Assembly (NCBI GenBank): GCA_964016885.1
Contig: OZ024748.1
Coordinates: 26,784,001-26,848,000, forward strand
DNA length: 64,000 nucleotides
Reading direction: 5' to 3'
Source of the DNA: Eledone cirrhosa
Taxonomy: Eukaryota
The notes below the pieces were generated by a model. That model did not search any database. It was given only the letters and a program-made list of their open reading frames with translations, and was not told the DNA's origin. Below are positions 1 to 64,000 of the stretch, one piece after another. Position 1 is the first letter of the stretch; each line of letters begins with the position of its first letter. A program made the position numbers and the translations under genes.

Positions 1-271
1 GGGTGATGTGTTGTTTCCTTGAGCAAGACACTTTATTTCACATTGCTCCAGTTTACTCAGCTGTAGAAATGAGATGATAGGACTGGGGTCCCTATCATTC
101 CACTGTAAAGTGGTCGTGGAGGTGCCACGGCAAAAAAACACCCAGCACTCACTGTAAAATGAGGTTGGTGTTAGGAAGGGCATCCAGCTGTAGAAATCAA
201 GCCACCATCAGTTCCCGTCCCACCCTTGCAAGCAGGGAAAAGTGGACGTAAAATGAAATGATGATGATGAT

Positions 272-272
<1 letters not shown>
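1..272 (+). mobile_element. CORE-type SINE with RTE-derived 3' tail (head cut by window edge)
   Basis: CORE-like segment ccttgagcaagacactttatttcacattgctccagtttactcagctgt, internal palindrome atgatagggac..gtccctatcat, 3' part shared with the RTE 3'UTR (gttaggaagggcatccagctgtagaaa), and (TGA)n tail. Near-identical to the copy at 35370-35692. Confidence 0.85.
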
Positions 273-306
<34 letters not shown>

Positions 307-637
307 ACATACATATGATGATGATCATCATTGTTTTTCTGAGTAAATATATGAATACATATAGTAGCCGATGGCAACTTTGTTTTCTGTCTTTAAGAGT
401 CTTAACCATGTAACTCTCATCAATTTAATACACATTTTAATACTGAAAAATGTTCTTATATATATATATGTTGCTTTGTATTGGAGGGGAGAGAAACTTT
501 TTTTTTTTAAAATAAATTGCTTCATTTATATTTTTACTCATCTTTTCTTGAAATAAGATGAAATGTTGGCAGACGTCTGTGGTGGTGGTGGTGGTGGTGG
601 TGGAATTGGAAATACATTCAACTATACATACATACAT

Positions 638-684
<47 letters not shown>

Positions 685-709
685 TATATTATATATATTA
701 TATATTATA

Positions 710-748
<39 letters not shown>

Positions 749-1007
749 TACATATGTGTGGGTGTGGATACACATACATTACACACACACACACATATAT
801 ATATAAACACATTTACCAGTTATGTGAGAAAGTATGAACAAGTTGAAAGAGATTAAAAAAGAAAAGTTATTTTAAAATGTTAGCCTAAGGGATGGAAACT
901 GGATTATCATTATTATTATTATTATTATTATTACTATTATCTGTTTAAAGTTGGTGGAATTTGTTTGTGGTTTAGAGATGTTTGCTAACTAACCGCCCCC
1001 CCCCCCT

Positions 1008-1091
<84 letters not shown>

Positions 1092-1231
1092 CACACACAC
1101 ACACTTCATATTCCATCAGACTGTTTTGGCCTTAGGAAGGCCATGAGAAATTTACAGATACTCTTGCCAAATATCTGATTGAACCAGACTCCAAAAAACT
1201 ATTGTTTGTTGATATTGAGGTGTTAATCTGA

Positions 1232-1400
1232 AAGGGGAAAGTCAATTAAATCGACCCCAGTATGTTACTGATACTTTATTTTAGCAACCCTGTAAGGATG
1301 AAAGGCAAAGCTAACCTTGGTGGGATTTCAACTCAAAATGTAAAGGGACATAACTATATGTCCCAAAGCCTGTTGTCCCACGCTCTACCAATTACTGCCA
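1232..1400 (-). mobile_element. tRNA-derived SINE with Nin/Deu-like central domain (diverged)
   Basis: Reverse complement of the recurrent motif gaggttaactttgcctttcatccttacggggtcgataaaataaagtaccag plus a B-box-like gagttgaaatccc. Confidence 0.7.
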
Positions 1401-2778
1401 ATTGACTGCCTGTGAATGTTTATACATTTGGCATAAGTCCAGCAATTTAAAGGAAAAGGGAAAGTTGATTAAACTGACCTCAATGTATTACTGGTACTTT
1501 ATTTTATTGAGCCCTGAAAAGATTTCAAGTGGAAATGGAAAGAACCAGAAAATATCCCAAACTACATTGGGGTTTTTTCATGGGAAAACTGAACAGGAGA
1601 ATTGGTTAACATTAGTCCTTGATATACTATGTCTCCTAAACAAAATAAAAGACTGGATAGTCACGACTGGAATGTCTTTGATCCTATATCTGTTCAATTT
1701 GAGCTGACTTAGAGATAAACAACTAGGCTTCAAAATAAGACAAAAAGAAAATGGAAACCTCAATATGGTTATACTGCTGTTATGTACTGTTCAAGAATAT
1801 GTGGCTAATAATGTGGTTTCATGTGGTACAGGACATTAAGAGTTAATAAAGGAAGAACGTATTGGAAAGATGAGATGGTCATGGCTGAAATGCTTTTTGA
1901 TCATAGGTCTACATGAGCAGGGCTGACCTGGGGCTATACAACAACAACAACTAGATTTGGAACAAACCAACAAGAAAGTATTTGCGTGGTCACTTAATAT
2001 AGAAATTAACATTTTGAATATGTGCCAACAAAAAAGCAAAAAAAACGATGGGATGGTCATGGTTGTGATGCTGTTTGATCAGTGTTCACCTCGGACTACA
2101 CAACAACAACTAGCTTTCAATCTTAGTTCATTCAGAGCCTACTGCAACTCAAGGATGTTTGTCACTCAGTTTTCCAATATTGACAACCTGACAACCCATA
2201 CAATAGTTTAAATCCTTCTCCACCTGCCTAACAATCAGAGAAAGTGGAGCTTTTTTTGCTGTTGTTTTTTTTTTGTTTTTTTTTGGACTTTTGTTTGTTT
2301 GTTTCTTGTCTTATTGTAACTCCTTCAGAAGTACACATGTACCAGGGAGGGGAAAAAATTTCCCTTTTCATTGAAAATCTTTTACCTCTCTTCAAAACAT
2401 GTCTAAAAAAAAATCCGAACAATATCTTAAGTAGGGAGAATGCTAGGATTTGCCTAAAGGTATGTCTTTGTATAAAGTTAACTGGTTTAACAGAGGGGAG
2501 GAGTTGGAGTGGGGAAGTTGGTCTCTTCAATCTAGAATGCTAGCTTCAAAATTTACTCTCCACAAAAGAAACTATTTAAAAATATAGAAGGCTGCTTTGG
2601 ATTTTTTCCCCTTAATGTTGTTTCAAAATCATACAAAAAACAGTGAGTTTTTGACTCACTACTGAAGAATTTTATCAGTAAATTTATATTCACTACAGTA
2701 CAGCGTTTTTGTTTGTTTATTTGTCTTTTTTTTTTATTTGCTCCAGCTTAACCATGGGATAATGTCTAGACTAAAGAC

Positions 2779-3392
2779 CATGTTCACCCAATATCTAAAC
2801 TAAACATGTTCACCCAATATCTAAACTAAACAGATTCACCCAATACTTAAACTAAACATGTTCACCCAATATCTACACCAAACATGTTCACCCAATATCT
2901 AAACTAAACATGTTCACCCAATACTTAAACTAAACATGTTCACCCAATATCTAAACTAAACAGATTCACCCAATACTTAAACTAAACATGTTCACCCAAT
3001 ATCTACACCAAACATGTTCACCCAATATCTAAACTAAACAGATTCACCCAATACTTAAACTAAACATGTTCACCCAATATCTACACCAAACATGTTCACC
3101 CAATATCTAAACTAAACATGTTCACCCAATATCTACACCAAACATGTTCACCCAATATCTAAACTAAACATATTCACCCAATACTTAAACTAAACATGTT
3201 CACCCAATATCTACACCAAACATGTTCACCCAATATCTAAACTAAACAGATTCACCCAATACTTAAACTAAACATGTTCACCCAATATCTACACCAAACA
3301 TGTTCACCCAATATCTAAACTAAACATGTTCACCCAATATCTAAACTAAACACGTTTACTCAATGTCTAAACTAAATGTGTTTCCCCAATGC
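2779..3392. repeat. 26-bp minisatellite, about 23 copies
   Basis: Unit taaacatgttcacccaatatctaaac, with recurring variants cagattcacccaatactt and ctacaccaaa. Confidence 0.95.
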
Positions 3393-3480
3393 CATCAACT
3401 AAAGCTTATGCTTTTTCAAACTTCAGCTGTTAATCAAAACAAAACAGGTTTTATATTTACTGATGATAGTCTCTTTAGAC

Positions 3481-3657
3481 CAGTGGATCTCAACCTTTTT
3501 TGCCAGCGGCACACCTTGGAATACATGAAAATATAGCGGTACACCTGGCTAAATATATATGAAAAATATTTGAATTTTACAAAATAAAAACATGGCGAAA
3601 ATAAAATTTTGCGTCAGACTTAGGAAGATCTCGCGGCACACTGGTTGAGAATCACTG
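3481..3657. mobile_element. hAT (Charlie-like) MITE
   Basis: TIRs cagtggatctcaacc / ggttgagaatcactg and a perfect 8-bp TSD ctttagac at 3473-3480 and 3658-3665. Confidence 0.9.
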
Positions 3658-3860
3658 CTTTAGACTGAAAATTCTGAATAAAACACTACGTTTTAATTCT
3701 TTTTATGCATTGTTTCAGTTTTTTTATCATTTGAAATCATATATAAAGTAAGTACCAGCTTGAATCTCATCAGAGGCGCTGTTCTGGGATGTTTCAATCA
3801 TGTTGATCTGTTTATTATGTTGGCCATCACTTCTTTAGCTCGTGTGTGTCCCATCTAAAC

Positions 3861-4222
3861 TTAACCCTTTCCTGACCATAATTCTAATGAAATACTCTCT
3901 ATTTCAATTAATTAATTGTTTCTACTTTTGGCACAAGGCCAGCAATTATCCCAGTGTATTACTGGTACTTTATTTTATTGACCCCGTAAGGATGAAAGGC
4001 AAAGTTAACCTCAACGGGATTTGAACTCAGATCATTTCAATTAATTAATGAAGAACTTTCAGGGATTTAGTAAAATTATTATTTATTTCATTACTAATAT
4101 AGTAACTTAACATATGGTTCTTTTATAAAATGTTGGAAGATTTTAATTTAAATAGTAACAAAGGGTGGTTTTGTTTCATAGAACCAGAGCCGGTTCTGAC
4201 TAGATTCATATTAAAAGGGCTT
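3861..4222. mobile_element. TTAA/piggyBac-type MITE (family B) interrupted by a Nin-type SINE fragment (about 3915-4031)
   Basis: Starts ttaaccctttc and ends attaaaagggc. The body is similar to 43787-44010 and 54516-54781, with the SINE motif nested inside. Confidence 0.6.
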
Positions 4223-4759
4223 ACAATTTTATGGGAAATAAATGTTTTAAATTGAAAAAAAAAAAAAAACTAAAATATGTTGTTGCAAGTCAATATCATT
4301 TGCACTTCAAAGATGCTGTTTTCCTTTTTCATACATTTATATATATATATATATATATATACATTGATATCATCATCATATACATTGGTATGTGTATGAA
4401 TACATAACAAAACACACACATGATATATACTAGTTGCAAAAGCTATCTGGAAGGCGGTGTTTCTGCTTGTATTTCTAATGAGTAAACTGTAAACTGTCTG
4501 CGTGTTTTAATTAATTTTTAATATATAATCAATATTTTGTTGATGTTTCACTGAAATATCTGTAACTTTATATATTGGAATATATGTCGGTGTTAACCAA
4601 CTAAAATCTCATGTTATCATTGATGTTGTAATGAGATTTTGATTGAGGTTTTAATATATGAGCAGCCTCAGGCAGTTTGTCATTAAAAAGGTGCATTAAA
4701 AATATTTCTGACATCAATTAGACTGATGAAAGCAACACAGGGTGAGAAAGAGACACAGG

Positions 4760-4915
4760 GTGATACCCTGAGCAAGATGGTTGGATAATATTCATGAGCT
4801 TGGCTGGTCTAGCTTGGGGATTCAGCTGGATCAATTGGAGATGGTTGCTTCTAACAGGACCTACTGGAAGGCTTGCCCCTACAACCCTCCCAAGAATAAG
4901 TAGGCAGAGGCGGAA
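4760..4915 (+). mobile_element. 3' end fragment of second RTE family
   Basis: Matches 29560-29710 (tggttggataa..tgagcttgg..ggaaatggttgcttct..caaccctccc). Confidence 0.65.
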
Positions 4916-6099
4916 GGGACCCATTGTATTTTCACGGCTAACAAATGAGAAAGAATATACTTTAATTGTGCTTTGGCAGAGACAGAGATCATTATCCAGC
5001 AGTTTTTTGGGAGGTTTTTCTGGGTTTGAAATAGAAATAAAAATGGTTGCTGTTAGAGAGGACATTAACTGTAGAAACAATACCAAAGTTTAGCAAAGTA
5101 AAAATGAGAGATGGTCCTCTGTCATATTAGAAGTCTCAGAATTAGAACTGACTTGGGTTGTATTGGCCCATCCCACCAATGAGAGTATAGAAAGCAGACA
5201 TTAAAATGAGGCTGATGATGATGGTGGTGGTGGTACTTTATTAAAATATATTAGATTATATAATGGAAAAACTGTTATATTTTTTAATTATATTCATCTG
5301 TGCCTGATTTAACATCAACCACCTGTGGTAAACATTTCAGTCAGACTACTCTCTAAATAACATTCTCCTTTCCTCCCACAAGTCTCTGAGGACCTGAAAA
5401 GGGTTATAGACAATGTCTGATTCTCTGTAAGACGCACCAAGCAATGTATATATATACACTTTTACTGTTATTTCTTTTACTGCTAGGCTGGGACACTGTC
5501 TTGATTTAGTCCATCACATCAACTCCAGTAATAAGCCTGGTACTTATTTTATCACTCTCTTTTTGTTGAACCACTAAGTTACAAGACATAAACGCAGACA
5601 TACACACACAGAATATAAAAATGCACATCCATGCTAGCATAGAAAATGGACGTTAAACGATGATATATATATGAAGGGTTTCAGCAGTTTCCATCTACTA
5701 AATTCCATGCACAAGGCATAGGTTTTAGTAGAAACCATATGCCCAAAATGCTGCACAATTACAAAGCAAATTCCTTCAGCACACGGCCATGCATATATAT
5801 ATACACATATATATATATCATTATCATTTTTATGTTGACATTTTCATACTAGCATGGATTGGACTGGATTTTTTGAGCAAATGTTTTACTGCCAGATGCC
5901 CTACCTAACACCCAGAGAGAACGAAAGATGAGGCTAGGTGGGGGACTAATTAAAGAAAGAAAAGAATGAAGAATGAGAAAAAGAAGGAAAAATACCAAAA
6001 AATGTATATATATCATAAGAAATACCAATGAAAATAAAGAAAAAAAAGATTGAGAAAAAATCAGAATGAAGAGACACAAACATATACATATATATGTAT

Positions 6100-8082
6100 A
6101 TCATCATCATCATCATCGTTTAACGTCGATGTTCCACGCTTGCATGGGTTTGGACGGGAGTTTTCCCACTTGAGGCAAGAGTGGTTGCCATTGCTCGCAT
6201 AGAACTGTCTGGCGGGTTTTCTACAGCTGGATGCCCTTCCTAACACCAACCACATTTACAGTGTGGGGCTGGGAGGTTTTTACCGTGTTGCCTACACGGC
6301 CACATTACAGCGTGGACTGTGTGTTTTTTTGTCGTGACACCTACACGATCTCATTTGTTTCGGCCTGGATGTTGTGGCACCAACATAACTTTACATTGAA
6401 ATGGGCGGTGTGGATGGGGTGGGGGTGGTGGGACGGGGGTGTATTTTGTTAGAGATGCCTACTGACTGTAGAAGGTTTGACTTTGTATTTAGGTAAGGCG
6501 GGTCTTCTCTATTACTGAGTACCGCCAAAGGTCTCGGTCCAGTGACATTGTCTTGGAGAGGTGTAAGTGTGTGAGGTCGGAATTTATCAGCTCGTCCCAG
6601 GTTTTTCTGGGTCTGCCTACTCCATGGCTACCGTCTATCTTTATTGCCCTGCACTTTGTTATACAGCTGTCGTCTTTCATGCGCATCACGTGACCATACC
6701 AACGTAGCCTTCTCTCGAGTAAACAACATCTGATCCCTCTTATTTCTAATTTTTTCCTTAGTTCATTTATGCTTTGCCGTTCACGTATATTACTATTACA
6801 CATCCAGCGGAGCATGCAAGCTTCGTTCCTCTCTAGTCTGCGCATATCCTCTGCACACAATGCCCAGGTCTCACTGCCATGCAACATTGCTGTTCGTATG
6901 CAGGCATCATACAACCTGCCTTTCATTTTTAGGGAGAGCCCTTTAGCGGCTAATAGTGGTATAAGCTCTCTGAACTTTTTCCATCCAGTTCTGACTCTAG
7001 CTACTGTACTTTCAGAGCACCCTCCCCCACTGCTGATTTTGTCACCCAAGTAACGGAAGCTGTCCACTATTTCTATAGAACCCTCTGCGCAATTGAAAGA
7101 GCTAGTATTTTGTGGGCACTTGCTGCTACTTATTTCACCAGAGCACCGGCCACATGTAAAATCTATGTTCTTAGTTAACTTACCTGCGATCCCACTACAT
7201 CTTTTATGCACCCATACTTTGTATTTGGGACATAAAATGGAGTTTCTACCTACGCCTTTCCTACACACTGAGCATGGCCATTTCCCGGAAGGGACCGGCG
7301 CCTTATTTTCTTTCCTACAAACTAGAACATTAGTCTTAGCCAGGTTAATTTTAAGGCCTTTTGATTCTAGGCCGTGTCTCCATGTTTGGAATTTCTTCTC
7401 TAGCTCGGCCATTGATTCAGCTATGAGCGTTAGATCATCTGTGTATAGGAGTTCCCATGGGCAGCCAGTCTTGAACTCCACTGTTATAGCCTGAAGGGCA
7501 ATAATAAATAGTAGGAGGCTAAGAACAGAGCCCTGATGGACACCAACTTTTACGCTAAACTCTTCACTATATTCGTTGTTAATTCTAACCTTGCTGACTG
7601 TTTCTTTATACATGGCTTGTATAGCTCTCACAAGCCATTCGTCAACACCTAGTTTTCTAAGAGCCCACCAGATAATGGAATGGGGGACTCTGTCGAAGGC
7701 TTTCTCCAAGTCGACAAAAGCTAAGTATAGGGGTTTACTTTTAGCTAGGTACTTCTCCTGTAGTTGTCGTACAATGAAAAGAGCGTCTGTGGTACTTTTA
7801 CCTGACACAAACCCGAACTGCATTTCATCTAGATCAATTCTCTCTCTGATTAGTTGCGCTATTACTTTTTCCGTGACCTTCATGACCTGGTTGATTAATT
7901 TAATGCCTCTATAGTTACTCCTATCTAGGGCGTCTCCTTTACCCTTGTAACAGTTAACAATGATGCTGCTACGCCAGTCCTTCGGAACAACCCCATTCTG
8001 TATGACTTGGTTTACTATCCGGGTGACCATGGTGTGTCCCACCATTCCAGAGGCTTTCAGCATCTCAGCAACTATTTCCGAT
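6100..8082 (-). mobile_element. RTE-clade LINE, 5'-truncated (RT + 3'UTR + (GAT)n tail)
   Basis: ORF 6489-8063 encodes RT. The 3'UTR 6120-6488 is nearly identical to that of the 58.1-59.8 kb copy, and the tail reads (cat)n on the plus strand. Confidence 0.95.
6489..8063 (-). pseudogene. RTE LINE reverse transcriptase, N-terminally truncated (no endonuclease)
   Basis: Motifs NYRGIKL, QFGF, AFVDLEKAFDRV, GVHQGSVLS, LLYTDD, FRYLG, RLRWYGHV, GRPRKTW. Cys/His insertion CSVC..C..HxxC..CGRC. Confidence 0.95.
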
Positions 8083-8465
8083 AGCGTATGGTCTTCTAAA
8101 TGTTTTTAATTAAACATACAATATATTGCCAAATAGACTATACATACATTCATGTATACATCGTTATTTCAGAGCACCAATCCTAATACCTAATTTTTGC
8201 TGGACTGGCAATCGCTCTGTATAATCAGCTCCTGGTTATTACTGGAATTCTATAAGAATCCAGCTTCTATAATTTTCGGCGAAAGCAGAGGGTGCGTGGC
8301 TCTGATGAACGCCAACCAGCGTGAAACAGACTGTCAGCTTCTCTCCCTTCTTTCGCCAAAAAGAAGTAAGTGACATAGTCACTACTTTAAAACTGATAGC
8401 GAATGGTCTTCTAAATGCTTTTAATTAAACATACGGTGTATTGCCAAATATACTATACATACATA
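8080..8465 (+). mobile_element. About 315-bp ribozyme-bearing unit plus partial second copy (retrozyme- or Penelope-LTR-like)
   Basis: A ~70-bp direct repeat gatagcg(t/a)atggtcttctaaatg..ttaattaaacatac..tattgccaaata.actatacatacat starts at 8080 and 8395, with a hammerhead motif between the two copies. Confidence 0.65.
8298..8339 (+). ncRNA. Type I hammerhead ribozyme
   Basis: ggct-CTGATGA-acgc(caacca)gcgt-GAAA-cagactg-TC-agct: full core, 4-bp stem II, near-palindromic stem III, GUC cleavage triplet ending at 8335. Stem I extends to ggcgaaag(8278-8285)/ctttcgcc(8350-8357). Confidence 0.85.
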
Positions 8466-8540
8466 TACACATATATATATATATACACACACACATATAT
8501 ATATATATACACACACATATATATATATATATATATACAC

Positions 8541-8571
<31 letters not shown>

Positions 8572-8939
8572 TATATATATATACACACACACATATATAT
8601 ATATATACACACACACATATATATATATACACACACACATATATATATATACACACACACATATATATATATACACACACACACATATATATATATACAC
8701 ACACACATATATATATATACACACAGATATATATATATATACACACACACATATATATATATACACACACATATATATATATACACACACATATATATAT
8801 ATACACACACACACATATATATAACACACACATATATATATATATATACACACACACATATATATATATATATACACACACATATATATATATACACACA
8901 CACATATATATATATATATACACACACATATATATATAT

Positions 8940-8984
<45 letters not shown>

Positions 8985-9040
8985 TATATATATACACACA
9001 CATACATACATATACACATATATACATACAAAACATATAT
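8455..9040. repeat. Compound (TA)n/(CA)n microsatellite
   Basis: Direct reading. Confidence 0.95.
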
Positions 9041-9321
9041 AGAAAGTGAAGGGGTGGAGGAGACAGACAGATTAATTTTTGAAAAAAAAAATATAGGGAA
9101 AAAAAAGGTATTAAGAAATTCCTTTGAAGGAAATAGCAAAAGAGAAAGAACTGTGTCAGTTGAACATGTAGGAAAGATTGGTGCAGCTGGAAGATGAAAG
9201 AATAGGGACTAGGTTGGGTGGTGGTGGTCTGGGGAGTGAGGGCTGCTGCCTGGCTAAAGTATTCAATCATTAGGGCAGCTAATTAGTGTCCTCTCACTTG
9301 AGTGTGCAGGTGCTGCTAGTA

Positions 9322-9340
9322 ATGGTGGTGGTGGGGATGC

Positions 9341-9388
<48 letters not shown>

Positions 9389-9465
9389 GGTAGTGGTAGT
9401 AGTAGTGGTAGTAGTAGTGGTAGTGGTAGTAGTAGTAGTAGTAGTTGTGGTAGTAGTAATAGTAA

Positions 9466-9496
<31 letters not shown>

Positions 9497-9925
9497 TGTG
9501 GTAGTAGTAGTGGTGGTGGTGTAGTGGTGGTAGTAGTACTAGTAGTAGTAGTTATGGTGGTGGTGGTGGTGGTGGTGATGTCGGTGGTAGTAGTAGTGGC
9601 GGCTGTGGTGTTAGTAGTGGTGGTGTATGTTTAGCAACTCTGTCCCACCAAATCATACTTAAGATGTCCCCCAGTACTACCAGTACTGCTACCAGCGCCA
9701 CTACCACTACCACCAATGCCACCACTACTACCAGCACCACAACTACTACCAGCACCACTACCACCACCACAACTACTACCAGCGCCACTACTACCACCAC
9801 CACTACTACCAGCACCACTACCACTACTTCCACCACCAGCACCACTATCACCACCACCACCACTACCACCAGCACCACTATCACCACCACCACTACCACC
9901 AGCACCACTACCACCTCCACCTCCA
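9322..9925. repeat. (GTA/GTG)n tract followed by complementary (CAC/TAC)n tract
   Basis: 9322-9625 is G/T-rich and 9672-9925 is C/A-rich, with a short unique spacer between them. Confidence 0.9.
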
Positions 9926-10264
9926 TTACTCTCAAGTTGTTGAATTGATTTTAATAATGTCCAAGGCCAGGTGACAAAAGTAAACATCCACACTATAGAA
10001 AGCTACCAACTAATAAATAATGTGTCTAAGTGTGTGTCTCTGTGTGTGTGTGTGTGTCTCTGTGTGTGTCTGTGTGTACATGCCTGTGAGTTTCAAGTTC
10101 AATTGGAGGTGACCACAGTAAGTAAGGTACTCAATACATTAGTGGAGTGTAAACATTTAATATAGAAATGGCTTCTACAGGACTAGAACTGTTTCATTCG
10201 AAAGAAATCATCAGGAAAGCCAGGCTTTCCTGATGATTTATTTAAAAAAATTTATATATATATA

Positions 10265-10327
<63 letters not shown>

Positions 10328-10941
10328 AGAGAGGGTGGGTGAGGGAGAGGGGGTAAACACAAACCCAACTATATAGATATATATAAACACACATGTATAC
10401 ACCCTACTGTGTGTTTGTTTAAAACAGTAAACAAAACGATGTGTTTAAAATTAGATCTAATGTGCCAGCAATGGTTTCTATCCATAACCAAAACCAATTT
10501 CAAGATGAGAATGGAATGATGGTGGTCTATCTCATATATATGTGTGTGTGTGTGTGTGTGCCACTGGTTGTAGATATGTATACACATACATATAGACAAT
10601 ATATAAACATACAAACCATATATATATATATATACATATATACATACATACACAGAGAGAGAGAGAGAAGTCTTTGTTGTACTGTACTTAGTGACCTCTT
10701 CATTAGCTCCATCTGACAGCTGTGAGTTCAATCTTTAAGTTAGGTTATACCATTCAGCAAAGCAGGGAGGAAGGGGTAACCACTAAGCAGAGGTGGAGGA
10801 AGTTATACCACTAAACAGAGCAGGAGGTGTGGTGAACATGTGAAGGATTTGTTTCCACTAAATAATGGGAAGACAAAATACAAAATGGATGGAATGAAAA
10901 AGAAAGAAAAATAAACATGAAGTTTTTCTTAACATGATTAA

Positions 10942-13900
10942 GTGTGTGTGTGTGTGTGTGTGTCTGTAATTGTGTGTGTGTCTCTGTAATTGTGTGTGTG
11001 TCTGTGATTGTGTGTGTATATCTATGATTGTGTGTATATGTCTGTGATTGTGTGTTTGTATGTCTGTGATTGAGTGTGTGTGTATGTGATTGTGTATGTC
11101 TGTGATTGAGTGTGTGTATGTGTATGTCTGTGATTGAGAGTGTGTGTGTGATTGAGTGTGTTTATGTCTGTGATTGAGTGTGTGTGTATGTGATTGTGCA
11201 TGTCTGTGATTGTGTGTGTGTCTGTGATTGAGTATGTGTGTATGATTGTGTGTGTCTATGTCTGTGACTGTCTGTATGTCTGTGTCTGTATGTCTGTGAC
11301 TGTGTCTGTATGTCTGTGACTGTGTCTGTATGTCTGTGACTGTGTCTGTATGTCTGTGTCTGTATGTCTGTGACTGTCTGTATGTCTGTGATTTTGACTG
11401 TATGTCTGTGTCTGTGTCTGTATGTCTGTGACTGTGTCTGTATGTCTGTGACTGTCTGTATGTCTGTGACTGTATCTGTATGTCTGTGACTGTGTCTGTA
11501 TGTCTGTATGTCTGTGACTGTGACTGTATGTCTGACTGTCTGTAAGTCTGACTGTGACTGTATGTCTGTGACTGCCTGTATGTCTGTGACTGTCTGTATG
11601 TCTGTGACTGTCTGTATGTCTGTATGTCTATGACTGTGTCTGTATGTCTGTGACAGTGTCTGTATGTCTGTGACTGTGTCTGTATGTCTGTGACTGTGTC
11701 TGTATGTCTGTGTCTGTATGTCTGTGACTGTCTATATGTCTGTGACTGTGTCTGTATGTCTGTGACTGTCTGTATGTCTGAGACTGTGTCTGTATGTCTG
11801 TGACTGTATGTCTGTATGTCTGTGACTGTACGTATGTGACTGTATGTCTGACTGTCTGTAAGTCTGACTGTGACTGTGACTGTGTCTGTATCTGTATGTC
11901 TGACTGTGTCTGTATGTCTGTGTCTGTATGTCTGTGTCTGTACGTCTGTGTCTGTATGTATGTGACTGTGTCTGTATGTCTGTGACTGTGTCTGTACGTC
12001 TGTGTCTGTATGTCTGTGACTGTATGTCTGAGACTGTGTCTGCATGTCTGTGACTGTGTCTGTACGTCTGTGTCTGTATGTCTGTGACTGTCTGTATGTC
12101 TGTGACTGTGTCTGTACGTCTGTGACTGTCTGTATGTCTGTGACTGTGTCTGCATGTCTGTGACTGTGACTGTATGTCTGTGACTGTGTCTGTATGTCTG
12201 TGACTGTGTCTGTATGTCTGTGACTGTGTCTGTACGTCTGTGACTGTGTCTGTACGTCTGTGTCTGTATGTCTGACTGTGACTGTATGACTGTGACTGTG
12301 TCTGTATGTCTGTGTCTGTATAACTGTGACTATGTCTGTCACTGTGTCTGTATGTCTGTTACTGTGTCTGTATGTCTGTTACTGTGTCTGTATGTCTGTT
12401 ACTCTGTCTGTATGTCTGTGATATGTCTGTGATATGTCTGTATGTCTGCATCTGTATGTCTGTGACTGTGTCTGTATGTCTGTGACTGTGACTGTATGTC
12501 TGTGACTGTGACTGTATGTCTGTGACTGTGACTATGTCTGTGTCTGTATGTCTGTGACTGTGATTGTGTCTGTATGTCTGTGACTGTGTCTGTATAACTG
12601 TGACTATGTCTGTCACTGTGTCTGTATGTCTGTTACTGTGTCTGTATGTCTGTTACTGTGTCTGTATGTCTGTGATATGTCTGTATGTCTGCGTCTGTAT
12701 GTCTGTGACTGTGACTGTATGTCTGTGACTGTGACTATGTCTGTGTCTGTATGTCTGCGACTGTGTCTGTATGTCTGTGACTGTGTCTGTGTGACTGTGC
12801 CTGTTTTTACGTCTGTGACTGTCTGTATGTCTGTGACTGTGTCTGTATGTCTGTGACTGTCTGTATGTCTGTGACTGTATGTCTGTGACTGTCTGTATGT
12901 TTGTGACTGTATCTGTATGTCTGTGACTGTGTCTGTATGTCTGACTGTCTGTATGTCTGTGACTGTATGTCTGACTGTCTGTAAGTCTGACTGTGACTGT
13001 ATGTCTGTGACTGCCTGTATGTCTGTGACTGTCTGTATGTCTGTGACTGTCTGTATGTCTATGACTGTGTCTGTATGTCTGTGACAGTGTCTGTATGTCT
13101 GTGACTGTGTCTGTATGTCTGTGACTGTGTCTGTATGTCTGTGACTGTCTATATGTCTGTGACTGTGTCTGTATGTCTGAGACTGTGTCTGTATGTCTGT
13201 GACTGTATGTCTGTATGTCTGTGACTGTACATATGTGACTGTATGTCTGACTGTCTGTAAGTCTGACTGTGTCTGTGACTGTGTCTGTATGTCTGTGTCT
13301 GTGACTGTGTCTGTATGTCTGTATGTCTGTATGTCTGTGACTGTCTGTACGTCTGTGTCTGTATGTCTGTGACTGTATGTCTGAGACTGTGTCTGCATGT
13401 CTGTGACTGTGACTGTATGTATGTCTGTGACTGTGTCTGTACGTCTGTGTCTGTATGTCTGTATGTCTGTGACTGTCTGTATGTCTGTGACTGTCTGTGT
13501 GACTGTGTCTGTACGTCTGTGACTGTCTGTATGTCTGTGACTGTGACTGTATGTCTGTGACTGTGTCTGTATGTCTGTGACTGTGTCTGTATGTCTGTGA
13601 CTGTGTCTGTACGTCTGTGTCTGTATGTCTGACTGTGACTGTATGACTGTGACTGTGTCTGTATGTCTGTGACTGTGTCTGTATAACTGTGACTATGTCT
13701 GTCACTGTGTCTGTATGTCTGTTACTGTGTCTGTATGTCTGTTACTGTGTCTGTATGTCTGATATGTCTGTATGTCTGTGACTGTGTCTGTATGTCTGTG
13801 ACTGTGACTGTATGTCTGTGACTGTGACTGTATGTCTGTGACTGTGACTATGTCTGTGTCTGTATGTCTGTGACTGTGACTGTATGTCTGTGACTGTATG

Positions 13901-16150
13901 TCTGTGACTGTGACTGTATGTCTGTGACTGTATGTCTGCGACTGTGTCTGTATGTCTGTGACTGTGTCTGTGTGACTGTGCCTGTATGTCTGTGACTGTT
14001 TTTACGTCTGTGACTGTCTGTATGTCTGTGACTGTGTCTGTGTGACTGTGCCTGTATGTCTGACTGTTTTTACGTCTGTGACTGTCTGTATGTCTGTGAC
14101 TGTGACTGTATGTCTGTGACTGTGACTGTATGTCTGTGTCTGTATGTCTGTGACTGTGTCTGTACGTCTGTGTCTGTATGTCTGACTGTGACTGTATGAC
14201 TGTGACTGTGTCTGTATGTCTGTGACTGTGTCTGTATAACTGTGACTATGTCTGTCACTGTGTCTGTATGTCTGTTACTGTGTCTGTATGTCTGTATGTC
14301 TGTGACTGTGACTGTATGTCTGTGACTGTGACTGTATGTCTGTGACTGTGACTATGTCTGTGTCTGTATGTCTGTATGTCTGTGACTGTGTCTGTGTGAC
14401 TGTGCCTGTATGTCTGTGACTGTTTTTACGTCTGTGACTGTCTGTATGTCTGTGACTGTGTCTGTATGTCTGTGACTGTGTCTGTATGTCTGTGACTGTG
14501 TCTGTATGTCTGTGACTGTGTCTGTATGTCTGTGACTGTGACTGTATGTCTGTGACTGTCTGTATGTCTGTGACTGTGTCTGTATGTCTGTGACTGTGTC
14601 TATGTCTGTGACTGTGACTGTATGTCTGTGACTGTGTCTGTACGTCTGTGTCTGTATGTCTGTGACTGTGTCTGTGTGACTGTGACTGTATTTCTGTGAC
14701 TGTCTGTATGTCTGTGACTGTATTTCTGTGACTGTGCCTGTATGTCTGTGACTGTCTGTATTTCTGTGACTGTGTCTGTATGTCTGTGACTGTGTCTGTA
14801 TGTCTGTACGTATGTGACTGTGTCTGTATGTCTGTTACTGTGTCTGTATGACTGTGACTGTGTCTGTATGTCGGTGACTGTGTCTGTATGACTGTGTCTG
14901 TATGTCTGTGTCTGTATGTCTGTGTCTGACTATGTCTGTGACTATGTCTGTATGTCTGTGTCTATGTCTGTATGTCTGTGACTATGTCTGTCACTGTGTC
15001 TGTATATATGTGACTGTGTGTCTGTGACTGTGTCTGTATGTATGTGACTGTGTCTGTATGTCTGTGACTGTGTCTGTATGTCTGTGATTGTGTCTGTACA
15101 TCTGTGACTGTGACTGTATTTCTGTGACTGTGTCTGTATGTCTGTGACTGTGTCTGTATGTCTGTGACTGTGTCTGAATGTCTGTGACTGTGTCTGAATG
15201 TCTGTGACTGTGTCTGTATGTCTGTACGTATGTGACTGTGTCTGAATGTCTGTTACTGTGTCTGTATGACTGTGACTGTGTCTGTATGTCTGTGTCTGTA
15301 TGTCTATGTCTGTGACTGTGACTGTATTTCTGTGACTGTGTCTGTATGTCTGTTACTGTGTCTATGTCTGTACATATGTGACTGTGTCTGTATGTCTGTG
15401 ACTGTGTCTGTATGTCTGTTACTGTGTCTGTATGACTGTGACTGTGTCTGTATGTGTGTACGTATGTGACTGTGACTGTGTCTGTGACTGTGACTGTCTG
15501 TATAACTGTGACTGTATGTCTGTGACTGTGTCTGTATGTCTGTGACTGTGACTGTGACTGTGCCTGTATGTCTGTGACTGTCTGTACATCTGCGACTGTG
15601 TCTGTATGTCTGCGACTGTGTCTGTATGTCTGTGACTGTGTCTATATGTCTGACTGTGCCTGTATGTCTGTGACTGTGTCTGTATGTCTGTACGTATGTG
15701 ACTGTGTCTGTATGTCTGTGTCTGTATGTGTGACTGTGTCTGTATGTCTGTTACTGTGTCTGTATGACTGTGACTGTGTGACTGTGACTGTGTCTGTATG
15801 TCGGTGACTGTGTCTGTATGTCTGTGTCTGTATGTCTGTGTCTGCATTTCTGTGTCTGTATGTCTGTGTCTGTGACTATGTATGTCTGTGACTATGTCTG
15901 TATGTCTGTCACTGTGTCTGTATGTCTGTCACTGTGTCTGTATGTATGTGACTGTGTGTCTGTGACTGTGTCTGTATGTCTGTGATTGTGTCTGTATGTC
16001 TGTGACTGTGTCTGTATGTCTGTGACTGTGTCTGTATGTCTGTGACTGTGTCTGTATGTCTGTGTCTGTATGTCTCTGTCTGTGTGACTGTGTCTGTGTC
16101 TGTATGTCTGTGATTGTGTCTGTACGTCTGTATGTTTGTGCCTGTGTGTC
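10942..16150. repeat. 5.2-kb complex satellite built from tgtc/tgta/tgtgac blocks
   Basis: Core unit about tgtgactgtgtctgtatgtc. Rare variants (ctgtaagtctga, tataactgtgactatgtctgtcac) recur in the same order. Confidence 0.95.
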
Positions 16151-16564
16151 TTCTTAAGTTTATTAGGTTGAATCCCTTTATATCAAAATGGCAATTTTGT
16201 CATTTGATAAACAAACATTCAGTGAAATAAATAGTGGAATCAGTATGATCAACTGTAGATGACAGTGCTCCAGCATGGTCACAGTCCTATTACTGAAACT
16301 AGTAAAAGAAGATATCATGCTAGCATGACAGAGAGAAAGAGAGAAGATAGCAGCGATGTGAAGAGATGCTCCCTACAGTTGTGGAGAATATTATTTATAT
16401 TTGCAATGTTATAACCTTGAAGAGGAAACTCAATTATGTAGGAGTTAGTGTTATCTATGAGAAGAATTGAAAGGTTTCCACAATGAAGACAGGGCAAATG
16501 TTGATTTAACACTATCTAGAATGGAGTTAGAGTTAATAGATGACAAGAGATGAAGGATGGCAAG

Positions 16565-17050
16565 TGGTAGTGTTGGGTTGGGTCTCTGTCAGTTACCATC
16601 AGTAATTTAAATAACAGATCAGCATGCTCCTGGAATTAATATGGAAGTGGCTGAGCATTCCACAGGCACCTGTGCCCTCAACATTGTTCTCAGAGATTCA
16701 GCATGACAAGGCTGTCCCTATAAATTACTGGCACAGTCCTCTTGTATTATAGTGTAAGTGGCTGAGCATTCTACAGGCACCTGTACCCTTCCCGTAGTTC
16801 TCAGGAAGAGCCAGCAGGATAGTGTGAAACAAGGCTGGCCCTTTAAATTACAAATACAGTCCATCATGTATTGTAAGTGGCTGAGCATTACACCAACTCA
16901 TGTACCGTTACTGTTGTTCTGAGGGAGATTCAGTGAAATATAATGTGTTCCAGCTGGGTGAACTGGAGCAATGTGAAATATAGTGTCTTTCCCAAAATCA
17001 AACTCATGACCTTATGAAGGTGGTTTGAACTCTCTAACCACTAAACCACT
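16565..17050 (-). mobile_element. CORE-type SINE variant with internally triplicated ~115-bp segment
   Basis: aagtggctgagcatt..cctgt.ccct..gttctc..caaggctg.ccct occurs three times (near 16646, 16756, 16875), followed by CORE ctggagcaatgtgaaata and a tRNA-like head. Confidence 0.65.
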
Positions 17051-17164
17051 CACATTCCCCATTAATGATGGACAGTTGATCTATGGAATTTGTGACATTG
17101 TCAACTACATAAAAATTAATGTGTAAAAATTCTTAAAAATGGCTTTGCTCTTTCAAATGTATGT

Positions 17165-17275
17165 ATGGGCCCATAACTCCTGATGGAGTTGGGGGCTGCC
17201 ATATTGACATTGGGCATTTTAAGCCTGGTGGAACCCATCAGCTCTCCAGGGGTCTTTTGAATAGGAAGGAGGAAA
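17165..17275 (-). mobile_element. Tail fragment of Nin-SINE subfamily C
   Basis: Reverse complement matches 35185-35282 and 55670-55790 (ctggagag..aaaatgccc..tgtcaat.t.gc..caggagttatgg). Confidence 0.55.
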
Positions 17276-18115
17276 TTGCTGTTACCTCTAAGGATTACTT
17301 AAATAACACAAAACAGATAGGTAAATAAATACAATATGCTATCTATTGAAGGAAACACTATCGTATTTTTTTTTACTGTTATCTTGGAGCAAAGAAAAAC
17401 ACAATTCTAGAGGTCTTATTAACAGATAGTAATCAGGAATAAAAGAAAACAAAAAGACATAAAATACAGAGAGAGTGTGTGTGTGGGGGGGGGGGGGGTT
17501 ATTTTTCTTTCTTTAAGGTTTTTTATTGTTATTTTATATTTAAAAGTAATAAATAAATAAAACAAGAGCAAGGTTATTAGAATTAGCAACAAGCTGTAAG
17601 AGAATTGAAAATGGAAGTGAATTTAGAAAAGTACAGTGAAGGTTTCCAAGGAAATAGCAAGTTCATGTTAATGGTATGGTATAAAAGAACTAACTATAGT
17701 TAAGCAGTCTACTAGGCTGCTGTATGAATAAACACATGCTCTCTTGTTTCCATCCAGTTTTTATTTATTATTATTATTATTTTCTTAAGAACTTTATATG
17801 TTGAAGATCTTAATCTCACTTCAAAAGGGGGTTTGAAATTCCCTACAGAAGAGAAACATAGAGCTTGAGTGTCTCTATGGAAAAGAAGTAGGTGTGATCC
17901 CTTGGTTGCTGACCCAGATATCATCAGACACTGTGGGATGGGGTTGAGGGAGTGAGAGAGCCCCACATCACCCCTCCTTGGCTACACTGACTTCAGATCT
18001 CTGCATGAAACTGGCGTCAAAAATTGATTTGCTGCACCCACAAAAGCCATTTTGCCATGCTCTGTGACTTCTTTCCTGTAATCTAATCTAAATCATTTAT
18101 TATTATTATTATCCA

Positions 18116-18345
18116 TGGTGGAGAATTGGCAGTATCGGTAGAGCATCAGACAACATGCTTGGTGGCATAGGGTTATGGCTCTTTACGTTCTGAGTTCAAA
18201 TCCTGTCGAGGTTAGCTTTGACTTTTATCCTTACGGGGGCGATAAAATAAAGTATCAGTAATGCACTGGAGTCAATTTATTTGACTTCCCCTCCCCCTAA
18301 ATTGTTGGCCTTGTGCCTAAATCAGAAACCATTATTATTATTATT
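18116..18345 (+). mobile_element. Full-length Nin-type tRNA SINE
   Basis: A-box-like tggcagtatcgg, B-box gagttcaaatcc, Nin-like domain and (ATT)n tail. Confidence 0.8.
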
Positions 18346-18711
18346 GAAAGTTATTTATTTGTTTATTTATTTAGTCAGCGTCTTTATTATTATTGGTATA
18401 ATATTATATTTCCATTTATGGCATTTATATTTTTTTTTTATTAAATCCTCCACTGGGAAAAAATCTGAAGAATTTTAAAATTAAGTATATATAAAAATAA
18501 AAACCATTATCCGCTTGTGTTTCTCCGTCTAGTCTGTTGGAATAGTTTGGTATTGGAGTGCAGTTATATCAACGTAATTAGTATTGTTGCACACATCAAT
18601 GTTGTAACATTATATATGTGTGTGTGTGTGTGTGTGTGTAATTATCATTTGTCTATTTTCACACACACACACACACACACATATAATTATCGTTTTACAT
18701 TCAATTTCCCA

Positions 18712-18781
<70 letters not shown>

Positions 18782-19104
18782 ATAATTAATGCCAGTGGCT
18801 AGGCAGAACCAGTGTTTAGAGTGAGTATTGGTGTAAAATGTGTTACAACATTTACTGAAGTTTTTTCTCGAGCAGAACCTTCCTTAGTTGAGATCCCTAG
18901 TGATTATATTTCTACCTTTCATCTGTGTGAGGTCAATAAAAACCTACAGTACATAGTCAATGATACTATTCTCAGATTTTAACAAAATAATTGACTTAAT
19001 GCCTAGTCTAAAGAAATTATATCTTTGTAATAACTACACTGGTGGCGTACAGTCAACACAAGTAACCAGTAAACCAAGCTCAGTAGTGACTCCTTTTCTA
19101 CTTC

Positions 19105-19490
19105 AAGTAGAATTAGTTAGCCAGGGGTTAGAAGAGGTAGTCATGGGTTAGGAGATGTAACTGAGTGTTAGTAGAAGTAACCAAAATATAGTAGAGGTAA
19201 CAAGAGGTTAGTAGAGGGAATCATGGTTTAGTATGAGTAACTGAGGTGGATTGGCAGTATCGGTAGAGGGTCGGACGCCATGCTTTCCAGCATAGTTACG
19301 TCCCTTTACGGTCTGAGTTCAAATCCCGCTGAGGTTAACTTTACCTTTCATCCTTACGGGGTCGATAAAATAAAGTACCAGTAATATACTGGGTAATTGC
19401 TGGCCTTGTGCCAAAAATAGAAACAAGTATGAGTAACTGAGGTTTAGTAGGAGTGGCTTAGGGTTAGTAAAGGTAGTCAAGAGGAAGTAG
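19105..19490. repeat. Degenerate ~19-bp tandem repeat (ttagtagaggtaac..)
   Basis: Periodic ttag..gagg/gagtaac units, split by the SINE at 19248-19425. Confidence 0.6.
19248..19425 (+). mobile_element. Nin-type tRNA SINE with 18-bp TSD
   Basis: TSD agtatgagtaactgaggt at 19230-19247 and 19426-19443. A/B boxes present. Confidence 0.85.
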
Positions 19491-19599
19491 AGTTATCACA
19501 ATACATCAAAACACTGGACTAAATGTTTTAAAGTGTTTTGTTACATCTTTCTTGTGTTATAATTGATATGTTATTTAATGTGTTATACATAAATTGTGT

Positions 19600-19632
<33 letters not shown>

Positions 19633-20069
19633 TAATGTGTTATAGAAACATTGCATTTCATGAACAATAGCATCATTGGTTACAGGTTTCCAACTGGGCA
19701 ATTATTAGGCTCACTTCTTGACAGCAACAAGGGACTGTGTGCTGCAACTCTGGAGGAACATATTGTATTTTTTTTCATGCTGATGTTTGCATCTTTTACC
19801 TATATATATATATGTGTGTACATTACACACACATATATAAATATATACATACATAATTTATTATAACTGTAAAGCTACACGAATAACTCGGAGTTTGATA
19901 TTGTAGAATTAGGGGGGGGGGGGTCAAAAAGCTTAATGACCCTGGAAAATTGAAAAGCAAAGTGGATCTGAGAAGGATATGTAAAGTACTGAAACTAAAT
20001 ACTACATGGATTTTTGTCCAATGCTCTACTGATTCTGCCAATATAGCATGATGTACTCTATATAATAAT

Positions 20070-20253
20070 TGTTTCTACTTTTGGCATAAGGCCAGCAATT
20101 TCCCAGTACATTACTGGTACTTTATTTTATCGACCCCATAAGGATGAAAGGCAAAGTTAACCTCGACGGGATTTGAACTCAGACCGTAAAGGGACGTAAC
20201 TATGCTAGAAAGCATGGCGTCCAACCCCTTGCCGATACTGCCAATTCACCGCC
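20070..20253 (-). mobile_element. Nin-type tRNA SINE with 12-bp TSD
   Basis: TSD ctatataataat at 20058-20069 and 20254-20265. Confidence 0.85.
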
Positions 20254-20269
20254 CTATATAATAATGAAG

Positions 20270-20320
20270 ATAGTATTGTGGTTAGAATTCTTGGCTTTCA
20301 CCCAGGCAAGTACTGATTCT
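20270..20320 (+). pseudogene. tRNA-Glu(TTC)-derived fragment
   Basis: ggttagaattcttggctttcacccaggc resembles the D-arm/anticodon arm of tRNA-Glu (GGTTAGGATTCCTGGTTTTCACCCAGGC). T-arm is degenerate. Confidence 0.55.
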
Positions 20321-20594
20321 GCAGGCACTCTATATAATGGTTTCTGATTACAATTTTGGATTAGGGGATAGTCGATTAAACCAACCCCAGTGCATTACTG
20401 GTACTTTATTTTATCTACCCCATAAGGATGAAAGGCAAAGCTTAACTCTATATGATTGATTCTACTTTAGGCACAAGGTCAGCAATTTGAGAGAAGAGGA
20501 AATTTGATTATATCAACCCCAGTACTTAACTGGTATTTTATTTTATTGACCCTGGAATGATGAAAAGCAAACTTGACCTTGGTGAGAATGAAGA

Positions 20595-20656
20595 TAAGTG
20601 TTATGGTTAGAATTGCTGGTTTTCATCCAGGCAAGTTCAATTCCCAGCATAAGAGA
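20595..20656 (+). pseudogene. tRNA-Glu(TTC)-like pseudogene or SINE head
   Basis: ggttagaattgctggttttcatccaggc-aa-gttcaattcccagcataaga: anticodon arm with TTC and a B-box, but the variable loop/T-stem is deleted and there is no acceptor stem. Confidence 0.6.
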
Positions 20657-21494
20657 TCATTTTTTCATGGACCAATAATAACTTCTATATCAGCACTCGA
20701 CTTCCTACAAATAGCAACCAAATCTCCTTAAAATACACTTTACCATTTTAAAAAAATAAGGAGGCATTAATATATGGTTTAGTGTGGGGTATGTTATACC
20801 TGAAAGAAAAATTGGATGGTCATGGCTAGAATGCATATTATCAGTGACAAATTGGGACTAAACAGAAACAAAAATAACAATGGTTTTTCTAATTTGGGCA
20901 CAAGGCCACAAATGTATGTGTGGGGGAGGGGTGTATGTGCATGAGGGAGGGTTATAATGGCTTAAACCATGTGTGTGGGAGTGGAGTGGGCTATAATGAC
21001 TTAAACCAACTGCACCCAAGCTCCCTTTCAAAAATTGTAATTGTCATAGCAACATCAGCTAGTTTATAGTTTAGGGGACAGGGAAACGTCATTAGTGAAA
21101 CTCCTGACCCTAACTTTCCTCTGTATCCCATTTATCCCATAACAACATCAACTGAATACCCTTTTGTGTGAGAGAGAGAGAGAGAGGGTGTTGTTCAATG
21201 CTCTAACACTTCTGTCAATTACTGCCGAGGGAGAGAGGGGGGGATACTTTATTGTATTGACCCCATCCTCACCACCCCTATAAAGAACGAAAAGCAAAGT
21301 TGACCTCTGCAGGATTTGAACTGAGAGACTAGAGAACCGGAACAAATACAAATACAGAAGACATTTCATCCTATGTTCTAATGGCTCTAATATTTGAACC
21401 AACAAAACATTCATAAAGATACACCCTGTACACTCTGTAAAGTGGTTAGTGATCAAACGGAGACAATATAGGGTTGAGATGACTCTTAATTTCA

Positions 21495-22010
21495 GTGCGG
21501 GAGCCATGATAAAATACACTCAATACACTCTGTACAGTGTTAGTGCTGGTGCCATGATAAAATACACCCAATACACTCTGTACAGTGTTAGTGCAGGTGC
21601 CATGATAAAGTACACCCAATACACTCTGTACAGTGTTAGTGCAGGTGCCATGATAAAGTACACCCAATACACTCTGTACAGTGTTAGTGCAGGTGCCATG
21701 ATAAAGTACACCCAATACACTCTGTAAAGTGTTAGTGCAGGTGCCATGATAAATAACACCCAATACACTCTGTAAAGTGCTAGTGCAGGTGCCATGATAA
21801 ATAACACCCAATACACTCTGTAAAGTGTTAGTGCTAGTGCTGGTGCCATGATAAAGTACACCCAATACACTCTGTACAGTGTTAGTGTTGGTACCATGAT
21901 ACATTCTGTAAAGTGCTAGTATTGGTGCCATGATAAAATGCACCCACTACACTCTGTAAAGTGTTACTGCTGGTGCCATGCTAAAATGCACCTAATACAT
22001 TCAGTAAAGT
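21495..22010 (+). repeat. 48-bp minisatellite (about 10 copies) derived from RTE-type SINE/LINE 3' segment
   Basis: Unit gccatgataaagtacacccaatacactctgtacagtgttagtgcaggt resembles gtgccacggcaaaaaaacacccagcactcactgtaaa, and the array runs into the RTE-like tail at 22010-22160. Confidence 0.9.
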
Positions 22011-22177
22011 TGTTGGATGTAGAGCGAGTATTCAGCCATAGAAACCATGTCAAAATATGCAAGGTATGATATCCCAACCATCTTGCCTCAGGTTGTGATA
22101 ACCTATCTAACCCATCCATGTTAATGTGGAATGCAGGCATAAAATCATAATTATGATGCAATGTTTCCAAAATTTTT

Positions 22178-23358
22178 ATTACTGACATTTATTTGGGAGC
22201 AAGTTTAGGGTCATTTTTAAAAATATAGTTGAGCTAGTGTTGGAATTTATTGGTTTTGGTCTGTCTGTTAATAGAATTGTTCAGTTTCTGTTTGTAAACA
22301 CTAAACTGGCTTTTGTATTTGTAACAACTCCTGTTGATTCTAGAAACTTCATTACCATATTTCTAACAAAAGTCAATTGTCTAGGATTTTCAAATAATTT
22401 TGAAGACAATAAAGAATTTGGAAGGGCTTATTAAAAAAAACTTTCTCACTTTCTGGTGTTTGGAACATAAAGGTTCTTTCATAAAATTATGATGGAAGTA
22501 TGAAAAATTTAAGACAAACAGCATAAGAGGTAACCATATTTTTAATGAAAGGCACTGCTTATGGTTTTCAAATTATTTTGAAAATAATCAAGAATTTGGA
22601 GGTATTTAGTAACATAACTAACTTTCTTATAATTAAACTGGTGTTTAGAGAACATAACATGTAATATAACTAACTTTCTTATAATTAAACTGGTGTTTAG
22701 AGAACATAACATGTACTATAACTAACTTTCTTATAATTAAACTGGTGTTTAGAGAACATAACATGTAATTTAACTAACTTTCTTATAATTAAACTGGTGT
22801 TTAGAGAACATAACATGTAATATAACTAACTTTCTTATAATTAAACTGGTGTTTAGAGAACATAACATGTAATATAACTAACTTTCTTATAATTAAACTG
22901 GTGTTTAGAGAACATAACATGTAATATAACTAACTTTCTTATAATTAAACTGGTGTTTAGAGAACATAACATGTAATATAACTAACTTTCTTATAATTAA
23001 CTGGTGTTTAGAGAACATAACATGTAATATAACTAACTTTCTTATAATTAAACTGGTGTTTAGAGAACATAACATGTAATATAACTAACTTTCTCATTAT
23101 TAAACTAGTGTTTAGAGAACATATAATTAATGATAGTAGAACTAATATCAGAGGTTTGGTACCAAAACAGTTAAATCTTTATTACTGATATTTATTAGTC
23201 AACAAGTTTAGGGTTATTTTAAAAATATAGTTGAGCTGGTGTTGAATTTTATTGGTTTTGGTCTGTCTGTTAATAGAATTGTTCAATTTCTGTTGTGTAA
23301 ACAATAAACTGTTTTTTGTATTTGTCACAACTCTTGTTGGTTCTAGAAACTTCATCAC
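22178..23358 (+). repeat. About 180-bp direct repeats (22178-22355 and 23178-23358) flanking MITE-B remnants and a 52-bp array
   Basis: tttattactga..aagtttaggg..aaaaatatagttgagct.gtgttg.atttattggttttggtctgtctgttaatagaattgttc..ttctagaaacttcat occurs twice. Confidence 0.8.
22612..23122. repeat. 52-bp minisatellite, about 9.5 copies
   Basis: Unit actttcttataattaaactggtgtttagagaacataacatgtaatataacta. Period 22621 to 22673. Confidence 0.95.
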
Positions 23359-23952
23359 ATAATGGTAGATATTTTACCTCTCCCCTTACATTGTATGTTT
23401 AAGCTATTTCAGATTTTGTTATTCTGTATTTGATTAGCTTTTTTATTTCCTTTTCAAAAAGGGGTGTTTTATTTCCTCTATATAGCTATGGCAATAGGTT
23501 TTTAAAAAAGGGCTGTGAAAGAAACAAAACAAAAAAAATTCAACCAAAATTAACTAAAAGCTTTTTTTTGTTAATATACTTTTAAGAATTCTAACTGCCA
23601 GAGAGAAATACTTTTTTCTGTATTCTCTGAGAAACCAATTTCCAAGAAATGCATCTCATTTATCCAACCTATGTGGGCATGGAAAAAACGGATGTTAAAT
23701 GTTGATGATAATAAGATGATGATAGTGTGCTGGGTGAAAACATTCAACCACTAAAATTAACCTAAAAGCTTTTATATATAGATATATCATCATCATCATC
23801 ATTTAATGTTAGCATGGGTAGGATGGGCTATACTTTTGTGAGAGATCCAGGCCAGAGGACCGTGTTTTAGTTATACAGAACTGATTTTGGATTGGTTTCT
23901 ATGATTAGATGCTCTTCCTAACGCCCATATATATATATATATATATATATAT

Positions 23953-24328
23953 CATCATTTTACATCCGCTTTTCCCTGCTTCCATGCAAGGGTGGGACGG
24001 GAACTGATTCTGGCTTGATTTCTACAGCTGGATGCCCTTCCTAACACCAACCTCATTTACAGTGAGTGCTGGATGCTTTTTTTTCCGTGGCGCCTACACG
24101 ACTACTTTACAGTGTGGGCTGGGTGCTTTTTTGCCGTGGCACCTCCATGACCCCCTTTGCAGTGGAATGATATGGACCCCAGTCCCTATCATCTCATTTT
24201 TACAGCTGAGTAAACTGGAGCAATGTGAAATAAAGTGTCTTGCTCAAGGAAACAACACATCACCCGGTCTGAGAATTGAACTCACAACCTTTCAATTGCA
24301 AGGCCAACGCTCTAACCACTAAGCCATG
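23953..24328 (-). mobile_element. CORE-type SINE with RTE tail
   Basis: Same family as 1-272 and 35370-35692. The tRNA head ends at ccactaagccatg. Confidence 0.85.
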
Positions 24329-24338
24329 TATACGTATA

Positions 24339-24394
<56 letters not shown>

Positions 24395-24417
24395 TACACA
24401 TACATATATATACGTAT

Positions 24418-24557
24418 ACATGGCTTAGTGGCTAGAGCATTGGCCTTGCAATCGAAAGGTTGTGAGTTCAATTCTCAGGCCAGGTGATGTGTTGTTTCCT
24501 TGAGCAAGACACTTTATTTCACATTGCTCCAGTTTACTCAGCTGTAAAAATGAGATT
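24418..24557 (+). mobile_element. SINE head + CORE, inverted copy of 24191-24328
   Basis: A-box tggcttagtgg, B-box gagttcaattct, CORE domain. Confidence 0.85.
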
Positions 24558-24959
24558 GTGTGTGTGTGTGTGTGTATATATATAAAACAAAATTTGTATA
24601 GCTCTGATCCACCCACTCCATCTTTCTGCGTGGGTCTTCTTGGCTATTGAGGTAATGGTAGGTGGTCTGCATCTCTCTGACCTTGTGGGGCAGGTTAAAA
24701 AACAACAGTGACACAGAGGGAAGTATGTATATGTGGGTGGGTATGCATGTGCACGCGTGTGTGGTTGTATATATATATATATATACATGGGTATGTGTAT
24801 GTGGTTGTATGTATATACATGGGTACATATGTGTATGTGTATGCTGTTGTATGTATATACGTGGGGATGTTTATCTGTTTTTTTATTTGTATTTGTTTTT
24901 GTTTTTGTTTTTATTTATATCGGTTGTTTGGGTTTTTATTTGTGTCGGTTGTTTTCTGG

Positions 24960-27292
24960 TAGTGTATGGGATTCATGCCCCTGGTTAATTCTAGGCCTGT
25001 GATTGGATGTTCTCAACACTTGTTCGAGTCTGGCTATTTTGTCCACAGATCTGATGTGGTTTTTGTAGTGATAACACAGGTCTGAGGATGAAGCAGTTTT
25101 GGAATCTGGTCTGGAGCGTCAATCTGGATCACAAGCCAATTGTTTGGGAAACATTTGTAACCAGGATTGAGCAATAAATCTCTTATGTAACACCTCCACT
25201 TTCTTCTTATATACACTCTGTACTGCATCAAGTGCTGGTTTTGGTACTCTCACTGGTTTTCTTCGGACATACTGAACCTTCTGCACACATATATATATAT
25301 ATTCAGGTTTGAGGTTCACCACTGTATAGAGCTGGTCTATTCCGTATGGTCAACGTAAAGCAGTTCAACCGTCTTTGTTTTTGTAGTTGGTGGTGCTATT
25401 ACGGAGTTAAATATTATAGCTACCCTATACTTCGGGTCATGTATAACTCACACTGAATTCGAACACACACTGACTCAATTTCCACATCTATATGCATTAT
25501 CTGACTGCAACTTGAACTATATTGTATTTCTCCTGTGTCTTGAACTATCCATTTACCCGACTCTTGTCTGTTTATTTATATCTTTATATCTTTATTTGCT
25601 GTATTAATGCTTTTCCACGTATTCTACCTCTATACATCCATGTACTTTTACTTCCCTTATTCGGACTTTTACTCGCGTGTACCCTTAGCACACGACACTG
25701 GAATGTCTCCCCCTGGGAACATTAATACTGCAACCTGAACTATATTGTACTTCTACTATGTCTTGTTTTCTCCAACTTACTCCAACACCACTCTTGTTGG
25801 TTTATTTACATATTTATATCTATATATTGATATATTTATATATTTATACCTTTGCTTTATCAATGTGCTCTTCCACGTATTCCACTTCTATGTATCCATG
25901 TATTTCTACTCCTCCTACTGGCACTTTTGCTCACTTGTACCCATTAGCACACGACACTAGAATGTCTCCCCATGAGAACAAAAAGATATTACCCGACTAT
26001 ATCCCGTACTCTACATCCCACTAGGATAAATTATAGATCTACATAATACAATTAACGTCTCTTCATAAAAGACTCTCTTTAATTAAACTCCGCAACCCAA
26101 AACCTTATAGAAGTTTTTCTTAAATGTTTGATTTTCAATTTTCTGTTTGTTCAATTCTCAATCTTCTTACTCTTTAATTTTATAATGTTATTCTGAATTC
26201 CTTCAACTTCATCCTATAAATTTAAACTATATTTTAAAGTTCCAACTTTCTGTCGGACTGTTGGGTGGGTTTTAATGGCGGCGCGACCAGCCCCCTGAGG
26301 CAAGGGCCTACCTTGAGTGCTTGGAAAAATAAATTTCCCCTTCTTTCGGTAAATGAAAATACTCGGAGTGGCTTAATTCGGCCCGGAGCACGGCCGGATT
26401 TTAACCGCCACATAGTACCTTTAAATTACAGATCAAATCAGAACTATTAGATATATCAACCTTAAAATGTTAAACTGTTTAACTTTAAATTTTCTAATTT
26501 CTTTGATATTAATTATTAATCTTTGACTTCATCCTATAAGTCTAAACAAAAACGTAACGTTTCAATCTTCTGCTCACACATTATAACACACTGACCCCCA
26601 CTATATTCACCTCTGCTAAGATACGGGTCCCTGTGAACATTTTCTCGCGCCACTCCTGGCCTGACTGTAGTCTGACATTAATATCGACCTTTCTTCCTCT
26701 TTCTTTCTATCTTCCCTCTTGTAGCCATCAACCCTTACTCTTCTACTTCTTCCTTTTATTCCTTCTTTTCTCCCCTCTTTCTGTCTTCCTCCCGCAAACT
26801 TATCTTCCTTCCCCCTTTTTGTTTGCCTATATCTGACCAGTAGTAGTTGTTTAGATACGGGTCCCGTAGAATAAAAAAATTTCTTCGCGACAATCCTGGC
26901 CTGACTGTAATGCCGACCTTCCCTCCTCTTTCTTTCTGTCTTTCTTCTTATAGCTGACATTAACCCTGGCTTCTCTTCTTCTTCCTTCCCTCTCCTTCGT
27001 TTCTTTCTTTCTTTTATCTTGTAACTTATGTTCCCATCCCTTTCTGTTTTCCTTCCGGTAGTAACACACTGTGAGCTTTAGCCACGTCACTCGAGGGCGA
27101 CCGGCTAAGGTAGAGGGTGCAAGATAGTGGTCACCCTCGGGTCCTCGATTTTCAGCCCCATGGATTTTATCTATTACATTCACGTATTATATTTCGAATA
27201 CCTGATATCACCGGATTCACACGGAACCCGGTCATTGAAATGATCATAGTATAATAAACCTTTCAAGGATTTACACAAATCCAGCCTCCTGT
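24960..27292. mobile_element. Unclassified CpG-richer insertion built of three pairs of diverged direct repeats
   Basis: Pairs at about 25504-25722/25726-25980, 26028-26230/26423-26570 and 26617-26830/26852-27060. Structured GC-rich segments at 26270-26410 and 27078-27140. Confidence 0.4.
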
Positions 27293-27304
27293 CATTTCAT
27301 TATA

Positions 27305-27321
27305 ATATTATATATATATAT

Positions 27322-27352
<31 letters not shown>

Positions 27353-27551
27353 CACACACACGCATATATATATATATATATATGCATACACACACACACA
27401 TATATATACATACACATATATACACACACACACATATACACACACACGCATATATATACACACACACATATACACACACACGCATATATATACACACACA
27501 TATATACACACACACATATATACACACACATATACACACACACGCATATAT

Positions 27552-27609
<58 letters not shown>

Positions 27610-27720
27610 GCACACACACGCACACACATATATATAGTTAAATATTAGACAGGAACAAAAACCAGGGAGGCAGTACAAATGGCAGTTTATTAGGTTCACG
27701 CTTTTGAGAGTGGGGGTGGG

Positions 27721-27806
<86 letters not shown>
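27305..27806. repeat. (TA)n/(CA)n compound microsatellites
   Basis: Direct reading. Confidence 0.9.
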
Positions 27807-27810
<4 letters not shown>

Positions 27811-28374
27811 ATTTAAGGTAACAGAACATATATATTATGTAAAGTGCTTGTGTTTCTCAGTAGAAAAGCTCAATGGACATTTGTCCAGAGCATCAATAAT
27901 TCAAATTATGAGATACATGTATATATAGAGAGAGCCATATGTCATTTGAGAAAGACATAGTATTTTGTACACACACAGAGCACATAATATTTAGGAAAAA
28001 TACATACTTCAAGGTGGAAAAAGTTCTCCTTTCCTTATGGTACCATTTCATGATAAAAAAAAAAACATTACTAAAATCAATCTAAGCAATCAATCATCAA
28101 TCACACACTAACAATTTTGGTAATCTAGTTTTGTATACCTACCCATCACTAGATATACAAAATACTCATACTTATATGTATACATCAATGTTAGAGTGAA
28201 CAGCTTAATTCTATTTTACGTCCGAGCCAGCCGATAGCTTTATATGTAAATGCAGCTAATCAGCCATGTGCATAGGTGTCAAAACTATGTTTTCACCTAT
28301 ATTGAGTTCCAGAGAAGAGCAGGGTAAGGGAGCACTGTGTACCAGGTGGCCTGGATCTCTGGAAAAGCATCTAA

Positions 28375-29710
28375 GCAATGGCAGACGGGTGTGATAATCT
28401 CAATTTTCAAAAAGGGAGACAAGAGAGGTTGTTCGAATTAGAGAAGGATGTCCTTGTTAAGCCTCCCCAGTAAGGTCTATGCTAAGTGCCTGGCAAAGAG
28501 ATATAGGGAGATTGTTGAGTCCAAGGTAGCTGATGAACAGTGTGGTTTTAGCCCCGGACGCAACACAGCCGACCAAATATTTACACTGCGGCAGGTCTTC
28601 AAGAAATTGTAGGAGTATTGCCAAGATGTATATTCTTGTTTTGTCGACCTTGAGAAGGCATATGACTGCATTCCTTGGGACCTGCTGTGGAAGGTTCCGC
28701 AGGAATATGGAATTGATGGTCAGCTTCTTGCTGCCCTGATATCTCTATATGAATACCCGAGTATTTGTGTTTAGTTAAATGGTGCTAAATCGAAACCATT
28801 CAATGTGGGAGTTGGACTCCACCAAGGGTGCATATTGTCACCTCTCCTGTTCATTATTTACATGAACAGGATTGACATGTGCAACCAGGTTGGAAGTACC
28901 AACACGACTGGCAGGTGTTAAATCAGTCGACTGGAATTTACAGATGACATGGTGTTACTTAACTTGACAGAAGGTGATCTATGACTTGCACTCGATAGGT
29001 TTGATGCTGAGTGTTGCATGGCTGGAATGAAAATTAGTGCCGTGAAAACTGAAATACTCATCCACTCAAGGAAGCCTGCGCAGAGCTCTCTACATGTGAA
29101 TGGAGTTCCACTGAAGCTGGTAGAGAAGTTCAAGTGTCTCGGGCTGTGTTTACGAGTGATGGAAGGCAGGAGGTTGAATGAAGTGCAAGAATTGCAGGAG
29201 CTGGTGCAGTAATGACCCAACTTCCGCCTTCAGATATCAGCAGAAGAGAGGTGGGTGTAAAAGTCAAACTCGCTATCTTCAATTCGGTATTCATGCCAAC
29301 CCTTACCTATGGTCATGAATCTTGGGCGATGACTGAAAGAATACGATCACGAATACAAGCAGCCGAAATGGGGTTCCTCCAAAAATGGTCTTTGGAGTAA
29401 CATTACTTGATAGAGTGCATATATCAGAGATCAGAGTCACTCCAGATAGAGCTGCTACTTCTCCGAATTGAGAGATCACAGCTATTACAGATACTATGGG
29501 CATTTGGTAGAATGTCTCAGATTTTACGGGAAAAAGCAGCCAGCAGGAGACCCAGGGATTTACCCCGAGCAAAATGGTTGGATAACATTTATGAGCTTGG
29601 TTGCTCTCAGCTGGGGCTCTAGCCAGATAGTTGGAAATGGTTGCTTCTGACAGGACTCACTGGAAGGAGTGTTTGAGAACTCTGCCCCCACAACCCTCCC
29701 AGTATTAAGA
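28375..29710 (+). mobile_element. Decayed RTE LINE, second family (RT pseudogene)
   Basis: Frameshifted/stop-ridden motifs: IISIFKKGDKRGCSNYRRMSLLSLP, DEQCGFSPGRNTADQIFTLRQ, CFVDLEKAYD, GVGLHQGCILSPLLF, FTDD, PTLTYGHESW, RIQAAEMGFL. Confidence 0.9.
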
Positions 29711-30289
29711 AAAAAGAGGAGGGGAGGAAAAAGGGAAGAAGATATATATATATTTAAAAATTTTAACTGCCAGAGAAAACAGATTCTTTAGTACTCTGTG
29801 AGAAACCAATTTCCAAGAAACACATCTGTTAGCTGCTTTCCTAGTCAGGAATCTCATCCATCAACTGAGCAAAAGTAACTCATCTGCCAACTTCTATTCC
29901 TCATAACAGGCCTTCCATTGTGAGCTTAGATTTCTCACTAATTCTGAAAGGAGGATAATTTTGCAAAGTGAAAATGAGATTCATTTACTTTGTAACACCA
30001 CCACCACAATCACCACTACCATTACCACCACCACCAGCATTACCCATTACCATCACAACCACCACTGCCACCACAACTACCACCACCACCCATTCACCCA
30101 ACTTCATAATGAAAATATACTTTCTCAGCGCCCTGATGATAAAAAACAAATCCAGAAACATGTGCATAGGAATATAAAAAACTTTTGGGTTTGTTTTTAT
30201 TTTAAAATTCTGTAAAGTAAAGATTTAACCTAAAAAAATTGTGAAAACCCATAATAGAATATAAACATTATTTTATCACACACACATCA

Positions 30290-30480
30290 TCATCACCATT
30301 TGACATCCATTTTTCCACACTAGCATGGGTTAGATGAGTTGATGCATTGTGAGACAAGTCAGATCAGGTGACCATGTCTTGCTCATACAAAACTGTTTCT
30401 GGCTTGGTTTATATGGCTGGATGCCTTTCCTAATGCCAACCACATTTGCAGCATGGACTGGGTGCTTTTTATTGTATCAC
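30290..30480 (-). mobile_element. RTE-tail SINE/LINE 3' fragment
   Basis: catcat tail, ttccacactagcatgggtt, ggctggatgccttt. Inverse of 60085-60315. Confidence 0.6.
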
Positions 30481-30744
30481 GAAAATGACCATCTGACAGA
30501 CATGGTTATGTGGTTAAGTAGTTTGCTGGATATGGCATCAATCTCACTGTATGGCCCCTCGAGCCCATGTCTCCTACTATAGCTTTCTCAATAAATTTAG
30601 TAGACTGAACCTGTAAGGAAAACAATCATATGTGGAGATGGTGGGCAGCAGAAGTGTCACAATTGGCACCATTCATAAAGAAAGAGGCACTGGTGACACA
30701 GCTTATGTCCTGCAGGAATGTTAGTGATATATACCATACAAGAA

Positions 30745-30946
30745 TGGTGGTGGTGGTGGTGGTGGCAGCGAGAATGGTGGTGGTGGTAGTGGTGTTGTTG
30801 GTGGTGGTGGTAGTGGTGTTGTTGGTGTTGGTGGTGGTGGTAGTGGTGTTGTTGGTGGTGGTGGTAGTGGTGTTGTTGGTGGTGGTGGTAGTGGTGTTGT
30901 TGGTGGTAGTGGTGTTGTTGTTGGTGGTGGTAGTGGTGGTGGTGGT
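30745..30946. repeat. (GGT/GTT/GTA)n compound repeat
   Basis: Direct reading. Confidence 0.9.
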
Positions 30947-32059
30947 ATCATCCTGTTTCTACCAGAGATATCAACTGATTTAGTTGATATCTCACCAATG
31001 AACACACTGATCTTGGTAAGATAAAACTATATGGAATGATGTAGTCAGCATGAATATCAAACATTTGAAAACATCTTAATACCATAACTGAACTGCCAAC
31101 ATTGAAGCATAAATCCTAATAGACTTAATGAGAACAAATTAGAGCCAGACAAATACAACATATTCACTGACAGGTCTTAAAACTTACACATCTATCAGTT
31201 GCCAGGAAAATCATAACTTTACTAATACATAAATTATATCTTGTACAGTTTCAGGTGTAGGACATGAGAGATTTTAAGACCATAAAATGATGTGGGTGTA
31301 TCATACAGCATGATTTACTAAATATAAATAACTATCATTTTAGAGATTAGTAGAATAAATAACCTCTCCTGCTAGTGTTAAGTGACTGACAAATTACTCT
31401 TGTGGTTATAAATCAATATTAGTGACTGAACCCCTTCCCCCCAAAAAAGAAGAATGAAATACCAAATGACTACAATGTCTTACGCAAATGTAAACTGAAA
31501 ATATAAAGAATTACAATGGCTTATTTGTTGAATTATAAAACGTTATGATAGTTGAGGAATGTATCTAAAACATCACATTTGTAATTCATACATTTGGAGT
31601 AATACCCAAACATTGTTTATAAGGATAAACATAGACACCTTTCCAAATATTGTGAGGACATTCTCACAGAGCATTTGTTAATCAAGGAACATTTTTCTGT
31701 ATAGCAGGAACAAATGGTTATAATCTTGTGCAAACATAAACTGAAAATCTAAAGAATTAGACTGGGGTAGCTGCTGAATTCAAAACATTATGGCAGCTGA
31801 GGAGGAATGTGACTCTCATACAGTTTGTAATTCTTACAACTGGAATGGTAAACAAAGATTATCTCTAAAGATAAACAGACACCATCTCTATGAAATAGCA
31901 ATACTATGATCGAGACATATTTGTTAACACATTCTCTCTCACAGCATTTGTTAACCTGGATTAGTTTTTTGTAGGTTTTCTGAGACATGATGTGTTTAAT
32001 TCTTTTGTAATTTAATGTAAGAAGGGAAGAAAAAAAACTCTTAGTCTAGTTCTGAAACT

Positions 32060-32412
32060 ATGAATGATGATGATGATGATGATAGTGATGGTGATGATGA
32101 TGATGATGATGATAGTGATAGTGATGATGATGATGATAGTGATAGTGATGATGATGGTGATAGTGATAGTGATGATGATGATGATAGTGATAGTGATGAT
32201 GATGATGATAGTGATAGTGATGATGATGATGATAGTGATAGTGATGATGATGATGATAGTGATAGTGATGATGATGATGGTGTTGATGATGATAGTGATG
32301 GTGATGATGATGATGATGATAGTGATAGTGATGATGATGATGATGGTGTTGATGATGATAGTGATGGTGATGATGATGATAGTGATAGTGATGATGATGA
32401 TGATAATGATAG

Positions 32413-32443
<31 letters not shown>

Positions 32444-33273
32444 AGTGATAGTGATGATGATGATGATAGTGATAGTGATGATGATGATAGTGATAGTGAT
32501 GATGATGATGATAGTGATAGTGATGATGATGATAGTGATAGTGATGATGATGATGATAGTGATAGTGATGATGATGATGATAGTGATAGTGATGATGATG
32601 ATGGTGTTGATGATGATAGTGATGGTGATGATGATGATGATGATAGTGATAGTGATGATGATGATGATAGTGATAGTGATGATGATGATGGTGTTGATGA
32701 TGATGATGATGATGCTAGTGATAGTGATGATGATGATAGTGATAGTGATGATGATGATGGTGTTGATGATGATAGTGATGGTGATGATGATGATAGTGAT
32801 AGTGATGATGATGATGATGAGTGATAGTGATGATGATAGTGATAGTGATGATGATGATGATGATGATAGTGATGGTGATGATGATAGTGATGGTGATGAT
32901 GATAGTGATGATGATGATGATAGTGATGATGATGATAGTGATGGTGATGATGATGATAGTGATGGTGTTGATGGTGATGGTGATGATGATGATAGTGATG
33001 ATGATAGTGATGGTGATGATGATGTTGATGGTGATGATGATAGTGATGGTGATGATGATGATGGTGTTGATGATAGTGATGGTGATGATGATGATGGTGA
33101 TGGTGATAATAGTGATGGTGATGATGATGATGGTGTTGATGATAGTGATGGTGATGATGATAGTGAGGGTGATGATGATGATAGTGAGGGTGATGATGAT
33201 AGTGAGGGTGATGATGATGATAGTGATGGTGATGATGATAGTGATAGTGATGGTAGTGATGATAGAGATGGTG

Positions 33274-33305
<32 letters not shown>

Positions 33306-33368
33306 AGTGATGGTGATGATGATAGTGATGATAGTGATGGTAGTGATGATGATGATAGTGATAATGAT
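32060..33368. repeat. 1.3-kb (GAT)n-based repeat with AGT/GGT/GTT interruptions
   Basis: Direct reading. Register shift at about 32820. Confidence 0.95.
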
Positions 33369-33418
33369 TGTTTCTAATATAGTTAAAAGGCCAGAAATTT
33401 GGGGTGAAGGACGATTGA

Positions 33419-33632
33419 TTAACCCTTTAGCATTTAAACCAGCCATATCTGGCCAGAATTATCTCACCTCTTTCTGTTCCAACTGGCTGTAACCAGCCAC
33501 TCATACTTATGTTAAGGTATTGTTTTCAAAATAAATAATATCAAAATCTCATAGATTCGATATTATGTGAGATAATTATGTGAAATAAAGTGTTTATGGT
33601 GAAAATACAGAAGTAAATATAGAGTAATGTAA
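33419..33632. mobile_element. TTAA/piggyBac-type MITE family A
   Basis: Begins ttaaccctttagcattt and ends aatgctaaa (right end clipped). Reverse complement of 33776-34002. Confidence 0.7.
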
Positions 33633-33775
33633 ATGCTAAACCAATCCTAATACATAACTGATACTTTATTAAACCTATACTAATTCATTACTGGTACTTT
33701 ATTAAACTAACCCCAATACATTACTGGTACTTTATATTATCAACTGATGGAAGGATGAGATGGTGAGATTTGAGT

Positions 33776-34002
33776 TTAACCCTTTAGCGTTCACATTACT
33801 CTATATATACTATTATATTTTCATGGTAAAGGCTTTATCTCGCATAATTATCTCACATAATATCGAATCTATGAGATTTTGAAACTATTTATTTTGAGAA
33901 CAATACCTTAGCATCAGTTTGAGCAACCAGTTACAGCCAGTCCACCAGAAAGAGGTAGAGAATTCTGGCCGGTTTTGGCCGGTTTGAACATTAAAGGGTT
34001 AA
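33776..34002. mobile_element. TTAA/piggyBac-type MITE family A
   Basis: ttaa-ccctttagcgttca ... tgaacattaaaggg-ttaa: TIR plus TTAA on both sides. Same family as 62582-62796. Confidence 0.85.
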
Positions 34003-34268
34003 GATGTAAAGAGCTGGGACAAATAATTCAAGGCATTTTGTCATGTAGGGATGAGCATCCAGCCACAGAAAGCTTGCCAAATAAAGGGTTGGGAAGACTC
34101 TTTAGTTTGTGTCAACTTCTCCAGTGCACTCGGTAGATTGTAAGACTATACATAAGCGAGATGCAGATCCCTGACCTGTTTGGGAGGTCAGTGGCTCCAC
34201 TTCAGTACTGACTTAGTCTATGTAGACCTGTCCAACCCTTGCTAGCAGGGAAAGCAGACATTAAGCAA

Positions 34269-34725
34269 TCTAAACTATAATAAAGGAAAGTCTGCGGGAT
34301 TACGAACGTTTTTTTTTTTTTTATCCCGTTTGTAAAATAAATTGGATTACTTTGAATAAATAATGAACGAATATTACATAATTTATCTACTAAATTTCGT
34401 GGCTGTTGATTAAATATATTTTATAGCTTTTTTAAAGATTCACTTCTTTAAAATTGTCAAATGTCAACACTTCCAGTTAGCGGCCGTTATATTATAACAC
34501 TTATAATCGCATATATTTCCGTTGCTAATTTTCTCCTAATGCAGTTTATATATAGTATCGTCTTTTTTTTAAATGTATCATGGATTACGTTACTGATTAC
34601 ATAAGACAGTGTAACATAGACTTCATTCAATTTCTGTGTATATTGTCAATTACGATTTTATTTGATGTATCATATCTACATGTGTATATACTTGTGTATA
34701 ATATCAAGGGTGGTTTTTCTGCTAG
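34269..34725 (+). mobile_element. Probable non-autonomous Helitron
   Basis: 5' a^TCtaaactataataaagg and 3' ggtttttctgCTAG^t (A/T insertion site). The subterminal hairpin is weak. Confidence 0.5.
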
Positions 34726-34738
34726 TGATGTATAATGA

Positions 34739-35282
<544 letters not shown>

Positions 35283-35287
35283 CGCAT

Positions 35288-35351
<64 letters not shown>

Positions 35352-35369
35352 CTTTTTCTTTTTTTTTTT

Positions 35370-35692
35370 CATTTTTATGTCCGCTTTTCCCTGCTTGCAA
35401 GGGTGGGACGGGAACTGATTCTGGCTTGATTTCTACAGCTGGATGCCCTTCCTAACACCAACCTCATTTACAGTGAGTGCTGGGTGCTTTTTTGCCGTGG
35501 CACCTCCATGACCACTTTGCAGTGGAATGATAGGGACCCCAGTCCCTATCATCTCATTTCTACAGCTGAGTAAACTGGAGCAATGTGAAATAAAGTGTCT
35601 TGCTCAAGGAAACAACACATCACTTGGTCTGAGAATTGAACTCACAACCTTTCGATTGCAAGCCCAATGTTCTAACCACTAAGCCATGCGCC
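35370..35692 (-). mobile_element. Full-length CORE-type SINE with RTE tail
   Basis: Head ggcgcatggcttagtggttag..gagttcaattct, CORE domain, palindrome and RTE-like 3' end. Confidence 0.9.
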
Positions 35693-35752
35693 TTCATCTT
35701 ATATATATATATAAGGATGACACGCAAATTCATGAAGCATTCCATATTTTTT

Positions 35753-35870
35753 AGGTTGGTGTTAGGAAGGGCATCCAGCTGTAGAAATCAAGCCAGAATC
35801 AGTTCCCGTCCCACCCTTGCAAGCAGGGTAAAAGCGGACGTAAAATGAAATGATGAAATGATGAAATGAT
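35753..35870 (+). mobile_element. 5'-truncated copy (tail only) of the same SINE
   Basis: Reverse complement of 35370-35465, with a (gaaatgat)n tail. Confidence 0.8.
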
Positions 35871-35876
35871 ATATAT

Positions 35877-35979
35877 AAGTGGTTACACAACAGTTAGTTC
35901 ACCATACCGAGAACAATTGTTTCACCTTAGCGGATCCTTAGCTCGATGGTATGGTGAACTAACTGTTGTGTAACCACTT
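35877..35979. repeat. Perfect 32-bp inverted repeat with 39-nt spacer
   Basis: aagtggttacacaacagttagttcaccatacc (35877-35908) and its exact reverse complement (35948-35979). Confidence 0.9.
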
Positions 35980-36042
35980 CTACCTAACTCGTCCCGTGGA
36001 CTGAGTGCTCTACCACTACGGATATTACCTTCCAGTGTTCTA

Positions 36043-36087
<45 letters not shown>

Positions 36088-36167
36088 GTGCAGTAATATC
36101 CAGATGATACCATCCATCCACTCAGCCCCTTCATCATACATCAAAGAGTCATGTAATATTATTCAGC

Positions 36168-36524
36168 TGTGATGGTGGTGGTGGCAGTGGTGGTAGTGAT
36201 GGGGGTGGTAGTGATGGTGGTAGTGGTGGTGATGGTGGTGATGATGGTAGTGGTGGTGATGGTAGTGGTAGTGATGGTGATGGTAGTGATGGTGGTGATA
36301 GTGATGATGGTGATGGTAGTGATGGTGATGGTGGTGGTGGTGGTGTTAGTGATGGTGATGATGGTGGTGGTAATGGTGATGGTAGTGGTGATGATGGTGA
36401 TGGTAGTGGTGATGGTGGTGATGGTAGTGGTGATGGTGGTGGTGGTGGTGGTGGTGATGGTAGTGGTGATGGTAGTGGTGATGGTGGTGATGGTGGTGGT
36501 GGTGATGGTGGTGGTGGTGATGGT
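36168..36524. repeat. (GTG/ATG/GTA)n compound repeat
   Basis: Direct reading. Confidence 0.9.
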
Positions 36525-37999
36525 ATAAGACTGGTTACTTCTCAGTTTGTAGTTGGTACAGATCAAATCTTTTACACACTACATTGCTAGTGAATTAGAT
36601 CTGTGTATGGTGGGGAAGGGGTACATGTGTCACTGTGTATGCCTGTATATGTGTGTTTCTGTATATGGTGTGTGGTGTGTGTATATATATGTGTGTGTGT
36701 TAATGTTCATAAACATCTGTGTGGTGTATTTTATATGTGGCACATGTGTATGTGGTTGTGTGTTGTGTATGTATGTGTGTGGTGCATATGTGTGTGTTCC
36801 TTCAGTGTGTGTGTGTGGTGTATGTGTGTGTGTGTTCCTCCTGTATATGTGTAATGTGTGTGTGCGTGTGCGTGTGTGTGTGTGTGTTTAAGAGACTTAG
36901 TAAGAGGACCACACAAGAGATAAAATAGTTACTTGTTTTCTAGTGGCTGCCTTAATATTACAAACCCCTCCACAGATTCTGGGAAGGTAGGGGCTGTGGG
37001 AGAAAGAGAGAGAGTGGTAGGGGCTGGGGTGAGGGAGACAGAGAGAGAGTGAAAGTAAATTAGAAAGGAGATAGCATGTGTTGATGGGAGTGGGTGGGGC
37101 TGTCCTACCTACATACCTATCTACCTACCTACCAGCTCTACTTTACTTCTCCCTCTCTCTCTCTCTCTCTTACAATGTGATACCCACCCCTCTATTTGGA
37201 TGCTTGACACCACCATCACCCTTTAGAACCCCTTGAAATTCTAGCTTCCCTTAGGGAATTCAACCCTGGACACACACACACACATGAAGGCCCAGAGATT
37301 TAAAACCAGTGGTTGTGTGTTGAGAGGTGGTGGTGATGGTGGTGATGTGATAGTAAGAGGGGAGGTGGTGATTTGATAGTAATAGTGGTGGTGGTGATAG
37401 TGGCTGTGGGTTCCTTGTTATGTTTATTCATTTATTATTTACATTTAAAAGAACATTTATTCTTCTGGGGACCAGGCCCCTTTTCTCTTAAGATAGAAGA
37501 GGAAAGAGACCAGCAACAAGGGTGAAATAAGTCTTCTTGAGAAGGTGATTCTTTTGACTGTACATGTCAAGGAATTTCTCCATTGCAGTGAACAGTGAAG
37601 GCCAAACTAAGCTAAACTTAAAGAAAACTATCAGCATTTCTTGAGGAATAATAATGTAAACACACCAAACAGAAAGAATATATTTACTCAGAACCATCAA
37701 GTAAGGATTGGCACCTTATATACTATCTTCTAAAGAAGAAGCACTGTAAACACACATACATCCCATAACACACACATATCACAGAATACACTCACATAAT
37801 AAACACTGTCTTTCATCTTAATCTCTGGATGTAAAACAACAATATAGAAGGGAAGACAAAGGAGTTTTTTTTTAAAAGATTTTCTGGAAACTTCCTTTCC
37901 TCTCACTGGAATTAATGATCCAGTGAGATTCTTGAATTCTGGTTTATGAATTATATAACATATACATTATCTATATAGACATACAATCTCTCGCTCTCT

Positions 38000-38212
38000 A
38001 TTTACACACACACACACACATATATATACACACACACATACATGAATAAATACACACATACTCACACGAGTGTGTGTGATTATATATATATGTATTGATA
38101 TAAACATGATATTCATATACTGACACACACACAAACACACACACACATAATATATATATATACATACATATATACATTTATATATATATACACACACATA
38201 CATATACACATT

Positions 38213-38305
<93 letters not shown>

Positions 38306-38345
38306 ATATATATATACATACATATATATATATATACATATATAC

Positions 38346-38380
<35 letters not shown>

Positions 38381-38411
38381 TATATATATATATACATACA
38401 TATATATATAT

Positions 38412-38442
<31 letters not shown>

Positions 38443-38495
38443 TAATATCGAAACATTCATAAATAAATAGAAAGATAGATAGGTAGGTAGAGATA

Positions 38496-38565
<70 letters not shown>
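38000..38565. repeat. (TA)n/(CA)n-rich low-complexity tract
   Basis: Direct reading. Confidence 0.85.
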
Positions 38566-38568
<3 letters not shown>

Positions 38569-38714
38569 ATTTGTATATAAGGTTTGTTTTTTTCATTTTC
38601 AACAGTGGTTTCAAAACTGCCAAAATTTGTGTGAATTTTCTTAAATGTTTTATTTCATTTCCATGGAACACAAATAAAATTTTGTATTTTACAACTATAT
38701 ATCAACATTATATA

Positions 38715-38753
<39 letters not shown>

Positions 38754-40064
38754 GATCTATATATGTATATATGTTTGTATGTACATACATACAAATTGAA
38801 AAAGCAGAAGTACTATATTTTAGTACCCTCTTCCCTTCCCTCCCTCTTCATTTTTGAATCTATGTGGGTGACCTGACTTTGCCTATTAAAAACACACACA
38901 GGCACACCGACACACACATTGCCAGCTAGGACCACCCTGCTGCTGAAACCAAAAAGCTACTACTTGTGGAAGAACTATGAAGAGACTAGCAGAAGAAACA
39001 TTATTATTCCACAGGATCAACAATTTGGAAGAAAGAAAATGAAAAATGTTCTTCTTTCCAAGTAACCAAAGGAAGAGGAAAAAAATGCATCTTATGTAAT
39101 TTTACAGAGGAAGGATATTTCTGTGTGTGTGTATATTTATATATATAGGTGTGTTTATTTATATATATATATATGTGTGTGTGTTCTGTCATCTTGCCAT
39201 TACCACCTAACCCAAACCAATGTAACCACAAATGCTCCATAAATTTCACTTAAATCAGAAAATACAAGTTTAGACTCTAAACCGTTGAATCATGAACATT
39301 TTGGATTAAAAAAGAAGAAAAAAGGTGGAAAAAAAAAAAAAATATATATATATATACACACACATACATATATATATATATATAATATATATATATAGTT
39401 AAGAAGAAATAAAACAAAACCCACAATAAACTAAAAAAGTATGAAAGCACAAGATAGGATCTGTATTTACTGAGGTACAAAAAAAACAAAAAAACAGGTA
39501 TTTCATTTCGGATTTTCACCCTCTGCTGGAAAATTGGATATTTTGAATTAACTGGAATCATCTCAAAACTAATTACATTTTTTTCTCAACCACAACAACA
39601 ATAAAAAAAAAAAAAGAAATCTGTTGTACTAACAGAACAATAATGGTTTCTGATTTAGGCACAAGTCCAACAATTTTTGGGGACGGGAAAGTCGATTAAA
39701 TTAACCCCAGTGCATTACTGGTACTTTATTTTATAGACCCCCTAAAATGATGAAAGGCTTAGTTGTATAAAATATTGATAGTAACAATAGCAGCTATAAT
39801 AATAATAAACTAACATCAATGACTGAGACTCAAAGAGTAATAACAACAATAGTAATAATTGTTTCTACTTTTGGCACAAGGCCATCAAATTACCCAGTAC
39901 ATTACTGGTACTTTATTTTAATAATAATAGTAATAATAATCAGAAGTGTAAAAAGAACTGTAATAACAAGATTAATAATAATAATTAAAACAATACTAGC
40001 AGTAAGTTTTAAAATAACAGTAGCAATATAAATACCAGTGTAAAAATTACTGTAATAACAAGTG

Positions 40065-40290
40065 ATGATAATAATGCTTTCTTTATTAACCACAAGGGTT
40101 TACACAAAGTAGACATTCAGGACAATACAGGACGGTACAAAAGGACATTTCTGCGTGTAAAAAAACAAAAAAACAGAGGATGTAATAATAGAACAATAAA
40201 AAAATTCCCCAATAGGGGGGAGACTTCCGAGGGACATTCGTGGAGAAAGCCCATTAAAAAGCCACAGTGACCCTGACCACCAGGACAAGT
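40065..40290 (-). mobile_element. Probable 3' end of a LINE (unclassified)
   Basis: On the minus strand, AATAAA is followed by a short (att/atc) tail after a GC/CpG-richer T-rich 3'UTR-like segment. No ORF. Confidence 0.3.
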
Positions 40291-41455
40291 GCCCTCTCCC
40301 AGTTTTCCACCTTTAATTTACAGACACATACTCAGATAACAATAATGAGTGGGAGGTGGTATTCTAACATTGGCACAAGGCTACAATATATTTGGGGACA
40401 TAGATGTGGATTAGATGGACCACAGTATTTAACTGGTACTTAACAACAACAACAAAGAATAAAAATAATAAAAATAACAACAATACAGAAAGTAAATGTT
40501 TCCTATGAAAAATAGATTTGATGTTACAGAGAAATATATATATATGTATATATATATAACATCCATTAATGTGTGTGTGTGTGTGTGTGTATATAATACA
40601 TAATATACATACCTAGATACACACACACCCATATATATATATATATATATATATACATAAACATATTAATATATATAAAATGTAGATACATACACACATA
40701 CATACATATCAATATATATAAACATATAAATATATATATATGTAGATACATACATATCTATATATATATCCACATACATATCACTATACATACACACGTA
40801 TATATCAATATACATATATAAATATACATACACACGTATATATCAATATATATCTATAAATATACATACACACATATCTATCAATATATATCTATAAATA
40901 TACATACACACATATCTATCAATATATATCTATAAATATACATACACACATATCTATCAATATATATATCTATATATATATATATACATATATAGCATAT
41001 ATATGTAGCATATACAAGTGTGTATGTTTTAGTTTGAAAGTGTTTTGAAGTTTTGCTTCCCATTTTCACACTTGGGAAATATATTAAAATCAGTAATTTT
41101 CGAGTTGAAAAGATGAAGAGGAAGAAATTTAGATGAATTTTATTTCTCTCTCCCTCTCTCTCTCTTGATTACTGAGAAAGAAAGGAAGAAAGGGAACCAA
41201 AAAAGAGGAACCCTATAAAACAATCTATATATCTAACTGCATCTTCTGGAATTTCCATTAAATAACTTCTTAATAATAATGAGATAATCTTTACTGCCTT
41301 GTAAATCTTCCTTTTTTTCTTCTTTTCTTTATTTTTTTTGTTTGTTTGTTCCCCCCCACACACACACACTATTTCTTACACAAAATTCTATGTGTGTGGC
41401 AGCTTTCTTCCTTTTTACAAGTAATGTCTTCTCTACATGTGTGCCTGTCTGTATA

Positions 41456-41491
<36 letters not shown>

Positions 41492-42954
41492 GTGTGTTAT
41501 AGTAATAGTCCATAGTAATAGAAAACCAGTGTAGCACTATACACATATATACTACTGGCTACTGTTTGCTAAGACAAAAAAAATTTTAATTCTAAAAAGA
41601 CTAGCCCATACAATCTTGTGATGATGATGATGATGCCTGTTGAATGAAAAGGAAAAAAGGTAGAAAGAAAGAACACAACAAGCTCTACCCTGTTCTTTTC
41701 CCCTCCCCACTCCCCAAGAAAAAGAAACACCAGCAACATAAGAACACACACACACTCAGCCTCTCAGCTTGAATGCTTAACAGCAGTGAGTAGAGGCAGG
41801 GAGGGAGGGAAGGAGGTCTGTGAGATCTATCTCTATCTACTAGGGTGGGCTGGGCTCCAAGGTACTTGTTTCTAGTGAACCAAGGACTTTTTGCTATGCC
41901 TTGTCAACACTGACTGACAAAGTGCATTGGATCAGTGGTAGAGATAGAGAGAGAAAGAGTCGCACAGAAGAGTAGAGACCCACCACACACCTAACTTCAG
42001 ATCACTTGTCCCAACCACAAACACCACCACTGCTGCCATTGCCCTTACCTACATCTCAATTGATATCTTTCTACCTTTAGTTTTCTAAAAGAGATTCCTA
42101 CCATGTATATATGTCACAGTTAGCCGTAGGAATATCCAAGGTATCACAAATTGATTTTAAAACAAAACGAACAACAAAATATAACAAACACAATCACATG
42201 CAACATACAACACAGCATATACAAAACAAATAATAATAAAAAAAAAAAAAAGAAATTCTATCATCTTTCACTGATTTTTTATTCATAATGGTTGAGCTTG
42301 TGACAAAAGCCTGGAATATTGCCTTATGTTCTTGCAGTGCCTTACCAGATGCCAAATAATCAATGATTCTTGGGATATTTACCATATATTTTTCTGATAA
42401 ATGGATATCAATATTCCTATTATAATTCTTCAAAATTTGTAAAGAATTAGGAATACAAAAAAAAAAAAAAAAAAGTTTAAGAAAACAGGAAAAATACCAA
42501 TTTTTTCCATTATATATATTTCTATAAAAAAAATTATATTATTAATTTTATGATTCTTATAAAATTCTTTGGGTGGATTACAATTCCCTATGACCTATAA
42601 CCATTTTCTCTGGAGTTATTACTTTCTAGTGGAGGTATTTACCATTTAGTAAAAGGTAAGCATATTTTTGTCTTGGGCTTGTGGAATCAAGAAATGTTTA
42701 ACTTTTTTTTTTTTCATCTAATTATTTCATATATATTGATATACATTCATATATATATATTATATATATATATACACACACTTCTCATATACAGTCACAT
42801 ATATATATATATACGCATGTTATATTGACATGTAGAGTCACATATATTGACACACATTCACACACACGCACACACATATAATTATCATTTAACAGCCGTT
42901 ACATAATGATGATTATATATCCATGCAAGCATGGAACATGGACAAACGGTGATA

Positions 42955-43006
<52 letters not shown>

Positions 43007-43188
43007 GAAAAGTATAGAAATTGTTGTAGCGAGAAGCTAATAGTATTCCATAATATATAAGTGACTATAGAATCAAAATGGGAAAATAGTTAACATAATA
43101 TTTATATTTGCATGTTGACATGAATTTGATGAATTGTCAATTTCAGACTAGACAGGTTGGAGAACCTCAACTTGCTTGCCTATTTCTG

Positions 43189-43228
<40 letters not shown>

Positions 43229-43785
43229 CCATATCCAATAATTAACTCTTAACATCCTGCAATGATTTACCCAAAAATATATAAAAACAGGTTTACTAAT
43301 TCAAATGTTTATAGTATCTTTACTAGTGGACAGATTGTTGTGAAAATTCACAGTAAACTTCAGAATTTAATGTAATGCAGTCATGGTGCTGTTCAGTATT
43401 TTCTAACAAATAATCTTGTTTATGCCTGATGAATAATACATCACTTTAATTCAACATTTATTTAATTACTATGAAAGACATTTTAACTAATTGACAAACA
43501 AATCCAGCAATTAAAATATTTGATTTTATTCATTTATTTATTTATTTTGCCCTTAATTATTTTGTTTTTTAAACTCTACAGCAAAAATACGAGATTCTTT
43601 CTCCTCACCCAGCATAAGACGCTGAAGACTTCATTTTGTATAATAATTTAGGGGTCAGGTTACTTGGGTGTGGTTTCCATGTTGCTTTTTTTTTTCTGTG
43701 TTCCTTAAGCTTTTCGATACCAGCTGGTCCAAAACGCTGCTCTGGTTCTATGAAATAAAAGCCACTCATTTTAAAGAGTTCTTAT

Positions 43786-44010
43786 TTAACCCGTTAGTTA
43801 CCAACCAAGCCCAAACCAGCTCTGGTTCCATGAAATAAACCATCTATTTTACAGGTTTTCAATTTAAATGAACATTTTCCAACATAATTTTATATTAAGT
43901 TACTATCTTAGTAATGAAATAATTAATAATTTTCGTAAATCCCTCAAAAGTCTTCATTAATTAATTGAATTAAAGTATAATTTATTAGAATATTGTTATG
44001 AAAGGGTTAA
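43786..44010. mobile_element. TTAA/piggyBac-type MITE family B
   Basis: ttaacccgttagttacc ... attagaatattgttatgaaagggttaa. Partial copies nearby at 43715-43790, 44065-44230, 44730-44920 and 45125-45188. Confidence 0.7.
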
Positions 44011-44944
44011 ATAGAAATCTTCCAACATAATTCATTTATTTAAGAACCATACTCTAATCCTCATGATACCACCCTGCCCAAAACCCTACGCTGGTTCTAT
44101 GAAACAAAACCACCTATTTTAAAGGGCTCCTATTTAAATTGAAATCTTCCAACATGATTTTATATAAAAACTTTTTGCTATGTTAATAACGAAATAAATT
44201 ATAATTTTAGTAAATCTCTAATAAATTCATTAACTGAAACAGTATATTTCATTAGAAATATGGTCAGAAATGAGTTTAGAATAGGTGGCATAGGTTGAAC
44301 AAGTCCTTTTTGATGCAGAATTTAACGATGGATGCCCTTCCAGATGCCAACCATCACTGTGTTTTAGGTTAGATACAGATCTTTGTATATCTAAATGTAG
44401 AGAAGTCGGACGTATGTTTATGTGGGTCATAAACAAATATCACTGCTTGTGCTGGCAATATCAAATTGAAAGTGAAGAAACAATGATAAACACACACACA
44501 CGTCTCTATATATAGATATATATATGTACTCACACACACACATACATATTGATGGGTGTATGTATATACATACATAGAATGGTCAAATATTAGCTGAAGG
44601 AACACTCATTACATGTGAGCAGATTATAAATTATATTTTCTGGAGAAAAAGTTGGCAGTGACTTTGAATTTTCAAGATTGCAAAGCCAACTTCTTCACCA
44701 CACAACCATGCTTGCACCTATCATTTATAGTAAACCATTTTATGACCGTGTTTCTAAGAAAAATACACTCTATTTCAATGAATTAATGAAGATTTTGAGG
44801 GATTTACTGAAATGACTAATTATTACATTACTAAAACAGTAAGTAACTCAACTTAAAAAGTGTGGGTTTCTTTCATAGAACTAGAGTGGGTTTTAGCTGG
44901 GTTGGTATCCAAAGGGTTAAAATGTCTCTATGAAAGACATCTTT

Positions 44945-45108
44945 TTCTTCTTCGCCCACTTATTCCTGAGAGGGTCATGGGGGCAGAGTCCTCAAACACT
45001 CCTTCCAGTGGGTCCTGTCAGAAGCAACCATCTCCAATTGATCCAGCTGGATCCCCAAGTGAGACCAACCGAGCTCATGAATGTTATCCAATCATCTTGC
45101 TCGGGGTC
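44945..45108 (-). mobile_element. 3' fragment of second RTE family
   Basis: Reverse complement of 29560-29710. Confidence 0.65.
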
Positions 45109-45750
45109 TAAGGAATCCTTTAAAAGGAGTGAGTTTCTTTCATAGAACCAGAGCTGGTTTTGGCTGAGTTGGTATCTAAAAGGTTAAAATGTCAGTGGTA
45201 GAATATGAACAATGAATAACCATTCCTCTTACACTGTAAGAAAGTAAAGGATTGTTCCAGCTTAAATGACTAAAATCATTAACATCAATTACATCTTAAT
45301 TAAACATCCAAATATAAAGCCTCTACACAGTCACTTGATTGCTAGAAGTAGCAGCAAAATCTTAATATCACAAAGGTTTTAAAGAAACAGAATAACTCAT
45401 TTGATAATATAGTCCTAGATACACTATATCTGAAAATGACAGGATGGTCATGGTTGGAATGACTGATCATATTGTCTGCTAGATCAAAGTTAACCTGGTC
45501 TAAATGATCACAATTATAACACCTCTAGAAGCTCTGGGTCTCCTTCCAAAAGTAACAGTTAAATCTCCCTCAAATAATTCTAGAACTATACAGCAACAAC
45601 AAAAATGAAATTTTATGTAAGAACCTTTATTAAGTTATGTTCCAAACACAAGCTTGATAATGAGAAAGTTAGTTACATCACTTAATTTCTCCAAATTTTT
45701 TATTATAAAAAAATTATTTGAAAATCATAGACAGTGCCTTTCATTATTAA

Positions 45751-45860
45751 ACCCCGCCGAGGTTAACTTTGCCTTTCATCCTTATGGGGGTCGATAAAAT
45801 AAAGTACCAGTAATGTACTGGATAATTGCTGGCCTTGTGCCTAAAGTAGAAACAATTATT
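45751..45860 (+). mobile_element. 5'-truncated Nin-type SINE inserted in a MITE-B terminus
   Basis: Nin motif and tail sit between catagacagtgcctttcatta and aatgcggtaaccaaaaggttaa. Confidence 0.75.
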
Positions 45861-45875
45861 AATGCGGTAACCAAA

Positions 45876-47507
45876 AGGTTAAGGACAGAGACAGTGTCTT
45901 TCATTAGAAATATGGTAATGAAAGGGTTAATGACATAAGCTGTGGCTTTCATTAGAAATATGGTAATGAAAGGGTTAATGACATAAGCTGTGGCTTTCAT
46001 TAGAAATATGGTAATGAAAGGGTTAATGACATAGACAGTGTCTTTCATTAGAAATATGGTAATGAAAGGGTTAATGACAGAGACAGTCTCTTTCATTAGA
46101 AATATGGTAATGAAAGGGTTAATGACAGAGACAGTGTCTTTCATTAGAAATATGGTAATGAAAGGGTTAATGACATAGACAGTGTATTTCATTAGAAATA
46201 TGGTAATGAAAGAGTTAATGACATAGACAGTGTCTTTCATTAGAAATATGGTAATGAAAGGGTTAATGACAGAGACAGTGTCTTTCATTAGAAATATGGT
46301 AATGAAAGGGTTAATGACATAAGCTGTGGCTTTCATTAGAAATATGGTAATGAAAGGGTTAATGACAGAGACAGTCTCTTTCATTAGAAATATGGTAATG
46401 AAAGGGTTAATGACAGAGACAGTGTCTTTCATTAGAAATATGGTAATGAAAGAGTTAAGGACAGAGACAGTGTCTTTCATTAGAAATATGGTAATGAAAG
46501 GGTTAATGACAGAGACAGTGTCTTTCATTAGAAATATGGTAATGAAAGGGTTAATGACAGAGACAGTCTCTTTCATTAGAAATATGGTAATGAAAGAGTT
46601 AATGACATAGACAGTATCTTTCATTAGAAATATGGTAATGAAAGGGTTAATGACATAAGCTGTGGCTTTCATTAGAAATATGGTAATGAAAGGGTTAATG
46701 ACATAGACAGTGTCTTTCATTAGAAATATGGTAATGAAAGGGTTAATGACAGAGACAGTGTCTTTCATTAGAAATATGGTAATGAAAGGGTTAATGACAG
46801 AGACAGTGTCTTTCATTAGAAATATGGTAATGAAAGGGTTAATGACAGAGACAGTCTCTTTCATTAGAAATATGGTAATGAAAGAGTTAATGACATAGAC
46901 AGTGTCTTTCATTAGAAATATGGTAATGAAAGGGTTAATGACATAAGCTGTGGCTTTCATTAGAAATATGGTAATGAAAGGGTTAATGACATAGACAGTG
47001 TCTTTCATTAGAAATATGGTAATGAAAGGGTTAATGACATAAGCTGTGGCTTTCATTAGAAGTATGGTAATGAAAGGGTCAATTACATAGGTAGTGTCTT
47101 TTATTAGAAATATGGTAATGAAAGAGTTAATGACATAGGTAGTGTCTTTTATTAGAAATATGGTAATGAAAGAATTAAAGACATAGGCTGTGCATTTCAT
47201 TAGAAATATAGTAATAAAAGGGTTAATGACATAGAGGGTGTCTTTCATTAGAAATATGGTAATGAAAGGGTTAATGACATAGAAAGTGTCTTTCATTAAA
47301 AATATGGTAATGAAAGGGTTAATGACATAGACAGTGTCTTTCATTAAAAATATGGTAATGAAAGGGTTAATGACAAAGTGTTTTTCATTAGAAATATGGT
47401 AACAAAAAGGTTACTGACATAGTGTCTTTTATTAGAAATATGGTAATGAAAAGGTTAATAACAAAAGCTGTGGCTTTCATTAGAAATATGGTAATGAAAG
47501 GGTTAAT
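45876..47507. repeat. 48-bp minisatellite, about 34 copies, derived from MITE-B terminus
   Basis: Unit ttcattagaaatatggtaatgaaagggttaatgacatagacagtgtct matches the MITE end at 54751-54781 (ttcattagaaatatggtaataaaagggttaa). Confidence 0.95.
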
Positions 47508-47639
47508 CCAATTAATGTATATGACATCATCCGGCCACCAAGTCATTTAACTAAAATTCTATCTAAACAAAACATTAGAATCTGAGGAAAGTATTGACAA
47601 ATAGTTTTATCTGGTTACTGATGGGAAGGAAGTTAATTA

Positions 47640-47905
47640 AATTCTGTTCTAATCTGATAGCTCATCGGGTCAGTACTTATCCCTGGTTTCCTTGGTGCTA
47701 ACCAGCTGTGAGTACATGACTGCCTGGATTGGTCTATCACAGGATTAACTCCCCAGCTACTGTTGGTACTCCTCTCAGCTGAGTGTACTGGAGCAACATA
47801 AAATAAAGTGTTTTGCTCAAGAACCCAGTAGAGCACACTGTCCAGGAATTGAACCAACAACATTATTATCACACATCAGTCATTCTAACTATTAGGCCAT
47901 GCAGT
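47640..47905 (-). mobile_element. CORE + Meta-like domain SINE (diverged)
   Basis: Reverse complement resembles 52420-52658. Confidence 0.55.
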
Positions 47906-48261
47906 TTCATTTGAGAAGGACGGAAAAAGGAAAATATCAGAGAGAACCGACCTGAATGCTTGCAACAGAGTGAACATTGAAAAACACCCAAGGGCCAGGC
48001 AGTGGTATTAAACTGATTGAAAGATTAAGTCTACCACCCAAGTAGGCCAACAGATTTTAATTCATTATGCAATACCACAAAATATCTTGTCTGAGACACA
48101 CTAACAATTCCACTAATACAATGCCATGGATTGCCCGTCGTTGCCAGGCAATAATCACAATAGTATGCCTTTATTTCAAACTTTTTTTTATTCCATGTCA
48201 GATCATATCTTCTCTAAAGGATAGTCCACTTGATGAGGACGGATTTCTTTATTAATTGGGT

Positions 48262-49168
48262 CAATTTATAATGTTTGTATAAACAATGTTTGTTGTTTTT
48301 CCATCTGGGGAATAGATGTAAAGATTTGTCTGACTTCCTACTCTTGAACATCCAAATTAAAGCTGACTATTGGTGAAGCAGGGCTCTTCGATGTGTAAAC
48401 CAGCAACCAAAAATGTTTGTCCATATGATTTGTTGATGGTTATGGCAAAACAAAGACCCACTGGAAATTGAAGTTGTTGGGAATAAAAGGAATTCTTGGA
48501 AAGAACACATCCTCTCCTCTACCACATCTTATTGAAATAGTGGCTTGAATCACGTGTGGATACATATTTTTCACAACCAATCGAGTGCCGTTGCATAGCC
48601 TTGGTGGGTCCAAATTCCTCAATAACATGATGGGTGCTTCTTCTTTAAGGTGAAGGACATGTGGAGGCATTCCTGGTAGTTCTAAGGAGTTGAGGAACTG
48701 TCAGGTAATTGACAGATTCCAACTGTTCCACTACAATGTTGACAGATCGATAGAGCTTCAAAACATTTGGAGTTCTTTTTAACAGCTCTTGATTTACTAA
48801 TTTCACAATCACATTTTTCGGGGCCAATAAAGCCCTTTCATTGAGCCACTTGTGACTTGCAGACTGATAATCAAGATTAGGTAACACTTTTTGTATGAGA
48901 TGGAATAATGATTCCACTATTATGTCTATGGAACTTACATCAATAGCTACCTTTATATCTACAGGAAGTCTTCCGTCCCCAAGCATTAATAGATTCTGGA
49001 CGAACTGCTCTGATTCTTTGTCTCTACCAAGATATGACCTCATGTTTGTAGTGGGCTTCAAAACTTTGATAGAAGTCCAAAGTGTCGATTTCTTTCAAAG
49101 AAGCTCAGATTTGATCAATCCTATTACCTTTTGGAATGACTGGGAGAGTTTGTCTAAAATCTCCTCCT
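48262..49168 (-). pseudogene. Helitron RepHel C-terminal PIF1-family helicase remnant
   Basis: [86 protein letters not shown]. Contains frameshifts and stops. Confidence 0.92.
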
Positions 49169-49170
49169 CT

Positions 49171-49373
49171 TACTACTACTACTACTACTACCACCAATAC
49201 TACTACCACCACCACCACTACTACTACCACCATCACCACCACAACTACTATCACCATCCCCAGTACCACTGCCTGTACTATTATCACTACCACTACCACC
49301 ACAACCACCACCACTACTACTACCACCATCACCAACACCACTGCTACTACCACCGCCACAACCACCACCACCA
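49171..49373. repeat. (TAC/CAC)n tract inside the Helitron
   Basis: Directly abuts the helicase remnant. Confidence 0.9.
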
Positions 49374-50099
49374 TAGAAGATATAGAAAGAGAGTGAGACA
49401 GTGTGGTAAAGATATATAGAGAGGGGAAAGCGTAAAATACAGAGAGAGACAGATATATATAGAGAGAGGTATTGTGACAGTTGTAATGGTATTCTATATT
49501 GACGATCTTGAAGTTGATTTATATCTCATAACAATTAGATTTTTCATAACTAACAACCCTAAAACATTCTCCCTGGGACGAGGATTTCGGAAATGAAAAC
49601 CGTTTTTCTCTGGGATGCACCGTTTCGGAGCCTTTAAGAGACATACACATATACACACGAACATTCTCATTTATAGTATAGATATAAACTCAAACACACA
49701 CACACACACACACACACAGACATATATATATATATATTTGTGTGTTTGAGTGTAGATATATTTGTGTGTGTATATGTATATATATACATATATGTGTGTG
49801 TATACACACACACATTCACACATGATTTAGTAAATAATACTTTTTCTCGAAAAACCCCCAGAATATTTCATGTTACAGCTGACAGTTACACACACGCACA
49901 CACACAGACACACACACTTTATTATTGTACCCCCACCACACCCCACCCAAGGGTGAGTATAATACCTACCGCATGGTACTAAAATACCTACACATGCTTG
50001 ATTAGCATGTCTCTCTCTCTCACACACATGTATCCCACTCACCTACTCTACTGCTATAATATACTTCACATATGGCCCATAGGCTGGCATACAATCATA

Positions 50100-50640
50100 C
50101 GCCCACATACATATGGTCACACAAGCTCATATAGAGCCATACACACATACATATACTGCCACACAGATATACATATATGGCCACACAGATACATGCAGCC
50201 ATACAGACATACACATGGCTATATACATACATACATACATACATACACACATATGGTCATATACACACACACGTATGCAACTATACATACAGACACAGAC
50301 ATACACATGGCTATATACATATATACATTCACACATATGGTTATATCGACACACACGTATGCAACTATACATACAGACATACACATGGCTATATACATAC
50401 ATTCACACATATGGTCATACACACACACACGTATGCAACTATACATACAGACAGATATACACATACACACATATAGTCATATACACACACACGTATGCAA
50501 CTATACATACAGACACAGACATGGCTATATACATACATACACACACACATATAGTCATATAGACACACACGTATGCAACTATACATACAGACACACACAT
50601 GGCTATATACATACATACACACACACATACATACATACAT
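50100..50640. repeat. About 60-70-bp CA/TA-derived minisatellite
   Basis: Recurring catat(g/a)gtcatatacacacacacgtatgcaactatacatacagac..catggctatatac. Confidence 0.85.
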
Positions 50641-50936
50641 ATCCTGTCAAAGAGATAAATATGGTTAAATGCTTGATCTCTCTGAATGGAAGAACAAAGT
50701 TTTATTTAGTATTAATGCCTTTCCCAAGAGCTTACAATCATAATTACCCTTCTTTCTTCTACACAACTAATATCCTCACCTAACCTTTTCATGTCAGCCA
50801 TCTACCATCCTATGCTACCTATCATCAATATGCCACCATGGTTGTATACCATTGGTCATATATATAATTTACTGATTGTAATGTCCAGTTACTCAATAAA
50901 TGTAATGAAGATCTAACACCTCGTCGTTTTTATTAT

Positions 50937-51120
50937 TGGATTGGCAGAGTATCAGACACCATGCTTTACAGCAAAGAGTTACAGCCCTTTACAGTCTGAG
51001 TTCAAATCCCGTCGAGGTTAACTGCCTTTCATCCTTGCAGGGTCAACAAAATTAGCACCAGTAATGCACTGGGGTAATTGCTGGCCTTGTGCCTAAAGCA
51101 AAAACAATTATTATTATTAT
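50937..51120 (+). mobile_element. Nin-type tRNA SINE
   Basis: gagttcaaatcccgtcgaggttaactgcctttcatcc and (ATT)n tail. Confidence 0.75.
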
Positions 51121-51559
51121 GATTAATTATTTTATGGATTAATAAAAAAAAAAATTATATATATATATATATATAAAAGGAACGATCGACTTTCGTCAAA
51201 TCGGACCGTGGAAACAATGTTTCCATTGGTCTTTCCAATTGCTAATACTATCTATCGGTCGCAACTCTGGGTAGAAAGAGCAACGTGAAATAAAGTGACT
51301 TGTTCAAGGACATAACGCATCGTCCGGTTCTGGACTGGAATCGAATATATATATATATATATATATATATCGAATATAAATCGAATATATATATATATAT
51401 TGGATTACCCACTGAAGATTTATAAGAGCCCACTTGAATAAGTATCTGTTGATCTTATACAAGCTTCTACATAACTTGGTATATTTTCACCCAACTTGTA
51501 GAAATCTTATAATGAAACGAGTCGTCTGGGAAATGATATATTTGATGTATCTCATATGA

Positions 51560-52117
51560 AGACTACGTTGGTATGGTCACGTGATGCGCATGAAAGACGA
51601 CAGCTGTATAAAAAAAGTGCAGGGCGATAAAAATAGACGGTAGCCACGGAGTAGGCAGACCCAGAAAAACCTGGGACGACTTGATAAATTCCGACCTCAC
51701 ACACACCTCTCCAAGACAATGTCACTGGACCGAGATCTTTGGCGGCGCTACACAGTAATACAGAAGACCCGCCTTGCCTAAGTACAAAGCGAAACCTACA
51801 GAGTCAGTAGGCACCTCTTAACAAAAATACACCCCCGTCCCACTACCCCCACCCCATCCACACCACCCCTTTCGATGTAAAGTTATGTTGGTACCACAAC
51901 ATCCAGTCCGAAATAAATGAGGTCATGTAGGTGTCACGACAAAAAAACACACAATCCACGCTGTAATGTGGCCGTGTAGGTAACACGGTAAAAACCTGCC
52001 AGTCCACACTGTAAACGTGGTTGGTGTTAGGAAGGGCATCCAGCCATAGAAAACCCGCCAGACAGTCCTGAGCAAGACAACCAATCTTGCCTCAAGTGGG
52101 AAAATTCCCGTCCAAAC
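51560..52117 (+). mobile_element. 3' fragment of the young RTE family (RT C-terminus + 3'UTR)
   Basis: Encodes RLRWYGHVMRMKDDSCIKKCRAIKIDGSHGVGRPRKTWD. The 3'UTR is colinear with the 6120-6488 copy. Confidence 0.9.
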
Positions 52118-52419
52118 ACTGGTTATGCGCAATCATATGGCCACTGTTGTCATTGAAATATGTATCACAGCCTTATCAATGAAAGTCTTTAACATCTGCA
52201 ACTACTTCGCATTTCGATTGCAAGTCCAATGCTCTAGCCACTAAGCCATGTGCTTCCAAATAAATATATATATGTATATATATACATACATACATATATC
52301 AGAATGGATGCAGTAATAACCAGTTAGAACATTATTCACCAGAGTACTCGATACTTGGGGGAGTAGAGTGGGTAATATGAAAATATATATATATATACAC
52401 ATACACATATATATGTGTG

Positions 52420-52658
52420 TGTTGGACTTATGACCATAAGGTCACGGATTCGATTCTTGGGTTGCGTGTTGTGTTCTTGATCAAAACACTTCATTTCACA
52501 TTGCTCCAGTATACTCAGCTGAAAATGAGTACCAGCAATACCTGGGGGGGGGGGGGGGGTTAACCCTGTGATGGACTGGCGTACTCTCAGTTACCTTTAC
52601 GCCCTGAAACCGGGATAAGCACCGGCCAAGTGAGCCTTCTGGCTTAAGACGGACTTTA
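52420..52658 (+). mobile_element. SINE with CORE + Meta-like domains
   Basis: CORE cacattgctccagtatactcagctgaaaatgagtacc, then aaccctgtgatggactggcg..gaaaccgggataagcaccggc. Confidence 0.65.
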
Positions 52659-52674
52659 GATATATATATATATA

Positions 52675-52887
52675 TAGTCTAACAAAGTTCTTTCGTTGCA
52701 CATCTGCAACATCATCAGTGATACTATTATCATGTTTCCTCCTATTGTGTTGTATTGTAGTGTTTACACCATTTTTTTTTTTTTTTTTAATGGCATAAAC
52801 ACTACAATACAACACAATGGGAGGAAACATGATAATAGTACCACTGATGATGTCGCAGATGTGCAACAAAAGAACTTTGCTAGACTA
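52675..52887. mobile_element. Fold-back MITE-like element inside a (TA)n tract
   Basis: About 97-bp arms tagtctaacaaagttc.. / ..gaactttgctagacta around a poly-T centre. Confidence 0.8.
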
Positions 52888-52907
52888 TATATATATATAT
52901 TTATATC

Positions 52908-53499
52908 ACGATATTAAACAAATGGAAACTATATTTACAAAACCATATTTATTTTGTTATATATATTTCTGGGATATCATGTTAAAAATATGTTATGCCT
53001 TCCTCAGACAAAATACAATACATAAGCTGTTTTATAAATAATTAGTGACATACCTTGTAATAATGCAACTTCCTTTTAAAAAGTTGATTTGGTAGTGAAA
53101 CTGTTATGATAGTTATATAGAAAGAAAACGAAGATGAGAAGAAGAAGGTGAAGAGATGTATGTAAATAAAAAAGAAGAAGATGAAGAGATGTATGTACAT
53201 CTCTTTTCTCTTTACATACATCTCTTCATCTTCTTTTTTATTTACATACATCTCTTCACCTTCTTCTTCTCATCTTCGTTTTCTTTCTATATAACTATCA
53301 TAACAGTTTCACTACCAAATCAACTTTTTAAAAGGAAGTTGCATTATTACAAGGTATGTCACTAATTATTTATAAAACAGCTTATGTATTGTATTTTGTC
53401 TGAGGAAGGCATAACATATTTTTAATATGATATCCCAGAAATATATATAACGAAATAAATATGGTTTTATAAATATAGTTTCCATTTGTTTAATATCGT
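52908..53499. repeat. About 290-bp-arm near-perfect palindrome
   Basis: acgatattaaacaaatggaaac.. / ..gtttccatttgtttaatatcgt. By eye the arms differ by three substitutions and one 3-bp indel, and the spacer is short. Confidence 0.95.
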
Positions 53500-54049
53500 A
53501 AACCTACTCCAGAAACTGTCGAGTGCTTTTATATCAGTTATAAAATATTTACTCGTTGTAACCCAACAATCTTAAATAAAACTTTTGCATATATTTATAT
53601 CTGTATTTTTAACCGTTGGTCAGTAAATGATAAACATTGATTGCCAAATAAATTAACTATGGAGATATAAAAGATACAGAAGCGAAAACCAACCAAACAG
53701 TGAGTGTGTTCTGTTATTATTTCTGGCAATATTATTACAACAATATGACCCTCCTCAAGTATAACAATATATATATACATATATATAGGTGTATAATGTT
53801 TAGATGGTTCACCAGTTTGAGCACTCAATGCTAATATTTAGGTCCAGCTACTGATGTAGGAATCTACATTTGGTATTTCACCATAATCAGTATCCTTAAG
53901 AATAATTATAAAAGGCACAAAATTGTGAATAAACATAATGATGTTATATTGATACTTTGTTCCTGCTCCTTAGAAACACACTGGGGTTGATTTAATCAAC
54001 TTTACCCTCCCACCAAATTATTGGCTTTGTGCTGAGAAACAATTATTAT

Positions 54050-54488
54050 TTCAAATCCCGCCGAGGTCAACTTTGCCTTTCATCCTTACGGGGTCGATAA
54101 AATAAAGTACCAATAATGCACTGGGTAATTGCTGGCCTTGTGCCAAAAGTAGAAACAATTATTTATTATTAAAGGGTGGGGAATTGGCAGTATCGGTGGA
54201 GTTGCTGGAGGCCATGCTTTGCAGCATAGAGTTACGTTCTGAGTTCAAATCCTGCCAAGGTTAACTTTGCCTTTCATCCTTACGAGGTCGATAAAATAAA
54301 GTACCAGTAATGCACTGGGATAAATACTGGCCAATAACGCATAGAGTTACGGCCCTTGCCATTCTCAGTTCAAATCCTGCCGAGGTTAACTTTGCCTTTC
54401 ATCCTTACGAGGTCGATAAAATAAAGTACCAGTAATGCACTGGGATAATTGTTGGTCTTGTGCCAAAAGTAGAAACAATTATTATTAT
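54050..54488 (+). mobile_element. Three tandem Nin-type SINE copies
   Basis: caaatcc.gcc.aggt.aactttgcctttcatccttacg.ggtcgataaaataaagtacc at about 54052, 54246 and 54371. Confidence 0.85.
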
Positions 54489-54515
54489 ATATAATAGTTC
54501 AATCACACTACAACT

Positions 54516-54781
54516 TTAACCCTTTTCATTCCAAACCACTTGAAACTGCCCCTAGTTCTACAATACAAAATTCTTAGTTTATAAAGTAGTGTTTACATCT
54601 AAAATTGTTTGTTGTATTTATTTAAAAACCTTCCATCATAATTTTATGTAAGAACTTTTATGTTATGTTCTGAACGCCAGAGAAATTTATATTACTAAAT
54701 TCCTCTAAATTTATCATTTTCAGAATGATTTCAAAACTATAGGTACTGTCTTCATTAGAAATATGGTAATAAAAGGGTTAA
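54516..54781. mobile_element. TTAA/piggyBac-type MITE family B
   Basis: ttaa-ccctttt ... aaaaggg-ttaa. Confidence 0.75.
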
Positions 54782-55014
54782 GTTTTACAATAATACAAGG
54801 CTATAATAGCTACTTTCTACAATTTAGTCATTATCAAACTTTGATTTAAAACAAAAACAAAACAAAGCTAATCAAATATGCCACCTGTCTTGTGATCAAA
54901 CCAGAACAGATATGGTACAGGTAAGCTAATTGGTGTGAGAGGCCCACCCTACTCAACTTTCAGTTCTTTTATTCTGTTCTATTACTTATAAGTATATCAT
55001 ACACATGTATGTAT

Positions 55015-55790
55015 GTATGGTCCTGTAACTCCTGGAATATGGCATTTCTTGGGTACTTTTAAACCTGGAGATGTCCATCCCTTCCCCGGGTCTGAACACA
55101 GCTGATTTCTTCCAGAGAAGGAGAGAAAGAGAGTGATAGAGAGGAAGAAAGAGATATAGAGGAAGAACCAACCCCGGTACTGGGCTGTTACTTTTTTTTT
55201 ATCGACTTCGAAAGGATGAAAGGCAAAGTTGACCTCAAAGAGCAGAAGACTGGAATGAATACCACAAAGCATTCTGTCTGATGACAGTCTAACGACTTTG
55301 CTAATTCACTAGCTTAATCTACATATATATATATAGCTGTAAACCATGCAATTAACTCTGAAATGTCACTAACTGGCCAAAATTGTTGATGCTTCAACAA
55401 CAATAATTTCCAATCAAATGCTAATATTTTAGAATGTTTTGCATATCTTTACCATATCTTGGCAGAGTTGTTAGAACATTGGATAGAATGTTGTGTGGCA
55501 TTCATTTTTCTCTCTGAGTTCAAATCCCATTGAGGTTAACTCTGCCTTTCACCCATTCAATGTTAATTTAAAAGTACCAGTTTAGTACTAGGGGTGATTC
55601 TTCCTTTATATCTCTTTCTCACTTCCATTCTCTTACTCTCTACTCTTCTCTGGAAGAAATCTCCAGAAACCTGGAGAGAAGATAGATTCCAACAGGTTTT
55701 AAAAATGCCCTAGAGACATTGTGTGTCAATGTAGCCCCCCCCCCCCCCCCCCCCCCTTCCGATTCTTTCAGGAGTTATGGGTCCACACAA
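55015..55790. mobile_element. Two divergently oriented Nin-SINE subfamily C copies (55015-55310 minus, 55458-55790 plus)
   Basis: Both match 34949-35282. Confidence 0.65.
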
Positions 55791-57231
55791 TACCATATCT
55801 TCCCTATATCTCTGTCAATAGAATAAACTTGTTTGAAGTATCAACCAGCCAAGCAGCCAACTGTTCCAAATAGTGGAACCAATAATGGTATTATATGTCA
55901 AAGCTAAAAGGCTCAAAACAGATGTAAACTGCTTATTTAATATTTTAGTAATTTTTTTTTTTTTTTTTAAGTGTTTATTTAGGCTTTGTTTGTTCTTAGT
56001 TGAAATCTTGTTTCTTGTTACCAGAAAAATGGTGACATGATAGGACTAAAGCCCCCTGTTCTTAAAAAAATATCAAAACACCCTCTATGAGATACAATCT
56101 TATTGGAGGCCAGCTAAACACATGCAGGTGTAAGCTGTAACAACATGATAGGAATGGTACTCCTATCATTAGAGCCCTCAAAAAACCCTCTATGGGATGT
56201 AACCTATGCTGGTGTAATCTATAACAATAACAGCATTTGCGGATTTGAAAGTTTCCTGTCACCAGAATTCATGGCAGCAGGAATCAGCAGTGCTTTTATG
56301 GATCTACATTCTATTAAACTTGTGTATGCCCTGGGTGGGGTTCAGTTTTAACTCCCCACACATCCTCAGTCTTCCTTCTTTATGTTACCATCAACCTTCA
56401 TGCACAGATACTTCTAAACAATGCAAAACCTCACTCCTACGCAAATGATACCACCGTTCACCCCATCATAATTACACAGACTTTATAATCATCATCATCA
56501 TAACCACCGTCATTGTCATCATCATCATTACCATCATTGTCATCATTATCATCATCATCATCACCATCATTGTCATCATTATCATCATCAACAACATCAT
56601 CCCTATGCAAGATAAAACAAATCATGCCGGACATAGATTAACATTTATATAAACATAGACTTACATAAAACAAAATAAATTAAAATAAACACCACCACCA
56701 CCACCATCATCCCTGTGCTTGTTGCAATAAGGACAAGACAACCTAGTTTTATTGAATGATAAGCGAAGATGGAGTCACTATACATGTATATCGAAGAAAT
56801 ACGACACTACAGCTCTCTCTCTCTCTGTTATACTCATAGAGACGAGAGAGATGCTAAGGAAAACCTTTACATATGCTAAGGCCTTGATTAAATAAAAATA
56901 CTCACACACAGATATACACATATACACATACACACACTTTCCTCCACCCCTTATAAAAGCAAGTTTTCAGCGCGTAACCTAATTTATAACATAAAAACAT
57001 ACTTCTAATTTCTCCCAGACTCATCAAAAACACTTTATATAGTAAATACAGAATGATGCTTTGGTTTCATTACATTAGGCAAACAAATAAAAATCAGACA
57101 ACATGTTTTCTGGCATATAGTTATGGCTCTTGACGCGAGTTCAAATCCCATGACAGTGACACACTGGATTAATTTAATCAACTTTCCTCTTCCTTCAAAT
57201 TGTAGAAACAATTATCATCATTAGGGCATCA

Positions 57232-57430
57232 GTTGAGGAGTTGTAATCCAAAGTAGAGGTGTGGCAGCTCAGAGTTGAAGAAGAGCACTCAAAGTAGTGT
57301 AAGAAAACTCAGAGTACAATGAGACTGCCCAGAGTTGAGAAATAGAAGTCAGAGTAGAGGAAGACAGCTGAAAATTGCAGTAGAGAGCTCAAAGAAGAGT
57401 GAGAACACTCAGAGTTGAGTAATAGAGCTG
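57232..57430. repeat. Degenerate 20-bp tandem repeat (..ctcagagttgag..)
   Basis: c-agagt/aaagt recurs every 20 bp. Confidence 0.6.
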
Positions 57431-58147
57431 ACAAAAGCCCATCAAACTATCATCTCATTAAAGAAACTCTTTAATCAACTTCCAATATTACAGGAGATGA
57501 TGGTAAACAGATAGCCAGGTTTTTCTCGTAGCCATAAATACTCTACTAAGCAGCCTGTCATCATGGTACTTCCGCTCCACCCACAATAGCAATCCCACTG
57601 AGATGTTGCTACCAGATGCCCCCACCTCTAAGAAAGATTTGGGAGGGAAACAAATATATATGTATATATAAATATACTTACATATATATATATATACACA
57701 CACACTGATTTTAGTTTAGAAGTTTTTCCATAGGTTCTTATGTAAATTAAATTCAATGCATTCAATATCAAATCTCCAGTTGTAGTTCCTGCCACCATTT
57801 CTTGACTGTCTGTCCTACTGCTGATCTCTCTTTAATAAATCTTACTCTCGTAACAGTCTTTCTCTTTTAACCCCTTTTCGTACAAACCCACCCAAAACTC
57901 CTTCTGCTTCTATAAATACAAAACCTCTTATTTTAAAGTATTTATCATTATCATCGTGGTTTTTAACTCTACTGGCATGGGATGGCTAAGACATTTATGA
58001 GGCAGTGTTCTTTGGCTGGCTGCCCTTTCAGATACCAGCCCTTTTTTTTTTTTTTTGTTGCAAGTATGATGCTCTTCACCCAGACATATTTTTGATATTG
58101 GGCATAAACAAATGACATCAGTTGTTTTGTTTTTAAGTGGTGTCAAT

Positions 58148-58601
58148 CATCATCATCATCATCATCATCAGGTTTAGCGTCCGTGTTCCACGCTTGCATG
58201 GGTTTGGACGGGGGTTTTCCCACTTGAGGCAAGAGTGGTTGTCTTGCTCGCATAGGACTGTCTGGCGGGTTTTCTACAGTTGGATGCCCTTCCTAACACG
58301 AACCACATTTACAGTGTGGGGCTGGGAGGTTTTTACCGTGTTGCCTACACGGCCACATTACAGCGTGGACTGTCTGGCGGGTTTTCTACAGCTGGATGCC
58401 CTTCCTAACACCAACCACATTTACAGTGTGGGGCTGGGAGGTTTTTACCGTGTTGCCTACACGGCCACATTTACAGCGTGGACTGTGTGTTTTTTTTGTC
58501 GTGACACCTACACGATCTCATTTGTTTCGGCCTGGATGTTGTGGGACCAACATAACTGTACATTGAAAGGGGCGGTGTGGATGGGGTGGAGGTGGTGGGA
58601 C

Positions 58602-58632
<31 letters not shown>

Positions 58633-59849
58633 GATAGAGATGCCTACTGACTGTAGTAGGTTTTTACTTTGTATTTAGGTAAGGCGGGTCTTCTCTATTA
58701 CTGAGTACCGCCAAAGGTCTCGGTCCAGTGACATTGTCTTGGAGAGGTGTAAGCGTGTGAGGTCGGAATTTATCAGCTCGTCCCATGTTTTTCTGGGTCT
58801 GCCTACTCCGTGGCTACCGTCTATCTTTATTGCCCTGCACTTTGTTATACAGCTGTCGTCTTTCATGCGCATCACGTGACCGTACCAACGTAGCCTTCTC
58901 TCGAGTAAACAACATCTGATCCCTCTTATTTCTAATTTTTTCCTTAGTTCGTTTATGCTTTGCCGTTCCCGTATATTACTATTGCACATCCAGCGGAGCA
59001 TGCAAGCTTCGTTCCTCTCTAGTCTGCGTATATCCTCTGCACACAATGCCCAGGTCTCACTGCCATGCAGCATTGCTGTTCGTATGCAGGCATCGTATAA
59101 CCTGCCTTTCATTTTTAGGGAGAACCCTCTAGCGGCTAATAGTGGTATAAGCTCTCTGAACTTTTTCCACCCAGTTCTGACTCTAGCTACTGTACTTTCA
59201 GAGCACCCTCCCCCACTGCTGATTTTGTCACCCAGGTAACGGAAGCTGTCCACTATTTCTATAGAACCCTCTGCGCAGTTGAAGGAGCTAGTATTTTGTG
59301 GGCACTTGCTGCTGCTTATTGCACCAGAGCACCGGCCACATGTAAAATCTATGTTCTTAGTTAGCTTACCTGTGATCCCACTACATCTTTTATGCACCCA
59401 TACTTTGCATTTGGGACATAAAATGGAGTTTCTACCTACGCCTTTCCTACACACTGAGCATGGCCATTTCCCAGATGGGACTGCCGCCATATTTTCTTTC
59501 CTACAAACTAGAACTTTTGTCTTAGCCAGGTTAATTTTAAGGCCTTTTGATTCTAGGCCGTGCTTCCATGTTTGGAATTTCTTCTCTAGTTCGGTCATTG
59601 ATTCAGCTATGAGCGTTAGATCATCTGCGTATAGGAGTTCCCATGGGCAGCCGGTCTTGAACTCCTCTGTTATAGCCTGAAGGGCAATAATAAATAGAAG
59701 GGGGCTGAGAACAGAGCCCTGATGGACGCCAACTTTTACGCTAAACTCTTCACTATATTCGTTGTTAATTCTAACCTTGCTGACTGTTTCTTTATACATG
59801 GCTTGTATAGCTCTCACAAGCCATTCGTCAACACCTAGTTTTCTAAGAG
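58148..59849 (-). mobile_element. RTE-clade LINE, 5'-truncated, same family as 6100-8082
   Basis: RT ORF, 3'UTR with ~117-bp tandem duplication, (GAT)n tail, and candidate TSD tgtcaat at 58141-58147 and 59875-59881. Confidence 0.95.
58675..59817 (-). pseudogene. RTE reverse transcriptase C-terminal part, open frame
   Basis: GVHQGSVLSPLLF, LLYADD, intact CxxC..CxxC..HxxC..CxxC insertion, FRYLG, RLRWYGHV. Confidence 0.95.
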
Positions 59850-60084
59850 ACCTAGTTTTCTAAGAGACCACCAATGTCAATGTAAAATAATATACAATGA
59901 CAAATACATCTATGTAATAGGCCTCTCCACAGGCTTTCCATCTACCAAAATTCACTCACAGAACATTAATCAGCCTAAGGCTATAGTCAAAAATGACTAA
60001 AGTGCTGTACAGTGGGACCAAACCTGATACTATGCGACTGCAAAGTGAACTTAAGGTTTACAGGCAATTTACTAACATTGACAC

Positions 60085-60315
60085 CCAGTCCACACTATAA
60101 AGTGGTTGTGTAGGTGTCATGACAAAAAGCACCCAGCCCACACTATAAATGCGGTCCACATTAGGAAAGGCGTCTAGCTGTAGAAACCAAATCAGAAACA
60201 GCTCTGTATGAGCAAGATATGGTCACCTGACCTAACTTGTCTCAAATGGGACAACTCGTCTAACCCATGCTAGTGTGGAAAATAGATGCTAAACGATAAT
60301 GGTGATGATGATGAT
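60085..60315 (+). mobile_element. RTE-tail SINE fragment
   Basis: gtgtcatgacaaaaagcacccag..ttaggaaaggcgtctagctgtagaaa..aacccatgctagtgtggaaa, then (gat)n. Confidence 0.6.
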
Positions 60316-60567
60316 GGCAACAAGTATCTAAATTAAAACTTTCCATCATGTAAGAAAATTGTATTAAATTAAATTTCAAGCACCAGCTTAATAATGAGAA
60401 AGTCTATGTTATTAAATGTCTGAAACTCCTTTACTATTTCTGAAATTGAAACACAAAATTCAAAGTATATATTTCATGAGAAATATGACCACAGAAGGGT
60501 TAAATTTTGTTCTGTACTTCACTGTACTACATAGATCCATAAAACAGATTCTCAAGTGTAGAACTTG

Positions 60568-60758
60568 GGACCTGTCTCAGACAAAGGTAATATAGTTTTA
60601 AGGGGCATGCCCCAGACGAAGGTAATAGTCTTAGGGGACCTGTCCCAGACAAAGGTAATACAGTCTTAAGGGACCTGTCCCAGACAAAAGTAATACAGGT
60701 AATATAGTCTTAAGGGACATGCCCCAGACAAAGGTAATACAGGTAATACAGTCTTAAA
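60568..60758. repeat. About 33-43-bp tandem repeat (gggacctgtcccagacaaaggtaatacagtcttaa)
   Basis: About five copies. Confidence 0.8.
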
Positions 60759-61061
60759 CATTAATGTTGATAGTGATAATGAGTTATGTTTGTAATTAGT
60801 AGGTAATGAGTTGTTAGAGCTTCGTATTTAATGCCTCAGTATTTGTTCCAGCTTTCTGTGTTCAAATCTCACCTAAGGTCAATTTTGCTTTTCATACTTT
60901 TGGATAAACAAAGAACCAGCCCCAGGGGCCAAGGGTGGGTTGATGGAATTGTTAAAGATTGTTAAAGATTGTTTTGAGGTATCTCTTTCAGCGCTGTACA
61001 TTCTGAGTTTAAATTTGGCCTCCTTCTGTCAGGAATTCAGTCAGGTAAATATTACCAGCAA

Positions 61062-61961
61062 ATAGAAAGATCAAATAAAACAATGCCTTTGGTCTGATCT
61101 GATGATTGGTAATAGAAAGATCAAATGAAACTATGTCTTTGGTCTGATCTGATGATTGGTAATAGAAAGACCAACTTAAACAATGTCTTTGGTCTGATCT
61201 GATGATTGGTAATAGAAAATCAAATGAAACAATGTCTTTGATCTGATCTGATGATTGGTAATAGAAAGATCAAATGAAACAATGTCTTTGGTCTGATCTG
61301 ATGATTGATAATAGAAAGATCAAATGAAACAATGTCTTTGGTTTGATCTGATGATTGGTAATAGAAAGATCAAATAAAACAATATCTTTGGTCTGATCTG
61401 ATGATTGGTAATAGAAAGATCAAATAAAACAATGTCTTTGGTCTGATCTGATGATTGGTAATAGAAAGATCAAATAAAACAATGTCTTTGGTCTGATCTG
61501 ATGATTGGTAATAGAAAGATCAAATAAAACAATGCCTTTGGTCTGATCTGATGATTGGTAATAGAAAGATCAAATAAAACAATGTCTTTGGTCTGATCTG
61601 ATGATTGGTAATAGAAAGATCAAATAAAACAATGTCTTTGGTCTGATCTGATGATTGGTAATAGAAAGATCAAATAAAACAATGTCTTTGGTCTGATCTG
61701 ATGATTGGTAATAGAAAGATCAAATAAAACAATGTCTTTGGTCTGATCTGATGATTGGTAATAGAAAGATCAAATAAAACAATGTCTTTGGTCTGATCTG
61801 ATGATTGGTAATAGAAAGATCAAATAAAACAATATCTTTGGTCTGATCTGATGATTGGTAATAGAAAGATCAACTTAAACAATGCCTTTGGTCTGATCTG
61901 ATGATTGGTAATAGAAAGATCAACTTAAACAATGCCTTTGGTCTGATCTGATGATTGGTAA
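61062..61961. repeat. 50-bp minisatellite, about 18 copies
   Basis: Unit ggtctgatctgatgattggtaatagaaagatcaaataaaacaatgtcttt. Period 61091 to 61141. Confidence 0.95.
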
Positions 61962-62341
61962 GGGAAAGACTAGAGGAAGCTGATCTGATGATTGACTGCT
62001 CTCTTTTTTTAAGTCAGAGGAGGGGGGGGGGGTATAAAGTCACAGCTGAAGATGGCCAGTCTATGTCAGCACTGAAACATGAATCTGCAGGTTGGCAGAG
62101 ATGGCCAGTCCATGTCAGCACTAAATACTGAATCTGCAAGTTGGCAGAGAATTTTTGAAAATGGTTTCTACAGTTGAATACCATGCCTAACATCATCCAC
62201 TATACAGAATGTACTGGCAGTGTTTTATTATGGCACCAGCTCTAGATTGTGGTTGTGAAATCCTCAACATAACTAAAGAGTCCTCTCTACCCTACATTTT
62301 CTCCATAATGCTATATATTTGTGTCACTATACCATTGACTG

Positions 62342-62525
62342 ATAATTGTTTCTACTTTTGGCACAAGGCCAGTAATGATCCCAGCGCATTACTGATGCTT
62401 TATTTTATCGACCTTGTAAGGATGAAAGTCAAAGTTAACCTTGGCGGGATTTGAACTCTGACCGTAAAGGGCCGTAACTCTATGCCGCATAGCATGGCAT
62501 CTGACCCTCTACCAAATCCACCGCC
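62342..62525 (-). mobile_element. Nin-type tRNA SINE
   Basis: Same family as 20070-20253. Confidence 0.8.
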
Positions 62526-62581
62526 ATTGGTTAATAATACAGTTTGGTTAGATAGCTTACTTTTTTTTGACAGATATCTAT

Positions 62582-62796
62582 TTAACCCTCTAGAATTCAC
62601 ATTACTCTAAATTTACTATTGTATTTTCACAGTAAAGGCTTTATCTCACATAATATCGAATCTACGTGATTTTGATATTATTCATTTTGAGAACAATACC
62701 TTAACGTCAGTATGAGCAGCCGGTTACACCGGTTTGAACAGAAGGTGGTGAGAGAACTCTGGCCGGATATGGCCAGTTTAAATGCTAATGGGTTAA
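62582..62796. mobile_element. TTAA/piggyBac-type MITE family A
   Basis: ttaa-ccctctagaattcac ... aatgctaatggg-ttaa. Colinear with 33776-34002. Confidence 0.8.
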
Positions 62797-62959
62797 TGAT
62801 GAAACAGCCCCTGATTATATAATGAAAAATCATTTGTTTGAAAGAGTTTGTTTAAATTTAAGCCCACCATAATAATTTTATGTTCACTCCATAAGGGTGG
62901 TAGTGACAGGAAGGGCACCCTGCTCTAGAAACCATGCCTAAAATAGACATAGCCAGTAT

Positions 62960-63222
62960 AGGCTGTAAAGTGGTTGGTGATAGAAAAAGGGCATCTAGCC
63001 ATAGAAAGCTTGCCAAGCAAAGTGTTGGGAGGACCCTTCAGCTGTATCAGAGACATGACAACCTCCCTGGTGTTGGTGCTATGATAGAATGCACGTGGAT
63101 ACAAACCCCCCTGCTTGTCTGAGAGGTCCGTGGCCCAGCTTCAGTACAAACTCAGTCAGTGAAGCCCTATCCAACCCTTGATAGCAGGGAAAGTGGATGT
63201 TAAATGGTGATGACGATGATGA
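62960..63222 (+). mobile_element. RTE-tail SINE variant (also at 34045-34265)
   Basis: gcatc.agcca.agaaagcttgccaa..cttcagtac..ccaacccttg.tagcagggaaag is present at both loci. Confidence 0.55.
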
Positions 63223-64000
63223 ACATTTGTTAAGTTATGTTCTAAACAGTAAATTAAAGTTGGTTTATATTATATTACTAAACCCCTTTCACATTTATTA
63301 TTTTAAAGATTAAGTGAAAAATCATTAGTAGTGAGTTTTAATAGAAATCTGGAAATGAAATTACTAATGTTACAGATGAGCCCAAACATCATATCATGGC
63401 TATCATGGTTTGGAGAGGGAGAGGACAAAACAACAGGTTGGGCTCTCTGACAATGTAAGGAGGTGGGATTAAGAAGTAAATGTTTATTTCTGGGATACAA
63501 ATATAGCATTTCATTGAGATATTGAATTTCAGATGCCCTATTTAAGTTTTATGGCATTCCTCCAAAGTTCTAACAATAAAAAAAATATATATATATATGG
63601 TCTGATCCAGATTTCCAGATGGATTTTAAGCAAAGAAGTTTACATAATATTATTTATATAACATCTGTATAGTTTAATTAAATACATATTAATTTTCTAC
63701 AATCAATAAATAAATCACGAAACATCTTTGCCTTGTAACATTGTTGGGAGAATATCCTAAGCGATGGAGAGGGTTGTATGCTGTTATGACCTGTCACATG
63801 ACGTAGCATGGGTAAGTGTGAATTGTGTAGTGAAAAATACAGGCTTAGTAATTTTCTTAGTGCAGTCAGAACAAGAAGTGCCAAAACTAGGCTTGTCAGC
63901 TTGCCATACTATGAATTGGAATAATTTTATTTGGAAGAATGGGGTACACATTGTAAGGCTACCAACACATGCTGAATACCCAGGTGCACATTGTAGTGCT

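Follow-up and report, generated by a model that had tools for sequence, protein, structure and literature searches.

A predicted canonical type I hammerhead ribozyme of Eledone cirrhosa belongs to a non-LTR retrozyme family with a Penelope-like insertion footprint

A 64,000-nt stretch of the genome of the cephalopod Eledone cirrhosa (contig OZ024748.1; referred to here as the window, with positions counted from its first nucleotide) contains a hammerhead-like motif. Two questions are raised by this locus: which kind of ribozyme does the motif encode, and what kind of DNA carries it? The preliminary description had placed a type I hammerhead in a retrozyme or Penelope context, which is supported here; it overlooked that the motif is no rare locus but part of a mobile 315-nt repeat of high copy number, of which this is one copy, decaying neutrally. 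Our preferred explanation, to which we assign a probability of roughly 0.8, is that the window holds an old dispersed copy of a non-LTR retrozyme, and that its master RNA likely cleaves itself (most readily in dimeric form), circularises, and enters (TA)n DNA via a Penelope-like reverse transcriptase (RT) and endonuclease. The family, its size, its conserved fold, and the fixed ends and inverted pairs of its insertions are the observations behind this explanation, from which we infer self-cleavage, circularity, the form of the template, and the partner.

The predicted ribozyme, a type I hammerhead with an extended stem I, occupies positions 8278–8357 (+), as judged from coordinates, alignment to the Rfam Hammerhead_HH9 model, folding, and family comparison. 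The intact core, the 4-bp stem II, and the GUC site were found exactly where they had been described. All conserved core nucleotides (C3–A9, G12–A14, A15.1–U16.1, and H17) are present, with C3–A9 (CTGATGA) at 8302–8308. Stem II and its 6-nt loop 2 lie at 8309–8322 (arms 8309–8312/8319–8322, loop 8313–8318). They are followed at 8323–8335 by G12–A15.1 (GAAA, 8323–8326), stem III (three base pairs with a self-complementary G-A-C loop), and U16.1–C17; the GTC triplet is at 8333–8335 and the predicted cut site is between 8335 and 8336. The 3′ strand of helix I and the distal helices extend over 8336–8357, based on folds and on pair comparison with a sister family (family D, below). Loop 1 (8293–8295) and the 5′ strand of helix I (8296–8301) were placed by HH9 alignment and covariation in family D. 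GGCT and AGCT are at 8298–8301 and 8336–8339, and a distal 8-bp helix is formed by 8278–8285 and 8350–8357. Instead of the 5-nt stem I bulge (tgcgt) proposed earlier, a better register gives a helix I of six positions (8296–8301/8336–8341; five pairs and a U·U at 8297/8340), with an internal loop of 3 nt/1 nt beyond it. The bulged register is off because the sixth helix I pair covaries from G-C to U-A in family D, where pairs 8296–8341 and 8301–8336 show double-sided changes.

A strict descriptor matched once in the window, compared with 0.005 matches per shuffled window (200 block-wise dinucleotide shuffles). Recognition by covariance models, the other search suggested earlier, was only sub-threshold: on a 121-nt stretch, Hammerhead_HH9 (RF02275) scored 20.8 bits (E 0.003) against a gathering score of 52, and an Rfam scan of the window gave no match at any gathering score, HH9 and Hammerhead_1 (RF00163) included. 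HH9 is a conserved intronic motif present in single copy. The window motif resembles it in the six-pair helix I, loop 1, and a loop 2 starting with C-A-A, all of which align with the HH9 consensus; the score, however, is far under the gathering threshold. Loop 1 and loop 2 sequences are kept in family D; the tertiary contact between them is putative.

Canonical and minimal type I hammerheads have been defined by Cervera and de la Pena (2014; PMC4209133). The window motif had been described as minimal; by its sequence it is assigned to the canonical type, because helix II has 4 bp and not 7–8, no extra base separates position 9 from 10.1, and a helix III can form. The minimal-type hammerheads of Penelope-like elements share with the motifs studied here the core, a palindromic helix III region, and a U3-A8 variant (found here in families B and D and at some Penelope termini). 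However, in these hammerheads helix II has 7–8 bp, A9 is followed by an additional base, helix I is short, and helix III is vestigial or almost absent; the window motif shows none of these features. The usual G10.1-C11.1 pair at the base of stem II is absent from the window motif, which has A-U, and 7 of 31 copies of its family have U·U; G-C is present in families C and D. G-C at this place is highly conserved, not invariant, and a U·U exception has been published (PMC7229834).

The motif lies in a non-coding monomer of 315 nt (8080–8394, +), delimited by repeat spacing and by genome copies, whose 5′ end is a truncation point. A 70-nt direct repeat (8080–8149 and 8395–8464, 91% identical, spacing 315) marks the start of a second monomer, so that the insertion comprises 1.22 units. 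The unit has 38% G+C and its longest ATG frame is 45 aa; folded as a circle, it is more stable than shuffled sequences (z −5.2, 100 shuffles). The second monomer ends at 8464, at the "short" 3′ end of the family (below), and is followed at 8465–9028 by a (TA)/(CA)n microsatellite, the usual target of the family as indicated by repeat scan and comparison of insertion ends. The 5′ end adjoins an unrelated, 5′-truncated LINE (6100–8081, −; RT ORF 6492–8105, RVT_1 E 3e-30), which we take to belong to the RTE clade. Other copies of this LINE diverge from the window after 8081, and no target duplication was seen at the LINE/retrozyme junction.

The repeat, referred to as family A, is abundant. In the 3.0-Gb genome the exact core pattern gave 367 matches and an exact 32-nt pattern from the 3′ part gave 1,372, compared with none for the reversed control of either. 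There were 4,051 first-look candidates, the best 40 of which (window excepted) are 93–95% identical; most copies are 88–95% identical to the window copy. Contigs from two sequencing runs, compared with this locus, showed nothing beyond the numerous copies of the family. Whether the core is more conserved than its flanks had been suggested as a decisive check. Among 31 full copies it is, but barely (0.98–0.99 versus 0.97), and this test is unsuited to the locus because the motif belongs to a transposon family.

Non-LTR retrozymes have been established in cnidarians, mussels, amphibians, and other animals (PMC7229834; Li et al., 2026). Family A shows genomic features by which they are recognised: a non-coding unit of 170–400 nt, below 50% G+C, with one type I hammerhead; multiple copies; head-to-tail repeats; and co-existing autonomous Penelope-like elements. 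We assign the family to the non-LTR retrozymes, a kind already known from many animals. Li et al. (2026) call a copy "active" if two consecutive units have complete ribozymes; with its 1.22 units and single ribozyme, the window copy falls short of this, a limit of the copy rather than of the family as a whole. Consequently it could not release a monomer or circle alone.

Three related families (B, C, and D) were identified, B and C via weak matches to the 3′ end and D via a covariance model of family A. All four have units of about 310–320 nt (family C judged by eye, as no cut-to-cut monomer of it was found by script), with the hammerhead at the same place and a common hairpin near the 3′ end. 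Families B and C have different but paired stems where A has its own. Family B (L141–L177) is older, with about 321 first-look candidates, a U3-A8 core, an AUC cut site, and mostly a C·A mismatch at 10.1-11.1; a copy of it was not recognised by Rfam. Family C (L218–L247; 2,279 first-look candidates) has a textbook canonical hammerhead with a 6-bp helix I and G10.1-C11.1, which is matched by Rfam Hammerhead_1 (E 0.0025). With default filters, the model of family A did not detect the hammerheads of B, nor most of those in C. Family D (L248–L298; for example G000 C2 near 207.70 Mb and C6 near 28.92 Mb) is young, with a 316-nt unit, copies 97–99% identical, 1,769 exact core matches, and a U3-A8 core. 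It is the closest sister family, sharing 233 of 315 positions (74%) with the unit in the window, and it forms arrays of 6 and about 25 units.

The hammerhead fold is conserved between families. Comparing A with D, which amounts to one evolutionary contrast and not many, we found double-sided changes in 6 of 17 pairs, among them C3-G8 (U3-A8 in D) and three of the four stem II pairs (10.1-11.1 included), and no pair broken between the families. Cells expected to pair were paired in 98.3% of cases (12 A and 12 D copies), compared with 39–57% in slid controls. Between families, identity is 0.60–0.63 in the ribozyme arms versus 0.8–0.87 in the 3′ region, and every pair is kept. Compensatory pairs where sequence identity is low point to selection on the hammerhead fold in the master elements. 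In cave crickets, a satellite hammerhead has been reported to be conserved through compensatory changes (PMC2837043). Within family A by itself, covariation is weak: 3 pairs, a level reached in 28 of 500 shuffles.

It had been proposed that stem III is self-complementary, cannot close a normal loop in a monomer, and acts in a dimer. The dimer part is supported as likely; the monomer part is not, since three pairs with a G-A-C triloop are possible, weakly, at a predicted +2.1 kcal/mol. A two-strand duplex with 8 bp and a central A·A mismatch is predicted at −6.9 kcal/mol. Stem III has 3 bp in family A, 4 in D, and 6–7 in B, and its sequence differs in every family; loop 3, however, is self-complementary in all four, which supports the dimer idea. 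Family B has a perfect palindrome of 16 nt and C one of 6 nt; in D there are palindromes of 11 nt around a free central base, as well as a perfect one of 12 nt. Within D, loop 3 is self-complementary in five variants representing 47 of 51 loci (one outer-pair variant counted out). These comparisons and folding energies suggest that the palindromic stem III likely favours dimers, a mechanism reviewed for hammerheads in PMC6155905. By nearest-neighbour folding, with tertiary contacts unscored, an inactive monomer fold of the window copy is 6.2 kcal/mol below the hammerhead fold, and its double-hammerhead fold is 4.1 kcal/mol above the minimum, or about 2 per ribozyme; family medians of these gaps are 8.0 and 5.1 kcal/mol. 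The gaps count against an active ribozyme, but weakly, because each of the four families shows them and tertiary contacts are left out of the calculation.

The main competitor on this point is a ribozyme that works well as a monomer, loop 1/loop 2 contacts offsetting the 3-bp stem III and the palindrome being incidental; we consider this quite possible, though not the reading we favour. Its stem III (3 bp, 4 in D, 6–7 in B) is longer than the 1–2 bp typical of dimer-dependent motifs, partial self-complementarity is common to any hairpin, and co-transcriptional cutting has been reported for single-repeat retrozyme clones, at about 0.8 per min for coral and about 0.1 per min for mussel (PMC7229834). 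However, loop bases that cannot pair in a monomer are nevertheless self-complementary in four families, and the stem III hairpin has an unfavourable predicted energy. The A-U or U·U base of stem II also speaks against it: the axolotl motif, which has U·U there, reached just 22% cleavage in 1 h when monomeric and was cleaved far better when dimeric (PMC7229834). That motif, HHR_Amex2/Rtz_353, is a close published parallel, with a weak helix II base (U·U there, A-U or U·U here), a short helix III, and better cleavage expected in dimers; it differs in having 2 bp and a tetraloop in helix III instead of 3 bp and a G-N-C triloop, and the host here is an invertebrate.

In 107 family D copies (33 loci), private mutations are in excess 3–10 nt upstream of the cut, with 19 observed where 5.4 were expected (P 4e-6, for a region picked after inspecting the data). 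They fall mostly at the loop G and C of stem III, and another hairpin loop is also hot; our guess is a DNA-palindrome hotspot. A ligation scar was rejected as the cause, and none was seen at the junction, whose bases carry 3 private changes versus about 3.4 expected.

The anatomy of family A insertions was studied in 77 loci, the best full-length, intact-core, or 3′-pattern matches and not a random sample; the window's own locus and 12 duplicates were dropped. The 3′ ends of 124 segments were at the short position in 71 cases, about 30 nt further (long) in 39, and elsewhere in 14, so that 110 segments end at one of two fixed places, while 5′ ends are scattered. The fixed ends are about 135–140 and 166–168 nt downstream of the predicted cut and not at it; the insertions continue through the predicted cut site. 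A microsatellite follows 74 of the 110 fixed ends. Among 33 head-to-head inverted pairs, 23 could be classified: 20 were long + short, 3 short + short, and none long + long (P 2e-4). The same arrangement predominates in family D, with long + short in 18 of 23 pairs of a first set (biased to one long end) and in 13 of 15 classifiable pairs of a second; subfamily variants are common to both arms of an inverted pair. Head-to-tail repeats of family A include five cut-to-cut monomers in 90 loci; insertions reach 2.25 units in this family and 6 units in D.

Penelope-like insertions are described as 5′-truncated and partly tandem, with an inverted copy next to them, a tail of 30–40 bp on one side, and (TA)n as target (Craig et al., 2021; PMC8557442). 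With their fixed 3′ ends, 5′ truncation, inverted pairs, and (TA)n targets, family A insertions carry this footprint. A 6-bp hairpin (8100–8117, +, with a second copy at 8415–8432), about 35–50 nt upstream of the short 3′ end, is kept in families A–D; a U-A pair becomes C-G in D, and the motif recurs in B and C. From the whole-unit alignment fold, in which row L154 was mis-called, the pairs of this hairpin alone were used. The hairpin is a candidate recognition signal for the reverse transcriptase.

Genome-wide, 10,597 candidate elements with RT and GIY-YIG domains were found, some with open frames of 840–1,100 aa. Neither the unit nor its 3′ region formed the terminus of a Penelope element in any of 90 GIY-YIG loci (the best Pfam matches of the 10,597), and as no sharing element was found there, the Penelope partner is deduced from the footprint. 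Weak BLAST matches of the 3′ part of the unit to Penelope loci were dismissed as TA-rich noise, and the three real matches proved to be a family A insertion (L092), a B fragment (L096), and a C fragment (L202). Long open RT and GIY-YIG frames with a CxxC linker before the endonuclease were observed in L121 (2809–5622, −) and L123 (1775–5062, +), and these elements are candidates for recently active helpers. A homologue search with a Penelope ORF gave mostly unnamed proteins, plus a few listed for bivalve-symbiont assemblies. Neptune/Nematis-type Penelope-like elements, defined by a C-terminal GIY-YIG domain and a CxxC linker, are described with the same 5′ truncation, partial tandems, inverted copy, tail, and (TA)n preference (PMC8557442), whereas the retrozyme is non-coding, and none of the 90 sampled loci has detectable sequence in common with it.

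The unit could instead be the 3′ pseudo-LTR (pLTR) of an autonomous Penelope-like element, its copies being the 5′-truncated ends. The insertion footprint would be identical, genuine Penelope elements of this genome bear hammerheads downstream of the ORF, and Li et al. (2026; bioRxiv 10.64898/2026.07.22.740005) derive retrozymes from pLTRs. We nevertheless find this origin improbable. Upstream of a full unit there is another unit or unrelated flank, with no common element body among the flanks listed; of 46 ORFs scanned in the flanks, two were GIY-YIG fragments, neither of them joined to the repeat; pLTR hammerheads here are minimal-type while that of the window is canonical; and the unit was at the terminus of none of the 90 best-matching GIY-YIG loci.

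More improbable still is a satellite spread by DNA-level mechanisms, with the ribozyme as a dead relic. One 25-unit family D array does exist, and the identity of most family A copies to the window copy (just 88–95%) would suit such a history. However, dispersed single insertions that stop at fixed 3′ positions, vary randomly at the 5′ side, and include inversions bear the mark of reverse transcription, and the fold is kept by compensatory change up to the young family D with its nearly identical copies and many exact cores. A host-domesticated ribozyme like the intronic HH9 and HH10 motifs is scarcely credible: HH9 is the best Rfam match and the core and inner stems hold none of the differences from the majority of 31 full copies, but these differences, 14 in 385 nt, are scattered and reach the distal stem I as in any decaying copy, equally intact cores are found in hundreds of other copies, and the copy lies between a LINE and a microsatellite.

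Returning to the retrozyme reading, we propose the following course of events. Tandem copies would be transcribed, and adjacent hammerheads would pair via the palindromic stem III and cut after GUC, giving 315-nt monomers that a host ligase would close. Weak stem III and competing mispairing of the core might slow cutting in a lone monomer, so that the circle persists. A GIY-YIG/RT machine could then nick TA DNA and start cDNA at two fixed internal sites near the conserved hairpin. Reading past the junction for a random distance, the cDNA would yield more-than-unit copies such as the 1.22-mer, and head-to-head long/short pairs. Inserted copies would decay neutrally; the window copy could cut a read-through transcript without releasing a circle. 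It has been proposed for animal retrozymes that tandem transcripts self-process, that host ligase closes the monomers, and that a retroelement RT copies the circle (PMC7229834). More-than-unit copies are explained by a linear multimer template as well as by a circle. In Xenopus, one of nine predicted dimers was reported to be cleaved (Li et al., 2026).

Like other animal non-LTR retrozymes (PMC7229834; Li et al., 2026), those of E. cirrhosa have tandem and dispersed copies and several families per genome. They differ in that family A consists mostly of dispersed insertions of 0.2–2 units in microsatellites, with no pLTR parent found in 90 loci. The published case for Penelope-driven mobilisation is built on shared ribozymes, co-occurrence, and pLTR homology, and Li, Clavereau and Pollet (2026) tie non-LTR retrozymes to Penelope pLTRs. 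Here the insertions themselves bear a Penelope footprint, with a near-fixed long-end/short-end rule; in the retrozyme literature consulted we found no description of such fixed internal 3′ ends, or of inverted pairs that join a long to a short end. We found no report of cephalopod retrozymes in the literature (supplements might list some), and the main text of a 2026 octopus repeat annotation (PMC13282606) does not mention ribozymes. The four related families also supply naturally occurring compensatory changes in the core, in the stems, and in the loop 3 palindrome. The single motif is ordinary, as hammerheads of several families are common in the genome; the insertion footprint and the young sister family D are of more value than the window copy.

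As a speculation that we hold only tentatively, the families may form a long-lived clade of at least four 316-nt circular-RNA parasites without a pLTR parent of their own, which recruit a Penelope-type enzyme via the common 3′ hairpin. Stem III might then be a dimer-gated switch, allowing cutting in multimers and remaining quiet in the circle, and each head-to-head insertion might represent a pair of cDNAs whose starting points on a single circle were about 30 nt apart. If so, family D would be a compact, still-mobile substrate that exposes the mechanism of Penelope integration.

Several minor observations were made. In the flanks of L004–L090 and L120–L211, at least six other hammerhead families were seen, mostly minimal-type with a palindromic stem III; some of them lie downstream of Penelope ORFs and include U3-A8 variants and a U·U stem II base. 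The window LINE has a PHD-like Cys-rich stretch after the RT, is head-to-head with the retrozyme with a 2-nt overlap at the junction, and has a second copy near 58100–59900. A weak second match to the family A model at 37086–37163 (16.2 bits, E 0.018) is possibly a decayed hammerhead. Minisatellites of high unit identity are present in the window at 45866–47507 (48-nt unit), 61061–61969 (50), 22609–23123 (52), and 2779–3390 (26).
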